Below the pieces are notes generated by a model. That model worked only from the letters and a program-made list of their open reading frames with translations. It did not search any database and was not told where the DNA came from. A stretch of DNA of 64,000 bases. Source: Candidatus Poribacteria bacterium (GTDB lineage Bacteria > Poribacteria > WGA-4E > PCPOR2b). Numbering within the stretch: the first letter of the stretch is position 1; each line of letters opens with the position of its first letter. Below are positions 1 through 64,000 of the stretch, in pieces. The translations under genes were made by a program, and so were the position numbers. The stretch spans positions 2,592,001 to 2,656,000 of the forward strand of contig OZ242351.1 in NCBI GenBank assembly GCA_965208675.1. Direction: 5' to 3'.

Positions 1-84
1 AACCTGAAAACTCTCTCTGCATTTGTGGCACTTTCACTTCTCGCATCGGCATTTGGCTTTACGACGCCGAGACACTGAGTTCTG

Positions 85-186
85 GTAGGTTGGGTTGAGC
101 GTGTAATACCAAAACCCGTCCTGCGCAATGATCCGTTCCGATTTAAGTAGGGCGTGGATTTCCAAATACGGGGAGCGTAACCCAAC
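85..186 (+). repeat. REP-like element: GTAGGTTGGGTTGAGCG arm, 73-nt spacer, GCGTAACCCAAC arm
   Basis: The arms are mutually complementary and start with GTAG, typical of REP sequences. The same architecture recurs at 12137, 13883, 14126-14228 and 54843. Confidence 0.75.
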
Positions 187-619
187 GCTTTACCTACACT
201 GTATAAGGATTACGATAGCGGTTCTACAATCTTCATTCCCTTCCTTACCAAGGAGGGATCAACTGTACGAATAGCAAAGACCCGACCGAATAGGTTCAAG
301 CGACCGAACAGGGAACACGATAGTCTTGGTTCTTCTCGTTTAGCTCTAACAGCGAATCCCAACGATTTTAACCATCTGGAGGATTCAATAGCGTCCGCCG
401 TCGCTAATCACAAACAAACCTAGAACTCCCCCTTTCGACGGATCGGCGCTTGCCGTCAACGAGCGTTGCATTCGCTTCAAGATTCTGTTTCAGTAACCGC
501 GGCGTTTGGAGTGCCGTCAGCGCACGGACACGTTGTTGCATCTTCATTGCAGTAAGGGTAGATTGCCTATGCTCTATTCGGTTATAATTCCTCATTTTCG
601 GCAATAATGGAGGTTCAAA

Positions 620-1075
620 TTGAAAGTCAGAAGATTCACCGCATTTGCATCTATACTCGGGATTAGTCTCCTGATTATTAGTCTTTCCTCATGCGATCAA
701 CTCGTGCAGGTATTGTCCGATGACGATGAGTTTGCGGAAGATCCACCACGCCATGAGACTATTGACTCCATAACGTATGTCATCAATGAACTCCCAATTG
801 TAGATGGTACGGCAGAGATTCTTGAGACCGCTCCGCCTCAAGTTAATCTGCATATCAACGGTTACCTTTCAGACAGTTGCACAACCCTTCATCAGACAAC
901 TGATTCGCGGCACGACAATACAATCCATATTCAAATTACGACTAAACGTCCTATTGACTTGGCGTGCGCCGCTGTGATTACCGAAATTGAACATTTCGTA
1001 TCGCTAGGAACATTTGAACCGGGCGAGTATCAGGCAATTATCAACGATTTTTCCATCAATTTCAAGGTCGATTAG
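620..1075 (+). CDS. Hypothetical lipoprotein
   Basis: 151-aa ORF with GGAGG RBS, hydrophobic N-terminus and lipobox-like LSSC. Confidence 0.7.
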   Translation: MKVRRFTAFASILGISLLIISLSSCDQLVQVLSDDDEFAEDPPRHETIDSITYVINELPIVDGTAEILETAPPQVNLHINGYLSDSCTTLHQTTDSRHDNTIHIQITTKRPIDLACAAVITEIEHFVSLGTFEPGEYQAIINDFSINFKVD

Positions 1076-1100
1076 ATCGCCGAAACCGGTAGAAGTCTTC

Positions 1101-1387
1101 GTAGGTTGGGTAGAGCGATCAACTGAGCGAATAGCGAAGGATCAACCGAGTGAATAACGAGGGCGATAGTCTTCTCCAGTCTTCCCCGAAACTCAACATC
1201 AACTGTAGGAATAGATCAACCGACTGAATGAGGATTGCGACAGCGATATTGCAATCTTAATTCCCCTCCTTACCAAGGAGGGGCTAGGGGAGGTTATAGG
1301 ACAGGATTAACCGACCGAATAAGATCAACTGAGCGGATAGCGAAGGATCAACCGAGTGAATAACGAGGGCGATAGTCTTCTCCAGTC
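1101..1387 (+). repeat. Cluster of GTAG-REP arm and modular GATCAACYGANNGAATA units (BIME-like)
   Basis: Block gatcaactgagcgaatagcgaaggatcaaccgagtgaataacgagggcgatagtcttctccagtc occurs at ~1117 and ~1323. Palindrome cccctccttaccaaggagggg at ~1263. Confidence 0.8.
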
Positions 1388-1579
1388 AAAGTCCTCCCCG
1401 TTCAGCCGGTTGATCGCCCTACCCACCCCACCAATGCAAGTTCCGTCAATTTCGCAGCGGGGAATGGACTACGGATTAGGCAATCTGCGCCGCGATTAGT
1501 AAAATTACCATGCTATAACATAACCCAAGATGTTAGAATAGGAGAATAACCGAGTTTTGTCATAAATACTCCGTTTCTA

Positions 1580-3460
1580 GTGTTTGGTTTATCAACTAGC
1601 AACCTTCGTTATTTGCACCTTAAATGCGTATCTCCTAACCGTTTCACAAAGAAAGGGAAATACAACTTTATGCAAATGCGGTCTATCACGGCGAATCCGT
1701 CTCAGGTTATGGTCGAGCAACTTGCGGCACTGGATGTGAAATATCTGTTTTATAATACAGGCTCGCGCGAGGCGCGCTTTTTCGACGCACTGCATGATCA
1801 CCCGGATATACACGGCATTCTGGCGCTCCATGAAGGCAGCGTCGCAGCACAAGCTGGCGGTTATACGCAGGCAAATCTCGACCCGGCGGTTATGGTGGTC
1901 CATCTTGCCGCGGGGCTTGCCCAATGTTTAGGGCAGCTAATCAACATTTGGTCCGGCGGTTTACCTGTCGTGGTCATCAGCTTCGCAGGAGACACCGGCA
2001 GTTTCGCGGATCGGATTGAACTCGATCTCAGTCACAGTTTCGGGCCGACATCCATCGCTGCACCCTTTACAAAGCAAAATTGGACCGTGATCGACCCCGA
2101 AGGGCTGCCCCAAGCCATTCACCGTGCGTTACTGGTCGCCAAAACGCCGCCGGTGGGCCCCGTCCATCTCGCTGTTTATGATCGGGCGCTTGGGCACGAG
2201 CAGATAACCGCGAACATTATTGAAGGTAGCATCCCCGACCTCCACGCGGGTTATCCGTCGGATAGTGATGTCGAGAAGATTGAATCTGCTTTGCACGACG
2301 CGAAGTCTCCCCTGTTTTATATTGGGGATGGTGTCTGGAAAAGTGGCGCGGAAGACCAAATTATCGCGGTCGCTGAACACTTCGGTGTTCCCTGTGTCAG
2401 CAGCTACGTCCCTGTCGGCACTTGGGAAAGAAGCATCGCAACGAAACATCCACTCAATTGCGGTCGGTTGGATCAGGTGGTCGATATCCTTCAACCCGAC
2501 CTGATCGTTTGTATCGGTATCCATCATCGCGGCGTCGGAAGGTCCGGGGATTTCGATGTATTTTCTAAAGCGCGGCAGGTTATCGCCATTGGATCGGATA
2601 TTGAGCATATCAAAAATATCCCGTATCTGTCTACGGCGATTTTGGCGGACGAGCGCCGCTCCTTTGAAAGGTTGGCAAAATTGGCGTCGAGCCATTCCAC
2701 CCCGAGCCGCTTTGACGAGCGGCGGGCTTGGGTAATGGAACAAGCCGCCGCGCTGCACGTCCAGCGAATAAACGAAGTGTGGAAGACTGAGACGCGGCCT
2801 AATGAGATTCGGCCATGGATAGTGGCAGAGACGCTCGACACTGCCCTAGAACGTCGCGGCGGCGGGTTGGTGATGCTCGAACAATATGCGGTCCCGTGGG
2901 ACACCGTCGGCGGATATACGCTTTCTTCAGACACCGTAGATGCAACAGACACCGGAAGGAACAGATACATCCGCGCTGCCGGCGGGTCTGAGGGCTACGG
3001 CGTTGGAGGAGCCGTGGGATTGAAGCTCGCCGCCCCTGAAATGCCGGTTGTCGGGTTGGTCGGCGACGGTTCGCTGTTGTACGCAGAGTCGGGTTTGTGG
3101 ACCGCGGCACACCATAGCATACCGGTCCTCTACATTATTCCCAACAACCAGTCTTACGGCGCGGTTGCGTCCTCCTTCGCAAGCGTGGATGGGGTGATGA
3201 AGGAGACCGGGGAATATGCCGGAGTCGTTCTGGACGGCATTGACCCCGTAAAACTCGCCGAAGGCGTGGGTGTGGAGGGGTTGCACGTCCAAGCGGAGCC
3301 TCGCCTGGCTGCGGCGATTGAACACGGATTGAACGTGGTTGAAAGGGAAAACCGCCCATTTCTTTTGAATATTCGCTTGCCGCTAGGACTACCGGAGGGC
3401 GGACGCCCCGCTGCGCAATTCCGACATGCGGACGCTAAAACTCAGAATCGTTCGGCTTAG
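1580..3460 (+). CDS. Thiamine pyrophosphate-dependent enzyme (benzoylformate decarboxylase/acetolactate synthase-like); real start probably ~1670
   Basis: N-terminal LALHEGSVAAQAGGY with the conserved Glu; TPP motif GDGS...NNQSYG. Confidence 0.9.
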   Translation: MFGLSTSNLRYLHLKCVSPNRFTKKGKYNFMQMRSITANPSQVMVEQLAALDVKYLFYNTGSREARFFDALHDHPDIHGILALHEGSVAAQAGGYTQANLDPAVMVVHLAAGLAQCLGQLINIWSGGLPVVVISFAGDTGSFADRIELDLSHSFGPTSIAAPFTKQNWTVIDPEGLPQAIHRALLVAKTPPVGPVHLAVYDRALGHEQITANIIEGSIPDLHAGYPSDSDVEKIESALHDAKSPLFYIGDGVWKSGAEDQIIAVAEHFGVPCVSSYVPVGTWERSIATKHPLNCGRLDQVVDILQPDLIVCIGIHHRGVGRSGDFDVFSKARQVIAIGSDIEHIKNIPYLSTAILADERRSFERLAKLASSHSTPSRFDERRAWVMEQAAALHVQRINEVWKTETRPNEIRPWIVAETLDTALERRGGGLVMLEQYAVPWDTVGGYTLSSDTVDATDTGRNRYIRAAGGSEGYGVGGAVGLKLAAPEMPVVGLVGDGSLLYAESGLWTAAHHSIPVLYIIPNNQSYGAVASSFASVDGVMKETGEYAGVVLDGIDPVKLAEGVGVEGLHVQAEPRLAAAIEHGLNVVERENRPFLLNIRLPLGLPEGGRPAAQFRHADAKTQNRSA

Positions 3461-3805
3461 CCGCCAACTAACTATACGACGCCCCACGCAGTTCTTGTAG
3501 GTTGGGTAGAGCGATCAACTGAGCGAACAGCGAAGAATCAACCGATAGTCCAATAGTGTGGAAGGCTTCTCTCGCTCCAATTCAATGAGCACACGCGGTG
3601 ATTGCGTTTAGCCGCTCAATTAACCTCTTAAATTCACTACCAACACAGGCACCGACGTGTCGTTCGGGTGGGCCGATTGATTCGTATTTCCATCTTTGGT
3701 ATACTTGCGGTATTCGCAATCTGTTGGGAAATGAATTGCTCCCACTGGACTCGCTAGGAAAAGAGTTGGCGGGTCGGCGATGTATTCACAATTAAATTAA
3801 AGGAG

Positions 3806-4093
3806 GTGAGAACAATGGACAAAACGGAGGTCATGCGCAAACACAATTTAAGCGTAGGCGATGTATTGGATTTACGAGCAATGGCAGAAGGCACAGTCTA
3901 CGTTGAGGAGGACAGCGGGAGGCACATACAATTTACTGACAACCGCCACTGGAGTGACGGACGCGAGCCAGGGTGTTCAGTTGAATTCACGACCGCAGCA
4001 CGACTGAAAGACTACAATAGGATACAAACATTGTATATTAAGCTATCCGACGAAGAATACAATGCCATATTGGCCCGAGAAGACAGGAATTGA
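3806..4093 (+). CDS. Hypothetical protein
   Basis: 95-aa ORF with strong AAGGAGG RBS (ATG at 3815 plausible). Confidence 0.6.
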   Translation: MRTMDKTEVMRKHNLSVGDVLDLRAMAEGTVYVEEDSGRHIQFTDNRHWSDGREPGCSVEFTTAARLKDYNRIQTLYIKLSDEEYNAILAREDRN

Positions 4094-4408
4094 GGCCATC
4101 GGCTAGGTGTGAGCGGATTGTTGTCTTTGGATCCATAATCGCCAAATGAGTTTGAAGTTAGTCACAGCTCAAGGCGTTAAGCACGTGTACGACGTAAACA
4201 ACGCACAGACAAACACACGCACTCGATGACCTTACAAGAGATGGTAACCCCTGTATTTTTTTGAAGTACACGAACAAGCAAAAGATGTTTGTTACGGGCT
4301 GCATGAGCGCAACAATGGATTGCGGGCTTAGCGTCATCGTTTACTAGACTCTTCTATTTCTAAAGTGAGGTTTAGCCTGCCCCAAAACCTCCACGTAAGG
4401 AAACGCAC

Positions 4409-4548
4409 ATGCTCTATCTTGAATGGCGGATGCAAGACGACGAAGGATGTCCCTTGCGATTAGATTGGCTTAGACTAGCTCATCCTTTCTTTGAAGACCA
4501 AGCCGGCGTCTACATTATTTGGTATCTCGACAATGAAAATCCTGTTAC
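4409..4548 (+). pseudogene. 5' fragment of a small GIY-YIG-like protein, interrupted by a high-GC segment
   Basis: AAGGA RBS, then MLYLEW...AGVYIIWY; composition and protein character change abruptly at ~4549. Confidence 0.45.
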
Positions 4549-4701
4549 AGCTTCCGCGACTGGGCGGCGAAGCGGACGGATGCGCCGCTCGCGGTCATGG
4601 AGGCCGCCTACGCCCGCTCGGACCTGTTCGAACGCCGACGTGTCCTGATGGAGCAGTGGGCGGCGTATCTGGCGGGCCGGAGAACGAGCACCGAGGGCTG
4701 A
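4549..4701 (+). pseudogene. C-terminal remnant of a P4-type tyrosine integrase
   Basis: A frame absent from the ORF track reads SFRDWAAKRTDAPLAVMEAAYARSDLFERRRVLMEQWAAYLAG..., matching the P4-integrase C-terminus (SFRDWAAE...AY.RSDLFE.RR.LM..W..Y). Confidence 0.8.
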
Positions 4702-5146
4702 CCGGGCCCCGCGACGGGCTCAGAGGCCGTTCCCGGGCATTTCAAGGGGATTTCGGGTTACCTACGGGCTGTAGGATCGCCAGGATCGACGATCTCGGGT
4801 CCCCGAGGAGTATGGGGTAGGGTGAAATGCGGCGGCGACGGGCAGGGCAATCGGTAGGGAAGCTGAGGATCGAAGGGGCCTACTCGCTGCCCGAAGGTCG
4901 TGGTGGCGTTCGCAGCGAACGAGCGCCCTGGGTCTGTTCGGCTCATGCCCCTCGCTTTGAGGGCGCACCGTTCGCTCGGGTCCCGAACATACGCAAGCTA
5001 GAGCGCGGCCGGTAGACGGCTCGTTTCCGGCCCGATTTCCGCAAGGATCCCTATACGCTTCGAACACCTCCGTCTGACGGAGAGTGGTTCTCTCTGCGGG
5101 ATTTCCGACGCGTAGATCGTACAGTCCATAATCGAGAGGAGGTAGC

Positions 5147-5509
5147 ATGCAGGGCGTTCAGGGATTCGGTGGGTTCTTCTTTCGGGCAAAGGACCCGCAA
5201 GGACTTGCGAAATGGTATCAGGATCACCTTGGGATCAATCCTGCTCCGACGAACATGGAGATGGCTCCGTGGGTGACCGAGTCCGGGGTCACCGTCTTCT
5301 CGCCCTTCGATGCTGACACGGACTATTTCGCAGCAGACAAGACTTTCATGCTGAATTTCCGCGTGACCGATTTGGACGCGATGATTACACAACTGAAGTC
5401 CGCAGATATCGAGGTCAGCCAGGAAATCGAGATGGAGGGCATCGGCCGCTTCGCCCGCATCCACGACCCCGAAGGAAACGCGATCGAGCTTTGGGAACCC
5501 GCGTCATGA
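5147..5509 (+). CDS. VOC family (glyoxalase/bleomycin resistance-like) protein
   Basis: GFGGFFFRAKDP..LAKWY, MLNFRV.DLD and DPEGNAIELWEP motifs; GAGGAGG RBS. Confidence 0.9.
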   Translation: MQGVQGFGGFFFRAKDPQGLAKWYQDHLGINPAPTNMEMAPWVTESGVTVFSPFDADTDYFAADKTFMLNFRVTDLDAMITQLKSADIEVSQEIEMEGIGRFARIHDPEGNAIELWEPAS

Positions 5510-6484
5510 GATTCGAACTTCTGCTGTTGGACGCGACGGGATTGGGCGGTTGTCGGACTTTCGAGTCAACATCGCTGAAGGCCAGTGGCCGCTGGCACGG
5601 CAGAAGCTTACCGAGCTTAAGAGAAGCCGCTCGCTCTGGATGGTGTGGGTCGGCAACCCGGGTCTGACTTGAGGTTGGCGGCGCGTAACCCGAGTTCGCT
5701 CGCTTGGGCACTGCTCCAAGGCAACTCCACGGACGCTTCCGAAACGCTATCCGAGCGCCACCCAAAGCAGCGCGCGGGGAGCGCTCGGCCCCCAATCCCG
5801 GTGGCTTGGCGGCAAGCCGACGTGGCCGGTTCGGTTCGTTGAGTTAAGGACATCGCATGCGCCGGCGCGGAGGGCCGGCTCACGCCCTTAAGGTGCGGGG
5901 GCAGCATGCCCAACGTTATACGTAGGGCTGGCGAGAGGCACGCCCCTTCCATCCCCAAGAAGTCACTCGCCGATGCGTGCAGGATCGCGGGCGATGGGAT
6001 TCACAGTTCTTATAACCTTCCGCCTGCCGAATAAACACTGATCCCAACGTAACGCCATGAGTTTCCGAAAGCAGATTGTCCACATGTTTTTGTAGGTGGG
6101 TTGAGCGATCAACTGAGCGAATAATTCAAGCGACTGAATAGGATCAACCGAGTGAATAACGAGGGCGATAGTTTTCTCCAGTAGTAGCCTTTTCCTCTCC
6201 AGTATTCGGGTTCTCCGCGCATCGAATCTTGTAAGTCGCTAGTCTTCCGAAGCGCCTCGTTAAATTGTACATTAATTCGTGTAATCCGCTCAACCCAACC
6301 TACAAAAATTTAACCGTTTACGCATTACGCTTTTCCGTAGGAGCGATCTCCGAATCGCGACAAAAATTCGGTCAATAATTCAACCTAACGCAAAAAAACT
6401 CACACCTCTCCGATCAATATTCATCACTCTCCACTGCTTTTTCCCACTAATAATATTTCACCTACACAATTGTTAAATTTGCGC

Positions 6485-6513
6485 TTGACTTATAACAACT
6501 ATTCTTGTAATAT
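6485..6513 (+). promoter_or_regulatory. Putative sigma-70 promoter for the accessory gene cluster
   Basis: TTGACT-17 nt-TAATAT in an AT-rich region ~130 nt upstream of 6643. Confidence 0.5.
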
Positions 6514-6642
6514 ATTAAGTGAATATATATTTAGTATTCAGACTGAAAAGCGTGAAACTCAACCTACAATAGCTGCGACCGGTTTTTCCGACCACTGGCG
6601 ACTAGCCACTGGACACTGCTTCCCAACTAAGGAGAAATTGCT

Positions 6643-7212
6643 ATGAAATCGAAACACAGTCTTGTTATAAGCGGTATTGTTGGCGGAGTCATAGGGAGTT
6701 TGTTAACAGCGTCGTTGGTTTCACCAGTCACAGCGCAAAGGGATAAGTTTGATGCGATTCAATGTTCCGGTTTAACAGTCGTTGATGATTCGGGCCAACC
6801 GAGGATATTACTCACAGCCGGTGAAGAGAGTGGGGTTAGTCTTTTCATTGGCAAAGACATGAAAATTGCGTTGATGTTCGGCGAAGACGAACACGGTGGA
6901 TATGTCAGGGGCGTTGGCACGGATGGAGAATCTGCGGTAATGCTCGGTATCGATGAACACGGCGGGATTGTCAACGTCTTTGGCAAGGGCAAGAAATCTT
7001 TGTTGATACTCGCTATCGATGAACACGGTGGGAATATCATTGTCAGTGACAAGGACAATGAACCTGTTGTGCATCTCGGTCCGAAGGAACACGGCGGGTT
7101 TGTATCTGTCTTTGGCAAAGGCAAAGGTCGTGCAGTGATGACAATCGACAAATACGGCAACGGCGTTGTGGGTACACGGGACCAAAACGGCACTGAGAAT
7201 ACATTAGACTAA
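6643..7212 (+). CDS. Secreted Gly-rich ~22-aa repeat protein (DEHGG-repeat paralog 1)
   Basis: Signal-like N-terminus, KFDAIQCS cap, repeated DEHGG.V.V.GK units; AAGGAG RBS. Confidence 0.8.
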   Translation: MKSKHSLVISGIVGGVIGSLLTASLVSPVTAQRDKFDAIQCSGLTVVDDSGQPRILLTAGEESGVSLFIGKDMKIALMFGEDEHGGYVRGVGTDGESAVMLGIDEHGGIVNVFGKGKKSLLILAIDEHGGNIIVSDKDNEPVVHLGPKEHGGFVSVFGKGKGRAVMTIDKYGNGVVGTRDQNGTENTLD

Positions 7213-7273
7213 AACTCAAGAAGATTTCACAATGCGACTACTTGATTTGAAAAAATGTCACATGACGGGTACA
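6955..7273 (+). repeat. 319-bp direct repeat, copy 1 (copy 2 at 9736-10054)
   Basis: Near-identical gene 3' end (...GTRDQNGTENTLD*) plus ~60 nt of downstream DNA. Confidence 0.9.
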
Positions 7274-7374
7274 AACATGTTTGTGATTGCCGTCATTGTC
7301 GGGGCGATTATCGCCTTTGTTGAGTAATATATCTTACCTTAACCCGCGGTGCCGGTTCGCCGAATACTGCACAA

Positions 7375-7683
7375 TTGAAAAAGGAAGGTTTGGAGATGTC
7401 AACATATCTACCCAAAGTTGAGAAGTTTGAACATATTGAGTGTGAAAGCATAACCGTAACAAACGGTGAAGGAGCTAAAATTCGTCTGGATTTTAATGCT
7501 GCTGGGCAACCAGAGGTCAGTATATCAGGCGTAGGCACTGATCCAGACGCTAATCAACTCACACTAACTGTAAATCATAACGGAGGCATTATTGCTGTTA
7601 GTGGTTTAGATGGCGATGCTCGCATAGGTCTATCAATTGACGACAGAGGAAGAGGTCAAGTATTAACTCTTGGTACTAGTTAA
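7375..7683 (+). CDS. Short divergent paralog of the Gly-rich repeat family (start probably ATG 7396)
   Basis: EKFEHIECESITV cap, and NHNGGII.V.G.DG / SIDDRGRGQV units. Confidence 0.6.
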   Translation: MKKEGLEMSTYLPKVEKFEHIECESITVTNGEGAKIRLDFNAAGQPEVSISGVGTDPDANQLTLTVNHNGGIIAVSGLDGDARIGLSIDDRGRGQVLTLGTS

Positions 7684-7727
7684 GCGGTTAACCAGAATTA
7701 AACTCACTCAGTGATAAGGAGAGTCAA

Positions 7728-8015
7728 ATGTCTGAACGTAACGCCAAATACGGCGAGAAAACGATTAAACTTACTGTGTATCTATTTACCGAAAACATTG
7801 CAAAAGAAGAAAGCAAGGTCGAGCCGAAACATGCTTGGACAAATGGAAGTGTCAGCCTTATAAGTAATAAGACACATGGCATAACATCGGGCGACCGGCA
7901 CCCCTTCAATTCATTGTTAGAGATTCCTAAGGCGATTGAGGATGCGCTTATCGAAGGGGAGATTACTCTACATCCCACTGGCAAGATGAAAAAGTATATC
8001 GTGGATAACAACTAA
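7728..8015 (+). CDS. Hypothetical protein
   Basis: 95-aa ORF with AAGGAG RBS and protein-like composition. Confidence 0.7.
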   Translation: MSERNAKYGEKTIKLTVYLFTENIAKEESKVEPKHAWTNGSVSLISNKTHGITSGDRHPFNSLLEIPKAIEDALIEGEITLHPTGKMKKYIVDNN

Positions 8016-8081
8016 TACTACTGGCCGCCAATTACAACTGATTACCGACGAATTAACCTGCCGTAGGACTGAAACATCAAA

Positions 8082-8119
8082 TAGCCGTTGCGGTAGATGC
8101 TTGCGTGACGGCTTTTTTG
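8082..8119 (+). terminator. Intrinsic terminator-like hairpin
   Basis: agccgttgcg...cgtgacggct followed by a T-run. Confidence 0.55.
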
Positions 8120-8541
8120 TTTGTGAGGAGATGAATGTTATGTGCCATGAATCTGTAGTACGACGGAATACGATCGCCCGCTTGTTCTTTTCCTGCAAAG
8201 GTCGAATCTCGCGTCGCACTTATTGGGCACTAATTGGTATTAGTATGGTTCCGGGTATTTTAAAGATAGTGTTTTTAGTCACTGGCGACATTGTGACGAG
8301 AGCATTCTTCCCGGGTGTTTTCTATTTAGCATTACCATTTGGGTGCTGGTGTCTTCAATGCGCAATTCAAATTCCAGCCTTTATCAAACGGCTGCACGAT
8401 ATGAACAGGAATGGATGGTGGTGCATACTGTGTTTTTTCGATGTTCTGGCGGTCATTGCCTGGATTGTTTTAGGTGTATCTAATGGCACTCAAGGCAAAA
8501 ACCGGTACGGCGATATAACGGAACGTCATCGGTTATTTTAG
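8101..8541 (+). CDS. DUF805 (YhaH-like) membrane protein; start probably 8131 or 8140
   Basis: KGRISRRTYW, KRLHDMNRNGWW and GTQGKNRYG motifs. Confidence 0.85.
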   Translation: MRDGFFVCEEMNVMCHESVVRRNTIARLFFSCKGRISRRTYWALIGISMVPGILKIVFLVTGDIVTRAFFPGVFYLALPFGCWCLQCAIQIPAFIKRLHDMNRNGWWCILCFFDVLAVIAWIVLGVSNGTQGKNRYGDITERHRLF

Positions 8542-8692
8542 ATTCATGCCCCCTAATTTCAATCCGCCCTTGTTGCTAAGGCGATAGTCGCCCTTGTTAT
8601 GTACATTATACCTTAATGCAGGACACATACAACTAAAAGTTACAAATCTTAACTTGCTAGTATGGCGAAAGTTGGATCAAGGAGGCATTACA

Positions 8693-9049
8693 ATGTTTAA
8701 AGTGCAAAATTGGAAGATTGGATTGGTTTATGCGATGCTCGGCACGATAATCGGACTGCTCCTGTCCCCCGTGGCCTCACACAGGGAAGAGTATGGCTCG
8801 ATTCGGTGTACTACATTAACGATTGTTGATGAAGAGGGGAAAGACAGGATGATATTCAAAGCCGGTGAAGTGAGCGTTGCCCTTTGCTTTACCAAAGACG
8901 GTAAAATTGTGACGAGTTTTGGTGAAGGTAATTACGGTGGGTATGTATCTGTTCGTGGCAAAGAAGGCTCCGGTATCACGAGGATGAGCATCTCCGAATA
9001 CGGCAACGGTGTTGTGAGGACATACGACAAAAACGGCTATCGACAGTAA
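8693..9049 (+). CDS. Secreted Gly-rich repeat protein (short paralog)
   Basis: AAGGAGG RBS before MFKVQNWK; signal peptide; YGSIRCTTLTIVD cap; YGGYVSVRGK unit. Confidence 0.75.
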   Translation: MFKVQNWKIGLVYAMLGTIIGLLLSPVASHREEYGSIRCTTLTIVDEEGKDRMIFKAGEVSVALCFTKDGKIVTSFGEGNYGGYVSVRGKEGSGITRMSISEYGNGVVRTYDKNGYRQ

Positions 9050-9102
9050 CCTAAACGAACTGAAACGTCTGGCGATATTTACGCAATGAAAGGAGAATTG
9101 AC

Positions 9103-9993
9103 ATGTTGAGAACTTTAGTTGCGTTGTTGGTTCTAGCTGTAAGTTTGTCTTCAATGGGTTGTGCAACAATCATGCGAGGTACTACTCAAAAGGAGAAGTT
9201 TGACACGATTCAGTGTTCTCGGTTAGAGCTTGTTAATGATGCGGGCGAAGTGAAAGTACTCCTCACTGCCTATGAATACGGCGGGCAAGTCCGTGTTCGC
9301 GGCAAGAACGGGATATCTGGGGTCGCGCTTGGAACCGATGAATACGGCGGACTTGTCGGTGTCCATGGCAAGTCCGAGGCCCCTGGGGTCTTGCTCGGCA
9401 CCGATGAAAATGGAGGAATTATCGTTGTCGTTGGCAAGGAAAAGGAATCTGGGGTCGTGCTCAGTATTGATAAAGATGGTGGGCGTGTCGGTGTTGATGA
9501 CAAGGACGGGCAAACTGTGGTCATGCTCACAACCGATGAAGACGGCGGGCATGTCGGTGTCCGTGGTAAGGACGATAAACGTGGAGCCATGCTCTATATC
9601 GACGAACACGGCGGGCGCGTCCGTGTCCATGGCAAGGACGGGAAACCTGAGGCCGCGCTCGGTACCGATGAAAATGGAGGAATTATCGTTGTCGTTGGGA
9701 AGGACGGACAATCTGGGGTGGTGCACGATGTGACCGAACACGGCGGGATTGTCAACGTCTTTGGCGAGGACAAGAAATCTTCGTTGCTGCTCGTTATTGA
9801 TGAACACGGTGGGAAAATCATTGTCGTTGACAAGGACGATGAACCTGTTGTGCATCTCGGTCCTAAGGAACACGGCGGGTTTGTATTAGTCCTTGGCAAA
9901 GGCAAAGGTCGTGCAGTGATGACAATCGACAAATACGGCAACGGCATTGTGGGTACACGGGACCAAAACGGAACTGAGAATACATTAGACTAA
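9103..9993 (+). CDS. Lipoprotein with ~10 tandem 22-aa Gly-rich repeats (longest paralog)
   Basis: Lipobox-like SMGC; 66-nt periodic units such as GGRVRVHGKDGKPEAALGTDEN. Confidence 0.85.
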   Translation: MLRTLVALLVLAVSLSSMGCATIMRGTTQKEKFDTIQCSRLELVNDAGEVKVLLTAYEYGGQVRVRGKNGISGVALGTDEYGGLVGVHGKSEAPGVLLGTDENGGIIVVVGKEKESGVVLSIDKDGGRVGVDDKDGQTVVMLTTDEDGGHVGVRGKDDKRGAMLYIDEHGGRVRVHGKDGKPEAALGTDENGGIIVVVGKDGQSGVVHDVTEHGGIVNVFGEDKKSSLLLVIDEHGGKIIVVDKDDEPVVHLGPKEHGGFVLVLGKGKGRAVMTIDKYGNGIVGTRDQNGTENTLD

Positions 9994-10054
9994 AACGCAA
10001 GAGAATTTCACAATGCGACTACTAGATCTGAAAAAATGTTAAATGACGGGTACA
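9736..10054 (+). repeat. 319-bp direct repeat, copy 2
   Basis: Aligns to 6955-7273 at equal length. Confidence 0.9.
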
Positions 10055-10060
10055 CTCGTG

Positions 10061-10113
10061 TGAACTTACCCCCCCAATGTTTACACAGTTATGCTTGTCC
10101 ATTAAGGTGTAAG
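10061..10113 (+). mobile_element. Orphan IS3-family-like terminal repeat
   Basis: TGAACTTACCCCCC.AATGTT..ACAG..AT.CTTGTCCATTAAG, also at 45180-45230; the 5'-TG...CCCC pattern is typical of IS3-family ends. Confidence 0.5.
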
Positions 10114-10313
10114 CGCTGGGCAATCCGGCTACGCTTCAACACCTAATATTTTTGAAAACACACCTCGTGATGTGTTTTAGTATTGAGCGACCTATGAAGC
10201 CGATACTTGTGAGATACGTAAAACCAGTGTCGATAATCATGCTGTCGATTTAGACGAATTTATGCGGCGCACCGCTACAGGTATTAAAGCCAATCTCAAT
10301 CGCAATGAATCGC

Positions 10314-10460
10314 TTTATGAACTAACTCAAAATCCTTAGGAGCCAAACTATGGAAACCTTACTCTCAACGTGGGAGGAGATGAAGTGATGAAAACTCACG
10401 GGAAGAATGCCAAGACCGCAATGAACCTAAAAACAATAATCCTCTCTCTCATCTTATGCG
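10314..10460 (+). repeat. Shared leader plus signal-peptide module, copy 1 (copy 2 at 12763-12909)
   Basis: actaactcaaaatccttaggagccaaactatggaaaccttactctcaacg... continuing through MK.HGKNAKTAM..KTIILSLI.C. Confidence 0.9.
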
Positions 10461-10918
10461 CCCTCTCTGGGTGTGCCGCCGAGCACAATGGCAACAACGA
10501 TACCGTACCTCACCCTATGACTGAATGGGTCGGAGAGTGGAACGTTATGGATTTTGATACCGGTGGCAACTTGGTTCCAACTTCAGACCGATTTATTTTC
10601 AGACCAAACGGCACATTTATTAAGCGCAGTTGGTCAATATTTAAAGAACCCCGCGAGAGAGTTGTATCCATTCGTGGTATTTATTTAGTCTATGACAATA
10701 CATGCATACTGAAGCGCTGGGTTGGAGAACCAGACACTGTACGGCATCATGAACGTTACGAAGGCACATGGCAAAGGCTTGACAACATTCTCATTTTATC
10801 AGCCGAACCGCAATTCTATAATAATCCTGACCGTCTAGGAAAACGACTCTATCTCGGTGAAACTGTGGTATTTAAACGTCCCGATTTGCGTTCGGAAATA
10901 CAACTACGAAAAAAATAA
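10388..10918 (+). CDS. Hypothetical lipoprotein (lipocalin-like fold possible)
   Basis: Lipobox LSGC; WVGEWNV, F.F.PNGTF and EGTWQR motifs. Confidence 0.7.
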   Translation: MKTHGKNAKTAMNLKTIILSLILCALSGCAAEHNGNNDTVPHPMTEWVGEWNVMDFDTGGNLVPTSDRFIFRPNGTFIKRSWSIFKEPRERVVSIRGIYLVYDNTCILKRWVGEPDTVRHHERYEGTWQRLDNILILSAEPQFYNNPDRLGKRLYLGETVVFKRPDLRSEIQLRKK

Positions 10919-11255
10919 TAGGGAGGTTTACAATGGACACACAAACTGTTTTTGCAGTCTTAGGTACGACAGGCCAGCGCGTGCCCGTTGGCGTGAACAC
11001 CCGAATGTCGTGCGTTGGTTGCGCATCAAGTATGCAGTAGATGCTCTGGCGATGCAGCCGGGCTTTGACCGAAACCAACTTTCCGAGATGAAGTTGTCCG
11101 GCCTCTTCGCCAAGCCCAACAAGGAATAGCGTCCGCCAATCAAACAGAAATACCCGGAGTGCGCGGGTGGCGCAACGATGCGTGTTGGCAGAGGAAGCAG
11201 TGGCGGTATTTGACTGGAACGACGGATTTGAAGTTGCAATTAAGGAGGTATTAGA

Positions 11256-11549
11256 ATGAGGGTTAAAAAGAGCGACAGATCTTTATTGGAACGTTTACGA
11301 AGCAAACCGCCGCTTGGCGGCGAGATTGGCAAGGAATTAGGAGAAGCGGGTAAGGGGTTGCGTGAAGTTCCGGCGCCTAATTGGAAAGACAAGGAAGCGC
11401 GCGCCCGTTGGCGTGAGCACCCGAAAGTCGTGCGTTGGTTGCGCATCAAGTATGCGGTAGACGCCCTAGCGATGAAGCCGGGTTTTGATCTAAACAAGCT
11501 CTCCGAGATGAAGTTGTCCGAGCTCTTGGCCAAACCCAACAAGGAATAG
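11256..11549 (+). CDS. 97-aa basic hypothetical protein, array copy B
   Basis: TAAGGAGG RBS; the reading frame is conserved across units. Confidence 0.7.
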   Translation: MRVKKSDRSLLERLRSKPPLGGEIGKELGEAGKGLREVPAPNWKDKEARARWREHPKVVRWLRIKYAVDALAMKPGFDLNKLSEMKLSELLAKPNKE

Positions 11550-11675
11550 CGTCCGCCAATCAAACAAAAATCGCCTGAGTGCGCGGACGGCGCAACGATG
11601 CGTGTTGGCAGAGGGAGCGGTGGCTGTATTTGATTGGAACGACGATTTTGAAGCTGCGATTAAGGGGGTATTAAA

Positions 11676-11969
11676 ATGAGAGTTAAAAAGAGCGGAAGAT
11701 CTTTATTAGAACGTTTACGAAGTACACCGCCGCTAGGCGGCGAGATTGGCGAGGAGTTAAGAGAAGCGGGTAAGGGATTGCGTGAAGTTCCGCGCCCTGC
11801 ATTGGGCGACAAAACAGCGAAGCGGCGTTGGCGTGAGCACCCGAAAGTCGTGCGTTGGTTGCGCATCAAGTATGCGGTAGACGCCCTAGCGATGCGGCCG
11901 GGTTTTGACCGTAACAAACTCTCCGAGATGAAGTTGACCGACCTCTTCGCCAACCCCAGCAAGGAATAG
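11676..11969 (+). CDS. 97-aa basic hypothetical protein, array copy C
   Basis: Paralog of 11256-11549 with a variable central segment. Confidence 0.7.
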   Translation: MRVKKSGRSLLERLRSTPPLGGEIGEELREAGKGLREVPRPALGDKTAKRRWREHPKVVRWLRIKYAVDALAMRPGFDRNKLSEMKLTDLFANPSKE

Positions 11970-12136
11970 CGCCCATAAATCAAACAAAAATCCCCTAAGT
12001 GCGCGGGCGGGGCGACGATGCGTGTTGGCGGAGGAGGCGGTGGCGGTATTTGACTGGAACGACGATTTTGAAGCTGCGATTAAGGAGATATTAAAATGAT
12101 TAGCGATGAGGTGTTGAAAGTAATACGGAAGTTTTT

Positions 12137-12390
12137 GTAGGTTGGGTAGAGCGGGAATGATGTACGAGATGCGGAGATCTGCACGTGGTTAGAATGTTGA
12201 GGTTGTTGGCCGATGTTTATGATGTAGCGAAACCCAACGTTTTTGAAACCTTTACCTTCCCGATTGTCCGACGCCGGCACAGGGACGATCAGATCAAGAA
12301 AATACCATGGATATGTTGGGAAATCGAGGCGGAGCATTGAATACGGAATTTATTTGGAATGCCGGAGGAATTAAAATCATTGGGTTTCGC
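12137..12390 (+). repeat. Partial REPIN-like element
   Basis: 17-nt arm, 73 nt, 12-nt arm, 140 nt, inverted 12-nt arm; homologous to 13883-14228. Confidence 0.75.
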
Positions 12391-12762
12391 TCCAAAAATC
12401 ATAATTTCTAACGCAAATAAAACGCGTTACGCACGCGGCACTTTGAAACTTTTGTTGTCTCGGCATTAAACAATTGCCAGAGTGAAACAATTTACGCCTT
12501 ATGGTAACAACCGGGCTAAACCCGGTGGTTGCCGAATGGGCGTGTAGGACGCCTTTGTTCAAGATACAGACAGGTAACGCTATGCGCCCGAACATTGTGG
12601 TTCGGGCGTGCGTTTTCTAACATTTTTTATTGGAGCCGCTGTGGTTCGTAATCCTTAATTCCCCGGCTACCAAATGCTGATTAACGTCCAACCATCGGTA
12701 AGCGCGGTCAAGCGAGTGGGCAGCGAGTGCGATAGAGTTCCCCTTCCCAACCGCTAAATCAG

Positions 12763-12909
12763 TTTATAAACTAACTCAAAATCCTTAGGAGCCAAACTAT
12801 GGAAACCTTACTCTCAACGTAGGAGGAAATGAAGTAATGAAAATTCATGGGAAGAATGCCAAGACCGCAATGATCCCAAAAACAATAATCCTTTCTCTCA
12901 TTTTCTGCG
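12763..12909 (+). repeat. Shared leader plus signal-peptide module, copy 2
   Basis: Aligns to 10314-10460 at a constant offset of 2449. Confidence 0.9.
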
Positions 12910-13376
12910 TCGTCTTCGCCAATGGCGCGCCACCTGCGAAATCTGACTATAAGTTTCGTGTTAGTGTTGAAGTCGCATCTGATAGTCATGAATCTATAAT
13001 CAAAAGCTATTTAAGTCGTGGACTCCGTCAGATCGGTGATGTTGAAGTTGTATATGATGAAGCCCTATATAGTGTCCGAGTAGTTCACGTTCATCATACC
13101 TTTGTTAACGCTTACTCAATTGTTGTCATGGAAAGTAGGCATGATACTGTTTTGGCTTTGACAGATCGCTTGCATGATGAGGATTTGAGAGAATTGGCCC
13201 GTGAGCTTTTCGATGATGTTGTTTCGATAAAAACTCATTTATTATTCATGTTCGGCGGACAACGAGATATTAGTGAAGCGTGTGAAAAAATCGTTGCAGA
13301 ACTTGACGCGGATGTCTTAGAACCGCATAGGCAGGTACTGCAGAAACTGAGATGGCGTCACAAAGAGCAAAAATAA
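12837..13376 (+). CDS. Hypothetical secreted protein
   Basis: 179-aa ORF with AGGAGG RBS and signal peptide. Confidence 0.75.
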   Translation: MKIHGKNAKTAMIPKTIILSLIFCVVFANGAPPAKSDYKFRVSVEVASDSHESIIKSYLSRGLRQIGDVEVVYDEALYSVRVVHVHHTFVNAYSIVVMESRHDTVLALTDRLHDEDLRELARELFDDVVSIKTHLLFMFGGQRDISEACEKIVAELDADVLEPHRQVLQKLRWRHKEQK

Positions 13377-13390
13377 CAAGGAGCTACACC

Positions 13391-13642
13391 ATGGACGCCT
13401 TGCAATCACCGGAGTTCCTGATAATCGCATTAACGGTTGCAAGTATTCTCGTAACGTACCTGCTGCCGGTCGTAATCGTTGCCGCTATCTTCTGGACAAA
13501 TCGCACGACCAAAAAGCTAATTACTTCGTTGATACCGCAAATACAGGCAGACCGCGCCGAATTACTCGCACAAATGCAGTGTGAACACGAAGAGTTACGC
13601 TCGGAGCTAAAAATGAAAGACCGCACTAGGCGAAAGCAATAA
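13391..13642 (+). CDS. Small membrane protein with coiled-coil C-terminus
   Basis: AAGGAG RBS before MDALQSPEF; hydrophobic segment followed by a charged helix. Confidence 0.65.
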   Translation: MDALQSPEFLIIALTVASILVTYLLPVVIVAAIFWTNRTTKKLITSLIPQIQADRAELLAQMQCEHEELRSELKMKDRTRRKQ

Positions 13643-13652
13643 GGAGCCGACC

Positions 13653-13793
13653 TTGCAGGTGAAAGATGTCCCGGCGTACATAGAGAATCTGTTAAACGAT
13701 TTTATACTTTTCATCGGCGAAATCGAGGTCGAAACGGCTATCGCTATTGTCGGTGTAGTATTTTTAATCGGCAAATGGATTGAGGAACGTTAA
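13653..13793 (+). CDS. Small membrane peptide (~44-46 aa, not in ORF track)
   Basis: AAGGAG RBS; reads KDVPAYIENLLNDFILFIGEIEVETAIAIVGVVFLIGKWIEER*. Confidence 0.45.
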   Translation: MQVKDVPAYIENLLNDFILFIGEIEVETAIAIVGVVFLIGKWIEER

Positions 13794-13882
13794 GCCCTTA
13801 CCCATTACGCTTTATTCATAATTCTTTACTCATTACGCTTTACTCGTTACGCTTTACCGTAAGCGCGATCAAGCGAGTTTTT

Positions 13883-14228
13883 GTAGGTTAGGTAGAGCGG
13901 ATATGGTGATACATGCGTAGTATTTCGTTAGCAGTACATACATTGAGATTGTTTGGCACATGTAATGGTGGAGCGAAACCCAACGTTTTTGAAAAGTTCG
14001 GATCGCCGACCGGCAGGCGTCACCGCCAAATCGATAAGAACAAGGAAATACAAGGAGTGAATTTGGAATTTGAAGCGGTGTATTGTAATTGGAATTTTGT
14101 TAGGGTTCCCGGAGGGTATAAAAGCGTTGGGTTTCGCTCTGCGTGTTTTGACATCGGCATCGTTAGAAATTCGGAACGGTTAATTGTTACCTGAACCGTT
14201 TTGCAATTATCCGCTCTACCCAACCTAC
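13883..14228. repeat. Complete 346-bp REPIN-like symmetric element
   Basis: GTAGGTTAGGTAGAGCG, 73 nt, GCGAAACCCAAC, 141 nt, GTTGGGTTTCGC, 74 nt, CGCTCTACCCAACCTAC. Confidence 0.85.
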
Positions 14229-14667
14229 AGAAACTATGATGGCTGAATCAATCAACTCGTCTGCGGGTTCAAAATTGAGCATTCGCAACTTATTTTCTCA
14301 AATGCTCACAAATACTCAACGCCGCAAACCCGCTCCCTGTCTAGCTTTCCGCCCATTATCGCTTATTTTCCAATGTCCCAAATACTCAAAAAATAAGCAA
14401 ATCACAAATTCCAAATCTACCTACTCAACCCAAATTAACACGAGCGTTTTTAATTTTTTCAGACAACGTATACCGCAAAAGTTTCCCTTTTTTTTATGGA
14501 CTGTAAAAACTGTAATTTTGGCTGAAATCTGTGGGTTTGAATTTCCTACTGATGACATTCGTCGCTCGACGCCGTAAGGGTTCCTAGGTTGGGTTAAACC
14601 CAAAATAACGCAAAAGCGAAATTACAAAATCAATTCATGTCAACCCGCGATTGATAGCCACACCCCG

Positions 14668-16701
14668 ATGAAATCACAAGCCTTTCGTTACAAAATTATT
14701 CTATTGAGCGGACTTACCTTGTTTACGTCCGACCCGGTTGCCGTCTCCCAAATTCAAGATTATTCAACGTTGAATTTGCCCGACGGAGCGGTTGCGCGTC
14801 TGGGGAAAGGCGGGGTGAGTTTCGGCGACAGAAGTATCGCGTTTTCGCCCGATGGAAGCCGCCTCGCCGTAGCAACCAGCATCGGCGCATGGCTTTACGA
14901 TGCCGAGACGTGGGATGAAATTGCGCTGCTAGCCGGGCACAAAGAGGAGGTTTCCACGGTGGCGTTCTCGCCTGACGGCACAAAACTGGCTTCAGGGTCG
15001 GGCTCCCAATTCCCCGGAACGCTAAAACTGTGGGATATCGAAAGCGGACAAGATATCGCTGCATTCCAAGTAGAGAGAAGATTTGTCGATACTGCGGCGT
15101 TCTCGCCTGACGGGGCAAAGCTTGCCTGGGCGGATAGATTGTGGGATGTGAGGGCAGGACAACAACTCGACATCATCCAAGATAAGGGGTTGTACAAGGT
15201 CGAGTTTTCGTCCGATGGTGTGACGTTAGCGGGGACAGACATGTGCGCCGTTAATGGGAAGCGGGCGGCGGTTGTAAAGTTATACGACATTGAAACCGGA
15301 AAACACCTTAAGACGCTAAATCAGGGTACAGAACGGGTCTCATCCATCGCCTTTTCGCCTGATGGGCATCTATTAGCTTCAGGCTCGCCATCCGATGGCA
15401 CAGTCAAACTGTGGGATGTAGATTCAGGGCAAAATACCGCCGTATTTACAGTGAAACCAAGTGATGGCAATGCAATGTGTGTTGCGTTCTCACCCGACGG
15501 CGCAAAACTCGCTGTGGCGTCGTCGGAGGGTATCACGCTCTGGGAAGTATCGACGGGGCAGCATCTCTACGCACGGCAACACATCGATTTCGGAAAACTA
15601 GAGATTTCAGCGGATGTTTTCTCTATTGCGTTTTCGCCGGACGGGACGAAACTCGCCTCAGCGTCATGGGATGGCGTCAAGCTGTGGGATGCAGCGACCG
15701 GGCAAAATCTCGCCGCCTTACCCGGTCATACACGGGTGGTTAATGCTGTCGCGTTCGCACCTGACGGATCGGCGCTCGCGTCAAATTCGATGAGCGGCGT
15801 CCAAGTATGGGAGGTTGCCGCCGGCCGGCATATTACCACGCTGGCAGGGCCTCCGAATTTTGCCGCATCCTTTGCGTATTCGCCCGACGGCACAAGACTC
15901 GCCGCGGGTTCAGCAGATGCAAGGAATGCCGAGCATACAGTTAAAATATGGGACGTAGATACGGGGAAAAATATTGATACCCTACAAGGGCACTCGGACT
16001 TAGTGACCGCGGTCGCGTACTCGCAAGACGGAACGCTGCTTGCCGCGGGGTCAAAAGACAGAACCATCAACGTGTGGGATGTCAAAACAGGGCAAAGCGC
16101 CGCCAGATTGCGGGGGCATAAGAGTTCAATCAACGCTGTCGCGTTTTCGCCCGATGGAACGAAACTGGCGTCCGGCGCAGATGATACGTCAATTCGGTTG
16201 TGGGAGATTCCGACCGGCAAAGTGCTGTATACACTAGGCGGTATAAATAGCCCTCAAATCCCGGTGAAAGTGCTGCCCGCGCCGCGCCGAGGAGAGGACA
16301 TCAACGAAGATCAGATGGACAGTGCCGGTGATGTTGTACCCGAGATTATCAGGGGTTCTGTCCTATCTGTCGCATTTTCGCCGGACGGAACGAAACTCGC
16401 CTCTGCGTCGATGGATGGCGTCAGGCTGTGGCATGTAGGGACAGGGAAACTTCTCGCGGCGCTCACGGACGAGGAGGATGCTGCGGGTTTCTCCGTCGCA
16501 TTTTCACCGGATGGCGCAAAACTCGCTTCCGGGTCGTGGGATAACACGGTAGAGCTGTGGGATGTTTCGACGCAAAAACATATCGCTGCATTTCAAGGGC
16601 ATACCGGCAACGTCTGGACCGTGGCGTTTTCGCCCGACGGCACAAAACTGGCTTCAGGATCAGATGATGGAACGGTGCTGCTGTGGAATGCACCAGAGTA
16701 A
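14668..16701 (+). CDS. Secreted WD40-repeat protein
   Basis: Many GH...VAFSPDGTKLASGS.D.TV.LWD repeats; N-terminal LPDGAVARLGKG motif. Confidence 0.95.
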   Translation: MKSQAFRYKIILLSGLTLFTSDPVAVSQIQDYSTLNLPDGAVARLGKGGVSFGDRSIAFSPDGSRLAVATSIGAWLYDAETWDEIALLAGHKEEVSTVAFSPDGTKLASGSGSQFPGTLKLWDIESGQDIAAFQVERRFVDTAAFSPDGAKLAWADRLWDVRAGQQLDIIQDKGLYKVEFSSDGVTLAGTDMCAVNGKRAAVVKLYDIETGKHLKTLNQGTERVSSIAFSPDGHLLASGSPSDGTVKLWDVDSGQNTAVFTVKPSDGNAMCVAFSPDGAKLAVASSEGITLWEVSTGQHLYARQHIDFGKLEISADVFSIAFSPDGTKLASASWDGVKLWDAATGQNLAALPGHTRVVNAVAFAPDGSALASNSMSGVQVWEVAAGRHITTLAGPPNFAASFAYSPDGTRLAAGSADARNAEHTVKIWDVDTGKNIDTLQGHSDLVTAVAYSQDGTLLAAGSKDRTINVWDVKTGQSAARLRGHKSSINAVAFSPDGTKLASGADDTSIRLWEIPTGKVLYTLGGINSPQIPVKVLPAPRRGEDINEDQMDSAGDVVPEIIRGSVLSVAFSPDGTKLASASMDGVRLWHVGTGKLLAALTDEEDAAGFSVAFSPDGAKLASGSWDNTVELWDVSTQKHIAAFQGHTGNVWTVAFSPDGTKLASGSDDGTVLLWNAPE

Positions 16702-16956
16702 ATCGGCGACTGAAACGTTTTGACGATCGGACAAAAAACTGTAAGCGGAGACATCGCAGTCTCGTCGACACAAGTAGAAATCCGTCACCATACAGAGGAA
16801 TATGGTATAATGTAGATGATTTGATGGTGCTCGCTATTCTGGTTTTGTCAACCCGATGACTTTATAACAAACTGTGTTCCTCGATATATAGCGATTATCC
16901 TAGTAGTTTCATTCGAGTCGTATTAGCGTACCGGTGCTGCCGTTAAGGAGTTTTGC

Positions 16957-18261
16957 ATGTTAAAAATTTTTGAAGCCTATACCGAAGAAGCGCAAGCGTT
17001 CATTAAACGGTTAAACCTGCGCGGACGACTCGACGATGAGGACATTTTGAAAACGGTACGCCGCATATTGCAAGATGTTCGTAAAAATGGGGACGCCGCC
17101 GTAATCAAGTATACACGCAAGTACGATGCGCCGAGAATAGCCGTAAAAGATTTACGCGTAAAAGCAAAGGAATTCAACGACGCACAGTCACATGTCGATC
17201 CAGAATTCATTGATGCGGTCAAGCTTGCCCGGCAGAATATCGAAAGATTTCATCGGAAACAGTTACGAAATTCATGGTTCACCGCCGAAGAAAACGGTGT
17301 CCTTTTAGGGCATATGATTCGCCCGTTGAAGCGTGTCGGCGTATGTGTGCCTTCTGTAAGTCAGCTATTGGTTTCGTCGCTCATCATGAACGTGGTTCCG
17401 GCAAAGGTTGCAGGCGTTGAAGAGATTGCCGTATTCATGGGCCCCATGCGGAATCGCAAGATTAATCCGCATATGCTTGTTGCAGCGGCGGAATGCGGCG
17501 TTCAGGAGGTTTACAAGTGCGGCGGCGCCCAAGCTGTCGCGGCAATGGCTTATGGAACGGAAACTTTGCCAAAAGTAGACAAGATTGTCGGGCCGGGAAA
17601 CTCTTTTGTCCAACTCGCCAAGAAGGAGGTCTACGGTATGGTCGACATTGACAAATTGGCGGGTCCGAGTGAAGTCCTCGTTATCGCCGACCAGAGCGCG
17701 GAACCGGCTTTCATCGCTGCAGATTTAATCTCTCAGGCAGAACACAGTGAAGATAGCTCCGCGATTCTTGTGACGCCGTCAAGAACGCTCGCAGAACAGG
17801 TTCGAAAAGAGGTAGAATTACAGACGAAAGTACTTCCGCGCCAGACTGAACTTACAAGCGCGTTTGAGAACCACAGCGCCGCGCTGGTCGTCCCCGATTT
17901 GGCGGAAGCAATCAATCTGGCGAATGCAATCGCTCCTGAACACGTTGAGTTGGAAGTGGAACGCCCATTTGAGTGGATTGGCGAAATTCGCAATGCGGGC
18001 GCAATTTTGGTGGGACCTTACACGCCGGAATCCGTCGGCGATTATATCGCGGGACCCAATCATATTCTTCCGACAGGGGGCGCCGCGCGATACGCTTCTC
18101 CGTTGAACGTGGACGATTTTCTTAAGAAGACAAGCGTAATCTCTTATACCGAGTCGGCTCTAAAAAAGGTGACGCCCGCGGTGGTCAAACTGGCGCAGGT
18201 GGAAGGCTTGGACGGGCATGCAGCCGCGATGACAACCCGGTTTGACAGGAATCAAGACTAA
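16957..18261 (+). CDS. hisD: Histidinol dehydrogenase
   Basis: KIVGPGN, AGPSEV, SQAEH, APEH and GDYIAGPNHILPT motifs. Confidence 0.97.
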   Translation: MLKIFEAYTEEAQAFIKRLNLRGRLDDEDILKTVRRILQDVRKNGDAAVIKYTRKYDAPRIAVKDLRVKAKEFNDAQSHVDPEFIDAVKLARQNIERFHRKQLRNSWFTAEENGVLLGHMIRPLKRVGVCVPSVSQLLVSSLIMNVVPAKVAGVEEIAVFMGPMRNRKINPHMLVAAAECGVQEVYKCGGAQAVAAMAYGTETLPKVDKIVGPGNSFVQLAKKEVYGMVDIDKLAGPSEVLVIADQSAEPAFIAADLISQAEHSEDSSAILVTPSRTLAEQVRKEVELQTKVLPRQTELTSAFENHSAALVVPDLAEAINLANAIAPEHVELEVERPFEWIGEIRNAGAILVGPYTPESVGDYIAGPNHILPTGGAARYASPLNVDDFLKKTSVISYTESALKKVTPAVVKLAQVEGLDGHAAAMTTRFDRNQD

Positions 18262-18335
18262 GTAAATCTTACAAACATCAACGATGGTGTTGCCTTCGCA
18301 TTTTAGCGGACGTGGTTTGCACAACGCCGTTTTTG

Positions 18336-19559
18336 CTATTCCACGATTGCCGTCACGACCCCAATGCCAAGCTTCACTCCCATCTTCTTGAGGTCAAACC
18401 TCGCACCTACGGATAATGCCATAGGGGTGTCAAGCGTGATTTTTACTGTCGCGTATTCTCCGGGGTTAATGACAGCAACGTCCGGCGGTAAACGTAGATG
18501 TCCGGTAATGTCGATAGTCCAGAGATGGATATCCGGTTTATCGTTTTCGACAAGCGGGATGTGAACGCCGCATTCCTCTTGGGTCATAACATAAACCGCA
18601 GCTTCAAAAACAGTATGCGACTTCATGGTCTTCGGATCGGATACAACCTGCCCGGGCGAAAGCCAGCCCGGTTCCGAATCAACCTGAACGACCTCCTGGT
18701 TTTCAACCGATTGATCGGCTTGTCCATTGTGCGGCGAAGGGGGAAGTTCTGCGTGGGAACGCATGGCTACACAGCGCGTTTTGATGAGATTGCCCTTGCC
18801 GACGATATGTACTGAATGGCCAACTGCAAGTCTGCCTTGAATAATCTCTCCATGAAGTGTTGACACACCGGTTTTCGGATCATCAGTCACTTCTCGAATC
18901 GGCAAAATCAGCGGCAGATCTGAGGTGCTTATCGGTTGCGGAATGCAACGGTTCAGTGCAAAGATAAGGTCCACAATTGGTTTCCAGTCACTGGAACTCA
19001 GATTATTCCCATTATATCTTAAAGCTCTCTCAGCATCTCCAATGATTATCGGGGATTTGGCTTCTACATAGCCATAAGCGGTAAGCGTTTCGCGAATCTC
19101 CATTTGACAGATTTCGATTAGCTCCGGGTCTTTGATAAGTTCTGCTTTGTTTAGAAACGCAACCACCGCCGGTATTCGAGTTTGGCTTGCAAGGCGAATC
19201 TGCGATTCTGTTTCAGTCGTCACGCCGTCAATCGCACTCACAACTAGAATCGCTCCTCCAACTTGCGGCGAACCGCTTATCAGCATCTTGACGTTATCCG
19301 CGTGGCTGATTGCGTCGATGTGCGTGTAATGCCTGCCGCTTGTCTCATAGTCGACTGCCTTATAACTAACGCCTAACCGCCCCCCGATTGAATGGTGAAT
19401 CGGTTGTTGCAAATCCAGATCATGCGCCAGTGATTGTGTCGAGCCAACCTTCGATACCACGTTTATGGTAGCAGCGGTCAGGGTAGTTTTTCCGTGACCC
19501 GCGCCCCCAAGTGTACAAATTGTCGATATTTGATGCCGGTGGTGCTTTTTTGTCTCCAT
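18336..19559 (-). CDS. Highly divergent EF-Tu-like protein with degenerate GTPase motifs
   Basis: Collinear with EF-Tu over all three domains (GHGKTTLTAA, YETSGRHYTHID, GAILVVSAIDG, FLNK, HTVFEAAVYV, G.GVV), but with G1-G5 and tRNA-contact changes. Confidence 0.9.
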   Translation of the reverse strand: METKKHHRHQISTICTLGGAGHGKTTLTAATINVVSKVGSTQSLAHDLDLQQPIHHSIGGRLGVSYKAVDYETSGRHYTHIDAISHADNVKMLISGSPQVGGAILVVSAIDGVTTETESQIRLASQTRIPAVVAFLNKAELIKDPELIEICQMEIRETLTAYGYVEAKSPIIIGDAERALRYNGNNLSSSDWKPIVDLIFALNRCIPQPISTSDLPLILPIREVTDDPKTGVSTLHGEIIQGRLAVGHSVHIVGKGNLIKTRCVAMRSHAELPPSPHNGQADQSVENQEVVQVDSEPGWLSPGQVVSDPKTMKSHTVFEAAVYVMTQEECGVHIPLVENDKPDIHLWTIDITGHLRLPPDVAVINPGEYATVKITLDTPMALSVGARFDLKKMGVKLGIGVVTAIVE

Positions 19560-19804
19560 ATGGCTAACCTCTCATAACAAATCGTCACACCAATATAGAT
19601 GACCTGTGGTTAGTCAATTGAAATGATTCTCTGCGGAACAAGTATTACCGGTGATACTTCGTATCTCTCCCATTTAGTTACAGTTTTCTGTCCTGCGTTA
19701 ATTCAATTTCCCGCTGGCAATGATAGTCTGTAGTTTACCAGAGATAACAGTAGACATCAATCACAAACTCCTATGTCCAAGTATTCCGGACGGACGGATT
19801 TTTA

Positions 19805-19833
19805 TTGACATTGCCTTAAAATGTTGTTATTAT
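19805..19833 (+). promoter_or_regulatory. Putative sigma-70 promoter
   Basis: TTGACA-17 nt-TATTAT, with TG upstream of the -10 box. Confidence 0.55.
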
Positions 19834-19946
19834 TCGCACGTTGTGTCTTGGAAACTACGATTCAAAAAGGGATTTGAATTTTCCATCAAATAAATGATTT
19901 AGAACGGCCTTATTCGATTCCAAGAATTGCAGATTGAGGTGAAAGT

Positions 19947-21800
19947 TTGAGGAAGTTTTGTTGTTGGCTGATAATATGTGTATTCTGCTCAATGGTGTTG
20001 CACGCGGCAGCGGAAATAAAGTGGGATGCTGAAAAATTTATGCCCCTGTCAGAAATTAAACCGGGCATGAAAGGAGAAGCGTACACCGTTTTTTCGGGAA
20101 CAACTGTCGAAAGTTTTCCCTTTGAAGTTGTTACCATCGAATACAATTCTTTGCCGCGGTGGCACGTGATTTGGGTTGAAGCGAGCGGGGATAATTATGA
20201 GAAGACCGGTGCTGCCGGCGGGATGAGCGGCAGCCCGGGTTATATCAAAGGACGACTAATCGGCGCCCTCTCGCTCGGCTATTTATACCAGCGGGAAGAT
20301 TCAAACCTCGTCGGCTTTACACCCATTGAATCTATGATTGAGGTAACGCGGCGCGGAATGCAACCGAATATGAGCTATTCCGGCGGTGGACTTTTTGGCG
20401 TTGGCATACATACCGCTTGGAAGCCGTTCGAGCCATTGCCTTCAGTTTCAGATGGTTTTTTTACAACTAAAGAGTCGCTGGAAACACAGTCCATTCCGAC
20501 GGTGGATAGCGGTTCGCCTCTGCTTCAGCTTCCGGTGGCGTTGCCTACGATGAATCCCCAAGTATTAGGATTCCTTAAACCAATTTTCGACAAACATCGG
20601 CTGGCGCCAATGCGTGGAACGGCTGGAGGATCGCCCGTTGAAAGCGCACCCATTGAGCCCGGCCAGATAGTCGGTATGGAATTTTCTCGAGGGGATTTCA
20701 CAGCTTTTGGTTACGGTACAATGACCTATATTGAAGGAAATCAGATAATCGGTTTCGGTCATTCAATGTTTGGAGAAGGTCATGTAAATCTCCCGCTTTC
20801 TGGAGGGTATGTCCATTTTATTCTACCCAGTATTACTCGATCGTTCAAAGTCGCATCCCCGACGAAACCGATAGGCACATTGGTGCAGGATCGCCAAACA
20901 GCCATCGCGGGTTTAACCGGACCGCATCCCAGTTTTATGCCGGTAAGCGCCAGCATTGAAACGACAGACGGGCAAACCCATCCAGTTCGGTATGAGGTGC
21001 TGCGCCATCGTGACTTATCGGCGGCGATCGCAATGACTGGGGTTTGGAATAGCATCAGCGCGCTTGAGATTGATAGCGGCGATCATACCATCAACATAAA
21101 TACGACAATTACACTCCAAGATCAGCCCAATCTCTCATCTCAAGAGATTGTGCGCAGCAATGTTTATTCATCCAGTTTTTCGCCGGGGTTTTGGGCGTTT
21201 CAGGCTTTTTCCCCGTTAGCAAGTCTAATTGGTAATCAATATGAAAAGATTGTGGTTAAAGGAGTTACCGTTGACATCAAAATTGAGGATAAGCGCAAAA
21301 CGGCGGTTATTGAAGCGGTTAGGATAAATAAAAATCGGTATCGCCCGGGTGAGCAAATTGAGGTGATGGTGACCCTTCGCCCTTATCTTGAAGCGCCAAT
21401 TATGCAAGTGGGGCACATTAAAATTCCGGATGACGCCCCTGAAGGATTATCCACACTCCTTGTTGCAAGCGCGGTGTCCCATGAAGCCTGGCAGCGAACC
21501 CGCGCCCCGCTGAACTACTACCCAAAAAATATCAATCAACTCATCCAACTGTTGCAACACAACCCTAGCAATAATAATATTATACTTGAGATTTTTATCC
21601 CGAAAATTGGCATGACTGTTCAAGGGCGAGAATTCCCGGAACTCCCTTTGTCTATGCTCTCGGTCATGAGTTCGCCCAGCCAGTCTGGTGAAGGAGGCTA
21701 CACGCGCGGGACTACCTTGCATATTCAAGATGTCCCGACGAAGTACGTTATCTCTGGTGGACAATTTGTACGATTCACCGTAGACCGAAACGCCCCATAG
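19947..21800 (+). CDS. SpoIVB peptidase S55 domain protein (secreted)
   Basis: MPLSEIKPGMKG, GGMSGSP and IGFGHSMF motifs. Confidence 0.9.
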   Translation: MRKFCCWLIICVFCSMVLHAAAEIKWDAEKFMPLSEIKPGMKGEAYTVFSGTTVESFPFEVVTIEYNSLPRWHVIWVEASGDNYEKTGAAGGMSGSPGYIKGRLIGALSLGYLYQREDSNLVGFTPIESMIEVTRRGMQPNMSYSGGGLFGVGIHTAWKPFEPLPSVSDGFFTTKESLETQSIPTVDSGSPLLQLPVALPTMNPQVLGFLKPIFDKHRLAPMRGTAGGSPVESAPIEPGQIVGMEFSRGDFTAFGYGTMTYIEGNQIIGFGHSMFGEGHVNLPLSGGYVHFILPSITRSFKVASPTKPIGTLVQDRQTAIAGLTGPHPSFMPVSASIETTDGQTHPVRYEVLRHRDLSAAIAMTGVWNSISALEIDSGDHTININTTITLQDQPNLSSQEIVRSNVYSSSFSPGFWAFQAFSPLASLIGNQYEKIVVKGVTVDIKIEDKRKTAVIEAVRINKNRYRPGEQIEVMVTLRPYLEAPIMQVGHIKIPDDAPEGLSTLLVASAVSHEAWQRTRAPLNYYPKNINQLIQLLQHNPSNNNIILEIFIPKIGMTVQGREFPELPLSMLSVMSSPSQSGEGGYTRGTTLHIQDVPTKYVISGGQFVRFTVDRNAP

Positions 21801-21846
21801 TCCATTGCCAATCTTCAATTAGCCATTAAGAGGAGGAAGTTTCTTC

Positions 21847-23925
21847 ATGAGGCATTATCGTGTTCTTTGTCTGTTGGGATTCATAGCCATACTATTGGTT
21901 GCCGCAATTGGAACGGCGTTGGCAGTGAAAACGTCCGTGTGGGAACAATACCGCCATCGTGATTTTGAAGCCGGAACCGGTAAAGATGTATCGATTTCAA
22001 GCAAAAACGACGTCGTTTTGTCCCCTAAACTGGACGCTGTTTTCACAGATATAGAGCAGATTTACATTTGGTGTCTAGCCGAGGATTCTAAAGGAAACAT
22101 CTACGCGGGTACTGGCAATCAGGGGAAAATCTATAAGATTAATCCCGAAGGTCAATCATCGCTCTTTTACGACTCGCCAGAGGTTGCAATATTGAGTCTT
22201 GCTATAGACAAAAATGACAACCTTTATGCTGGCACGGCGCCTGATGGCTTAATTTATAAAATCTCCCAAGAAGGTGTTCCACCAAATACTCTTCTTAGTT
22301 CCGAGGAAAAGTTCGTTTTTGCGCTGACGTTTGATGATGCCGGAAATCTATATGCAGCGACGGGAACAAACGGCAAGATTTACAAAATCACGCCTGAGGG
22401 TGAAAACAGCGTCCTGTTTGACTCTGAAGAGAGTTCCATTATGTGCCTGCTGTACCACCAAGGCGCTCTGTACGCTGGAAGTGAGGGTAAAGGTGTCATT
22501 TACCGAATAACACCCGATGGATCGGTTTCAGTTGTATATCAGACGGGACAAAAAGAGGTCCGCACGCTGGTTGTAAATCCCCAAGGCACCATCTACGCTG
22601 GTACCGTCACAACTTCTCCACCGAAGCCGGGCGCACCGCCAAGCGGTCCTCCTCCGCCAGGCGCGCCGCCCGAAGAAAAGAAGTCACAGCTTTATCAGAT
22701 TAATCCTGACGGCGTGGTCTCCATGATTTGGGCGGCACCAGCCCCATTGATTCTGTCAATGGTTGTCGAAGCGGATAATCAACTCTTGGTTGGAACAGGG
22801 GACGACGGAAAGGTTTTTCGAGTCAATACGGATGGGGACTTTACGTTATTGGGAAAATGCGATGCAAGTCAGATTCTTGCAATGCACCGGAGCACAGATG
22901 GCAAACTCACCTTGGGAACAGGCAATGCCGGTAAATTCTTTGAACTGAAAATCGATCGCAATTCATCGGGAACACTAGAATCTGTAGCTCATGATACGCG
23001 ACTCATTTCGCGGTGGGGGAAATTATCGTGGGAAGGACTTTCGCCGGAAGGTACTTCAATTTCGTTCGCTACGCGTACGGGCAACACTGGAAAACCGGAT
23101 AACACTTGGAGCGATTGGTCAAGCGCACTGACAATCCCGGAAGGTTCTCAGATAACGAGTCCAACAGCACGATTCATCCAATGGCGTGCAACACTTACGA
23201 CGAGCGCTCCGTCAACGACTCCAATTCTAAAAAGAGTAGCTGTTGCATCTGTCCAATCAAATGTCGAGCCTCGTTTTACTTCAGTTGAGATTCATCGCGG
23301 AGATAAACCCAAAGGCTCCGGCAGACCCCCTGATGTAAGTCCTCCGGGAGAAAACAGAGCCCAAAGCCAAGCTGAAAGCAATAATGGGAAGCGGCGGGCA
23401 ACCTGGAAAGTAGAAGATGCGAACAATGATACCCTGCAGTTCACCATCTACTACAAAAGCATTGATGAGACAAATTGGAAACTACTCAAAAAGAAATTGG
23501 ATCAGCCTAACTACACCTGGGATACGACATCAATGCCCGACGGACGCTACACCCTGAAAATTCAAGCGACGGATAAGCTAAGCAACCCGCCTAGTTTCGC
23601 AAAAGCTTCTGAGAAAATCAGCGATCCTTTTGACATTGATAATACACAGCCAGCAGTAGGCAATATCGCTGCGACTGCCAACGGAGATGATACATTTCAA
23701 ATCGTGTGTTCGGTTGAGGACGCGATGAGTTATATTCAAAAGGCGGTTTATAAAATCGACAACGATGAACATTGGAAGGTCATGTTTCCGGCGGATGGAA
23801 TCTTCGATTCCAAGCGGGAAGAACTTATGGTTCAAACGGAGACACTGCCGGCCGGTGAACACATCATAACAATTCAGGCTACTGATGCAGAGGGAAATAC
23901 GTCTGTTGGGCGGGGGAAGTTCTGA
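21847..23925 (+). CDS. Secreted beta-propeller repeat protein with C-terminal Ig/FN3-like domains
   Basis: Repeated GNxYAGT...GKIYKI units; WDTTSMPDGRY; directly follows the S55 gene. Confidence 0.85.
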   Translation: MRHYRVLCLLGFIAILLVAAIGTALAVKTSVWEQYRHRDFEAGTGKDVSISSKNDVVLSPKLDAVFTDIEQIYIWCLAEDSKGNIYAGTGNQGKIYKINPEGQSSLFYDSPEVAILSLAIDKNDNLYAGTAPDGLIYKISQEGVPPNTLLSSEEKFVFALTFDDAGNLYAATGTNGKIYKITPEGENSVLFDSEESSIMCLLYHQGALYAGSEGKGVIYRITPDGSVSVVYQTGQKEVRTLVVNPQGTIYAGTVTTSPPKPGAPPSGPPPPGAPPEEKKSQLYQINPDGVVSMIWAAPAPLILSMVVEADNQLLVGTGDDGKVFRVNTDGDFTLLGKCDASQILAMHRSTDGKLTLGTGNAGKFFELKIDRNSSGTLESVAHDTRLISRWGKLSWEGLSPEGTSISFATRTGNTGKPDNTWSDWSSALTIPEGSQITSPTARFIQWRATLTTSAPSTTPILKRVAVASVQSNVEPRFTSVEIHRGDKPKGSGRPPDVSPPGENRAQSQAESNNGKRRATWKVEDANNDTLQFTIYYKSIDETNWKLLKKKLDQPNYTWDTTSMPDGRYTLKIQATDKLSNPPSFAKASEKISDPFDIDNTQPAVGNIAATANGDDTFQIVCSVEDAMSYIQKAVYKIDNDEHWKVMFPADGIFDSKREELMVQTETLPAGEHIITIQATDAEGNTSVGRGKF

Positions 23926-24080
23926 GATTCATACTATCATAATCCAGCGCACCCCGCAGCAGGCGGAACGCGAGTTGTTCATACCGCAAACTTGAGAATG
24001 AGGAGTGCCTGCCTACATAGCTCTTTCGAAGATTGCCTCAGTCGGATTCGCCTCCCAAGCCGCAATTAAGTCACGCTAAT

Positions 24081-25130
24081 TCAGGTGCTTTCAAGATTAG
24101 GGCACAGACAGATTTTTCCGAAATTTTCTCTATTTTCAAGGGCGCGATGCGCCTCTGCCGCCGCTTGTAACTGCAGCACACGATCGACAATAGGGGATAA
24201 TTTTCCGCCCTCTGCAAGACGAATGATTGTGCGCAGTTCAGATGTTGATCCTAACGCCGATCCAAGAATGGTCAATTGCCGCTGATAAATCTTGCGAATA
24301 TTGATGCGTGCGGTATTTCCCGTCGTAACGCCGCACGTAACAAGCCGCCCATTTTTCGCAAGGCTCGCCATACTCTCCTCCCATGTCGCCGATCCAACAT
24401 GCTCAAACACAATGTCAACACCTCGATTATCTGTCATTTCCCGGACGGCTTTACTGAAATCGGTTTGTGTATAGTTAATTGTAAAATCTGCACCCATCTG
24501 CCGCGCACGCTCGAGCTTTTCATCCGTGCTGGCAGTAGCAATAACGGTAGCACCGCACAACTTGGAAATTTGCAGTGCTGCGCTGCCAACGCCGCTTCCG
24601 GCGGACAGAATAAGTACGCTTTCACCGGGGTGAAGCTGCGCCCGACTGATTAGCATGTGCCATGCGGTGAGGTAAGCCGTTGGAATTGCGGCAGCGTGTG
24701 CGTAGGCGAGCTCTGATGAGATTGGAATCACATTTTTGGCGGGGGCTTTGACATATTCTGCATAGCCGCCATTGGTTTGAAAACCCAAAATTTCTTGGAA
24801 GTCACACATGTTCTCATCGCCGTTGAGGCAATCCCTGCACTCGCCGCAAGAGATACATGGCGACAAAACAACACGATTTCCAACAGCAACATTGCGGACA
24901 TCTGAACCTACCTCCACCACGTCGCCGGCAATGTCCGATCCAAGAATGTGCGGGAACGGCTGAACCTCCGGACGATCGCGGCGCGCGGATATGTCGAGGT
25001 GATTCACCGCGCATGCTTTAACTTCAACCAATACTTCTGATGGGGCGATGACCGGAACAGGAACATCTTCATAAAGAAGTTTGTCTACGCCGCCCTGTTC
25101 GTAAAAAACGACTGCTTTCATATCGATCAT
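24081..25130 (-). CDS. Zinc-binding alcohol dehydrogenase/quinone oxidoreductase (MDR family)
   Basis: NHLD, structural Zn motif CGECRDC...C, AGSGVG, FGKICL. Confidence 0.92.
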   Translation of the reverse strand: MIDMKAVVFYEQGGVDKLLYEDVPVPVIAPSEVLVEVKACAVNHLDISARRDRPEVQPFPHILGSDIAGDVVEVGSDVRNVAVGNRVVLSPCISCGECRDCLNGDENMCDFQEILGFQTNGGYAEYVKAPAKNVIPISSELAYAHAAAIPTAYLTAWHMLISRAQLHPGESVLILSAGSGVGSAALQISKLCGATVIATASTDEKLERARQMGADFTINYTQTDFSKAVREMTDNRGVDIVFEHVGSATWEESMASLAKNGRLVTCGVTTGNTARINIRKIYQRQLTILGSALGSTSELRTIIRLAEGGKLSPIVDRVLQLQAAAEAHRALENRENFGKICLCPNLEST

Positions 25131-25133
25131 TCA

Positions 25134-25949
25134 TCAACCATATGCTCCGCGCTCAAGGAAACCGAGGAGACGGCGCAGCCGTGGATTTGCATTTGTGTAG
25201 ATATTTTCAGGCATGATGTAATTCATAAACGGGTAGTATTTATGTCCGATTATTCGCCGGGCATAAGTAACTTGTGTGATGTAGCGCGTCCGTTCGCTTT
25301 GATTTGGCCCCCCGCGATGGCAAACTTGATTGTTGAACATCACAACGCTGCCAGCTGCTCCTAGATTGTAGTGAATCCGACTTTCCCATTCCGTGCCTTC
25401 CAACGCGGCAGGCAGCTGGGCGCCAAGCAGATGAGAACCTGGTATAACCTCTGTGCCGCCGTATTCTTTTGCGGTAACATCTGTCAAATAGTAATTCGCC
25501 GTAAAAAAAAGGACTGGCAGGTGCACGTTCGTAGGCGGCTCACCGTCATTGACAACATAGTGGGGAGCGTCGTCCTGATGCCAGTTCGTAATACCGCCCC
25601 CCGGAAGGCATCGAAAAGAATTATTGTGGATGACGTGACAGTTGGCAGCAACAAGCGCCTCGGCAAAACTAACAATGGGCTCAAGATCGAACAACCTGAG
25701 ATTGGCTTGACTGTGTTCGAACATCCGGTGGCACAGTTGGATTGTATTGCTAGTGATGTTGAGACCGTCCGGGTTTTCTTGCAGCGCCCAGTCTAAATCT
25801 TCACGCAACTCGGCACACCACGCTGGCGGCAGTACATTCTCAATAAACAAAAAACCGTTTCGGTGGAACTTTTCAACCCATTCCTGAATCATTTCCTCAC
25901 TGACAATTTGGTTGGCTAAGTAAGTTTCAGGCTCTGAAATTGCGCGCAT
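25134..25949 (-). CDS. Phytanoyl-CoA dioxygenase (PhyH) family protein
   Basis: WHQD, GGTEVIPGSH and HRGGPN facial-triad motifs. Confidence 0.9.
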   Translation of the reverse strand: MRAISEPETYLANQIVSEEMIQEWVEKFHRNGFLFIENVLPPAWCAELREDLDWALQENPDGLNITSNTIQLCHRMFEHSQANLRLFDLEPIVSFAEALVAANCHVIHNNSFRCLPGGGITNWHQDDAPHYVVNDGEPPTNVHLPVLFFTANYYLTDVTAKEYGGTEVIPGSHLLGAQLPAALEGTEWESRIHYNLGAAGSVVMFNNQVCHRGGPNQSERTRYITQVTYARRIIGHKYYPFMNYIMPENIYTNANPRLRRLLGFLERGAYG

Positions 25950-26194
25950 TTGAGATTCCCTTATCCGAATTGGATATGATTATGTGATAAATCTGGCAAG
26001 CTAGGGTTTGGGTAATGAGTTGAGAATCGGCATTAAACCCGATTTCGTGCGCCAAGAGGATACCATCAGATCCGGAAAAATTCAACAGATTTAATGATTT
26101 AAGCGAGACGCTATTCAATAAACAATCTGTCTTTCCCATCGTCTTATTAAAGCAATGCACCAAGATCCATGTACGTCGACGAAGGAATCAATCG

Positions 26195-28138
26195 ATGATA
26201 GAACGATTAAACAAAGCGCGATCCTCTCGTGCACTTCTCATCTCTTTGGTAATTCATCTTTGTCTACTCATCGCATGGACAATTGTAATTTATCGCCAGC
26301 AGGAAGAAGATTTGAAGGACGCAGTTGCCGTTGAATTCGTTGACGAAGAAGACTTGCCCCAGCCGCGTCGAAAGGTGCTTAAACCCTTACCACGCCTTTT
26401 TGTTCCACGTCAAGACCATGCACCGGTGCCAGACCAACCGCAAACCGTCAAGTTGCAGGCTACCCAACATCCTATTAACGAAACCTTAAATCTATCAGAA
26501 CGCCTTTTACAGCACAGCGCATCAGTCAATCAGAGCAACCCTCAAGACAGACTGCCCGATGTCATGACAGCAACGCAGCAACTCAACAGCCGCGAAGTAA
26601 GTATCCCTTCGGTTTCAACCCTCGCCCTACCTGATGATGGGGACGGCGTAAAAAGTTTCCGACAACGCGTTCAAGGGAATGGATCCGGCGGCCTTGATAT
26701 GTTTGAATCGACAGGCACGGCAGACGTAGGTCCGATCGGAAGCCGTTCAGGCGGAGGCGGCATAGTACCAGACGAAAATCCTTTCGCAGAAGCATTGCGC
26801 GAAATCGCCGAGCATGTCATCAATACACGGCAAAAAGATAGGGTTAATGTCGTGTTTGTGCTTGACACTAGCGCAAGTATGCGGGATAACATTCAACAGG
26901 TCGCCGATTACCTCTATGCTATGACTGATGCATACACCGACATTAATCTCGAATATTATCTTGGTATGTTAGAATTCAGTGTGAAACAGGGAGGACAGTC
27001 CGTAAAAACAATTCCGCTTATGCCGGATGTAGCGCTGCTGCGCCACCGAATGAAGAACGTTCAGCTAAGTGGCGACGAACGTGCGCTCGACGCATTGATG
27101 TCAACCTTGAGTTTTATTCAATTTCATGGAGACGCTGACAAACATTTGGTGTTGGTGACAGATGAACCTGCCACAACGAGTTTGCGAAAAGCCGGTGCAA
27201 TCAAGGAGATGCGTGAGAAGGTGTTAGACAATTACACATCGCAAGACATTCACGTCAACGTTCTAGGTCACACTGACTCATTTCAGCAACGCCTTGCCGA
27301 AGCAACGGATGGGCTTTGGCAAGAGATACCGGGTGGGACTTCCAAGCCAGGAAGTCTACTAGCAGCACACCATTCGAATGACAGGCGGGTGCGTGAAAAC
27401 GTAAAGTTACAGAAGTTACTCGGAAATGTGCGAAAAATTGTTAAAGAAATCGCTCGTGGAGGTCATAATTCGAATCCTGAGGCCCATATGCAACCCTCTC
27501 ACCAAAGCGGCGGCGAGTTCCCAGCGTCGCAGGACGCACGGCATTTGCTGGCGAATGAAATAGAAACGACACCGGCAGGTGTTCCAAGAATAAGGGCGGC
27601 GCCAAAATTCAATCACGCAAAGGTTGACGTTATAATAATGCTTGATTGCAGCCGTAGTATGAGCAGAAAAATGGAATCAGTTATGTTCAGCATAAGTGAA
27701 TTTCTTGGAAAATTGGACCTCCGGCCGATTAACTATCGAATCGGGCTGATTCGTTTTGCGGAAGCGAAGGACGCCATCAAATCAATTGATGGAACTGTTG
27801 TCACGCAGATGCCAATTAGCAAAGGGTTGTTAAAAAGACTTACGAATATTCCCTTCGGAGGCGATGAACATTTTATCGACGCCGTCGTAGAGGGGTTACC
27901 CCAGATTCGCTTTCGTTCCGATGCGAGGCGTGCTCTTTTAGCTTTTACAGATGAACCCAGCACAGGTAACCATTCCCCACAACAAGCGATTGAAATCTGC
28001 CAATCCTTGGGCGTTCGGGCTTATGTCATTGGCATCACCGGTGATGGCAGCGATTTTCAATCAATGCTAGCTCAAAAAACGCATGGCCTCGCCTTCCCAA
28101 TGCCCAATAGCTTCTCTAAACCATATCCCTACCAATAA
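26195..28138 (+). CDS. Membrane-anchored protein with two vWA domains
   Basis: N-terminal TM helix; MIDAS motifs VLDTSASM and MLDCSRSM, each followed by a TDE motif. Confidence 0.85.
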   Translation: MIERLNKARSSRALLISLVIHLCLLIAWTIVIYRQQEEDLKDAVAVEFVDEEDLPQPRRKVLKPLPRLFVPRQDHAPVPDQPQTVKLQATQHPINETLNLSERLLQHSASVNQSNPQDRLPDVMTATQQLNSREVSIPSVSTLALPDDGDGVKSFRQRVQGNGSGGLDMFESTGTADVGPIGSRSGGGGIVPDENPFAEALREIAEHVINTRQKDRVNVVFVLDTSASMRDNIQQVADYLYAMTDAYTDINLEYYLGMLEFSVKQGGQSVKTIPLMPDVALLRHRMKNVQLSGDERALDALMSTLSFIQFHGDADKHLVLVTDEPATTSLRKAGAIKEMREKVLDNYTSQDIHVNVLGHTDSFQQRLAEATDGLWQEIPGGTSKPGSLLAAHHSNDRRVRENVKLQKLLGNVRKIVKEIARGGHNSNPEAHMQPSHQSGGEFPASQDARHLLANEIETTPAGVPRIRAAPKFNHAKVDVIIMLDCSRSMSRKMESVMFSISEFLGKLDLRPINYRIGLIRFAEAKDAIKSIDGTVVTQMPISKGLLKRLTNIPFGGDEHFIDAVVEGLPQIRFRSDARRALLAFTDEPSTGNHSPQQAIEICQSLGVRAYVIGITGDGSDFQSMLAQKTHGLAFPMPNSFSKPYPYQ

Positions 28139-28536
28139 GCCTTCACGATCTCAACAAAGTCAGTTAATCTGACAACTTACCGTAAATGCGAAGTTTGCGA
28201 GTATCACGTTAAATTTGCCAAGTTTATATGATTAACGAATGACTACTACTACTCACCGGAGGCATGCAAAAATTGCACAATTATGAAAAATTTGCACCAT
28301 GAATTCAACGCTCATCGGCAATCAGAGGTCATGCCTGAAAAACCAACTTCATACGTTAGGAGTATAAACAGAAGCCTACCCAATTGATACCGTGAAGGAC
28401 GCCCTTATCCATCCTGCATAGTGTTTGCCATTGGTAATGGCACGAAAAATAACGCCATTCCTAAAGCGCTAAACCACCCCGTGAACTATCCCCTTAGAAC
28501 ATGGAATGAAATTGACAATCCCCGAGTTATGGTTAT

Positions 28537-28551
28537 TGGCATAATTCTTGC
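28537..28551 (+). promoter_or_regulatory. Putative sigma-54 (-24/-12) promoter
   Basis: TGGCATA-N4-TTGC ~50 nt upstream of 28602; TGCA-N5-TGCA-like sites at 28265-28296. Confidence 0.6.
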
Positions 28552-28601
28552 GCCTTCATGCTTTTAAAGTCAGCGATTTTTAGCGGAATAGGTGACCATA
28601 A

Positions 28602-29180
28602 ATGGCGCAGGAATTACAACGCAAAGGCATTCACCTGATTGGACTAATCGTCCCTATTGTCTATTCGTTCACCGAACAGCGTACAATAATCGTCATTGTC
28701 GGCATACTTACTCTCATCGCTCTGCTGATAGAGCTATTGAAATGGTTGTCGCCGTCGTTTCTCAATTTATTCGTCCGGATATTTTCCCCAATGTTACGCC
28801 CTCAAGAACGAAAAGGAGGGTTTACCGGCGCGACATACTACCTTATTGGATCGTTTGTTTGCGTATTTGTTTTCGATAAAACGCTTGCTATCGTTTGCAT
28901 CTGTTTTCTCATATTAGGGGATTTGTTTGCAGCCATAATCGGCAAACAATGGGGACGAACAAAGCTAATTTCGCAAAAAAGCTTAGAGGGTAGTCTCGCG
29001 TGTTTCACGGTGTGCGCATTGATTGCACTATTGATGAAAATCCATCCGATTATTGCGCTCACTGGAGCTGCCGTGGCGACACTGATTGAACTCTTCCCGC
29101 TTGGATTGGATGACAATGTGGCAATGCCGTTAATTTCGGGCGCCGTGATGCACCTGATGATTAACAATTGGCAGTTTTAA
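28602..29180 (+). CDS. SEC59/DGK1/VTE5 family polyprenol/phytol kinase
   Basis: RKGIHL, GDLFAAIIGKQWG, KSLEGS and DDN motifs. Confidence 0.9.
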   Translation: MAQELQRKGIHLIGLIVPIVYSFTEQRTIIVIVGILTLIALLIELLKWLSPSFLNLFVRIFSPMLRPQERKGGFTGATYYLIGSFVCVFVFDKTLAIVCICFLILGDLFAAIIGKQWGRTKLISQKSLEGSLACFTVCALIALLMKIHPIIALTGAAVATLIELFPLGLDDNVAMPLISGAVMHLMINNWQF

Positions 29181-29480
29181 ATTCTGCGTACCATTGCCCT
29201 TACTCCGCGCTTCGCTTCCTCCCTTGTTGCGTTTCCTCCGATTTCCTCAACCGTTGAACGGACTCGCGCATTCACCCGCTTGGCACCATACTAGCGAATA
29301 AATTCCCCAAACCACAAATTAAGCCGCTGATTCGGACTGGTTGTGATAATCCGTCGTACCTTGTCGAAATTCTGTTTTCAATTACGGCTATGCTATGTTA
29401 AAATGTAGCTATTCATCTCCTGCAGGGAAATCCCAACCCAAGTTTTATGCCCGCATTTCCGTATCGCCGCACTGTTCTTC

Positions 29481-30599
29481 ATGGCAAAAATCGGTCTTGA
29501 ACACATTACAAAACGCTTTGGCAACGTCGTTGCCGTCAATGATTTAACCGTCGAAATCCATGATGGGGAATTTTTCTTTTTGCTAGGGCCGTCCGGCTGC
29601 GGCAAGACTACGACACTTAGAGTAATTGCTGGGTTGGATGGTTCCGATGAAGGCGCTATTTTCATTGATGGGAGACAGGTAAATCATCTGCAGCCCGCGG
29701 ATCGAGACATCGCGTTTGTATTTCAATTTTACGCGCTTTATCCACACCTGACCGCCTATGACAACATCGCATTCCCGCTCAAAGCGGTAAAAGTGCCCAA
29801 ACCCGAAATCCGGAACAGGGTAGGAGAGGTCGCATCAACCTTGCAAATTGAGCACCTTCTGAACCGAAAGCCGGGAAATTTGAGCGGCGGCGAAATGCAG
29901 CGTGTCGCACTTGGCAGAGCGATGGTACGCCGTCCGAGAGCGTTTTTGATGGATGAACCGATGGCAAACCTCGACGCGAAGCTTCGGGTCGATACGCGTT
30001 CAGAACTCAAACACCTACAGCGTGAAATCGGAACAACGACGGTCTTCGTCACTCACGACCAGGTCGAAGCCATGTCAATGGCAGATCGAATCGCCGTCAT
30101 GCACGAGGGCGTGTTACAGCAGCTTGGCGCTCCACAGGAAGTTTACAACCAGCCGAAAAGCCTGTTTGTCGCTGAATTCATGGGAAGCCCATCAATGAAT
30201 TTGATTGATGGAGAGATTCAATCGCAAGCCGGAGAATCTATCTTACAATTGACCCACACCGATATCGGATTACCGATATCCGGCAAACAGATGGCACGAG
30301 TTCAACGCGAAGCCACAAACAACAAACTGGTTTTCGGTGTCCGTCCCGAACACATTGTTGTATCCAAAGAGCCAATCAATGGAAAAATTCAGGCATCGGT
30401 ACATCTTGTAGAATCCCTAGGGTCAGCCAATATTGTTGATACTTTCGTCGGAGAGAATTCAGACGCGGGCAATTTGATTGTATTTAGGGCACGCACTCAT
30501 CCCGCATTTCAAGTAGAAACCGGACAATCTGTTTGGCTGGATTTTGACGAGCAACACACCCACCTTTTCGACCGGTATACAGGAAAAGCTATCCGCTGA
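29481..30599 (+). CDS. Carbohydrate ABC transporter ATP-binding protein (MalK/UgpC-like)
   Basis: GPSGCGKT, LSGGEMQR, MDEP and THDQ motifs. Confidence 0.95.
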   Translation: MAKIGLEHITKRFGNVVAVNDLTVEIHDGEFFFLLGPSGCGKTTTLRVIAGLDGSDEGAIFIDGRQVNHLQPADRDIAFVFQFYALYPHLTAYDNIAFPLKAVKVPKPEIRNRVGEVASTLQIEHLLNRKPGNLSGGEMQRVALGRAMVRRPRAFLMDEPMANLDAKLRVDTRSELKHLQREIGTTTVFVTHDQVEAMSMADRIAVMHEGVLQQLGAPQEVYNQPKSLFVAEFMGSPSMNLIDGEIQSQAGESILQLTHTDIGLPISGKQMARVQREATNNKLVFGVRPEHIVVSKEPINGKIQASVHLVESLGSANIVDTFVGENSDAGNLIVFRARTHPAFQVETGQSVWLDFDEQHTHLFDRYTGKAIR

Positions 30600-30696
30600 T
30601 TGCCGCTAGAGTATTCGATTGGTGTGCATGAAAAATGCCCGTTACGATTGAATTTTAACTCTAAATTATTTAGTGTGAGCGGGGCGTGTTAGAGGG

Positions 30697-31557
30697 TTGC
30701 GGACAGATATGGGGGAAACAAAAGGGATAAAAAAAATGGAAAGAATTCCATGTTGTTTAGTAGCTGTGGATTTGGACGGAACGCTACTAAACGACGATTA
30801 CATTATTTCCGAGCGGAACTGTAGAGCACTTCGGGCTTTAACGGCGCAAGGAGTTATCGTGGTGCTTGCCTCAGGTAGAATGCACCAATCAATCTTGCCA
30901 ATCAGTAACAAGATTGGGTTAGAGAATCCGATAATTTCATACAACGGCGGGATGGTTAAACATGCCACAACTGAAAAGGTTTTCCATCACAGCCCTATTC
31001 CTGCCAAAATTGCAACTGAGCTTGTTGAATATTGCGATACGCGGCGGTTGCATTTCAATTTTTGCTTAAACGATAGGTTGTATGTTAAAACGCGCAATCA
31101 GTGGAGTCAACTCTACGAGGAAAGAACAGGGGTGCCGGCTGCGGTTCTTGACAATCTCCATCAACTGTATGGAGAAACCCCCACCAAGATGCAGATAATA
31201 GATACACCGGAAAGAATTAAGCGCCTTCTGACTGAATTAGAAGAAAGCTTTGGAGAACGTCTGTATGTTACACGAACACAGATTGAATATATTGAGTTTA
31301 TGAATCCTCATGTGTCAAAGGGACGGGCATTAAAAACACTCGCGGCTCAAATCAATGTCCCCATGAAACTCGTTGTTGCTGTCGGAGATGGTTACAACGA
31401 TGAAAGCATGATGAAGGTCGCGGGATTTCGTATTGCGATGGGCAATTCTGTGGACGAGATAAAAGCGTGCGCGGACTACATTACAGAAACCAATCAAAAC
31501 GACGGCGTCGCCAAGGCGGTTGAACAACTCCTACTACCCGAGGCAGTTAGAACATAA
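30697..31557 (+). CDS. Cof-type HAD-IIB hydrolase (start probably 30736)
   Basis: DLDGTLL, ASGR and GDGYND motifs. Confidence 0.93.
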   Translation: MRTDMGETKGIKKMERIPCCLVAVDLDGTLLNDDYIISERNCRALRALTAQGVIVVLASGRMHQSILPISNKIGLENPIISYNGGMVKHATTEKVFHHSPIPAKIATELVEYCDTRRLHFNFCLNDRLYVKTRNQWSQLYEERTGVPAAVLDNLHQLYGETPTKMQIIDTPERIKRLLTELEESFGERLYVTRTQIEYIEFMNPHVSKGRALKTLAAQINVPMKLVVAVGDGYNDESMMKVAGFRIAMGNSVDEIKACADYITETNQNDGVAKAVEQLLLPEAVRT

Positions 31558-31573
31558 TTCCACTTGTCCATAC

Positions 31574-31849
31574 TCATGCTTGTAGAGGGCGGCGAACTTT
31601 TAAACTGGAGACCGGAATATTTGCAACGAGCGCCATCGACTGCCCCTCCCGTTGCATCTCCATCTCAATTCCGTCTTGTTCAAGTTCAAAATATCTTGAC
31701 AATAGCGCTGTCATGTCCGTCTGCAAGGCTTTCATAAGTTGTTCATCAATGCCAATCCGATCTTGAACCAAGATTAATTGTAGGCGACTCTTGGCAGTAT
31801 CTTTACTTCTCTGATTCCGATGAAATAGTTTCAGCAATTGCTTGAGCAT
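31574..31849 (-). CDS. minE: Cell division topological specificity factor
   Basis: SKDTAKSRLQLILVQDR and ANIPV; downstream of minD. Confidence 0.93.
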   Translation of the reverse strand: MLKQLLKLFHRNQRSKDTAKSRLQLILVQDRIGIDEQLMKALQTDMTALLSRYFELEQDGIEMEMQREGQSMALVANIPVSSLKVRRPLQA

Positions 31850-31863
31850 GCTTTTCTCCCCTG

Positions 31864-32685
31864 TTAACTTACCTTGGACGAATTGAAATTGAACAAGAAT
31901 TTAAACCAGCCGCCGGCTTTGAATTCTGGAATTTGCACGTCCTCTCCTTCAATCCGCCTCGCAATTCGCCTGTAAGCTTGTCCACCATGCGATTGGTGAT
32001 TGTAGGTTGTGGGTAATCCTCGGTTGGTCGAGACGACAATTTCCTTATCTTCCGGAACGACGCCAATCAAATTGATTGATAAAATATCAATAATGTCATC
32101 CGGATTCATCATATCACCCGATTCGACCATTTTAGGCGCAAGGCGGTTGATAATCAACCCCATGTCATCTATTTCCATGTTCATCAATAATCCGATGATC
32201 CGATCGGCGTCTCTTACTGACGTAACTTCCGGTGTTGTTACGATAATTGCTACATCAGCACCTACTGCCGCGTTACGAAACCCCTGTTCAATCCCGGCGG
32301 GAGAATCAACAAGAACATAATCGTACTCTTCTTTCAACTCGAGACAAATCTTTTTCATCTGTTCGGGTTGAATATCATTTTTATTATTCTTCTGAGAAGC
32401 AGCTAGGAGGTGTAAATCCTTCGTGCGCCGATCCTTGACAAGCGCTTTATCGAGATCGCAAGTACCCTCAATCACATCCATTGAGGTGTAAACCACACGG
32501 CTTTCCAATCCCATAATGACATCAAGGTTTCTTAACCCAATGTCCGCATCAACAACAACGACCCTTTGGTTCAGTAAGGCCAAAGCAGTTCCTAGATTTG
32601 CTGTGGAAGTACTTTTGCCAACCCCCCCTTTTCCGGAGGTAACCACAATTACTTTCCCCATGGGTTTTACCATCCTTTCATTCAA
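31864..32685 (-). CDS. minD: Septum site-determining ATPase (start probably 32661)
   Basis: TSGKGGVGKS, DIGLRNLD, DSPAGIEQGF and RDADRIIGLL motifs. Confidence 0.97.
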   Translation of the reverse strand: MNERMVKPMGKVIVVTSGKGGVGKSTSTANLGTALALLNQRVVVVDADIGLRNLDVIMGLESRVVYTSMDVIEGTCDLDKALVKDRRTKDLHLLAASQKNNKNDIQPEQMKKICLELKEEYDYVLVDSPAGIEQGFRNAAVGADVAIIVTTPEVTSVRDADRIIGLLMNMEIDDMGLIINRLAPKMVESGDMMNPDDIIDILSINLIGVVPEDKEIVVSTNRGLPTTYNHQSHGGQAYRRIARRIEGEDVQIPEFKAGGWFKFLFNFNSSKVS

Positions 32686-32739
32686 TTATTCTCATTAGTT
32701 GCTCGAGGAAATTAAATTCCACCTAAAAATTGGATGTAT

Positions 32740-33522
32740 TCATGCAGATTGCAGTCCACTGTAATCCTCAACGATGATGGCCTTTTCGCGAATTCGGGCA
32801 ATTTCCACTTTCTGACGCGACGCCTGCCGTCCACTCGGCGGGCGTGTAATGAACTGCCCAATTCTCAATTGGGTCGGTACCAGATTTAAAGCGATTATTA
32901 CCGATGAGGTGTCACCGAGCGCCCCCGCATGAGCAACACCGCGCAATACTCCAAGCACGATGATGTCACCTGTCGCTATCACTTCCGCTCCGGGGTTTAC
33001 ATCGCCTAAAACAATCATGTTCCCCTCTAAGAAGCGTTCAACCTGCCCGGATCGCAAGGTGTGTCGGATATATCGAACTTCCTCTATTTTCGGCAAAAAA
33101 TTATTCTTGATGGTATTTTCTTCGCGATGGAGCGCTGGGGCGCCCCTAATCTTCCGTTTCGGCGTCGGTTCATTTGCCCAATCTGCCACCGGCTCATGTA
33201 TCTCATTGTCCGCCGGTTCATTTTCACGGCCCATTCCATCCAAGAGCCGTTCAACTTCTAAGCCGTAGGTCTCATGCAGCAGCATTTTGACGCGATTCAT
33301 TTCTTCATCACTCAGGGTTTCGTTTCGAATATCAATGTTCATCGTTGTTCCAGCAAGGGAATACCCCAAGTTTGCCATCCGCTTCTTTATCGCGAGTTCT
33401 ACCTGCTCTATTGATGCATCTGGTGCAATGATTAACCGTAAGCTGTCACGAAATCCTTTTAGTTCGACAATTGGGTGTGACACATTTTTCACTGGTAGTC
33501 TCCCTGTGCAAAAAATTGCCAA
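32740..33522 (-). CDS. minC: Septum site-determining protein
   Basis: TLRSGQ, GDVNPGAEVIA.GDIIV.G.LRG.AHAG and PTQLRI motifs. Confidence 0.93.
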   Translation of the reverse strand: MAIFCTGRLPVKNVSHPIVELKGFRDSLRLIIAPDASIEQVELAIKKRMANLGYSLAGTTMNIDIRNETLSDEEMNRVKMLLHETYGLEVERLLDGMGRENEPADNEIHEPVADWANEPTPKRKIRGAPALHREENTIKNNFLPKIEEVRYIRHTLRSGQVERFLEGNMIVLGDVNPGAEVIATGDIIVLGVLRGVAHAGALGDTSSVIIALNLVPTQLRIGQFITRPPSGRQASRQKVEIARIREKAIIVEDYSGLQSA

Positions 33523-33552
33523 TTAACGGGGTAAGGTATACTCACGCCCTAT

Positions 33553-34848
33553 TTAAGACATCTTTTCGACTGTTGCCAAAACGTAGGGACCGTCTGGAAT
33601 CGCCGCAATTTTAGCATCTGACCCGTGTTTTGAAAGTACAAGCTCAATTCCTTCTTCAAGGGTTGCTACCGGACGCACAAAGAGGTTTTCCAATTGATTG
33701 TGTGGAATACCGCCGGCATAACAATAAATTGCAGCTTTTCTTACTGCCTTTGCCAGTTCTTCAAGCTGCCACTGATCGATGATAAAGTTCGCCGAGTTGA
33801 AAATACCTTGAACAAACTGTTCAAGGTCCTGGGTTTTCAGGATGAGTTCCGTAAAGGATTCACTACCGATACCCTGACTACATTCAGCCACAAGAATTAT
33901 GCTTCCATTGGGCTTGACAATCTCCGCGGCAGCCAACACGCCCTTAATCGCTTGATAAAACGTCGCGTCTAGTGGATAACCGGCACCCGACACGACTACC
34001 GCGTCTACTGGACGCGGCAGCGTCGCTTTCACTTGTTTCTCAACGAATTTGGCACCGGCTAGGTGTGCTTTAACCAAATCGCCGGCAAATACGCCGGTTA
34101 ACCTTCGCCGACTATCAATCGCTACATTGACACTGAAATCGACACCCGCCATCAGGGCAATTTCTGTGGCTTCGATATGAAATGGATTGTCCGCCATCAC
34201 TCCCACGGATGCCTTTGGATGCTCAAGGATTTTCGGACCGTGCATTGTTTTAATCGTTTCGACCGAAACTAAACCTGGACAGACCGCCTTGCGTCCACCA
34301 GAATATCCTGCCATCAGGTGCGGTTCAATCAAAGAGGTAGTGATCTTGAGATCGGATTCCAAATAGGTTTTATCAATATGAACAGGAGTGCCATTCCGTG
34401 TTAAACCGAGGTATTTGTGCGTTTGGGGTTCTTGAGCAAGATGATTAACAATCCGGTAGCTATTTAAGATATCGCGCCCAACCATCTCCTCCAACTCTTT
34501 CCCTTCATTGGGGCGATGGATTCCTGTAGCAATTAAAATTGTAATTTTTTCGCGCGGGATGCGTTGTAGTTCCAAAGTTCGAAGGATAGGCGGAAGAATC
34601 AATTGATTGGGAACCGGGCGTGTTACATCCGAAATAACCACACAAGCGGAGGTGCGATTCGCCGCTAATTCGCTCAATGGCGCTGAATCAATCGGTGACT
34701 TGAGCGCTTCCCAAATTGATTGTTCTGCATCGGCAAGTGGAACAGATTGTTGGACATTTAAAACCCCTGCCAAATTTTGGTCGGGAATTTCAACTTCCAA
34801 AGTTCCTCGACCATATCTCATCCCGACTCGCACTGGTAAAAACCTCAA
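33553..34848 (-). CDS. larA: Nickel-pincer-dependent lactate racemase family protein
   Basis: SDVTRP, ATGIHRP, PHLMAGYSGGRK and FYQAIKG motifs. Confidence 0.9.
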   Translation of the reverse strand: MRFLPVRVGMRYGRGTLEVEIPDQNLAGVLNVQQSVPLADAEQSIWEALKSPIDSAPLSELAANRTSACVVISDVTRPVPNQLILPPILRTLELQRIPREKITILIATGIHRPNEGKELEEMVGRDILNSYRIVNHLAQEPQTHKYLGLTRNGTPVHIDKTYLESDLKITTSLIEPHLMAGYSGGRKAVCPGLVSVETIKTMHGPKILEHPKASVGVMADNPFHIEATEIALMAGVDFSVNVAIDSRRRLTGVFAGDLVKAHLAGAKFVEKQVKATLPRPVDAVVVSGAGYPLDATFYQAIKGVLAAAEIVKPNGSIILVAECSQGIGSESFTELILKTQDLEQFVQGIFNSANFIIDQWQLEELAKAVRKAAIYCYAGGIPHNQLENLFVRPVATLEEGIELVLSKHGSDAKIAAIPDGPYVLATVEKMS

Positions 34849-35254
34849 TTCTGCTTGAAAAACATAATGCCGTTATAAACCGGATTGGCGTATCGCGCTA
34901 GTCATTTTGAGAAATATATATTTTCACTATAACGTAACATAACGCTCAGAGTTTTCAATTGGATTCAAAAAAAACTCGAATTTAATCAGAAAAACACAAA
35001 TTAATTCCGAATTGAGCTATTGGTAGTAAGTTCTTTGGCATATTTTTGATTTTAGGTTGAGCACAATTCGATTTTTCAGCATCAACCGCCGCAAGCGGGG
35101 CATCTTGCACCGCATCACTCTCATCGTACAACTGCGTTAGTCCTAACATTTTTTTAGTCTAGAACGTTCGCCGCAAAAGTTGCATTTTCACATTTCGGAA
35201 AGATAGCTTAACACATCCTCAATATTTTTGCAAGTTGCAGGCGTGAGTAACTAG

Positions 35255-35453
35255 GGCGTGTTGACATTTGGCATCCCGTGGGTTGAATTGAACGGTCAAA
35301 CGGCAGTCCCTATCAAGTACAAAGGAATCTTTTGTAACACAATCTGTTAGATTGTGATCCCAGCCCGCAAACTAACAGTTTGCGCTACTTATATCAGATT
35401 ATCCAATGGTGACAACGTTTGCCGAATCAGTAGCCGCAAAATGTCAACAGAAC
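35255..35453. mobile_element. ~200-bp MITE-like element with IS5-type ends
   Basis: Imperfect terminal IRs ggcgtgttgacattt / aaatgtcaacagaac, flanked by CTAG on both sides; internal REP-like cgcaaactaacagtttgcgctac. Confidence 0.6.
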
Positions 35454-35856
35454 CTAGATTGAACCCTGTTTAGAACCGTAATCGGCGGCTCTGCCAACCG
35501 CATGTTCAAACTGGCCGCGCAATTTCGTTTATGGATGATGACCCAAATGACTCAACGCATTTCAATACCATCAATCCACGACCTTCCAAAGACGAAGGGT
35601 GATTATGAATTTAAAAATGCCTTGACAAAACAAGGTAGAATCGGCAAAAATGCAGTATGATACAATTTCATCTGCGCCAACGTTGAAAACCATTAACACG
35701 AACACCGGTTTAAGAATCGCTTGGACCGAGTTGGCAAAACATGTTTCCCTTGAAAACCACCAGCTGCTAGGCACATAAGTTTAAATTCAGTCGCGGCGAG
35801 GGTAGTTTTTTAACGCAAACTCCAAAGGGAAAGCAATCTTAGGGAGAAAAGAAACC

Positions 35857-36240
35857 GTGCAACAGGTAGTTGTTACCACTAAACCGAACGGCGCTGGGCG
35901 CAGTTGGTTGGAGGTCGGTAATTTTGAAATCGATCAATTCAACCGTAAACAGTGGGTAAAACGAAACGTGCCGTATCAGGATCGACGTTTGAAAACCGAT
36001 CGTCGATACTCGGATCGGGGCGAAACGGTTGATTGGATTATACTCATTCCCGACGATTATCCGATGTCCCTCGTCAAGGTGAATTATGACAGGTTAAATC
36101 CCAGAAACGTAGAAGTTCTCTGGGAACCGGCCAGTACCTCAGATGTAGACCGCGACACAAAGATAAAACGTGCTCTTGAACTGGCGGCTGGGAATGAAGA
36201 GTTGGAAAACTTACTTAAGGAATTGCTCGCCGCGCAATGA
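35857..36240 (+). CDS. Hypothetical protein
   Basis: 127-aa ORF with GTG start and AGGGAG RBS. Confidence 0.65.
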   Translation: MQQVVVTTKPNGAGRSWLEVGNFEIDQFNRKQWVKRNVPYQDRRLKTDRRYSDRGETVDWIILIPDDYPMSLVKVNYDRLNPRNVEVLWEPASTSDVDRDTKIKRALELAAGNEELENLLKELLAAQ

Positions 36241-36449
36241 TAATCCGGTAACCGGAGAGTGGATGCAAATTGACACCAGTGAGATGCAATTTGAACAAAT
36301 TATGTATACACGGCTCAGGAAACATCAGTAAACTTCTGCCGCGGCTTTAGCGCGGCAGATGGCGGAAATTTCAATCTTCACGGAGTTCCCGATGTCCACG
36401 TTTCAATGCAACGGCATCAATCCATTTTACGATTTCGCAAGGAGTACAT

Positions 36450-37472
36450 ATGAATCACATTGTGACCCGGGAGGAACTTTGTCGAAGTATTGAACTGGTT
36501 CCTCAAGTTGACATTGGTCACTTCCCAACACCCCTAGAAGAATGCCCCCGCTTATCCGAGGCATTGGGCGGGCCTCGCATTTTTATGAAACGGGAAGATT
36601 GTTCAGGGCTTGCGTTTGGAGGAAACAAGGTCCGACAGTTGACGTTCACAATTGGCGAAGCAGTCCATCGCGGTGCAGACACCATCGTTCACGGTGCAGC
36701 GTCACAATCGAACCACTGCCGCCAAACCGCCGCTGCCGCCGCTCGATTGGGATTGAAGTGTTACCTGCGGTTGTCACGAGGGCAGAAAAGCACGCTGCAA
36801 GGAAATCTACTCTTGGATTATCTCGCCGGTGCGGACGTTGAACTCGTCGATCTCCCTATTGGCCCTGAATTGGATGCGATTAAATACGCCACGGCGGAGG
36901 AACTGGCAGCAGCGGGTCTCAAGCCATACGTCATTGCACACCCCCGATCGACTGCCCTAGCGGCTGTGGCTTTTGCGTGGTGTGTCACTGAAATCCATGC
37001 GCAACAGCAGGAATTAGGAATTGAGGCAGACTGGATTTATGCAGGATCGACCGGCGGTACCCAAGCGGGGTTAATCCTCGGATCAAAAGCGCTAGGAATG
37101 AAATTGAAACCCGTAGGAATCACTCCGATTCGTTGGGATGATCGGGTCGAGCGAATCCGAAATGCTGCAAATGATGCCGCGAAGATTCTAAATTTAAACC
37201 TACAAATCGCTGATGATGAGGTAGAAAACTCAGACGATTACGTCGGGGAGGCGTATGGTGTAGTCTCTTCCGAATGCATTGACGCCTTGAAAGTGGTCGC
37301 CCGGACCGAGGGCATCTTCCTGGATCCGGTGTACACCAGCAAAGCCTTTGCCGGCTTAATTGACCATGTTAGAAAGGGCAAGATTACTTCCGATGAAACT
37401 GTGATTTTCTTGCACACCGGTGGAACTCCGGCACTATTTGCTTATAACGAAGAGCTATTTGCAACGGACTAA
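36450..37472 (+). CDS. D-cysteine desulfhydrase/ACC deaminase family PLP enzyme
   Basis: PTPL, KRED..GLAFGGNKVR, QSNH, LDPVYTSKA and LHTGG motifs. Confidence 0.93.
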   Translation: MNHIVTREELCRSIELVPQVDIGHFPTPLEECPRLSEALGGPRIFMKREDCSGLAFGGNKVRQLTFTIGEAVHRGADTIVHGAASQSNHCRQTAAAAARLGLKCYLRLSRGQKSTLQGNLLLDYLAGADVELVDLPIGPELDAIKYATAEELAAAGLKPYVIAHPRSTALAAVAFAWCVTEIHAQQQELGIEADWIYAGSTGGTQAGLILGSKALGMKLKPVGITPIRWDDRVERIRNAANDAAKILNLNLQIADDEVENSDDYVGEAYGVVSSECIDALKVVARTEGIFLDPVYTSKAFAGLIDHVRKGKITSDETVIFLHTGGTPALFAYNEELFATD

Positions 37473-37499
37473 TAATGAATCAGGCGAAGGCTCGTGCGC

Positions 37500-38576
37500 T
37501 TACGGAATCTGATACCGCCGGGCGTCTGCGGTTTCGACTACATCGCCGCTCAGAGAGATACCCAACTTCTCTGCCCAGTCCTGTATCTGCCGATAGATGG
37601 TGTCCGGCACTTCAACTCCGTGAACTAGACGCTCAACCCGTGAACTGTGCTCAAAATCACCAGGCACCAATACTTCATCAAAGCCGCGTGCCGGCGGTGT
37701 TTTCTTGATGTCGTCTAGAAATCCGCGAACACGCCGCTGGTAGGCCTCCAACGGTGCAAAAGCGCGGGGATCAATTACTTGCATAAACGTACCGCCCATC
37801 GCTCCCCGCTCAGCGTTGAAGCCTTCAGACAATCCTCCAAGCAGGCAAATTAGGAGCGAGAGCGCGTAACCCTTATGTCCGCCGAACGGCAGTAGGAATC
37901 CGCCGTCGTAATAATCCTCCGTTTTGACGCTTGGGTTGCCATGTTTATCAATAATGCAACCCTCCGGAAGTTCGGAATTTTTGCTTTCGGCGACCATGAT
38001 TTTGCCCCCGGCAATCTTCGCTGTGGCGAAATCAATGATGAAGGGCACGTCATCACCCGTGGGAACCCCAATAGCAATCGGGTTGGTTCCCAACATGCCG
38101 CTTGCGCCGCCAAAAGGCACAATCTTTTTGCCTACCCGCTCGCCTCTGCCATAGGTAATGATACCGATGCATCCCGAATGTGCCGCAATTTCTACATATT
38201 CCCCCAACCGCCCGATATGTCCGGTACCTACGAAGCTCACGCAACAGACACCGGTTTCTCTTGCTTTCTCAATTGCCAGTTTCGTTGCTTTTCTGGCAGT
38301 GTAGTGCCCAAAACCCCACTGCCCATCAATAAATAGGGTGTTGGCGGTCTCTTTGACTACCTTTGGTTCCGCACCGGGATGGATTATTCCTTTTGAAATA
38401 TCGGACAAATAGTGGGGCACACGAAGCACACCGTGTGAGTCATGTCCAGTAAGGTTGGCGTTGACCAGAACCTCTGCCACGACATCAGCAATATGACGGA
38501 GCGCGCCTGCTTCCGTCAACAATCGCCGGGTAATCGCGTGAAGATAACTGGCTTGAAAGCAGTGTGCTTTTTCCAC
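37500..38576 (-). CDS. Ldh_2 family (malate/L-lactate dehydrogenase) oxidoreductase, paralog 2
   Basis: GHDSHG, HIGRLG, GTNPIA and FGGHKGY. GTG start at 38576 chosen from the RBS and alignment with its neighbour. Confidence 0.92.
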   Translation of the reverse strand: MEKAHCFQASYLHAITRRLLTEAGALRHIADVVAEVLVNANLTGHDSHGVLRVPHYLSDISKGIIHPGAEPKVVKETANTLFIDGQWGFGHYTARKATKLAIEKARETGVCCVSFVGTGHIGRLGEYVEIAAHSGCIGIITYGRGERVGKKIVPFGGASGMLGTNPIAIGVPTGDDVPFIIDFATAKIAGGKIMVAESKNSELPEGCIIDKHGNPSVKTEDYYDGGFLLPFGGHKGYALSLLICLLGGLSEGFNAERGAMGGTFMQVIDPRAFAPLEAYQRRVRGFLDDIKKTPPARGFDEVLVPGDFEHSSRVERLVHGVEVPDTIYRQIQDWAEKLGISLSGDVVETADARRYQIP

Positions 38577-38853
38577 AGCTTTCGCTCCTACTTTGACCGA
38601 GCATTTCTGCTGCAAAACGGGCAACTTACGCGCAATTATAGCGGCATTAACAGTGGTAGGTAGTAGGAAATCCGCTTGATAATTAAGTACCCATTAGCCT
38701 AGGATGATTTGCGTTTCGCGCAGCAAATCAACTCGCACAGCGGAGTAGAAACGGACTCTGCAAACATTATGCGGGATTTACACCAGAAACAAGGAATAAT
38801 GCCCAATCTGTAGTGAAATTTACACTATGCGCGTTACAATTTTCCTATCGCGT

Positions 38854-39933
38854 TCACGAGACAAGATATCGATCTACATCGGCGGTTTCGACCACTTCCT
38901 CACCCAGAGTAACACCCAACTTTTCCGCCCATTCTCGGGTACGTTTGTAGTAAATGGCGTCCGGAACATCAATGCCGTTAGCCAAGCGGTGCCGACGTGA
39001 ACGGCGCTCAAAATCACCGGGTACCAAGACCTCGTCAAAGCCGGGTGCCGGCGGCGATGCCTTGATATTGTCTAGGAATTCACGAACATTCCGCTGGTAC
39101 GTTTCCACAGGCGCAAATGCATTTATGTTAATCACCTGCATGAATATACCGCCGACGTAGTCCTTCTCGGCATCAAAGTCTCCATGCTGGAAGCCAAGCA
39201 GACAAGTCAGCAGTGAAAGTGCATAACCCTTGTGCCCGCCAAACGGAAGCAGCGCTCCGCCATCCCAATAATCCGCCGATTTGACGGTTGGATTCCCGTG
39301 TTTATCAACAATGCACCCTTCGGGAAGATCTTCGCCTTTACTGTCCGCAAATTCAATTTTTGCGCCGGCAATCACGCTTGTGGCAAAATCGATGATGAAC
39401 GGCGTATCATCACCGGTCGGAACACCGACGGCGATCGGGTTAGTCTCAAGTGCACCCTTCGCACCCCCGAATGGCGCGACAAACCCCTTGTCTATCCCGC
39501 TGTATCCAACTGTGATGATGCCAATGCACCCCGCTCGCACAGCAACCTCGGCATACTCTCCCAGCCTGCCGATGTGCCCGGTGCGCAGGAAACTCACACA
39601 GCAGACATCAGACTGTTTAGCTTTTTCAATCGCCAAATCCATCGCCTTCCGTGCAATGTAGTGCCCAAATGCCTTGTTCCCGTCAATGTGAAGCGTGCTA
39701 GCTGTCTCTTTGACCACTTTCGGTTCGGCATCCGGGTCAAGTCGCCCTTCTGCGATGTCCAGCAAATAGCGGGGGACGTGAAGCACACCGTGTGAATCAT
39801 GACCGACAAGGTTGGAATTGACCAAAATTTCGGCAACGGTATCGGCAATATGACGCGGCGTGCCTGCTGCCATGAATAGCCGCCGCGTGATCGCGTGAAG
39901 ATGGCTCGCTTGAAAGTGATGAGTCGTTTCCAT
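38854..39933 (-). CDS. Ldh_2 family oxidoreductase, paralog 1
   Basis: Same motifs; close paralog of the adjacent gene. Confidence 0.93.
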   Translation of the reverse strand: METTHHFQASHLHAITRRLFMAAGTPRHIADTVAEILVNSNLVGHDSHGVLHVPRYLLDIAEGRLDPDAEPKVVKETASTLHIDGNKAFGHYIARKAMDLAIEKAKQSDVCCVSFLRTGHIGRLGEYAEVAVRAGCIGIITVGYSGIDKGFVAPFGGAKGALETNPIAVGVPTGDDTPFIIDFATSVIAGAKIEFADSKGEDLPEGCIVDKHGNPTVKSADYWDGGALLPFGGHKGYALSLLTCLLGFQHGDFDAEKDYVGGIFMQVININAFAPVETYQRNVREFLDNIKASPPAPGFDEVLVPGDFERRSRRHRLANGIDVPDAIYYKRTREWAEKLGVTLGEEVVETADVDRYLVS

Positions 39934-39959
39934 ATCTTGCAGCGCCCCTTAAAATGGTT

Positions 39960-40808
39960 TTAGCTTAACCTGTAAAACTGGATAGCGTTGTCGTGGAATA
40001 ATTTGTTGGTTTCATCCTCAGAATAGTCTTGCACCGCCCACTTCAGGGTATCAACCCACCGCGGATACTCCGTTGCGGCCGTCGAAACAGGCCAATCACT
40101 TCCGTACATCACGCGCTCAAAACTGAAGCATTCTATCACATGTTCAATGTACGGCTTCATATCCTCCCGAGTCCAATTCTCGTGATCGGCTTCCGTTGCT
40201 AAGCCAGAAATTTTGCAGACGATATTCGGAAATTCGGACAGTGTTTTTAATTCGCCCCTCCACGGGTCGAAGATTTGCCCTTTAATATCGGGTTTTGCAA
40301 TGTGATCCAATATAAAATGGATATTCGGACACTGCTCCACCATCTTAATGGTATTTGCCAACTGCGGGTGACGGATACAGATGTCAAAGCTGAAACCAAA
40401 TTCTTCGAGAATTTGTACCCCTTTTATGAAATTCGGCTGTACACAAAATTCAATGCTTTCGCCTTCAATAACGTGACGTACTCCTTTGACTATTTGAATA
40501 TCAGCCAGTTTTTCTAATACTGGTCTGACTTCCTCCCCATTATAAACGGGCGCTTCGGCTACAATCCCTTTAAGCCTAGCATCGTCTCTTGCCAGAGAAG
40601 CCACCCATTCCGCTTCCACGACTCCATCATACCCGCCGCATTGCACAAAGACCAGCGCTTCAATATTAATTTCTCCATGGGCGGCTCGATATTCCGCTAA
40701 CGCATGCGGTTTAGCAAATGATGGCGGTGCATCTTCAAGCCACGGATATCTCAACGCACCTTGATCCCATAAGTGAACATGGGTATCAACAATTGGAATG
40801 TTTTTCAA
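39960..40808 (-). CDS. Amidohydrolase_2 family protein (L-fuconolactonase-like)
   Basis: DTHVHLW, LDHIAKP, CKISGL and GSDWPV motifs. Confidence 0.9.
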   Translation of the reverse strand: MKNIPIVDTHVHLWDQGALRYPWLEDAPPSFAKPHALAEYRAAHGEINIEALVFVQCGGYDGVVEAEWVASLARDDARLKGIVAEAPVYNGEEVRPVLEKLADIQIVKGVRHVIEGESIEFCVQPNFIKGVQILEEFGFSFDICIRHPQLANTIKMVEQCPNIHFILDHIAKPDIKGQIFDPWRGELKTLSEFPNIVCKISGLATEADHENWTREDMKPYIEHVIECFSFERVMYGSDWPVSTAATEYPRWVDTLKWAVQDYSEDETNKLFHDNAIQFYRLS

Positions 40809-41446
40809 TGTTCAACTCCTTTTTGAAAAGAATGAATTAGCCGACTTGCGTCATTTAAATCAGCGGGAGTATTGATGTTAAAAAACGAATGCCCGTGCGG
40901 ATCGAACTGCCGCCATTCGGACGGCGGGACAACACGAACAGAGATTCGGCTGTATAATGCATGGACGCGCAGTTCACCCTCGGCGAACATCTGCTTGATG
41001 GCAGACAAGCACTTCTTGGAATATACGGCGGACAGTGTTTGAAATTTGGGGTCAGAGGGATTCGAATCCTCGACATACGGAACAACGGCATCGTCTTCGC
41101 CCAAGATTGTGGTCAAATAAGACAATAGTCTCGGCTGCAGCAGCGGCATATCGCAAGCAACGCAGATTACGGCGGGATTGTCTGCGCGGGTGAGGCCGGT
41201 ATATATACCGCCCAATGCACCCATGTTTGGAACAACATCTGTATACATCCGCACGCCTAGATGCCCAAACTGCGATGGGGTGTTCGTAATCAGTAGGAGA
41301 TTAGTCGTGACCAATCTCATTTGACAAAGCGTGTGTTCAATAAGTGTGGCACATCCAAGCCGCATTAGCGCCTTGTTCTGCCCCATTCGACGGCTGCTTC
41401 CGCCAGCGAGGATGATTCCTGTTGTGGAGTCCTTGACGGTTTGCAT
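40805..41446 (-). CDS. mobA: Molybdenum cofactor guanylyltransferase
   Basis: ILAGGSSRRMGQNKA, ACDMP and FFNINTP motifs. Confidence 0.9.
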   Translation of the reverse strand: MQTVKDSTTGIILAGGSSRRMGQNKALMRLGCATLIEHTLCQMRLVTTNLLLITNTPSQFGHLGVRMYTDVVPNMGALGGIYTGLTRADNPAVICVACDMPLLQPRLLSYLTTILGEDDAVVPYVEDSNPSDPKFQTLSAVYSKKCLSAIKQMFAEGELRVHALYSRISVRVVPPSEWRQFDPHGHSFFNINTPADLNDASRLIHSFQKGVEH

Positions 41447-41594
41447 GATATTTTATCCATCATATCATTCTGGCCTAGCCGCGTCAACAGAAAATCTAAA
41501 ATTTCAGAAATCATCATTGACGGATTACAGCTATTCTGATAGGCTGCAACTGCCTTGATTTCTGAGTTCAATCCCTCATTGTAAAGGAAGACTT

Positions 41595-42437
41595 ATGCAG
41601 ATTGGAATTTTCGCGAAGACGTTTATTCGCCCAACGCTTGAAGAAACCTTGGATGCCGTGAAGGCATACGGATTGGGCTGCGTGCAATTCAACATGGTCT
41701 GCGCCGGGTTGCCGTCTATGCCTGACCGCATAAAGGTTGAACACTGCGATGCCATCCGCCGAGAGATGTCAAGGCGGGACATCACGATGGCAGCATTGTC
41801 CGGTACGTTTAACATGATTCACCCCGATGTTCAGAACCGCCGCACCGGGCTGCGGCGGCTGCGTGAACTCGCGTCTGTATGCAAACGGCTTGGCACATCA
41901 GTGATTACGTTGTGCACGGGCACGCGGGATCCCGACAACATGTGGCGTCGCCACCCTGAAAACGATTCGCCGCAGGCGTGGAAAGACCTAATTGCATCAA
42001 TGAGGGAAGCGCTGCAAATTGCAGAGGAACACGGCGTCACACTCGCTTTTGAACCCGAAGTGTCGAATGTGGTGGATTCAGCGAGAAAAGGCCGCCGTCT
42101 GCTTGATGAGATGCAGTCGCCGTACTTGAAAGTGGTGATGGATGCCGCCAACATCTTTCACACTGGCGAACTGCCGCGCATGCGCGAAATTCTAGATGAA
42201 GCGTTTGCCCTCTTAGGCGAGGATATCGTTATTGCACATGCCAAAGACTTGAGCCGCGACGGTGAAGCGGGGGACGCACCTGCGGGTCGAGGGGTTTTGG
42301 ATTACGTCTATTATCTGTCCCTGCTACACAAAACTGGATTCGACGGCCCCTTGATACTTCACGGCCTCGCGGAAGCAGAGGTTCAGGAGAGTGTGGATTT
42401 CCTTCGTGGGAAACTTCAGGGTGTAGATAAGAATTAA
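41595..42437 (+). CDS. Sugar phosphate isomerase/epimerase (AP endonuclease 2 fold)
   Basis: FEPE, MDAAN, HAKD and G.G.LDY motifs. Confidence 0.88.
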   Translation: MQIGIFAKTFIRPTLEETLDAVKAYGLGCVQFNMVCAGLPSMPDRIKVEHCDAIRREMSRRDITMAALSGTFNMIHPDVQNRRTGLRRLRELASVCKRLGTSVITLCTGTRDPDNMWRRHPENDSPQAWKDLIASMREALQIAEEHGVTLAFEPEVSNVVDSARKGRRLLDEMQSPYLKVVMDAANIFHTGELPRMREILDEAFALLGEDIVIAHAKDLSRDGEAGDAPAGRGVLDYVYYLSLLHKTGFDGPLILHGLAEAEVQESVDFLRGKLQGVDKN

Positions 42438-42482
42438 TTCTCTCTTTTTTTTTCAAACAAGCTCTAAGAAACGACTGATTTT

Positions 42483-45053
42483 GTGCATCTTATACCCGCA
42501 GAGACCAATGCATTAAGGTGCTTTCCCATGAAAAACAATAGTGATGAGATGCTGGTGCATCAAACCCTGAGAGGCGATGCATCGGCATACGCTTCTCTGA
42601 TTGACCGTTACAAGGGCGCTGTGCACGCCATTGCATACCACAAACTAGGCAATTTTCAGGATGCCGAGGACGTTGCCCAAGAAGCATTTCTCAATGCACA
42701 CCAGCGGCTCGCGACGCTGAAGGAGCCTTCTCGTTTTGCAGGCTGGTTATATTGTATAGTTTCGAATGCTTGCAAAATGTTGCTGCGAAAGCGGAAGAAG
42801 GAGCGGGAATTGACGGTTCCGCTTGAGGATCTCAGCCCAACTCAAGCAGCCGATCAAGCCTTTTTGACTTTTGAACGGGAGGAAACCCGTAAGCAACTGC
42901 GTCAGGCGATAGACGCACTGTCGGAAACAGATCGGCTAACGTTGAAACTCTTCTACATGGGTGGTACGTCCTGTGCAGAGATTGGTAAACTCATCGGAGC
43001 GTCGGAGAACGCCGTTAACAACCGACTGTACCACGCGCGTAAACGTCTGAGAAAGGAGATGAGAGACATGATTGATCAAATCGCCAAACCAACTCAGTTG
43101 AAGGCTAGCTTCACGAGTCAGATCATGGATATTGTGCAGAAAACCAAACTCACGCCGCCAAAACCACAGACGCCATGGCATATTCCCATCGGAGCCACAG
43201 TTTTTTTGGTATTGCTCGTCGGGTTGGGGGTTGTACCGAAGACGGTGTCGATACCTCCCTTTGACTTGAGCGCTGCCGACGAAACCATACCCGTCGAGAT
43301 GGTATTTTTGCCGCAGGTACCAGAAAGTTCTGTTCCGATCGAACCGATTGTAGGCCCGACACCATCTGATGCAAGGTTAAGTGACAACAGATATATCGGA
43401 CGGAGCAACCAGGCGGCAGTGAAGATCGGCGACGACTATGGGAAAGTTGAAAATCAGATTGTTCTGAACTCCCGCATCCCTGAAGATACGCGGTTGGCAC
43501 TAGAGTTGCTTCGCGAAGCGTGGAACTTGACGGAAGGAACAAGCTATTACGCGCGCGAGTCACTGCTGGCGGAGTTAACGAAGGGGGACATTGACCATGC
43601 TTTGGCATTAGCGGAAACAATTAAAGATAAAAACAAGCTGGATTGGGCTTATACGCAAATCATTAGCCAGCAATTCGGATTCGACGCAGTGGGAGCACTG
43701 ACTTTAGTGGACAAAATACAAAGTCCTGAGACTAAGGCTTGGCTGATCGCAGAAGGTGCCGAGATACTTGCAAAAGAATCGCCTGACAAAGCCAAGAAGC
43801 TACTTCTGCGTGCAATGGAATCCCTCAAGGAAGTGACTGTACCCCGACTCCGATTGCGCATTGCAATTCCCGCGCTACGAGCAGCAAGTATTCTTGAAAT
43901 GGCGCAAATTGAGCAGCAGTTAAGGGTAATTATCCCAAAAGCAGGGGTGAAGACAGAGGAAGAGGCAAAACAGGCGGCATTGGAACCCGATATCGATATT
44001 CAGTTCCTCGATGGCGACTTCCTGCCGGGAACAGACTTTAGACTTACGGAGGAATCGAAGAAAGAACTCATTGAGCAAACTAAGGCGAATTTTCGCGATG
44101 GCAGCGAATTTGGCATGCTCGGCATAGCGGCAGCCGCACTCGTCAAATCGGATTCTGAGACAGCCATTGACCTCATCATGAACCGGAGCGATATGAAAGG
44201 CGTTTACCGTCCGTTGACCGACGTTATCATCAGTCTTGCAGACCATGACCCCCGTGCTGCGTGGCAGCAGTTGCTTGAGATGCGTTCACTCTTTGAGCGT
44301 GACAACGATTTCGTTGGGAAAGGCTATCTCGCAAAAGCCACGAAATATACTGCGTTAGCGATCGCAAAAACAGATGTTCGGATGGCTCTTGATGTAGCAC
44401 GACAAATGTCCTCAAGGGAGGGTGCAAAGGCAATAACTTTGGCAAAGATAGCAATCCTAGTCGCTGAAGATGATAAACAGAAAGCGTTGTATATTTTCGA
44501 GGAAGCGAGTTCTATCCCTGATTTCATGAGGTTTGGGTCTCACCCTGGCAGATGGGCTACATCCGCACGTGTCGGGCATATGCTTTCCTTGGTAGACAAA
44601 ACACGCTCAAGAGAATTTTTCTCGGATCTGCTGCAAAGACTCAAGACCAGCCCGCCCCAAGTTCCTGAGCATGAGCAACTTATGGATCAGCTGCATCTTG
44701 ATTATCAACTTGTCGACATTGCCTTTTATATGGCGGAAATCTATCCCGACAAAGCTCGAAACCTTATCGAAGAGGTAATGGCGAAGGCAAATCGTACTTC
44801 AAATTCCAAGAAACACCCTGCCTATCAACTTCGCGAAGCTGCTCAGGCTGCAACTAGGATTGATGTCAATTGGGCGATTGAAATAGCCAAGAGCATTGAG
44901 CCAATCGGCAACGGTAGTAGGCATGAGAAGGCGGAAGCCCTTCGGAAGCTTGCACAGTATCTGCTTGCGACGCCATCGGAGAGACAGACAATCCATTTCG
45001 GTCGCTGGACTGCTACCGACACCTGGTCGCCGGGCGAGGAAACCAATTGGTAG
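42483..45053 (+). CDS. ECF sigma-70 factor fused to a TM helix and a long helical-repeat domain (start probably 42528)
   Basis: DAEDVAQEAF, FAGWLY and NRLYHARKRLR; TM segment IPIGATVFLVLLVGLGVV. Confidence 0.88.
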   Translation: MHLIPAETNALRCFPMKNNSDEMLVHQTLRGDASAYASLIDRYKGAVHAIAYHKLGNFQDAEDVAQEAFLNAHQRLATLKEPSRFAGWLYCIVSNACKMLLRKRKKERELTVPLEDLSPTQAADQAFLTFEREETRKQLRQAIDALSETDRLTLKLFYMGGTSCAEIGKLIGASENAVNNRLYHARKRLRKEMRDMIDQIAKPTQLKASFTSQIMDIVQKTKLTPPKPQTPWHIPIGATVFLVLLVGLGVVPKTVSIPPFDLSAADETIPVEMVFLPQVPESSVPIEPIVGPTPSDARLSDNRYIGRSNQAAVKIGDDYGKVENQIVLNSRIPEDTRLALELLREAWNLTEGTSYYARESLLAELTKGDIDHALALAETIKDKNKLDWAYTQIISQQFGFDAVGALTLVDKIQSPETKAWLIAEGAEILAKESPDKAKKLLLRAMESLKEVTVPRLRLRIAIPALRAASILEMAQIEQQLRVIIPKAGVKTEEEAKQAALEPDIDIQFLDGDFLPGTDFRLTEESKKELIEQTKANFRDGSEFGMLGIAAAALVKSDSETAIDLIMNRSDMKGVYRPLTDVIISLADHDPRAAWQQLLEMRSLFERDNDFVGKGYLAKATKYTALAIAKTDVRMALDVARQMSSREGAKAITLAKIAILVAEDDKQKALYIFEEASSIPDFMRFGSHPGRWATSARVGHMLSLVDKTRSREFFSDLLQRLKTSPPQVPEHEQLMDQLHLDYQLVDIAFYMAEIYPDKARNLIEEVMAKANRTSNSKKHPAYQLREAAQAATRIDVNWAIEIAKSIEPIGNGSRHEKAEALRKLAQYLLATPSERQTIHFGRWTATDTWSPGEETNW

Positions 45054-45179
45054 AACGCGCGTGCATTAAGGAGGCTAACTGCTCACACCACATCGACCGA
45101 AAAAGTGTTAAAGCCCTAGGCAGACACGTACTGAAGTGTGCCACCAAAAGATATAGGACTTACGCAATTCAGCTTTTAG

Positions 45180-45230
45180 TGAACTTACCCCCAATGTTTG
45201 GACAGTCATACTTGTCCATTAAGTGTTAGC
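45180..45230 (+). mobile_element. Orphan IS3-family-like terminal repeat (second copy)
   Basis: Homologous to 10061-10113. Confidence 0.5.
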
Positions 45231-45545
45231 GTTGAAGATTGGTCAATCAACACTGTATCGGAAATTGAAGTTGTATAAACTGCGCGGCCCATCCCGGTAG
45301 GCTCTGTTTCCAACCGCAACGCACTATACACAAATCCTAACCGTTTACGCATTACGCTCTACTCGTTACTCTTTACCGTAGGTGCGATCAAGCGAGTGGA
45401 TAGCGAACGCGATAGAGATCCCCTTCCTAACCGCCCCCAACACCACCCGGTAATCACCGGCAAAAAAAAATTATCTTAAAAACGTTTTCCCCACAAAAAA
45501 GTTATCCATTGACTGACCTAATCCTCCCCTAAAACCTCCTCCGTC

Positions 45546-45785
45546 GTCCCAATATGGGACGAATTCCCATATTGGGAAAACGCCTCCATCCCGCGTCATT
45601 ACAGGCTTATCCGCTATTTCTGCCAATCTTGTCAGTCCCAATATGAGACTTTTTCAACCCGCACCCTGTCACGCTACCGTCCGTCTGACTCCTTCCCATA
45701 TCCATCGAACCTAGGCTACCACTGGATTCCTATGCCTCTACAGAGTTGAACCCTTCCTTAGACCGACCGTTGGCACGGTTTTTGC
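45546..45785 (+). promoter_or_regulatory. Sigma-54 promoter with three upstream palindromic enhancer-like sites
   Basis: TGGCACG-N4-TTGC at 45771-45785. Palindromes gtcccaatatgggac (45546-60), ttcccatattgggaa (45564-78) and gtcccaatatgagac (45635-49). Confidence 0.8.
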
Positions 45786-45980
45786 CATAACAAAGGGGAG
45801 GCAGATTGTCTTTCTCTGATCCGGTTGGTGCAAGACATTGACGCTTTCAATTATCCTTCCCGCGGCAGGAGGCGACATCACGGTGCCGTGATGCCTGCCG
45901 CTCCCCTTCGCCGGGGAATGGAAGGACTTTTCAAACAGGATCTTAAATTAATTTCTATATCTAAACGCGAGGTAGAATTG

Positions 45981-48220
45981 ATGATTGAAGTAGCGCAGTT
46001 TAAGGCAAGGCTCATAGAATTCGACGCACTACGTGAAAATGACGAGATAGAAGAAAAGACCGTTGAACATATCGCTCCACAATACAATGATCGGTGGCCT
46101 CCCCATTTACACCCATCTGTCCGAAATGCCCTTAACAGGACCGGCATCGATCGGCTCTATAAACATCAGGCTAAGGCGATTGATTTGTCTCTCAGGGGTA
46201 CAGATATAGTTTTGGAATCGCCCACAGCGAGCGGAAAGACCTTGGCTTTTACCGCGCCGATGCTTGATTCGTTGATTCGCGACAGGAGTTCACATGCACT
46301 AATGATTTACCCTATGAAGGCGTTGGCTTACGATCAGCGCGAGCAAATTGAGCAACTTTGCAGTTTGCTCTCCATCGAATCCTTTCCTTACGATGGGGAC
46401 ACCGAACAGGAACATAGGCAGCTATTGCGAGATTCTCCACCACAGATATTATTTACCAATCCCGAATATTTGAATATGTCATTTCTAGGTTGGCGGGATA
46501 AGTGGAAAGACTTTCTGCACAAGTTGCGGTATGTAGTGATTGACGAAATTCATGAATATCACGGTTTTTTTGGTGGCAATATGGCGCTATTGCTCCGGCG
46601 CTTTTTTCTGCATCTGAAGCGCATTGGCACGAACCCTCGAGTGTTTTTGTCGACCGCGACCTGCGCGAATGCCGCCGAACATGCTAAGAATCTCACCGGA
46701 CGCGATGTCATTGCCGTATCTGCTCGGGATGTCTTGCGTCCTAAGCGACATTATTTTTTCGTGAATCCTTCCATTCCCGATCACAGATACAGGGATATTC
46801 TTCGCCTTAGGGTTGTAAATGCGGCACTAGCAGTTCTCGCCCAAGGGTTGCGCGTGCTTGTTTTTTGCCCAACCAAGAGATTCCTTGAGCAAGCCTACAG
46901 CGATTGCGCGCGCTTAGCTGAGGAAAATGGATTCGCTCGTGACAGAATTGTGCCTTTTCATGCAGATCTGATGTCCGAAGAACGGCAGAGAATACAGCAG
47001 GGCATAAGAGACGGTGAAATTGACGTTGTATTCACGACGAACGCCCTAGAATTAGGTCTGGACATCGGTGGTTTAGACGGCGTGATTTTGGCGGGGTTTC
47101 CGCCTAGAATTACGTCCGCTTGGCAGCAAATTGGACGCGCTGGACGAAAATGGGACAAGGACGCTTTTGTGCTGTTCTACGCCATGAATGATCCGATTGA
47201 CCACTTCTACGTGGGCAACTTGCACGCCTTTCTGACGAAGCCTTTTGATGAATTAGTGGTTGACACTGGCAACGAAGGTCTGATTCAAAATCATCTCAAT
47301 TCGCTAGTCAACGAATCGGGCAAAGACCTAAACGAATCGGATAAGACTATACTGGGCGACCCTTTTTTCAAGCGGCGAAAAACTTCACTGGCATGGTACC
47401 AAAGGGTTTCAAGCCACAGCAAATACTAAAAATGCGTGGGGGATTTGACAAACCGGTCGAGTTAAGATTTCGGAATGAGGTTTTGGGTCAAATTTCGGAA
47501 GTGCGTCGGTTCCGCGAAGCCTATATTGGTGCTATCTTCACATTCTTCGGCCAGCAATACCGCGTACATTCGCATTTGGCAGGTGCCATTGAACTAGAGA
47601 GGGCGGAACTTAATCACAGAACTGACCCAAAATTTTACACGGTACTCTATCAAAAGGAAGTTTTCGATGGGTTTGGTTATGGTGACTTTGAAATAATCTA
47701 CGGAACGCTTGACTTAATTATGAATTTCACAGGTTACAGTGAGGTTAACGAGCACACTGGCGAAGCAGTTGGTCAATTTGGTAATGGAGGATCAGCATAC
47801 TCCAAAGCCAACCTACACGGTTTCTGGATTAATTTCCCGCCCAGTGAAACCACTTCTGGCGGAATTGGCGCCTTAGAACACATGATTCGTGTGGGCGCTA
47901 TGTTTGTCATTCCGGCAGATCCATTTGACACTAGTACCTACTCAAGAGGCTCTGAAGAACCTGCTACTTTTTACTATGAAAACTATCCCACCGGAATTGG
48001 CATAGCCAAAAAACTGTTTGAAGTGTGGTCCAGCGCCTTGAAAAAAGGCATTGAGATTGCGGAAGACTGTAATTGCCGATTAGGGTGTCCCAATTGCATT
48101 CAACCAGCAAAATCATATAAAATAAGCAATACCGAGATTGACAAGGGACGCGGGGTTGAATTGGCGGAGACCCTTTTTGCAGCAACAGAAAAGGGGGAAG
48201 ATCGAAGATTCCAAACGTAG
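45981..48220 (+). pseudogene. DEAH-box helicase with C-terminal DUF1998 Zn domain (MrfA/Hrq1-like), split by a -1 frameshift at ~47363
   Basis: SPTASGKT, DEIH, TAT and QQIGRAGR in the first ORF; HGFW, YENYPTGIG and CNC..GCPNC in the second; overlap at a T6 run. Confidence 0.85.
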
Positions 48221-48343
48221 AACGTGTCCACCGGTGACAAGACGGAAAGACAAAGCCCTCTTAAAACACGTAAGACCATGTCGAATAACCAATGCGCAGT
48301 TTTTGTAGGGTGGGTTGAACGGCGTTAACGAACCAACGCTTGT

Positions 48344-48892
48344 ATGCCGTTTGCACTACGAGTTTTTTTTGCGGTCGCTAGCAGTATCGGTATTTGGCTT
48401 TACGACACGGCGACCCGTCAAGAAGTTGCCTTGCTCACAGGGCATTCGAGCCTGGTCGAAAGCGTAGCGTATAGTCCGTATGGCCAGACACTCGCCAGCG
48501 GGAGTTGGGACGGCACCGTGTTGGTGTGGGAAGTTGCGTCTGCAATCGGAATTGGGGTGGAACCGTCGGGAAGTCTCTTAACTACGTTGGGAAACATCAA
48601 ACGGACAGCGCTGCTGCAAAATTATCCGAACCCGTTTAACCCCGAAACCTGGATACCGTATCAGTTGGCAAAGGATGCACTTGTAACCTTGACCATCTAT
48701 GACCAGAGCGGTCATATCGTCCGCACGCTCGACATTGGACGCCAACTACCGGGAGTTTACCGAGACAAAGCACGCGCAGCGTATTGGGATGGCCGCAACC
48801 AAAACGGAGAACCTGTCACAAGCGGCATATATTACTATCAACTCGGTGCGAGCGATTACATTGCATTACGGCGGATGGTAATTGTCAAGTAA
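48344..48892 (+). pseudogene. Truncated WD40 protein retaining a FlgD-Ig/T9SS-like C-terminal domain
   Basis: Begins mid-repeat (AVASSIGIWLYD) just after a REP; one WD unit, then LLQNYPNPFNPETWIPYQL...WDGRN...MVIVK. Confidence 0.7.
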
Positions 48893-49067
48893 CGAAAGTA
48901 TGGCAGGTAATTGCACCATTGGCTTCAAAAACGTTGATAAAACTCTCGGTTTGACCAATTGAATGACAGGTTAGGTGAACTGCGGTCGGATATTGCGTAA
49001 TTGGATTAAGATTACAAGTTCGGAAAGAAGCATTCCAATAACAGTTCGTTAGAATAGAGGAGATACC

Positions 49068-50231
49068 ATGATTTGTTACAGCACAATCCGTGCAGCCGTC
49101 ACAAGCGTAGTTGTATTTGCCCTGATTACGACCACAATGGGTTGCAGCGGGGAGGAAGATTCCCGTCAAAAAGAGCAAAAAAATTTAATGGCAGACGTTC
49201 GTGGGGGACAACCGGTTTACATCAGAGACCGCCAACTCCTCTCGCTAGTAAGGCAAGCGGTAGGCACAGGGGCGGAGTTCGTAACCGATAAGCAGATGGC
49301 GATGGTTCAAGAGATAATCGCAGCGCCCCATTTTACTCCTGAAGGCAACGTAAATCTATTACACCCCATCCGCGATTTAGAGGGCTTGGAGTTTGCGACA
49401 GGTCTCACACACCTAGACCTATCGGGGCACCATTTGATTGACGACATCACGCCGAACGATTGGGCACATATCACGCTGTTTAACTTTGACAACTATAACT
49501 ACTCGCCGATTGACACGCTTGCCACGATTGACATAGAAATCACATACGCAATGAACCATGTGCACCTAGTGCAAATCCCAGCCAACATTAGCGATATTGA
49601 TGACCTCACGCCGTTGGCGGGCTTAAAAAATCTAAAACACCTATCCCTAACCGTACAGCACGCTTCTGAAGGAATCAAGCCGTTGGCGGGCTTGTCCAGC
49701 CTAGAAACACTACGCCTATCGGGCAGCCGTGATATTGATGATTTCACGCCGTTGGCGGGCTTAAAAAATCTGAAACACCTATACCTAGACGACTGTCGTA
49801 TTCGGGATTGGGATGAAAATGCAATCGCGCCGTTGGCGGGTTTAACCAATTTAGAAACCCTGCATCTAAACCACAATACTATTTATGACATCACGCCGTT
49901 GGCAGGATTAACCAAACTGAGATACCTAGACCTAAGCCAGTGTGGGTTACAAGACATCACGCCGTTGGCGGGATTGACCAACCTAGAATACCTAGATGTA
50001 CGCAGCGATCGGATTGATGATCTCATGCCGTTGGCGGGCTTAACAAATCTAAGACACTTATACCTAGGTGGTGGAAACTCAAACAGAAGTCGTATTGATG
50101 ACCTCACGCCGTTAGCAAGATTGACCAACTTAGAAAAACTATCCCTATACATTAAGGATACTGTAGACGCTTTGTCACTCTGTGCGCTTAAGACGACAGC
50201 TATTTCCGGTGTAGAACTCGACTGTAAATGA
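49068..50231 (+). CDS. Internalin-like leucine-rich repeat lipoprotein
   Basis: Lipobox-like TMGC; repeated IDDLTPLAGLTNL..L.L units. Confidence 0.92.
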   Translation: MICYSTIRAAVTSVVVFALITTTMGCSGEEDSRQKEQKNLMADVRGGQPVYIRDRQLLSLVRQAVGTGAEFVTDKQMAMVQEIIAAPHFTPEGNVNLLHPIRDLEGLEFATGLTHLDLSGHHLIDDITPNDWAHITLFNFDNYNYSPIDTLATIDIEITYAMNHVHLVQIPANISDIDDLTPLAGLKNLKHLSLTVQHASEGIKPLAGLSSLETLRLSGSRDIDDFTPLAGLKNLKHLYLDDCRIRDWDENAIAPLAGLTNLETLHLNHNTIYDITPLAGLTKLRYLDLSQCGLQDITPLAGLTNLEYLDVRSDRIDDLMPLAGLTNLRHLYLGGGNSNRSRIDDLTPLARLTNLEKLSLYIKDTVDALSLCALKTTAISGVELDCK

Positions 50232-50567
50232 TGAAAGGCAGCCGTTTAGCCTTCGATTGGAACTTACAGGCCGCGTGTCCATGCGGGCATCGCCCCATTT
50301 TTGTTTGTCGGCGAGAAGGGAAGGGTTTACGTTCTTACGATTCAGAGTTGGTGGAATGTTTGGACCCCGAATAAATATTTAAGCCCTAGGAAGATTCCTA
50401 CCGAAGGGCGCAAACAGTAGATAATTCGCCGCAGGGCAATTTAGTGGAGGATTATCCGAGTTTTTAACAGGCAGGGTACCTAACGGCATGCGAACCGCCG
50501 TTTTTTACTTGACACATAAATCCAAGTTATGATACCCTTTAGCAAATTGCAGCGAAAGGCAAAGCTA

Positions 50568-50669
50568 ATGATATTTATGACGTTCCTCCTCCATTCCGAT
50601 ACGGCAACACACAACTGGCATTGGTGGCATTCAAACTGGAGTGGGAGGAGTATGCCTTTGCTGAAGTAG
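50568..50669 (+). CDS. His/Trp-rich attenuator leader peptide (33 aa, not in ORF track)
   Basis: MIFMTFLLHSDTATHNWHWWHSNWSGRSMPLLK*, directly upstream of a terminator and hisI-trpE-trpG. Confidence 0.8.
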   Translation: MIFMTFLLHSDTATHNWHWWHSNWSGRSMPLLK

Positions 50670-50693
50670 ATTTCGCATTCATTTGATAGTTTT

Positions 50694-50732
50694 AAGCCGT
50701 AGGCATACACCACGTTGTCTACGGCTTTTTTT
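50694..50732 (+). terminator. Attenuator terminator
   Basis: aagccgtaggca-loop-tgtctacggctt followed by a T-run; the 5' arm (aggcatac) is also complementary to gtatgcct at 50650-57. Confidence 0.85.
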
Positions 50733-50759
50733 ATGCCAACTGTTAGGAGGAAAATCACG

Positions 50760-51143
50760 ATGCAAATGCTCGACGAACTCAAATTCGATTCAAACGGACT
50801 AATCCCGGCAATCATACAAGATTACGAGAACAACGACGTACTGATGATGGGTTACATGAACCGCGAAGCGGTGCAGCGAACGCTTGAATCAGGGCGCGTC
50901 ACGTTCTGGAGCCGCTCCCGCCAGAAATACTGGGTAAAGGGGGAGACTTCAGGGCACACCCAAGATGTGCGCTCGCTCGCTTTCGATTGCGATGCAGATA
51001 CGCTTCTCATCAAGGTCGTGCAGAAAGGCGGGGCATGCCACGAAGGGTATCGCTCGTGTTTTTTCCGGGAAGTCTCCCCCAACGGCAATTCGGCACGCAT
51101 CGTTGGTACAAAAGTTTTTGACCCGGGCGCAGTTTATTCGTAA
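50760..51143 (+). CDS. hisI: Phosphoribosyl-AMP cyclohydrolase
   Basis: FWSRSR, KGETSG, DCDAD and [10 protein letters not shown]; AGGAGG RBS places the start at 50760. Confidence 0.95.
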
Positions 51144-51221
51144 CCGTGTGGTTGCGGTCTGATGACCGCAACCAATGCCGTCATTTGACGGGGCGCCCAC
51201 AGTTAGCAAGGAGACTTCTCA

Positions 51222-52706
51222 ATGTATCATCCCACTTCGGAAGATTTTCGGAAAAAAGCGCAACTCGGCAATTTGATTCCCGTTTACAAATCCATATTGG
51301 CGGACATGGAGACCCCGGTATCCGCATTTTACAAGATTGGCGGCGATGAGTACGCCTTTCTTCTGGAAAGCGTCGAAGGCGGCGAAAATCTCGCCCGGTA
51401 CTCCTTCCTCGGCGCGAATCCATCCATCCTGTTTCAGAGTAAGGGGGATCAGGTTAAAATCACAGAAATGCGAACCGGTAAAATCGTCGCGTGTGAATCA
51501 AGGGACGGGCTTACTCAGCTTGAAGCACTGATGAATCGCTACCAGCCGGTGCAGGTCGAAGGACTGCCCCATTTCCACGGCGGGGTTGTGGGCTACCTCA
51601 GTTATGACATCGTGCGGTTAGTCGAAGAATTACCCGATTGCACCGAGGATGACCGGGATTTACCCGATTGCTATTTCATGACCGCCGATACGCTATTGGT
51701 CTTCGACCATGTGAACCACCGGATTAAGGTCATCGCCAACGCGCATATTGATGGCGATATTGACGCAGCGTATGCAGATGCAATAAATCGAATTGAAGTT
51801 TTGATTGCGAAACTCAAGCGTCCGCTTCGCATGAATCCCGGCAAGAAAACGCCAGAGGAAAACACCCAAACGCAGATTACGTCGAATTTCACGAAAGCAG
51901 GCTACGAATCTGTCGTCCTTCGCGCAAAGGAGTACGTCGCTGCGGGGGACATCATTCAAGTCGTTCCGTCACAACGGATTAGCCGCCCAATTTCCGTCGA
52001 TGCCTTTGAAATCTATCGTGCGCTCCGCACCGTCAATCCCTCGCCCTATATGTACTATCTCAAACTCGCCGGCCTCCAGATCGTTGGGGCTTCGCCGGAG
52101 ATGATGGTGCGTGTAGAGAACGGACGCGCAGAGACCCGCCCAATCGCCGGAACGAGACCGCGCGGACGTTCCCCCGCGGAAGACGCTGCACTCGCTGAAG
52201 AGTTGCTCGCCGATCCAAAGGAACGGGCGGAACATGTGATGCTCGTTGATCTAGGGCGAAACGACCTCGGCCGTGTCTGCGAATACCACACGGTTCGTGT
52301 GAGCGAGATGATGGTAATCGAGCGCTATTCGCATGTCATGCACATCGCCTCGCACGTCGAAGGGCAACTGCGCGAGGGACAGACCGCTTTTGATGTCATT
52401 CGCGCCTGTCTCCCCGCCGGAACGCTGTCGGGCGCACCGAAGATTCGGGCGATGGAGATTATTGAGGAACTCGAGCCGACGCGGCGGGGACCTTACGGTG
52501 GCGCGGTCGGTTACTTCAGTTTCTCCGGCAGCGCAGACACGGCGATTACAATTCGTACCCTCGTCGTCGTGGACGGTGTTGCCTACATCCAGGCTGGCGC
52601 CGGCATCGTTGCGGACTCTGTACCCGAATTCGAATTCGAGGAAACGCTGAACAAGGCGCAGGCTGGATTGAGAGCCATTGAATTTGCGGAGGCGGGATTG
52701 GAATAA
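51222..52706 (+). CDS. trpE: Anthranilate synthase component I
   Basis: LLESVEGG, NPSPYMY, PIAGTRPRG, EHVMLVDLGRND and GAPKIRAM motifs. Confidence 0.95.
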   Translation: MYHPTSEDFRKKAQLGNLIPVYKSILADMETPVSAFYKIGGDEYAFLLESVEGGENLARYSFLGANPSILFQSKGDQVKITEMRTGKIVACESRDGLTQLEALMNRYQPVQVEGLPHFHGGVVGYLSYDIVRLVEELPDCTEDDRDLPDCYFMTADTLLVFDHVNHRIKVIANAHIDGDIDAAYADAINRIEVLIAKLKRPLRMNPGKKTPEENTQTQITSNFTKAGYESVVLRAKEYVAAGDIIQVVPSQRISRPISVDAFEIYRALRTVNPSPYMYYLKLAGLQIVGASPEMMVRVENGRAETRPIAGTRPRGRSPAEDAALAEELLADPKERAEHVMLVDLGRNDLGRVCEYHTVRVSEMMVIERYSHVMHIASHVEGQLREGQTAFDVIRACLPAGTLSGAPKIRAMEIIEELEPTRRGPYGGAVGYFSFSGSADTAITIRTLVVVDGVAYIQAGAGIVADSVPEFEFEETLNKAQAGLRAIEFAEAGLE

Positions 52707-52769
52707 GCGTTTTTTAAATCAGAAAAAAGATGTGAGAAAGTACAGACATACTTAATTAAGGAAAAAACT

Positions 52770-53333
52770 ATGGTACTCATGATTGACAACTACGACTCAT
52801 TCACTTACAACCTCGTCCAATATCTCGGTGAACTGGGCGCGAATCTTGTTGTCCACCGCAACGACAAAATCACAATTGAACAGGTTGAAGACCTCGCACC
52901 TGAGAAGATTGTAATTTCCCCCGGCCCCTGCACGCCGCGTGAGGCAGGCATCTCCTGCGAGTTGATTCGTCGCTTTGCCGGCCGTTTGCCGCTGCTCGGC
53001 GTCTGCTTGGGGCACCAGTGCATCGGCGAAGCCTTCGGCGGCGATGTTGTCCGGGCAGAGCGGCTGATGCACGGGAAGACATCTATGATTCACCACGACG
53101 GCGAGGAAATTTTCGACGAACTGGAAAACCCGTTTGAGGCGACGCGCTACCATTCGCTCATCGTGAAAAAGGAGACGCTGCCAGACTGTCTTAAACTCAC
53201 GGCATGGACAGATCAAGACGAAATTATGGGAATCCGGCACAAGGAACATTCTATCTGGGGTGTGCAATTTCATCCGGAATCAATTCTGACACACGCCGGT
53301 AAACCGCTATTGCAAAATTTCTTGCAAATTTAA
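52770..53333 (+). CDS. trpG: Anthranilate synthase component II (glutamine amidotransferase; TrpG/PabA)
   Basis: [21 protein letters not shown] and QFHPES motifs. Confidence 0.92.
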
Positions 53334-53432
53334 CATGAAGCCTCTGAATGTTTCTGGATTTATCACCGTTTTTTTGGTATAGTATCATATACCTTTGTTA
53401 CCTAATCTTCCATTCAGTGACGGATTATACAG

Positions 53433-54836
53433 ATGCCGGACCTTAGCAACATTGATGAACACCTCGTTCAGAAATTATGGAATGATCGACGCTTTTTTGA
53501 CTTTGAGTTGAAGGCGACCGACGGACGTACTTTGCAAGTGCTGAAAACCGGGCAGTGGAATCATAACGAGGGACCCGACTTCGCTGGAGCCGAAATTCTA
53601 GTCAATGGGAAGTTGTTAACGGGTGATATTGAGATTCACGTTTCTTCATCCAATTGGTACGATCACAAGCACCATCTCGACTCAAAATATAACCGCGCCG
53701 TACTGCATGTAGTTTTTTGGGATGACGATATCAATCTGCGTACTCGGACTCAAAACGGTAATCGGATTCCGACGTTAGAACTGTCTCACCGGCTCGACAC
53801 ACCTTTGGTGGAACTAATCGACGAATACAAGAATCCGAAAGCGAATCGGCTGGAATGCCGAATAACAGGCAGAAGGCTGAAGATTGAACCGCTCAAGTCG
53901 GTTTTCGATCAACTCGGACAAGAGCGGCTCATTGCACATAAAGAGGCGATGCAAGCGCAGCGCGTCACGGTCGATTTTGAGCAGTTGCTCTACAGGGGAA
54001 TCATGGACGCGCTGGGGTACAAATTAAACCGCGAATCCTTTGGGGAATTGGCGTATCGAGTGCCCATCTCGCAATTGATGGGAAAGTCGAATGAGGAGAT
54101 TCAAGCTATACTGCTCGGGGTTGCGGGCTTGCTACCTTCGCAATGCGATCTGCTCTCGCCCTGCGAAGCTAATGAACCGTTTATTTCTCAGTTAGAAACG
54201 CTGTGGGCTGCTTCTGCGCAATACGAGAATTCCAATCGAATGTCGGGGCATGTATGGCGGTTCGGAAACACGCGGCCGCCGAACTTCCCCACTCGCCGCA
54301 TCGCTGCGATGGCTACGCTGATTAGTTCCCGAACGGATAGCTTGTTGGCGGAGTTCGTTTCCCACATCGAAGCCGCAGCAACGGCAAACAAAAAGGGTAT
54401 GCAACGAATACGCCGTAAGTTGCTCGAGTTATTGATGCTCCCCGCCGCCGGTTACTGGGCAAACCACTCTCGTTTTGGAAAAGGAATTGCAAAAAAGGGA
54501 ACAGTATTTATAGGAGAAGCTCGCGCTTCTAAAATCATCATTGATAAATTATTGCCGCTCGCGCTTGTATGGGCGGAAGAGTCGCAGAGTTCCAAATTGT
54601 CTGACGCGGTTCAAAAACTCTACGACCATCATCCAAAGATACAGAATGACCCTATCGCTGATAAGATTGCCGCCCGAATCTTCACCGAACAGCAGCCAAT
54701 TCAGAGCATCTCTCCCTCCGCAAAAAAGCAACAGGGCGCAATCTATCTCGACAAAAACTTCTGTGAAAGCCAACTCTGCGAACTCTGTCCAATCCTCAAC
54801 AGCGGCGCGGTGGACGAAGACGCCGCCAATCCTTAA
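53433..54836 (+). CDS. DUF2851 family protein
   Basis: N..EGPDF, GDIEIH, W..H.HH.D..YN, RPPNFPTRRIA and a C-terminal C....C..CP. Confidence 0.85.
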   Translation: MPDLSNIDEHLVQKLWNDRRFFDFELKATDGRTLQVLKTGQWNHNEGPDFAGAEILVNGKLLTGDIEIHVSSSNWYDHKHHLDSKYNRAVLHVVFWDDDINLRTRTQNGNRIPTLELSHRLDTPLVELIDEYKNPKANRLECRITGRRLKIEPLKSVFDQLGQERLIAHKEAMQAQRVTVDFEQLLYRGIMDALGYKLNRESFGELAYRVPISQLMGKSNEEIQAILLGVAGLLPSQCDLLSPCEANEPFISQLETLWAASAQYENSNRMSGHVWRFGNTRPPNFPTRRIAAMATLISSRTDSLLAEFVSHIEAAATANKKGMQRIRRKLLELLMLPAAGYWANHSRFGKGIAKKGTVFIGEARASKIIIDKLLPLALVWAEESQSSKLSDAVQKLYDHHPKIQNDPIADKIAARIFTEQQPIQSISPSAKKQQGAIYLDKNFCESQLCELCPILNSGAVDEDAANP

Positions 54837-54842
54837 AGGCAT

Positions 54843-54950
54843 ATAGGTTGGGTAAAGCGGGCACCACCGAATGCGCACATGACGCAATTAACCGCCGCGA
54901 ACACACAGCGACACTCTTGGCGAGAACCGTAAAGCGCAACCCAACCTACA
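54843..54950 (+). repeat. REP-like element with 74-nt spacer
   Basis: ataggttgggtaaagcg, 74 nt, gcgcaacccaacctac. Confidence 0.75.
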
Positions 54951-55659
54951 AAAATTAGATTAGGATAGCCTATAGACATTATTGCGCAGTCCAAGGGGAT
55001 TTGGTAAGGAGAATTGGAATGATAACGCTGCCGACAATTCAGTTTTTGATGGGAGCGGCACCGCTAGGTGTCTCACCCTTTTTTTTTCAGGGTGAAATCA
55101 GGAAGACAATGGAAATTGGGTAATTTCCGGTCGATCCGAGGTTGGTGGTTACCTTTTTTCGAGATGCACCGGCCCGCTTGTGGTGCGGGTTCATTGAAAT
55201 CGTGAGGTAACCAAAAGGTAACCAAGAAAAAAGATCTTTACCTCTATTGAGCCGCTTAACATGCTAATATATTAGCATAGTTTATAGGAGCAATTTAAGC
55301 CTTTCGCTGGCAGCGGATCGAAAGGTATGTCGAGGCAATCGAGGCGCGAAAAGGGCGGTGCGTTTCCCGGAAGAGTTAGGCAATGAGGGATTTTCAATCT
55401 AAAGGAATGTTGATTGGGTTAAGCGGCCGAGCATGGAGTGAACAAGCGAGCGAATAGGGCGTGCGATAGTCTTCTCAAAAAAATCCTCCCCCTTGACAAG
55501 GCGGGATCAACCGACCGAATAGGATCAACTGAGCGGATAGCCAAGGCGATAATTTGCCGGCTGCCGCGATAGTTTTCTTGAATAGTCTTCTCCGTAACCG
55601 CCACCAGTAAACGATTCCAAATGAAATGGCGGAAGCTAGGGTAAAGAGGAGGTGAAGCC

Positions 55660-55890
55660 ATGAAGATGATTCTGCTTATTCTTATGACTGTTTCATGTCT
55701 TGCTTGTAACATGCCGCAAGTGATGATGTACGGGCTTGGCGGTTTCATAGGCGGATCGATTGCGCTAAACGTCCTTTCAAAAGACGATAAGCTACAATGC
55801 GATGTCTGCCGCAAATATGACTTAGGCAAAGCCGACAAAGAAGGTAGTTTTGTTTGCAAGTCGTGTAAACAACAGTCTGAGAATAAATGA
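55660..55890 (+). CDS. Small lipoprotein-like protein with CxxC...CxxC
   Basis: GGAGG RBS; lipobox-like CLAC; CDVC and CKSC. Confidence 0.6.
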   Translation: MKMILLILMTVSCLACNMPQVMMYGLGGFIGGSIALNVLSKDDKLQCDVCRKYDLGKADKEGSFVCKSCKQQSENK

Positions 55891-55924
55891 GACAATGAAA
55901 GGGGAGGATATTACTAGGGTAGAC

Positions 55925-56180
55925 AATCGCCTTCGCTATCCGCTCAGTTGAACCCTTCCTTTTCTGTCGGTTGATGGCTCAACCCAACCTACAAAAACAT
56001 GTGGATTACCTGTTCTCGGAAACCCATGGCGTTACATTGGGTTCAGCGTTTATTCGGCAGGTGGAAGGTTGTAAAAGCGTTGGGTTTCGCAGAAGACTAT
56101 CGCCTTCCCTATTCGGTCAGTTGATCGCTCTACCCAACCTACAAGACTATCGCCTTCGCTATTCGGTCAGTTGATCCTAC
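55925..56180 (-). repeat. REP/GATCAAC-module cluster in reverse orientation
   Basis: cttcgctatccgctcagttg, tattcggtcagttgatc twice, and cgctctacccaacctac. Confidence 0.75.
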
Positions 56181-56183
56181 AAG

Positions 56184-56362
56184 AACTGACTCCGTTTGAA
56201 TGTTGAACTTTAACTTATCGAAAAACCTCACCCTACCCGACTCGTCACCAACAGCAATATACTAGTCATTCGGTGACCAACGAGGCTTGTGATCCCCGAT
56301 GTCAGAGCGGCTTCATGAACCGCCCGAGAACGGCGTCGGCCTTGCAATTGCCAGACGCAGAC
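56184..56362 (-). pseudogene. Degenerate copy of the 3' end of the WD40 gene at 63241-63422
   Basis: Aligns directly, with small indels and an in-frame stop. Confidence 0.85.
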
Positions 56363-56656
56363 TAGATGGTTAAAACCTCTCCCGCTATTATCCAATGCTT
56401 GATGGACACTGCCTGTTATACTGCTTAAATGTACAAAGTCGAGCTTAGCGCAAGACTGAATTGACTGCGAGAACTTTTTCGGGTATCGGAGAGCCTTGCG
56501 AAAATTTGGAAAGGCTCAGGGACGGTTATAAATCGAAAAGTTTGATTCTCTCAATCTTTTACGATATTCTTAATACCATATTAATCTTCAAGCAGTTAAA
56601 GCATTTCTCTGTTTACAGAGGGGTCCAAAACTGGAGCGATTAGTGAGGAGGGGCCT

Positions 56657-57475
56657 ATGCCAGTTTTTGACGCAGAAGCCTTAGAATTTTGGGAAGAGAA
56701 TGGTTACGTCGTTGTACCGGAGGCGGTACCACTTGAAAATTGCCGCGCTGCAGAACAAGCCGTCTGGGATTTTCTTGAAATGGACCGCGACAATCCAGAC
56801 AGTTGGTATCCCGATCCACCGCGCGGGAGCATCATGGTGGAGATTTATCAACACCAAGCGTTGTGGGACAACCGCCAATACCCCCGTGTCCACCAGGCGT
56901 TCTCGGAAATTTGGGAGACGGAAAAACTCTGGGTTAGTTTTGATCGTGGGAGCATGAATCCGCCTGAACGTTCGGATTGGAAGTTCACCGGTCCTTACTT
57001 ACATTGGGATATGTCGTTGGATGATATGCCGGTACGTTTGAAGGTGCAAGGTGTTTTGTATCTGGCAGATACGCCGGGTAATCAGGGTGCATTCACCTGT
57101 ATTCCGGGATTTCATCGGAAGTTGGAGAAATGGTTGGAGGACTTACCTGATGACGTGAACCCGCGGGAAGTTGTCCGAGAATACCAAGCAGAAGCGGTGC
57201 CGGTTGCTGGGAAAGCCGGCGATCTGGTTATCTGGCATAGTGCATTGCCGCATGGAAGTAGTCCGAACTCCGCTGAGCGTCCTCGTATGGCGCAATATAT
57301 CACGATGTCGCCTGCGCCAGAGAATGGCAATCCTGAGTCCCGAATTAAAGGGTGGCGCGAGCGCTTGACGGGACTCGGAAAAGAGGCGAAAGAGAAGGAG
57401 CATCACCACGGTGAAACAGCGGAATTGACACCTTTAGGAAAGAAGCTTCTCGGACTTGAATCATGGGTTACTTAA
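56657..57475 (+). CDS. Phytanoyl-CoA dioxygenase (PhyH) family protein
   Basis: LHWD, GAFTCIPGFH and LPHGSSPN motifs. Confidence 0.9.
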   Translation: MPVFDAEALEFWEENGYVVVPEAVPLENCRAAEQAVWDFLEMDRDNPDSWYPDPPRGSIMVEIYQHQALWDNRQYPRVHQAFSEIWETEKLWVSFDRGSMNPPERSDWKFTGPYLHWDMSLDDMPVRLKVQGVLYLADTPGNQGAFTCIPGFHRKLEKWLEDLPDDVNPREVVREYQAEAVPVAGKAGDLVIWHSALPHGSSPNSAERPRMAQYITMSPAPENGNPESRIKGWRERLTGLGKEAKEKEHHHGETAELTPLGKKLLGLESWVT

Positions 57476-57585
57476 ACACGGTAGGTGCGGTTTCCTAACC
57501 GCACCGAGTCTCCGTAAAAACCTATGCATCGGAATATCTCAAGGATTCCCTAACCCCTTAGAAATGTTATAAGGAGAACCTTCTC

Positions 57586-58875
57586 GTGACAGATTTATTG
57601 GCAGCACGCGCACAGATGGCGATGTCGCTCGCATTTCACATTATTTTTGCGGTGATCGGTATAGCGATGCCGCTGCTAATGGTGATTGCGGAAGGGCTAT
57701 GGCTCAAAACGCGAGAAGAGGTTTACCTGACGCTTGCGAAGCGGTGGGCAAAAGGGACGGCGATTATGTTTGCTGTCGGCGCGGTCTCTGGCACCGTTTT
57801 GTCTTTTGAACTCGGTTTGTTGTGGCCCAATTTTATGGCTTACGCTGGTCCGATCATCGGCATGCCGTTTTCATTGGAAGGGTTTGCATTCTTCCTGGAA
57901 GCGATCTTCTTAGGGCTTTACCTCTATGGCTGGAACCGTATTCCAAAATATGCCCACTGGTATGCTGGGATGATGGTGCTGATCGGCGGCACCTTGTCCG
58001 GTATTTTTGTTGTCACCGCGAATGCATGGATGAACACGCCTACCGGTTTCTCTATTGTCAATGGAGAGGTGACGGATGTCGATCCGATTGCGGCAATGTT
58101 GAATCCCTCCTCGTTTAGCCAAACACTTCACATGACTATCGCTGCTTTTCTGACAGTCGGATTTGCGGTGGCGGGCATTCACGCCTATTTTCTGCGACGT
58201 GATCCCGACAACCTTTTCCATCGCCGTGCGTTTGCGATTGCCCTGAGTGTTGGCGGTGTGTTCGCACTCCTGCAACCGATTTCGGGTGACATCAGTGCCA
58301 AGAAGCTGGCGAAACACCAACCTATCAAGCTTGCGGCGATGGAGGCGCAGTGGGAGACCGAACGCGGGGCACCTTTACGTATCGGTGGTATTCCTAACGA
58401 GGACACTGAAGAGACTCGATATGCGCTTGAAATTCCGAAGGCACTTAGTTTTCTTGCGTACTCTGACTTCAACGCTGAAGTTATGGGGCTTAAGGCGGTG
58501 CCACCGGAAGACCGTCCGCCTGTGGCGATTGTGCATTTCGCATTTCAAATTATGGTAGCGTGCGGGATAGTGCTGATTGCCGCTGCTGTTATCGGTGGTT
58601 GGCTCGCGTGGAAACATAAAAGACTACCGGATCAACGTTGGTATCTTCGGTTCGTTACGTTCTGTACACCGCTTGGGTTTATCGCGATTGAGGCAGGTTG
58701 GACGGTCACAGAGGTTGGACGGCAACCGTGGATTATTTATAATTACATGCGAACCGCTGAGGCGGTAACCTCAATGCCGAACCTCGTCGTTCCCTTTCTC
58801 GGTTTTACGGTACTTTATATTTTCCTCTCTATTATCGTTGTTATCCTATTACGTCGTCAGATATTTTTAAGCTAA
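57586..58875 (+). CDS. cydA: Cytochrome bd ubiquinol oxidase subunit I
   Basis: FHIIF, FFLEAIF, QPIKLAAME and EVGRQPW motifs. Confidence 0.96.
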   Translation: MTDLLAARAQMAMSLAFHIIFAVIGIAMPLLMVIAEGLWLKTREEVYLTLAKRWAKGTAIMFAVGAVSGTVLSFELGLLWPNFMAYAGPIIGMPFSLEGFAFFLEAIFLGLYLYGWNRIPKYAHWYAGMMVLIGGTLSGIFVVTANAWMNTPTGFSIVNGEVTDVDPIAAMLNPSSFSQTLHMTIAAFLTVGFAVAGIHAYFLRRDPDNLFHRRAFAIALSVGGVFALLQPISGDISAKKLAKHQPIKLAAMEAQWETERGAPLRIGGIPNEDTEETRYALEIPKALSFLAYSDFNAEVMGLKAVPPEDRPPVAIVHFAFQIMVACGIVLIAAAVIGGWLAWKHKRLPDQRWYLRFVTFCTPLGFIAIEAGWTVTEVGRQPWIIYNYMRTAEAVTSMPNLVVPFLGFTVLYIFLSIIVVILLRRQIFLS

Positions 58876-59022
58876 TGTCAAGCGTTAATCACGATTATTG
58901 GTTAAACAACATTTCTTGGATAAGTTCCGCAGGACTCCGATGTTGTCCTGCTGCTTGCACTTCAATAGATTGTTGCGGCGAACCTACTTCCAGGCACCCA
59001 CCGACACGTCGAGAAAACTTTC

Positions 59023-60063
59023 ATGTTGAGTCTTGAATTCTGCATTGCATGTGTAATGCTTATTTCCCTGATTATCTATATGTTGACAGGTGGTGCTGAT
59101 TTTGGCGGTGGCATCTGGGATCTGTTTGCAACAGGTCGCCGTGCGAACGCACAACGCTCGCTTATCGCACACGCGATTGGACCCATCTGGGAAGCAAACC
59201 ATGTCTGGTTGATTGTGATTGTCGTTCTACTTTTCGTGGCGTTTCCTGTTGCATTCGCTGCAATTAGTACGGCTTTACATATTCCATTGACATTTATGCT
59301 CATCGGTATTGTGCTTCGCGGCACGGCGTTTGTGTTTCGCACCTATGATGTTCAATCGGATGTAATACACCGCCGTTGGAGCCGAGTATTCGCTGTGGCA
59401 AGTGTTATTACGCCTGTGATGTTAGGGGTTACGTTGGGCGCGGTCGCGTCCGGTACGATACACGTTGACGTGGCGAGTGGACAGGTGGACACAGATTTCA
59501 TCTCGGCATGGTTTGCGCCGTTTCCGTTTGCAAACGGGTTCTTTACCTTGACGCTTTGTGCGTTGCTTGCGGCGGTGTATCTCACCCTTGAGACTGAGGA
59601 CACAGAATTGCAGGAGGATTTTCGGCGACGTGCTCTCATCTCGGCAGTGAGTGTCGGTGCGATGGCAGGACTGAGTTTTATCTTGTCTGCGGAGGGTGCG
59701 CCGGCAATTCGACGCGGACTCGGTAGCGCGTCTTGGTCGATCCCGTTTCATATTTTAACGGGCGCGATGGCACTGTGGGCGATCTGGACAATTTGGAAGC
59801 GCCAATTTCGCCTCGCGCGTATCCTCGTTCCGATACAGGTTACGCTCATCGTTTTCGGTTGGGGGCTGGCACAGTATCCGTATCTTGTCACACCGGACTT
59901 AACCTTTTCAAATACGGCTGCACCGGATACAGTGTTGCGTCCGTTGTTGATTGTACTGATTGCGGGGGGTGTGCTGTTGGTGCCTGCTTTCTGGTATCTT
60001 TACGCTGTGTTTAAGGGTGCAGCTCGGCAGGCGGGGCAAACCAAAGAAGAGAATGATCCTTAA
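59023..60063 (+). CDS. cydB: Cytochrome bd ubiquinol oxidase subunit II
   Basis: GADFGGG, IGPIWEANHVWL and LRGTAFVFR motifs. Confidence 0.95.
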   Translation: MLSLEFCIACVMLISLIIYMLTGGADFGGGIWDLFATGRRANAQRSLIAHAIGPIWEANHVWLIVIVVLLFVAFPVAFAAISTALHIPLTFMLIGIVLRGTAFVFRTYDVQSDVIHRRWSRVFAVASVITPVMLGVTLGAVASGTIHVDVASGQVDTDFISAWFAPFPFANGFFTLTLCALLAAVYLTLETEDTELQEDFRRRALISAVSVGAMAGLSFILSAEGAPAIRRGLGSASWSIPFHILTGAMALWAIWTIWKRQFRLARILVPIQVTLIVFGWGLAQYPYLVTPDLTFSNTAAPDTVLRPLLIVLIAGGVLLVPAFWYLYAVFKGAARQAGQTKEENDP

Positions 60064-60156
60064 CGTGAATGGGCTGAAAACGCCATTCCGATTCTACTCG
60101 GCATCGGTTAAATAACCGGCTCTTCAGAGTTAAGTGTGGAAAATGAAATTAACTTA

Positions 60157-60919
60157 AAGCCTGTTTGAAAAGTCATTTGATTCGGTTTCGCAACAAGTAA
60201 ATGGAAGCGATGTACACCATAGTCTCAGCAGTCTTAGGATAGCGTTCATAATCCAAAGTCAATCGACGAAACCAACCAAGCCAAGAAAATGTGCGCTCAA
60301 CAATCCATCGTAACGGAACAGCTTCAAACCCCTGCTGCCCTAGCGTAGATGCAATCTTTAGTTCACACTGATGAGCAAGATATAACCAGTCTTCTAATTC
60401 TCCGCGATAGGCGGCATCGGCACACACCAACTGAATGGTTATGTACCAGTCAAATACTTCGGTTAGTAACTCAATAGCTATCTGATTGTCACTGACATTC
60501 GCGTCAGTGACTTTGACCATCAATGGAATCCCCGTCGTGTCTGTTACCAGATGGCGTTTGCGTCCTTTGACCTTCTTGTGACCATCAAATCCTCGAGTCG
60601 CCGCCAGTTCCGTCGTCTTAACGGATTGGCTGTCAATGATAGCTGCTGTCGGTGATGGTTGTTTGCCATCATCACAACGTGTTTGTTCGCGAAGTGCCTG
60701 ATGAATCAAGAGCCATGTATCGTCGGCTTTCCACTTCCTAAAATGGTAATAGACGGTTTGCCACGGTGGCATATCGTGGGGCAGCATTCGCCACTGGCAC
60801 CCGGACTTGACGACATAAAAGATAGCATTGATGATTAAGCACATCTCCCATTTTAGAGGTCTGCCTAAGGGTTGAGATGTTGGCAGAAACGAGGACAGTT
60901 TCTCCCATTGTGCTTCGGT
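60157..60919 (-). mobile_element. IS5-family element, 5'-truncated transposase (ORF 60173-60844; frame open up to ~60919)
   Basis: GCQWRMLP, IIDSQSVK, DGHKKVKGRKRH, AD.AY and RWIVERTFSW; IR aagcctgtttgaaaag at 60157-72. The N-terminal TEAQWE is preceded by a stop codon instead of a start. Confidence 0.9.
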
Positions 60920-61064
60920 TTATACGCGCGTGGACAAAGTGTTCCTCACGAACCACACGGCGTTCCTCCGAATAAGAAATCGGAAGATTAACACGGAAAC
61001 AGATTAGCCAACTCGATCTAAAGCGGTTTCGTTCCGACTTGTTTTTTTAGTTGTGGGGACAATC

Positions 61065-62753
61065 TTAGGTAAGCAACGGTATTAGCCATCGCCTCGCCGT
61101 ATCGATGTCCATACCGGTGCGTTCTGCATAATCTGCAACCTGATCCTCCCCGATCCTGGCGATACTGAAATATCGAGACTCTGGATGCGCGTAATACCAT
61201 CCACTCACAGACGCTGCTGGGAACGTCGCTAGATTCTCCGTAAGCGTAATTCCCGTGTTCTCTGTTACTTTCAACAAATCAAACAGCGTCCGTTTTTGGT
61301 TGTGATCCGGGCAGGCAGGATACCCCGGTAACGGACGGATGCCTGGGTATCTTTTGGCGATCAGGGCATCGTTATCCAACGCCTCATCGACGGCATACCC
61401 CGAAAGCGTTTCGTGCATCTTCTCCTCGAACGCCTCTGCTAACATGTCAGCCAACGCCTGCGCCATAATACGGTTATAATCGTCCTGTTCCCGCTCGAAT
61501 TCAGCACAGAATTCGGGGACACCGTATCCCGTCGTCACCGCGAAGGCACCGATATAATCTGGCAATGCTGTCGCTTTCGGCGCGATGAAATCACCGAGAC
61601 TGAAGTTCGGTCTGTTAAACGGCTGTTCCGTCTGTTGACGTAGGTGGTGTAGTGTAGCGATGGGTTCCGTCCGCGCTGCGTCGGCATAGATTTCGGTGTC
61701 TTCGCCGACACCATTGGCCGGGAAAAGCCCAACGACAGCGCGTGCTTGAAATCTTTTCTCTTCGATAATGATACGCAAAAGTGCTTCCGCATCTTTGAGG
61801 AGTTTGCGCGCCTCCTCGCCGACCTGCGGATTTTCCAATATATTTGGATACTTACCCCGGAGTCCCCAGATTGTGAAAAACGGACTCCAGTTGATGTAAT
61901 CAACGAGTTCCGACAGAGGGTAGTCGTCAAAAACCTTAATCCCTATCATAGACGGTTCAGGTGGCTGATAATTCTGCAAACCCGGTGTGAATTTCCGCTC
62001 TTGTGCGACACTGAACGGTAGCAAGTTCACCCGCTTTCGGTTCTTCGTACGCCGCACGCGGATATTGGCGTATTCTTCACGCGTCTGCGTCATGAACGCC
62101 TCCTGCCTTTCGTCGCTCATCAAGTTGCTGACAACACCGACGCTTTGGGATGCATCCCTCACATAGATTGTTGGACCGTTATAAACAGGTTCAATTTGGA
62201 CAGCCGTATGTACTTCTGTAGTGGTAGCACCGCCGATGAGTAGTGGGATACGGAATCCTTCACGTTCCATCTCTTCAGCAACATACTTCATCTCATCTAA
62301 CGAAGGCGAGATGAGTCCACTTAATCCGATCATATCGGCGTTTTCTTTCCGCGCGGCTTCAAGAATCTCGTCTGCAGACACCATCACACCGAGATCAATG
62401 ACTTCATAGTTGTTACACCTAAGCACAACTCCGACGATGTTCTTTCCGAGGTCGTGCACATCACCCTTCACCGTTGCTATTACGATTTTGCCTCTTGATT
62501 GGACATCACCTTCCGCTTGTTCCTTCTCAATGTCCGAAATGAGATGCGCAACCGATTTTTTCATGACCCGCGCGCTTTTGACAACTTGTGGCAGAAAAAT
62601 CTTACCCTCGCCAAAAAGTTCACCGACACGGTTCATAGTGCGTGCTTCCTTTGCAAGTGTCTTGAGTACTGTTAATTTTTCTTCTAGCGGCATTTGCTGA
62701 ATTAGATCAATAACCTGTTCAGTTGTTAATTCGAGCGTTAGACTCATGCACAT
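61065..62753 (-). CDS. C-terminal half of B12-dependent methionine synthase (cobalamin-binding plus SAM activation domains) fused to an unrelated ~38-aa N-terminus
   Basis: [30 protein letters not shown] and PGYPACPDH; no homocysteine- or pterin-binding domains. Confidence 0.9.
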
Positions 62754-62869
62754 TACCTTCTGTCTGTCAAACTGTAGATTTCCTCTTTTGGAAACTTTGT
62801 AGATGAAAGCCTGCTTGAATAATTGGTAGCAAGGTCATTTGTAGGAAGTCATGTATTAAGTGTTGGCTG

Positions 62870-62946
62870 CTACATACCTGCGCCCCGCTGGGGCTTGGGG
62901 CAACGGGGTTTCGAAGTTTCTACACACCTTCCGCCCCGCTGGGGCT
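62870..62946. repeat. REP-like doublet
   Basis: ctaca...cgccccgctggggct occurs twice. Confidence 0.6.
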
Positions 62947-63266
62947 GTTAGAGGCCGGTGCGCAGGGCGCACCCTACAAATGTACTTTTCAAACAGGTTC
63001 TTAGGACTTACGCAGTCGATCGCTCAAATCTGCCTAATCCGACAGTAGGGAATAACGATCGTTATTCCCGACAAAAGCCTTTACTCCTTAATTTTCGTTC
63101 ATAACTGTCTAAACATTGGAGGTAACTTAAATGCCAGACAGGTCATTGTGCCTTAAACAAAATTTTGTCTACTACCAAATCGGTTAAGGCAAACTGCTCA
63201 GACAAATCGACCGCATACTGACCGAAGTAAGAACTCGGGCAACCGACTCCGTTTGAATGTTAAACT

Positions 63267-64000
63267 TTAACTTATCGAAAAAACGCTCACCCGACCCGAC
63301 TCGTCACCAACGGCAATGTACTGGTCATTCGGTGACCAAACGAGGCTTGTGACCCCCGCGGTCAGAGCCGCTTCATGTACCGGCCGAGAACGGAGTCTGC
63401 CTCGCAATTGCCAGACGAAGACCCGACCGTCGGCGCCGCCCGAAGCCAACAGTTTTCCGTGATGTTGAAAACGCACAACGCTGATAAAATCCTGATGTCC
63501 GGAAAGCGTAATGGGTTTGGAACCGGCGGGTCCGCGGCCGGAACAATCCCACACCGTAACGTCCTCACTGCCTCCCGTAGCCAAGTATCGACTCGCGGCA
63601 TCCCACGAGAGTTCCCGCACCTTTGTCGGATAGCCAGACATTTGCAAATCGTCACCGGTAGACATGATCCAGAAATGTACGGTCGAATCTTGATCTCCTG
63701 TGGCGATGTATTTGCTGTCAGGGCTCCACGCAATCACCAGTGATGAGCCTTTCCATTCCAACCGGCGGACAGCGTCCGACTGTTGCGGGTCCCATAGCGT
63801 AACGCCGCCGTACGCTATCGAGGCAAGTTGCCTTACATGCGGTTTCCACTGGAGACCAGAAATCGTGCTCTGATGGTCGCGATATTCGCGAACAAGTTCG
63901 CCGGCGGCGCTCCAGAGTTTCAGCTTGCGACCAGCGGCAGAAGCGAGGATCGGTTTCTTGCCGCCGCTCCATGCTAGGTGCTCAACCCATGCTGCGCCCC
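63267..64000 (-). CDS. WD40-repeat protein (5' end outside the window)
   Basis: The frame stays open from the window edge (GAAWVEHLAWS...) through WSPDSKYIATG and GHQDFISV. Confidence 0.9.
   Translation of the reverse strand, partial: GAAWVEHLAWSGGKKPILASAAGRKLKLWSAAGELVREYRDHQSTISGLQWKPHVRQLASIAYGGVTLWDPQQSDAVRRLEWKGSSLVIAWSPDSKYIATGDQDSTVHFWIMSTGDDLQMSGYPTKVRELSWDAASRYLATGGSEDVTVWDCSGRGPAGSKPITLSGHQDFISVVRFQHHGKLLASGGADGRVFVWQLRGRLRSRPVHEAALTAGVTSLVWSPNDQYIAVGDESGRVSVFSIS

Follow-up and report, generated by a model that had tools for sequence, protein, structure and literature searches.

A divergent EF-Tu paralog with remodelled GTPase motifs, conserved in one order of Candidatus Poribacteria

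The locus and the encoded protein

The window, a 64,000-nucleotide stretch of contig OZ242351.1 (GenBank assembly GCA_965208675.1, positions 2,592,001 to 2,656,000) from a Candidatus Poribacteria bacterium, carries a gene for an EF-Tu-like protein, the features of which are collected in Table 1 and numbered from the first letter of the window. A previous reading of the same letters, made without database searches (hereafter the sequence-only reading), had described an intact frame with its own ribosome-binding site, lying outside any ribosomal operon. The frame was recovered at full length from the list of open reading frames, the Shine-Dalgarno sequence preceding its start codon is kept in all four genomes of the genus, and none of the neighbouring genes, which encode HisD (hisD), a WD40 protein, a weak S55-peptidase-like protein and a beta-propeller protein, is ribosomal. 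No conserved operon partner was identified when the neighbourhoods of 11 loci were compared; synteny around the paralog does not extend beyond the genus or family, and the recurrent neighbours (Gfo/Idh/MocA, Zn-ADH and PhyH) are members of large families. A sigma-70 scan around the paralog returned no minus-strand promoter and no terminator, an Rfam scan of positions 18000-20200 gave no match at E values up to 1, and a search for sequencing runs of the RNA kind listed none, the four rows returned being DNA-type and all from one study.

Table 1. Features of the EF-Tu-like paralog in the window (residue numbers are those of the encoded protein).
Feature	Residues	Position	Strand	Remark
CDS, EF-Tu-like paralog	407 aa	18336..19559	(-)	ORF list, ATG start
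Domain layout	G domain ~10-205; remodelled domain II ~215-307; domain III ~312-405
Shine-Dalgarno GAGAGG		19568..19573	(-)	8 nt 5' of the ATG
P-loop GGAGHGKT	18-25	19485..19508	(-)	Walker A intact; His19 and Asp21 of canonical EF-Tu absent
Remodelled switch I, QQPIHHSIGGRLGVSY	51-66	19362..19409	(-)	Q-x-P-x-H-H-[SP]-I and shifted G-V-S
G3 DAISH	82-86	19302..19316	(-)	Asp kept, DxxG Gly replaced by Ser, catalytic His kept
G4 NKAE	137-140	19140..19151	(-)	guanine-specificity Asp replaced
Helix D, DPELIEICQMEIRETL	144-159	19083..19130	(-)	best-retained EF-Tu surface
G5 GDAE	174-177 (DAE 175-177)	19029..19040	(-)	canonical Ser173 replaced by Asp
Low-complexity insert in place of the EMFRK...GENVG hairpin	~269-288	18696..18755	(-)	domain II
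KKMG for REGG	391-394	18378..18389	(-)	domain III; alignment counts

The AF2 model of the paralog, which speaks to the fold and not to the binding of ligands, has a pLDDT of 90.7 and a pTM of 0.88, and a Foldseek search aligned it with EF-Tu structures (e.g. PDB 6gfu and 1efc) at TM-scores of 0.82-0.88. The open, GDP-like shape of the model was considered as an indication of a locked state and rejected. A control model of the genome's canonical EF-Tu, built with these 95 sequences as well, has just as GDP-like a shape (TM-scores of 0.94-0.96 with the GDP forms, 0.54-0.59 with the GTP forms), so that the open paralog model is no sign of such a state.

The nucleotide site and the ligand-contacting surfaces

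Motifs were read by comparison of the paralog translation with the canonical EF-Tu of the same genome and with E. coli numbering, and their conservation was counted in a family alignment of 147 paralogs and 92 canonical EF-Tus, from which duplicates were removed and locus L128 was left out. The altered G1, G3, G4 and G5 motifs claimed by the sequence-only reading, including the retained His of G3, are all present in the translation. In the P-loop, G18 and G23 are found in 147/147 members and K24 and T25 in 146/147, and the position of Asp21 is occupied by Gly in 100, Glu in 30 and Gln in 14 of the 147; both His19 and Asp21 are invariant in the canonical set (92/92) and lost in the window paralog. 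G3 retains its Asp in 146/147 and its His in 122/147, with Ser (74), Thr (60) or Gly (two) at the DxxG Gly position. G4 retains Asn in 147/147 and Lys in 67/147, the Asp position being Glu in 76, Gly in 35, Asn in 14, Asp in 13 and Ser in nine, and variants include NKAE, NTGG, NQTE, NTDS and NPRN. The G5 Asp is present in 144/147 and Ser173 in 0/147; GDA occurs in most G4 backgrounds, and a total of 31 distinct G4/G5 combinations is found in the family. Switch I, which had been described as unrecognisable, is rewritten as far as the RGIT sequence itself is concerned, but a G-[VI]-[ST] triplet (GVS, residues 63-65 in the window paralog) remains, displaced two positions from the canonical GIT. 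Counted in 119 members from the listed matches (two of the 120 listed were dropped by length, 380-445 aa being kept), its family motif has Q51 in 115, P53 in 115, H56 in 116 and I58 in 115, and position 65 is Thr in 57 and Ser in 47, i.e. one or the other in 104/119. One subfamily reads REGVGITY in this segment (55/147).

The window paralog keeps the phosphate and Mg ligands G18, G23, K24, T25 and D82 without the guanine determinants, and could still bind nucleotide through these residues. Mg-nucleotide binding is likely, given Walker A, the candidate Mg ligand Ser65 and Asp82, and with NKAE and GDA recognition of the base has probably become looser or shifted. With its P-loop, Asp82 and catalytic His86, the window paralog could conceivably still go through a working, if unusual, NTPase cycle when bound to the ribosome.

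In four orthologues from two genera (L194, L195, L196 and L128), which were analysed as trimmed stop-to-stop frames, the P-loop is deleted. Their sequence at this site is G[ED][RK]S[YN]---D, three residues being deleted; they have N137 replaced by Asp and have lost GDA; their ORFs are intact with dN/dS values of 0.14-0.18, and they keep 68 of the 147 positions that are conserved at at least 90% within the family, 33 being family-specific and mostly in domains II and III. All come from metagenome-assembled genomes of 80-91% completeness, and the recurrence of the identical deletion in four genomes from two genera makes an artefact of assembly less likely. Since these orthologues are still under selection, the shared family function would not depend on a nucleotide cycle. 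The earlier designation as a candidate pseudo-GTPase stays tentative for the window paralog, in which the P-loop and D82 are kept, but is strongly suggested for the family by the four P-loop-deleted, selected orthologues.

Replacement of the EMFRK/GENVG region in domain II and of REGG in domain III had also been proposed, and both changes are seen in the alignment, the first three residues of KKMG being near-invariant in the family (K391 in 147, K392 in 147 and M393 in 145 of 147). Pfam matched the paralog to GTP_EFTU (85 bits) and GTP_EFTU_D3 (57 bits) with no match to GTP_EFTU_D2, and two domain II strands of the tuf control model are missing from the AF2 model. The insert in domain II is disordered (pLDDT below 50 at residues 271-285), its columns are gaps in 80-110 of the 147 paralogs and its cross-identity to EF-Tu is 0.01; the hairpin bearing F261, R262 and N273 is deleted in 80/147. 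These three residues, together with H66, E215, D216 and T228 (E. coli numbering), line the aminoacyl-end pocket of EF-Tu as described in PMC4605307, from which they were transferred from T. aquaticus numbering by sequence context. By that description 0/7 pocket residues are kept in the window paralog or as the family majority, all seven being changed or deleted. R318 and E378, which are part of a conserved domain-3 pocket near tRNA nucleotide 52 (PMC10653918), are replaced by Thr and Lys, respectively, the latter in 147/147 members. Across the 179 positions conserved at at least 95% in the 92 canonical EF-Tus, the paralogs keep 47, switch 24, relax 101 and delete seven; K89, H319 and G317 are kept, and the segments least like EF-Tu are switch I, domain II and domain III residues 322-336.

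Helix D retains D144 in 145, E146 in 147, L147 in 145 and E154 in 147 of the 147 paralogs. Among 15-residue windows it ranks first in likeness to EF-Tu in the P-loop-less orthologues (0.49 vs 0.195 overall) and third in the main family (0.52 vs 0.316 overall). In EF-Tu this helix has a role in binding L7/L12 and EF-Ts (PMC5770553), and residues corresponding to D142 and E152 of E. coli contact EF-Ts (PMC9529903) when the numbering offset is taken from the motif numbers. Four of the eight mappable G-domain EF-Ts contacts are retained (D142 and E152 fully, H84 in 122/147 and Q124 in 115/147), and D141, P111, E117 and A85 are changed. The conservation of helix D may be partly structural, L145, L148 (as Ile) and V149 (as Cys) being packing residues. 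A prediction of the complex between the paralog and the EF-Ts of its genome scored 0.12 against a mark of 0.32, was run without controls and counts neither for nor against an interaction.

Distribution, selection and relation to characterised GTPases

A paralog-grade match was found in 138/140 genomes of one Candidatus Poribacteria order, and the addition of divergent paralog copies in G080, G151 and G152 brought the count to 141/143, the ORF being intact in all 141; orthologues, the absence of which had been named as evidence against a functional gene, are thus abundant. The paralog is present in 0/11 genomes from the rest of the phylum, and the five of these outgroup genomes that were checked with TIGR00485 contain just tuf and a SelB-like gene. 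Among the genomes and named records compared, with other phyla covered by a search of representatives, the family is confined to Poribacteria. That search, encompassing 1.84 billion representatives, returned two family-like sequences only (594 and 308 bits), followed by canonical EF-Tu at no more than 221 bits, and an ESM Atlas search with the paralog returned generic EF-Tu clusters only. Public annotation names one member 'GTP-binding protein' (PGAP) and others 'elongation factor Tu' (JGI), and with such names pipelines could miscount the paralog as a second tuf. A literature search, with supplementary taxon tables outside its reach, found no published description of a Poribacteria EF-Tu-like family.

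Within the genus, dN/dS of the paralog is 0.16-0.23 at dS values of 0.11-0.68, and in a second genus it is 0.055; the corresponding value for tuf is 0.03-0.04, and the paralog evolves approximately five times faster than tuf. These values indicate purifying selection and are not near 1, which speaks against the decaying pseudogene considered by the sequence-only reading. That the gene is a decaying tuf duplicate without a function of its own retains almost no probability: the relaxation of 101/179 canonical positions and the disordered low-complexity insert in part of domain II are what such a gene would display, but this explanation is refuted by conservation and dN/dS, with an intact ORF in 141/143 genomes, dN/dS of 0.055-0.23, 147 positions conserved at at least 90%, 24 canonical positions switched to a new conserved residue and a confident AF2 model.

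The canonical tuf that the earlier reading suggested should be sought elsewhere in the genome was found 2.2 Mb from the paralog, where it scores 723 bits and adjoins fusA; the paralog shares 33% identity with this EF-Tu. The paralog scores 251.0 bits with the EF-Tu model TIGR00485 (cut-off 522.4) and 264.1 bits with NF000766 (cut-off 449), 40.9 bits with the SelB model TIGR00475 (cut-off 242.25) and 21.5 bits with the CysN model TIGR02034 (cut-off 336.1), and has no cysD-like neighbour. The absence of a SelB C-terminal extension was likewise confirmed, as the paralog stops after domain III and has no winged-helix SECIS-binding domains; a separate SelB-like frame of 648 aa is present elsewhere in the genome. 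The paralog thus lies outside the EF-Tu, SelB and CysN subfamilies by score, and it is absent from the bacterial EF-Tu, actEFTu2, CysN and SelB groups in the accessible part of a 2015 catalogue of translational GTPases (PMC4342817).

A tree was calculated from 14 of 40 paralog loci, P0170, 13 Poribacteria tufs and 40 further sequences (every second of 80 diverse loci), L130 dropping out because of an internal stop; the canonical comparison set was obtained from a contig search for loci related to the paralog, which settled on the generic HGKTTLTAA pattern and returned only canonical EF-Tus. In this phylogeny the paralogs form one separate clade (SH-aLRT 100) on a long stem of approximately 3.4 changes per site. 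The origin of the family was addressed by topology tests, in which neither a grouping of the paralogs with all Poribacteria EF-Tus (p-AU 0.777) nor a grouping with a 21-row proteobacterial clade (p-AU 0.705) was rejected, so that the test has no power on the origin of the paralog. A topology control with p 1.9e-5 was discarded as confounded because L026, a 'Gordonia'-labelled contig with its tuf nested in Pseudomonas, had been excluded.

Possible functions and known relatives

The orthologues, dN/dS values, model cut-offs and separate clade all agree with the general proposal of a repurposed EF-Tu scaffold. Of the putative roles named in the sequence-only reading, an EF-Ts sink and an altered nucleotide specificity may draw indirect support from the sequence (helix D kept, the NKxD Asp lost and the G5 Ser fixed as Asp), the toxin or receptor decoy none. 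We consider it very probable that this is a selected paralog that does not deliver tRNA, and probable that it is a neofunctionalised EF-Tu paralog without tRNA carriage that is drifting towards a pseudo-GTPase, a statement that does not include the partner; a family function independent of GTP hydrolysis is somewhat favoured. The paralog keeps the overall three-domain EF-Tu fold, but would no longer deliver aminoacyl-tRNA and would serve, across the family, a binding or adaptor function on two surfaces. The first of these would be helix D, which docks EF-Ts and the L7/L12 stalk in EF-Tu, and the second a conserved surface of domains II and III that is new and peculiar to the family; in the window paralog nucleotide might act as a cofactor or slow switch and the protein would not be a ribosome-triggered GTPase. 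The L7/L12 stalk and EF-Ts are possible, though doubtful, candidates for the partner. In a fuller and more speculative version, the protein would be an order-wide adaptor without tRNA that loses nucleotide stepwise, its helix D docking L7/L12 or EF-Ts and its domain II/III surface bringing or sequestering another factor, and the family would be the first EF-Tu-derived pseudo-GTPases in bacteria, a counterpart of the eukaryotic EF1A paralogs of the Ski7 type with a part in regulating translation in uncultivated sponge symbionts. Ski7 is a hydrolysis-deficient adaptor.

We regard as rather unlikely an NTPase switch that has changed its base specificity (e.g. to ATP, or to no selectivity) and continues to cycle, perhaps on the ribosome, with a GTPase machinery that is re-tuned and not dead. 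Conservation of Walker A, Asp82 and the shifted Ser/Thr65 in families f1-f3 and of the catalytic His in 122/147 members is consistent with such a switch, and the NKxD Asp in 13/147 together with the G5 Asp in 144/147 points to directional change and not decay. YchF/OLA1, an Obg-family ATPase, has NxxE instead of NKxD, and NKAE resembles this motif. However, G4 is highly variable (31 G4/G5 combinations) and looks relaxed rather than redirected, the DxxG Gly is lost in 145/147, and the four P-loop-less orthologues are under selection.

Titration of toxins, phage proteins or host factors that target or exploit EF-Tu, by a protein acting as an immunity factor or as a decoy (the latter suggested by the sequence-only reading for toxins and host receptors), would fit a fast-evolving protein in which the EF-Tu shape is kept and translation-specific sites are lost, but is very unlikely. 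EF-Tu complexes with the Tse6 and CdiA toxins are among its structural neighbours, and the position of Thr382, the target of Doc in EF-Tu, is Arg or Lys in 128/147. Against these points, no conserved toxin, immunity, defence or mobile neighbour was found at 11 loci, the paralog seems to have been inherited vertically in four families, with omega values of 0.06-0.23 and nothing that points to an arms race, and domain 2, to which the CdiA toxin binds according to the abstract of PMC5737660, is the most altered domain of the paralog.

Similarly improbable is an elongation factor specialised on one unusual tRNA or tRNA-like ligand, as are SelB and nematode mitochondrial EF-Tu2. According to the available portion of PMC4342817, duplicates in the EF1 family have for the most part become specialised for certain tRNAs or for mimics of tRNA, a trend that such a factor would follow. 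The three-domain EF-Tu fold, K89, H319 and G317, and the stalk-docking site helix D are kept, but the paralog has 0/7 aminoacyl-pocket residues, the domain II hairpin is deleted in 80/147 members, the parts least like EF-Tu are switch I, domain II and residues 322-336 of domain III, and P-loop-less orthologues exist. Moreover, a search of the genome (96.4% complete) with PF03464, PF03465 and PF10116 (Host_attach, the Balon type) revealed no eRF1-like or Host_attach tRNA mimic.

For the proposed neofunctionalised paralog without tRNA carriage, the background is that few bacterial proteins are as conserved and as abundant as EF-Tu, and that gene conversion usually keeps its duplicate copies identical; the Poribacteria family is much more divergent. 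The living lineages display successive stages of G-domain decay, from P0170 with full G4/G5, through the window paralog without the guanine determinants, to family f4 without the P-loop. All stages are under purifying selection and thus form a natural series from a molecular switch to a nucleotide-independent scaffold, in which one can ask which surfaces of EF-Tu stay useful after tRNA delivery ends. Should helix D still dock the stalk or EF-Ts, the paralog would represent a novel type of regulator of translation. It would also serve to mark this order of Poribacteria as a clade.

The paralog resembles canonical EF-Tu in its fold, Walker A GKT, Asp80, Asn135, Lys89, helix D and much of the hydrophobic core, and differs from it in the loss of the DxxG Gly, the NKxD Asp, the G5 Ser, Asp21 and the aminoacyl pocket, in its rewritten switches I and II, in the deleted or replaced domain II hairpin and in its location outside the tuf/fusA context. 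With SelB and CysN it shares an EF-Tu-like G domain followed by beta-barrel domains, but it has neither the winged-helix C-terminal domains of the former nor the cysD neighbour of the latter. The actEF-Tu/Tuf3 proteins of actinomycetes, described in the accessible part of PMC4342817 as condition-specific, antibiotic-resistant working elongation factors, are similarly encoded by a second EF-Tu-like gene that escaped gene conversion and formed its own subfamily in one lineage; going by that description only, the Poribacteria family differs in being without the tRNA pocket and partly without the P-loop. The archaeal aSelBL family, derived from SelB, is likewise a lineage-restricted EF1-family duplicate with a variably disrupted G domain kept by selection, but in the portion of its description available (PMC3037878; Atkinson, Hauryliuk and Tenson, 2011) it keeps the conservation of ribosome and aminoacyl-tRNA binding, whereas the Poribacteria paralog comes from bacterial EF-Tu and its aminoacyl-tRNA pocket is the most degraded part. 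Ski7/Hbs1 differ in being eukaryotic and of another parent, and Ski7 has N-terminal partner extensions, of which the paralog has none; as translational-GTPase paralogs with a role besides tRNA delivery, in the part of PMC4342817 covered, they would offer the nearest analogy if the Poribacteria protein is an adaptor.

Distribution, phylogeny and selection

The 407-aa window protein belongs to an undescribed, order-wide family of EF-Tu paralogs; a literature search covering papers apart from their supplementary tables returned none on such a family in Poribacteria. A word-index search with the paralog identified 408 relatives, the best 120 of which range from 94% to ~49% identity and from 386 to 407 aa. 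Within a phylum sample of 151 genomes, the window's order (families f1-f4) gave a paralog-grade match besides tuf in 138 of 140 genomes; a profile search then recovered very divergent copies in three more (G080, G151 and G152), raising the total to 141 of 143, with tuf alone in G091 and G153 (86% and 85% complete). The paralog was absent from all 11 genomes of the sample outside the order, in five of which TIGR00485 matched tuf (698-730 bits), a SelB-like gene and nothing else. Three genomes (G045 and G139 of family f6, and G006; 88-95% complete) gave no EF-Tu-like match to the paralog query at E up to 1e-20, and tuf may be unassembled in them.

The 1.84 billion representatives at 50% identity include just two that are family-like, P0024 (594 bits) and P0170 (308 bits), followed by canonical EF-Tu at no more than 221 bits. 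Named cluster members are labelled 'GTP-binding protein' or 'hypothetical protein' of Candidatus Poribacteria bacterium, and the JGI label for others is 'elongation factor Tu'. P0170, a 401-aa singleton from a 2.1-kb JGI metagenome contig with 39% identity to the window protein, keeps NKID and SAR but carries DCVNH, and branches from the stem that links the family to canonical EF-Tu; it may represent an intermediate or else a sister lineage.

In a 68-row tree the paralogs grouped in a single clade (SH-aLRT 100), whose stem measures ~3.4 changes per site; inside the clade every taxonomic family was monophyletic, a pattern that fits vertical inheritance. On where the stem joins canonical EF-Tu, AU tests did not reject an origin within Poribacteria (p = 0.777), nor did they reject a proteobacterial origin (p = 0.705). 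A third AU test was set aside as confounded by L026, a locus from a record titled Gordonia sp. IEGM753, whose tuf is nested among the Pseudomonas sequences in the EF-Tu tree and whose contig probably contaminates the assembly. Decay to a pseudogene, the alternative raised by the sequence-only reading, is opposed by pairwise NG86 dN/dS values of 0.16-0.23 within the genus (dS unsaturated, 0.11-0.68); a second genus gave 0.055, and tuf from the same genome pairs 0.03-0.04. The paralog is therefore functional, under constraint about five times weaker than that on tuf.

Genome setting

The window's genome is a single contig of 4.89 Mb (96.4% complete), in which the expected canonical tuf (723 bits) was located adjoining an EF-G gene, ~2.2 Mb from the paralog. 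The paralog indeed lies outside any ribosomal operon, with neighbours unrelated to translation, and its Shine-Dalgarno sequence (GAGAGG, 8 nt before the ATG) is kept in each of the genus's four genomes.

Features of the window in the neighbourhood of the EF-Tu-like paralog
Feature	Position (nt)	Strand	Description
Compositional island	2001-6000		G+C 0.55-0.58 vs 0.44-0.52 across the remaining window
WD40-repeat protein	14668-16701	+	677 aa; best Pfam matches WDR3, THOC3, Prp19 (eukaryotic beta-propeller families)
hisD	16957-18261	+	Convergent to the paralog
EF-Tu-like paralog CDS	18336-19559	-	407-aa ORF, ATG start
Near-consensus sigma-70 promoter	19805-19833		11/12; faces the gene pair
Pair of large genes	19947-23925	+	First, 617 aa, weak SpoIVB/S55 peptidase match (21 bits, below cut-off); second, 692-aa beta-propeller and Ig-like protein

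A His_biosynth (hisA/hisF-type) gene is likewise convergent to the paralog in family f3 (loci L121, L122, L124 and L126), and the convergent his gene in two distant families may be the remnant of an ancestral site beside a his cluster; being convergent, the his gene and the paralog cannot be co-transcribed. The eukaryote-like WD40-repeat protein has a second copy upstream in the sister genome (L125), and the two large genes are kept as a pair within the genus. The genome also has a separate SelB-like gene (L003, 648-aa frame, G000:C1:2132414-2133481), and a SelB-like gene occurs in all five outgroup genomes checked; these genes suggest selenocysteine use across the phylum.

Retained and lost EF-Tu features

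The window protein aligns over its full length with the EF-Tu models of NCBIfam, yet at 251-264 bits against cut-offs of 449-522; the SelB model gives 41 bits and the CysN model 22. By both curated score and defining residues the protein falls outside all three families. In Pfam, the G domain of EF-Tu scored 85 bits and domain 3 scored 57 bits, with no match for domain 2. The closest solved structures are EF-Tu (E = 7e-73), and the confident AF2 model (pLDDT 90.7, pTM 0.88) has the EF-Tu fold (TM 0.82-0.88), with residues 271-285 disordered and fewer domain II strands than in a tuf control model. The open GDP-like shape of the paralog model was dropped as a signal, the control being equally GDP-like.

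Comparison of the translation with canonical EF-Tu confirmed every motif change listed by the sequence-only reading (GGAGHGKT, DAISH, NKAE, DAE and KKMG) and the replacement of the EMFRK...GENVG stretch. Switch I had been called unrecognisable; a conserved G-[VI]-[ST] triplet is present at an offset of two residues from the canonical GIT. Among the matches listed, its third position is T or S for 104 of 119 members, and in one subfamily the stretch reads REGVGITY; a candidate Mg-coordinating Ser/Thr therefore survives.

A reference set of 179 positions, at least 95% conserved in 92 diverse canonical EF-Tus, was scored in 147 family members, using E. coli numbering mapped through E. coli tuf: 47 positions were kept, 24 switched to another conserved residue, 101 relaxed and 7 deleted. 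The phosphate/Mg site is kept (G18, G23, K24, T25, D80), and the losses affect specificity and hydrolysis: D21 is lost, G83 is S or T in 134/147, D138 is retained in 13/147 and S173 is Asp in 144/147; H84 is retained in 122/147. None of the seven aminoacyl-pocket residues listed in the available text of PMC4605307 is kept (H66, E215, D216, T228, F261, R262, N273), and in the conserved domain-3 pocket, which in EF-Tu adjoins tRNA nucleotide 52 (PMC10653918), R318 is replaced by T and E378 by K. In a 15-residue sliding comparison, likeness to EF-Tu was lowest at 260-274 (identity 0.01), 214-228, 54-68 (switch I), 275-289, the N-terminus and 322-336, and highest in the P-loop with helix A (0.68), beta4 (0.54) and helix D (144-158, 0.52). 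G15 and V149 are Cys in 144/147 and 145/147 members (window C15 and C151) and in all four P-loop-less orthologues described below; if the two touch, they may form a disulfide or a metal site, or may simply pack in the core.

Mg-nucleotide binding by the window protein is plausible, and guanine specificity is doubtful in view of NKAE, GDA and the wide variation of G4 across the family. A shift towards ATP is possible; YchF/OLA1 offers a parallel with its NxxE.

P-loop-less orthologues, proposed function and known systems

The P-loop is deleted in orthologues from genera g13 and g14 of family f4 (loci L194, L195, L196 and L128 in G151, G152, G080 and G147), where the site reads G[ED][RK]S[YN]---D, with neither Lys nor Thr, N135 is Asp and the GDA motif is gone. 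Their ORFs are intact, with dN/dS of 0.14-0.18 (L195 vs L196: dS 0.149, omega 0.178); deletion of the P-loop from an ORF under selection implies that the common family function needs no nucleotide in these lineages. All four carry a switch II insertion of 4 to 10 residues, and three a further 4-residue insertion in switch I and a 5-residue one in domain III. They keep 68 of 147 main-family conserved positions, 33 of them family-specific; these 33 cluster in two places, domain II (GDRI[KR]T, V-D/E-x-E-P-G-W) and domain III (D340, W347, E389, K392 and M393). The most EF-Tu-like segment of these orthologues is helix D (0.49 vs 0.195 overall), and helix D seems, from this conservation, to take part in the shared function together with a new surface on domains II and III.

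According to the available text of PMC5770553, helix D of EF-Tu is the docking site for the C-terminal domain of L7/L12 and the N-terminal domain of EF-Ts, and the L148A substitution reduces association with the ribosome five-fold; for the M. tuberculosis complex, the available text of PMC9529903 has EF-Ts touching the equivalents of E. coli D141/D142 and E152, with the offset derived from motif numbers. Across the family D142, E144, E152 and E155 do not vary or vary only between E and D, and L148 is conservatively replaced by Ile. Of the other EF-Ts contacts, P111, E117 and D141 are changed and H118, a neighbour of the EF-Ts wedge, is mixed. Since the EF-Ts contacts are partly changed or mixed, neither the stalk nor EF-Ts is favoured as the helix D partner.

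The paralog is probably an EF-Tu-derived binding or adaptor protein with no tRNA cargo, for which nucleotide would act as a cofactor or slow switch in the window's genome and would now be dispensable in family f4. The general form of the sequence-only interpretation, a repurposed EF-Tu scaffold, is upheld, and the specific roles it proposed stand as candidates. The family presents stages of GTPase-domain decay caught under selection, and adds to the known class of translational-GTPase paralogs that have departed from the canonical cycle. In the available text of a 2015 survey, actEF-Tu of actinomycetes is the sole bacterial EF-Tu-like subfamily named as distinct, and is described as a working, condition-specific factor (PMC4342817). 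The closest described analogue in kind is aSelBL, an archaeal SelB duplicate of unknown function whose G domain is 'disrupted to varying degrees' according to the available text of PMC3037878 and PMC4342817; however, its tRNA-binding pattern is reported as kept in that of PMC3037878, whereas the tRNA-binding part of the Poribacteria paralog is the most degraded.

Follow-up and report, generated by a model that had tools for sequence, protein, structure and literature searches.

A probable histidine- and tryptophan-responsive transcription attenuator before a hisI-trpE-trpG operon of Poribacteria

Attenuators are the standard example of gene control that reads the pace of translation, and textbooks link each of them to a single pathway. 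The locus described here raises the question of whether one attenuator may answer to two. In a 64,000-nt stretch of a Candidatus Poribacteria genome, which we refer to as the window, a short ORF in which His and Trp codons are both abundant stands before an operon that joins hisI to trpE and trpG. We analyzed this leader in its own genome and compared it with the corresponding loci of the order and phylum.

The leader and its operon in the window

The initial annotation had proposed an unannotated 33-aa ORF with 4 His and 4 Trp residues, 7 of them within HNWHWWHSNW, and this ORF was read directly from the window as a peptide of the sequence MIFMTFLLHSDTATHNWHWWHSNWSGRSMPLLK (Table 1). The mixed hisI-trpE-trpG operon that it had assigned to the leader was likewise recovered, with hisI and trpE scoring above their profile cut-offs and trpG located 3' of them. 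Within this 4.89-Mb single-contig genome hisI is the sole PRA-CH match and trpE the sole chorismate-binding match. The genes trpBA, hisG, hisB, hisA and hisF are scattered elsewhere in the genome; no leader was seen upstream of trpBA or hisG, and hisA and hisF are preceded by short intergenic gaps. Phosphoribosyl-ATP diphosphatase is represented by a HisE domain (residues 236-304) of a 309-aa ORF (G000:C1:4125763-4126692, corresponding to L027:4763-5692), which also has a weak HisG-like N-terminal match (23 bits), and a normal long-form hisG is present elsewhere.

Downstream of trpG (53334-54836) a DUF2851 gene comes next; the search for a terminator between the two was negative, and a weak promoter-like site is present at 53360-53388. 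At 45825-50231 the window has, in this order, ORFs with DEAD/Helicase_C, with an MrfA Zn-binding domain, with WD40 plus FlgD-Ig/CHU_C and with leucine-rich repeats.

Table 1. Positions of the leader elements and operon genes in the window.
Feature	Position	Strand	Basis or detail
-35 hexamer TTGACA of the leader promoter	50510-50515	+	read from sequence; putative function
Extended -10, TG-n-TACCCT	50530-50538	+	17 nt after the -35; read from sequence; putative function
SD-like purine-rich GAAAGG of the leader ORF	50554-50559	+	read from sequence
Leader ORF, 33 codons	50568-50669	+	ATG at 50568, TAG at 50667-50669; translation MIFMTFLLHSDTATHNWHWWHSNWSGRSMPLLK
Hairpin P1 enclosing the regulatory codons	50586-50598 with 50637-50650	+	MFE fold
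Regulatory codon cluster H15-N-W-H-W-W-H-S-N-W24	50610-50639	+	read from sequence
Antiterminator 5' strand (GUAUGCCU, then GCU)	50650-50662	+	inside leader codons 28-32
Intrinsic terminator	50694-50732	+	stem 50694-50708 / 50714-50727, U7 50726-50732
Antiterminator 3' strand, the same as the terminator 5' arm	50695-50708	+	folding
Shine-Dalgarno AGGAGG of hisI	50745-50750	+	read from sequence
hisI, phosphoribosyl-AMP cyclohydrolase	50760-51143	+	NF000768, 177 bits vs cut-off 126
trpE, anthranilate synthase component I	51222-52706	+	TIGR00564, 598 bits vs 518
trpG, anthranilate/aminodeoxychorismate synthase component II	52770-53333	+	family search

The whole set of elements, from the putative promoter and the SD through the ORF and the alternative helices to the U7 terminator, fits into the 230 nt before hisI, and the 27 nt between the U-run and the hisI start hold just the hisI SD. 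The putative promoter before the leader is sigma-70-like. Of 21 leader copies of relatives, 17 have TTGACA no more than 330 nt before the terminator, and the -10 region at the same place reads TGnTATGCT or TGnTACCCT. An automated promoter call in the window, TTTACT-18-TATGAT, overlaps the -35/extended -10 pair.

Folding produced a hairpin followed by U7 exactly where a terminator had been claimed, with an energy of -18.9 kcal/mol and a z-score of -5.9 that none of 200 shuffled sequences equaled; a simple terminator scan around the leader returned none, having missed the hairpin that folding shows. The claimed antiterminator, gtatgcct (50650-57) with aggcatac (50701-08), pairs once the 3' arm of the terminator is omitted (-17.7 kcal/mol, z -2.3, with 3 of 200 shuffles as good). 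A further helix of the initial annotation, ctcctccattcc (50586-97) with ggagtgggaggag (50638-50), held up in part: this hairpin, P1, does form in the MFE fold and is not conserved across the order. Its energy of -22.7 kcal/mol (z -1.2) is matched by 24 of 200 shuffles and is thus by itself no better than chance, and its conservation across the order was rejected, as 49.6% of alignment cells are paired vs 32-44% in slid controls. In the window's own sequence P1 adjoins the antiterminator without overlapping it; it is specific to the window's own genus and possibly a pause hairpin or an anti-antiterminator.

MFE prediction on nascent RNA pairs at least 4 of the 7 nt of the antiterminator 5' strand with upstream letters in 43 of 45 leaders, and the predicted upstream partner differs between families: in f1 it is the SD region, in f2 it is codons 5-7. 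MFE folds with a masked ribosome gave no information, since in a thermodynamic fold a helix can still close around the masked nucleotides. An Rfam scan of 49500-51500 at E up to 10 returned neither Trp_leader (RF00513) nor His_leader (RF00514) nor any other leader family, and its three matches were all at chance level (osmY, snoZ40 and CRISPR-DR35). A look-up of sequencing runs for 50300-53400 listed no RNA run; the four runs that contain this DNA are from a single study and of unrecorded type.

The composition of the leader is not unique, as a genome-wide scan for a short ATG ORF with at least 3 Trp per 7 residues and a T6 run nearby gave 5 sites. Two of these were checked, and both were dropped as lying within long ORFs. 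The terminator and core motifs of the leader are present as a single copy in the genome, without paralogous copies. It is by its position and conservation that the element is more than chance.

Four of the features by which the attenuator class is recognized are present: a translatable short ORF with SD-like letters and a start codon between a putative promoter and the first structural gene, a codon cluster for amino acids of the downstream pathways (His and Trp before hisI-trpE-trpG; Trp with 0-1 His in genomes where hisI is absent from the operon), an intrinsic terminator of hairpin and U-run before the first gene, and an antiterminator that excludes the terminator and has its 5' strand near the end of the ORF.

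Conservation of the leader and of gene order

Our comparison set comprised 79 hisI-upstream loci of the window's order, which include a few duplicates of one place. In 71 of the 79 the leader has His codons interspersed with Trp codons (core H-H/N-W-H-W-W), so that the check put forward in the initial annotation, retention of both codon types in orthologous leaders, came out in favor of its claim. Sixty-six of these loci contain a short ORF matching the core pattern W-[H/Y/R]-[W/R]-[W/R], and in five others this leader is present but its first Trp is replaced by Arg (L093, L097), its core contains a small insertion (L022, L085) or its U-run was missed by the pattern (L099). Two further loci have a short F-Q-H-F-W or F-H-Y-W-C form and one is cut off (L101). 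In some lineages with hisI-trpE the leader is decayed (L038, with 1 Trp and 0 His) or absent (L046 and, in genus g15, L062, L065 and L066). Where relatives' loci hold hisI, trpE follows it in 38 of 38.

The 63 distinct ORFs picked by the pattern contain 2-6 His (median 4) and 2-4 Trp (median 3). Between the first and second Trp, 60 of them have His (CAT in 56, CAC in 4), 2 have Tyr and 1 has Arg, with the proviso that counts at core positions 0 to +3 depend on the pattern used for picking. At the two positions before the first Trp, His is found in 35 and 46 of the 63, and N, D, G, Y, R, S, I or A in the rest. More generally, His at core positions -2, -1 and +4 is often replaced by N, D, G or R, and the window's own genus has N or G at position -1. 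His codons of the leaders are biased toward CAT (187 CAT to 49 CAC), as compared with 8053 to 8566 in 1106 long ORFs of this genome.

Several loci depart from the common layout. In L011 (G023, ~1900-2430, minus strand) the leader, the terminator and the first hisI codons are tandemly duplicated, and in the second leader copy the hisI start (MEILK...) is fused to the leader core. L022 (G011) and L085 have insertions of ~30-50 nt between the first Trp and the Trp pair (HHWLVPHCEDPENREWH... and EHWQCEAKTNSTHTGRIWWH), which keep the frame and break up the regulatory cluster. Loci of genus g14 (L072-L078, L085, L093, L097) have an extra small hairpin with a T-run (of the GAAAATCGTCGTTTTTCATTT type) between the leader stop codon and the main terminator. 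L009, L016, L036 and L099 have insertions of ~100-200 nt between promoter and leader or between terminator and hisI, some of them inverted-repeat in character.

We examined both helices in an alignment, A1, of 45 leaders from four families of the order. For the terminator, 96.5% of cells are standard pairs vs 26-51% when the partner strand is slid, and 3 pairs are changed on both sides (33 cells). For the antiterminator, 99.4% of cells are paired, one position occurs as three pair types (G-U, G-C and A-U) and another has a double change. Column 195 is common to both helices, and its change from G to U is accompanied by C to A in column 217 of the terminator and by C to G in column 102 of the antiterminator; covariation with both partners is what two alternative structures predict. 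The compensatory changes are mostly inherited from one split (f1/f3 vs f2) and so represent few events. In other families of the phylum both helices are kept with other letters, e.g. GUGUGUCC/GGACACAC. The geometry is also constant, as 39 of 45 leaders have the core beginning 48 nt from the ATG and all 45 have the antiterminator 5' strand beginning 76-84 nt from it. We take this covariation as backing for the alternative terminator/antiterminator switch that the initial annotation had proposed.

Across the phylum (176 genomes, 159 of them in the window's order) the His content of the leader could be compared between operons with and without hisI. Leaders before hisI-trpE have 1-6 His. Ten genomes outside the order have hisI-trpE, and their leaders contain both codon types, with 4, 4, 2, 1, 4, 3, 3, 3, 3 and 2 His; G166 qualifies as one of them through an overlap of its two contigs in the hisI-trpE interval. 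This is contrasted by five genomes in which leader and terminator stand directly before trpE-trpG without hisI between them and the leader has 0-1 His, although by their taxonomy labels these five fall into two clades (genus g10; families f10/f11) and so amount to about two independent contrasts. Three are from g10 in the same order: G027 (leader MQTRWPRSKVISCVKRWWYTSWGRSVPV, 0 His and 4 Trp), G030 (...SRWRHIDRSGSVPV, 1 His and 2 Trp) and G052 (...RRWCHISWGRSVPV, 1 His and 2 Trp). G052 is counted with a caveat, as its frame is homologous to the g10 leaders and lacks an in-frame ATG, being 1 nt out of frame with an upstream ATG. The other two belong to another class, G160 of f10 (...NIRFWRWWWRSV...) and G161 of f11 (...ARNWCWWWRNE...), each with 0 His and 4 Trp.

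The leaders of the phylum have a common skeleton, xxWxWWWR, which takes the form HHWHWWWR where hisI is in the operon and RFWRWWWR or RNWCWWWR where it is not, such that the hisI-less leaders of the other class have R, F, N or C exactly at the His positions of the others. The contrast is less clean elsewhere: of the three g10 leaders, two still contain one His and also have fewer Trp, and in family f4 it is weak, with g12 leaders having 1-3 His and 1 Trp. Four of the five genomes with a hisI-less operon have a distant hisI match (40-44% identity) elsewhere with no leader, and in G160, which is 88% complete, a PRA-CH match was not found. G159 (f10), outside the five, has a distant hisI (38%) elsewhere and a trpE that follows a coding gene with no leader. 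For G163 and G164 a leader was not seen in the available sequence. At L058-L060, L178 and L179 a trp operon without hisI was observed, with the distant hisI type (38-44% identity) located elsewhere and having no visible leader.

Outside Poribacteria, hisI is followed by trpE in 16 of 59 loci (L103-L154; Planctomycetia, Omnitrophota and other MAGs), and no His/Trp leader was seen within 1500 nt upstream of these hisI-trpE loci. As read from ORF ends without a family search, 9 of the 16 have a frame with a HisF-like end before hisI, and others have one with a HisA-like end. In view of these ends, the hisI-trpE junction may predate Poribacteria, as the remainder of a his-trp cluster.

A dual-sensing attenuator and its alternatives

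Based on these comparisons, we propose that the element is a ribosome-mediated transcription attenuator of hisI-trpE-trpG that would act as an OR gate, relieved by a low level of either charged tRNA-Trp or charged tRNA-His, and we assign this reading a probability of about 0.72. Transcription would start ~20-25 nt before the leader ATG, and a ribosome would translate the 33 codons while RNA polymerase advances. A ribosome stalled in the H-N-W-H-W-W-H-S-N-W cluster would have its front edge ~10 nt short of 50650, leaving GUAUGCCU..GCU free to pair with the terminator 5' arm, so that the terminator would be blocked and the three genes transcribed. With both tRNAs charged, the ribosome would reach the stop codon (50667) and cover the antiterminator 5' strand, the hairpin and U7 would form, and transcription would end near 50730. 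In this scheme we infer the promoter, the coupling of ribosome and polymerase, the stalls, and readthrough on limitation of His as well as of Trp.

The claim that one leader integrates His and Trp signals gains support from the comparison, namely from the 71 same-order loci, the ten out-of-order genomes and the 0-1 His of the hisI-less leaders. The conservation of the codons and their link to hisI suggest that the dual codon content is selected. The accompanying premise of the initial annotation, that trpL senses one amino acid, was too strict, as attenuation in E. coli trpL is reported to be relieved also when the ribosome stalls on Arg codon 12 (PMC1183508). A stall at any codon of the control region has this effect, and for this physical reason interleaved His codons should be sensed. 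A caution comes from Streptomyces ilvB, in which predicted regulatory codons were reported to be without effect when mutated (PMC1262725). It also counts against dual sensing that control of hisI alone, with hisG, hisB, hisA and hisF elsewhere and without visible leaders, is an odd way of regulating histidine synthesis.

The most serious alternative is an ordinary tryptophan attenuator, analogous to trpL, with hisI as a passenger and with the His codons kept for RNA pairing, for properties of the peptide or for slow decoding that sets a basal level. We consider this unlikely, though several observations fit it. The Trp codons are the invariant part of the leader, with no change at the TGG positions in A1 (the leader ATG is likewise invariant there, or nearly so), and at the His positions that flank them N, D, G, Y or R may stand instead. 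One His is kept in two of the three hisI-less g10 leaders, and hisI is the only his gene under this leader. Pairing could in principle hold the central codons, as in f1 and f3 the antiterminator strand contains AUGCC or GUGCC, a possible partner of the core GGCAU. However, TGG-CAT-TGG-TGG (WHWW) is kept in family f2 despite different terminator and antiterminator letters and a different possible pairing partner, which speaks against a single RNA pairing as the reason for keeping the His codon, and the central His between the Trp codons changes synonymously from CAT to CAC in 4 distinct leaders. A median of 4 His per leader also exceeds what the proteome His frequency of 2.3% would give, the hisI-less leaders of the other class have other residues at just the His positions, and a ribosome on an interleaved His codon sits where a Trp-stalled one does.

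Two readings do without leader translation as the sensor, and both are far less probable still. That the element is no attenuator at all, and instead encodes a small functional peptide or a small RNA with its own terminator while hisI-trpE-trpG is separately promoted, is very improbable. Trans-acting attenuator RNAs and leader peptides are known in Sinorhizobium, and the C-terminal VPLL(R/K) of the leader is conserved in f1 and f3. Yet this C-terminus coincides with the antiterminator strand and changes along with the terminator, the stretch between U-run and hisI start leaves room for just the hisI SD in its 27 nt, and the element is always directly before hisI or trpE; a trans role would in any case be compatible with attenuation. 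That a protein- or tRNA-operated RNA switch (TRAP-like or T-box-like) overlaps a chance ORF is hardly credible. Such switches are used by Firmicutes trp operons, whereas here the Rfam scan at E up to 10 gave its three chance-level matches alone, and ORF, start and frame are conserved across the phylum while synonymous and neighboring letters change.

We therefore retain the dual-sensing attenuator as the preferred reading. With somewhat less confidence, we also favor the view that leader codon content co-evolves with the gene content of the chimeric operon, giving an OR gate where hisI joins trpEG and a Trp-only leader where hisI has left.

Relation to known attenuators and meaning

Leaders of ilvGMEDA, ilvBN and thr contain regulatory codons for several amino acids, all from one branched pathway. 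The three operons are named in PMC1183508. The Poribacteria leader resembles them in having regulatory codons for more than one amino acid, and differs in joining two separate pathways solely through the gene order of a chimeric operon, with His codons that come and go with hisI.

The likeness to E. coli and Salmonella trpL lies in a short leader ORF with clustered Trp codons directly before trpE and in an antiterminator and intrinsic terminator that share a strand; by analogy, a stall in the control region would lead to readthrough. Unlike trpL, the Poribacteria leader has 33 codons rather than 14, has interleaved His codons and hisI as its first gene, controls just trpE and trpG of the pathway, has an upstream partner of the antiterminator strand that varies by lineage, and is without any sequence or covariance-model match. 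With hisL it has in common the His codons in a leader before a his gene and the terminator/antiterminator switch. In contrast to hisL, in which seven His codons stand in a row and the entire his operon is controlled (PMC1183508), it has 2-6 His mixed with Trp, no Rfam match, and hisI as the only his gene controlled. In layout the locus resembles that of Sinorhizobium meliloti, in which an attenuator is described for the first enzyme, trpE(G), alone, with the other trp genes elsewhere and without leaders (PMC6614838); the Poribacteria genome has the same arrangement of an attenuated first enzyme and scattered trp genes, the difference being that the S. meliloti leader has Trp codons alone and no his gene.

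Sequence comparison thus makes it most likely that the Poribacteria leader is a ribosome-mediated attenuator of the classical kind, in which the regulatory codons form a new combination that mirrors a chimeric operon. A full-text literature search, with older comparative surveys in subscription journals beyond its reach, returned no description of a His+Trp leader or of a hisI-trpE attenuator.

To our knowledge no genetics exist for Poribacteria, and the leader would provide a first handle on amino-acid regulation in these bacteria. One terminator/antiterminator scaffold bears codons for two unrelated amino acids, and across an uncultivated phylum of sponge symbionts its His codons occur where hisI does and not where hisI is absent. 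If the proposal is true, the specificity of an attenuator would be freely programmable by point mutations (CAU to CGU or UGU), and the locus would point to a selected coupling of the His and Trp pathways, e.g. through their shared draw on PRPP. The leader would then be a compact two-input switch amenable to simple codon swaps, and the phylum would offer a natural series for asking how fast the specificity of a sensor tracks the rearrangement of its operon.
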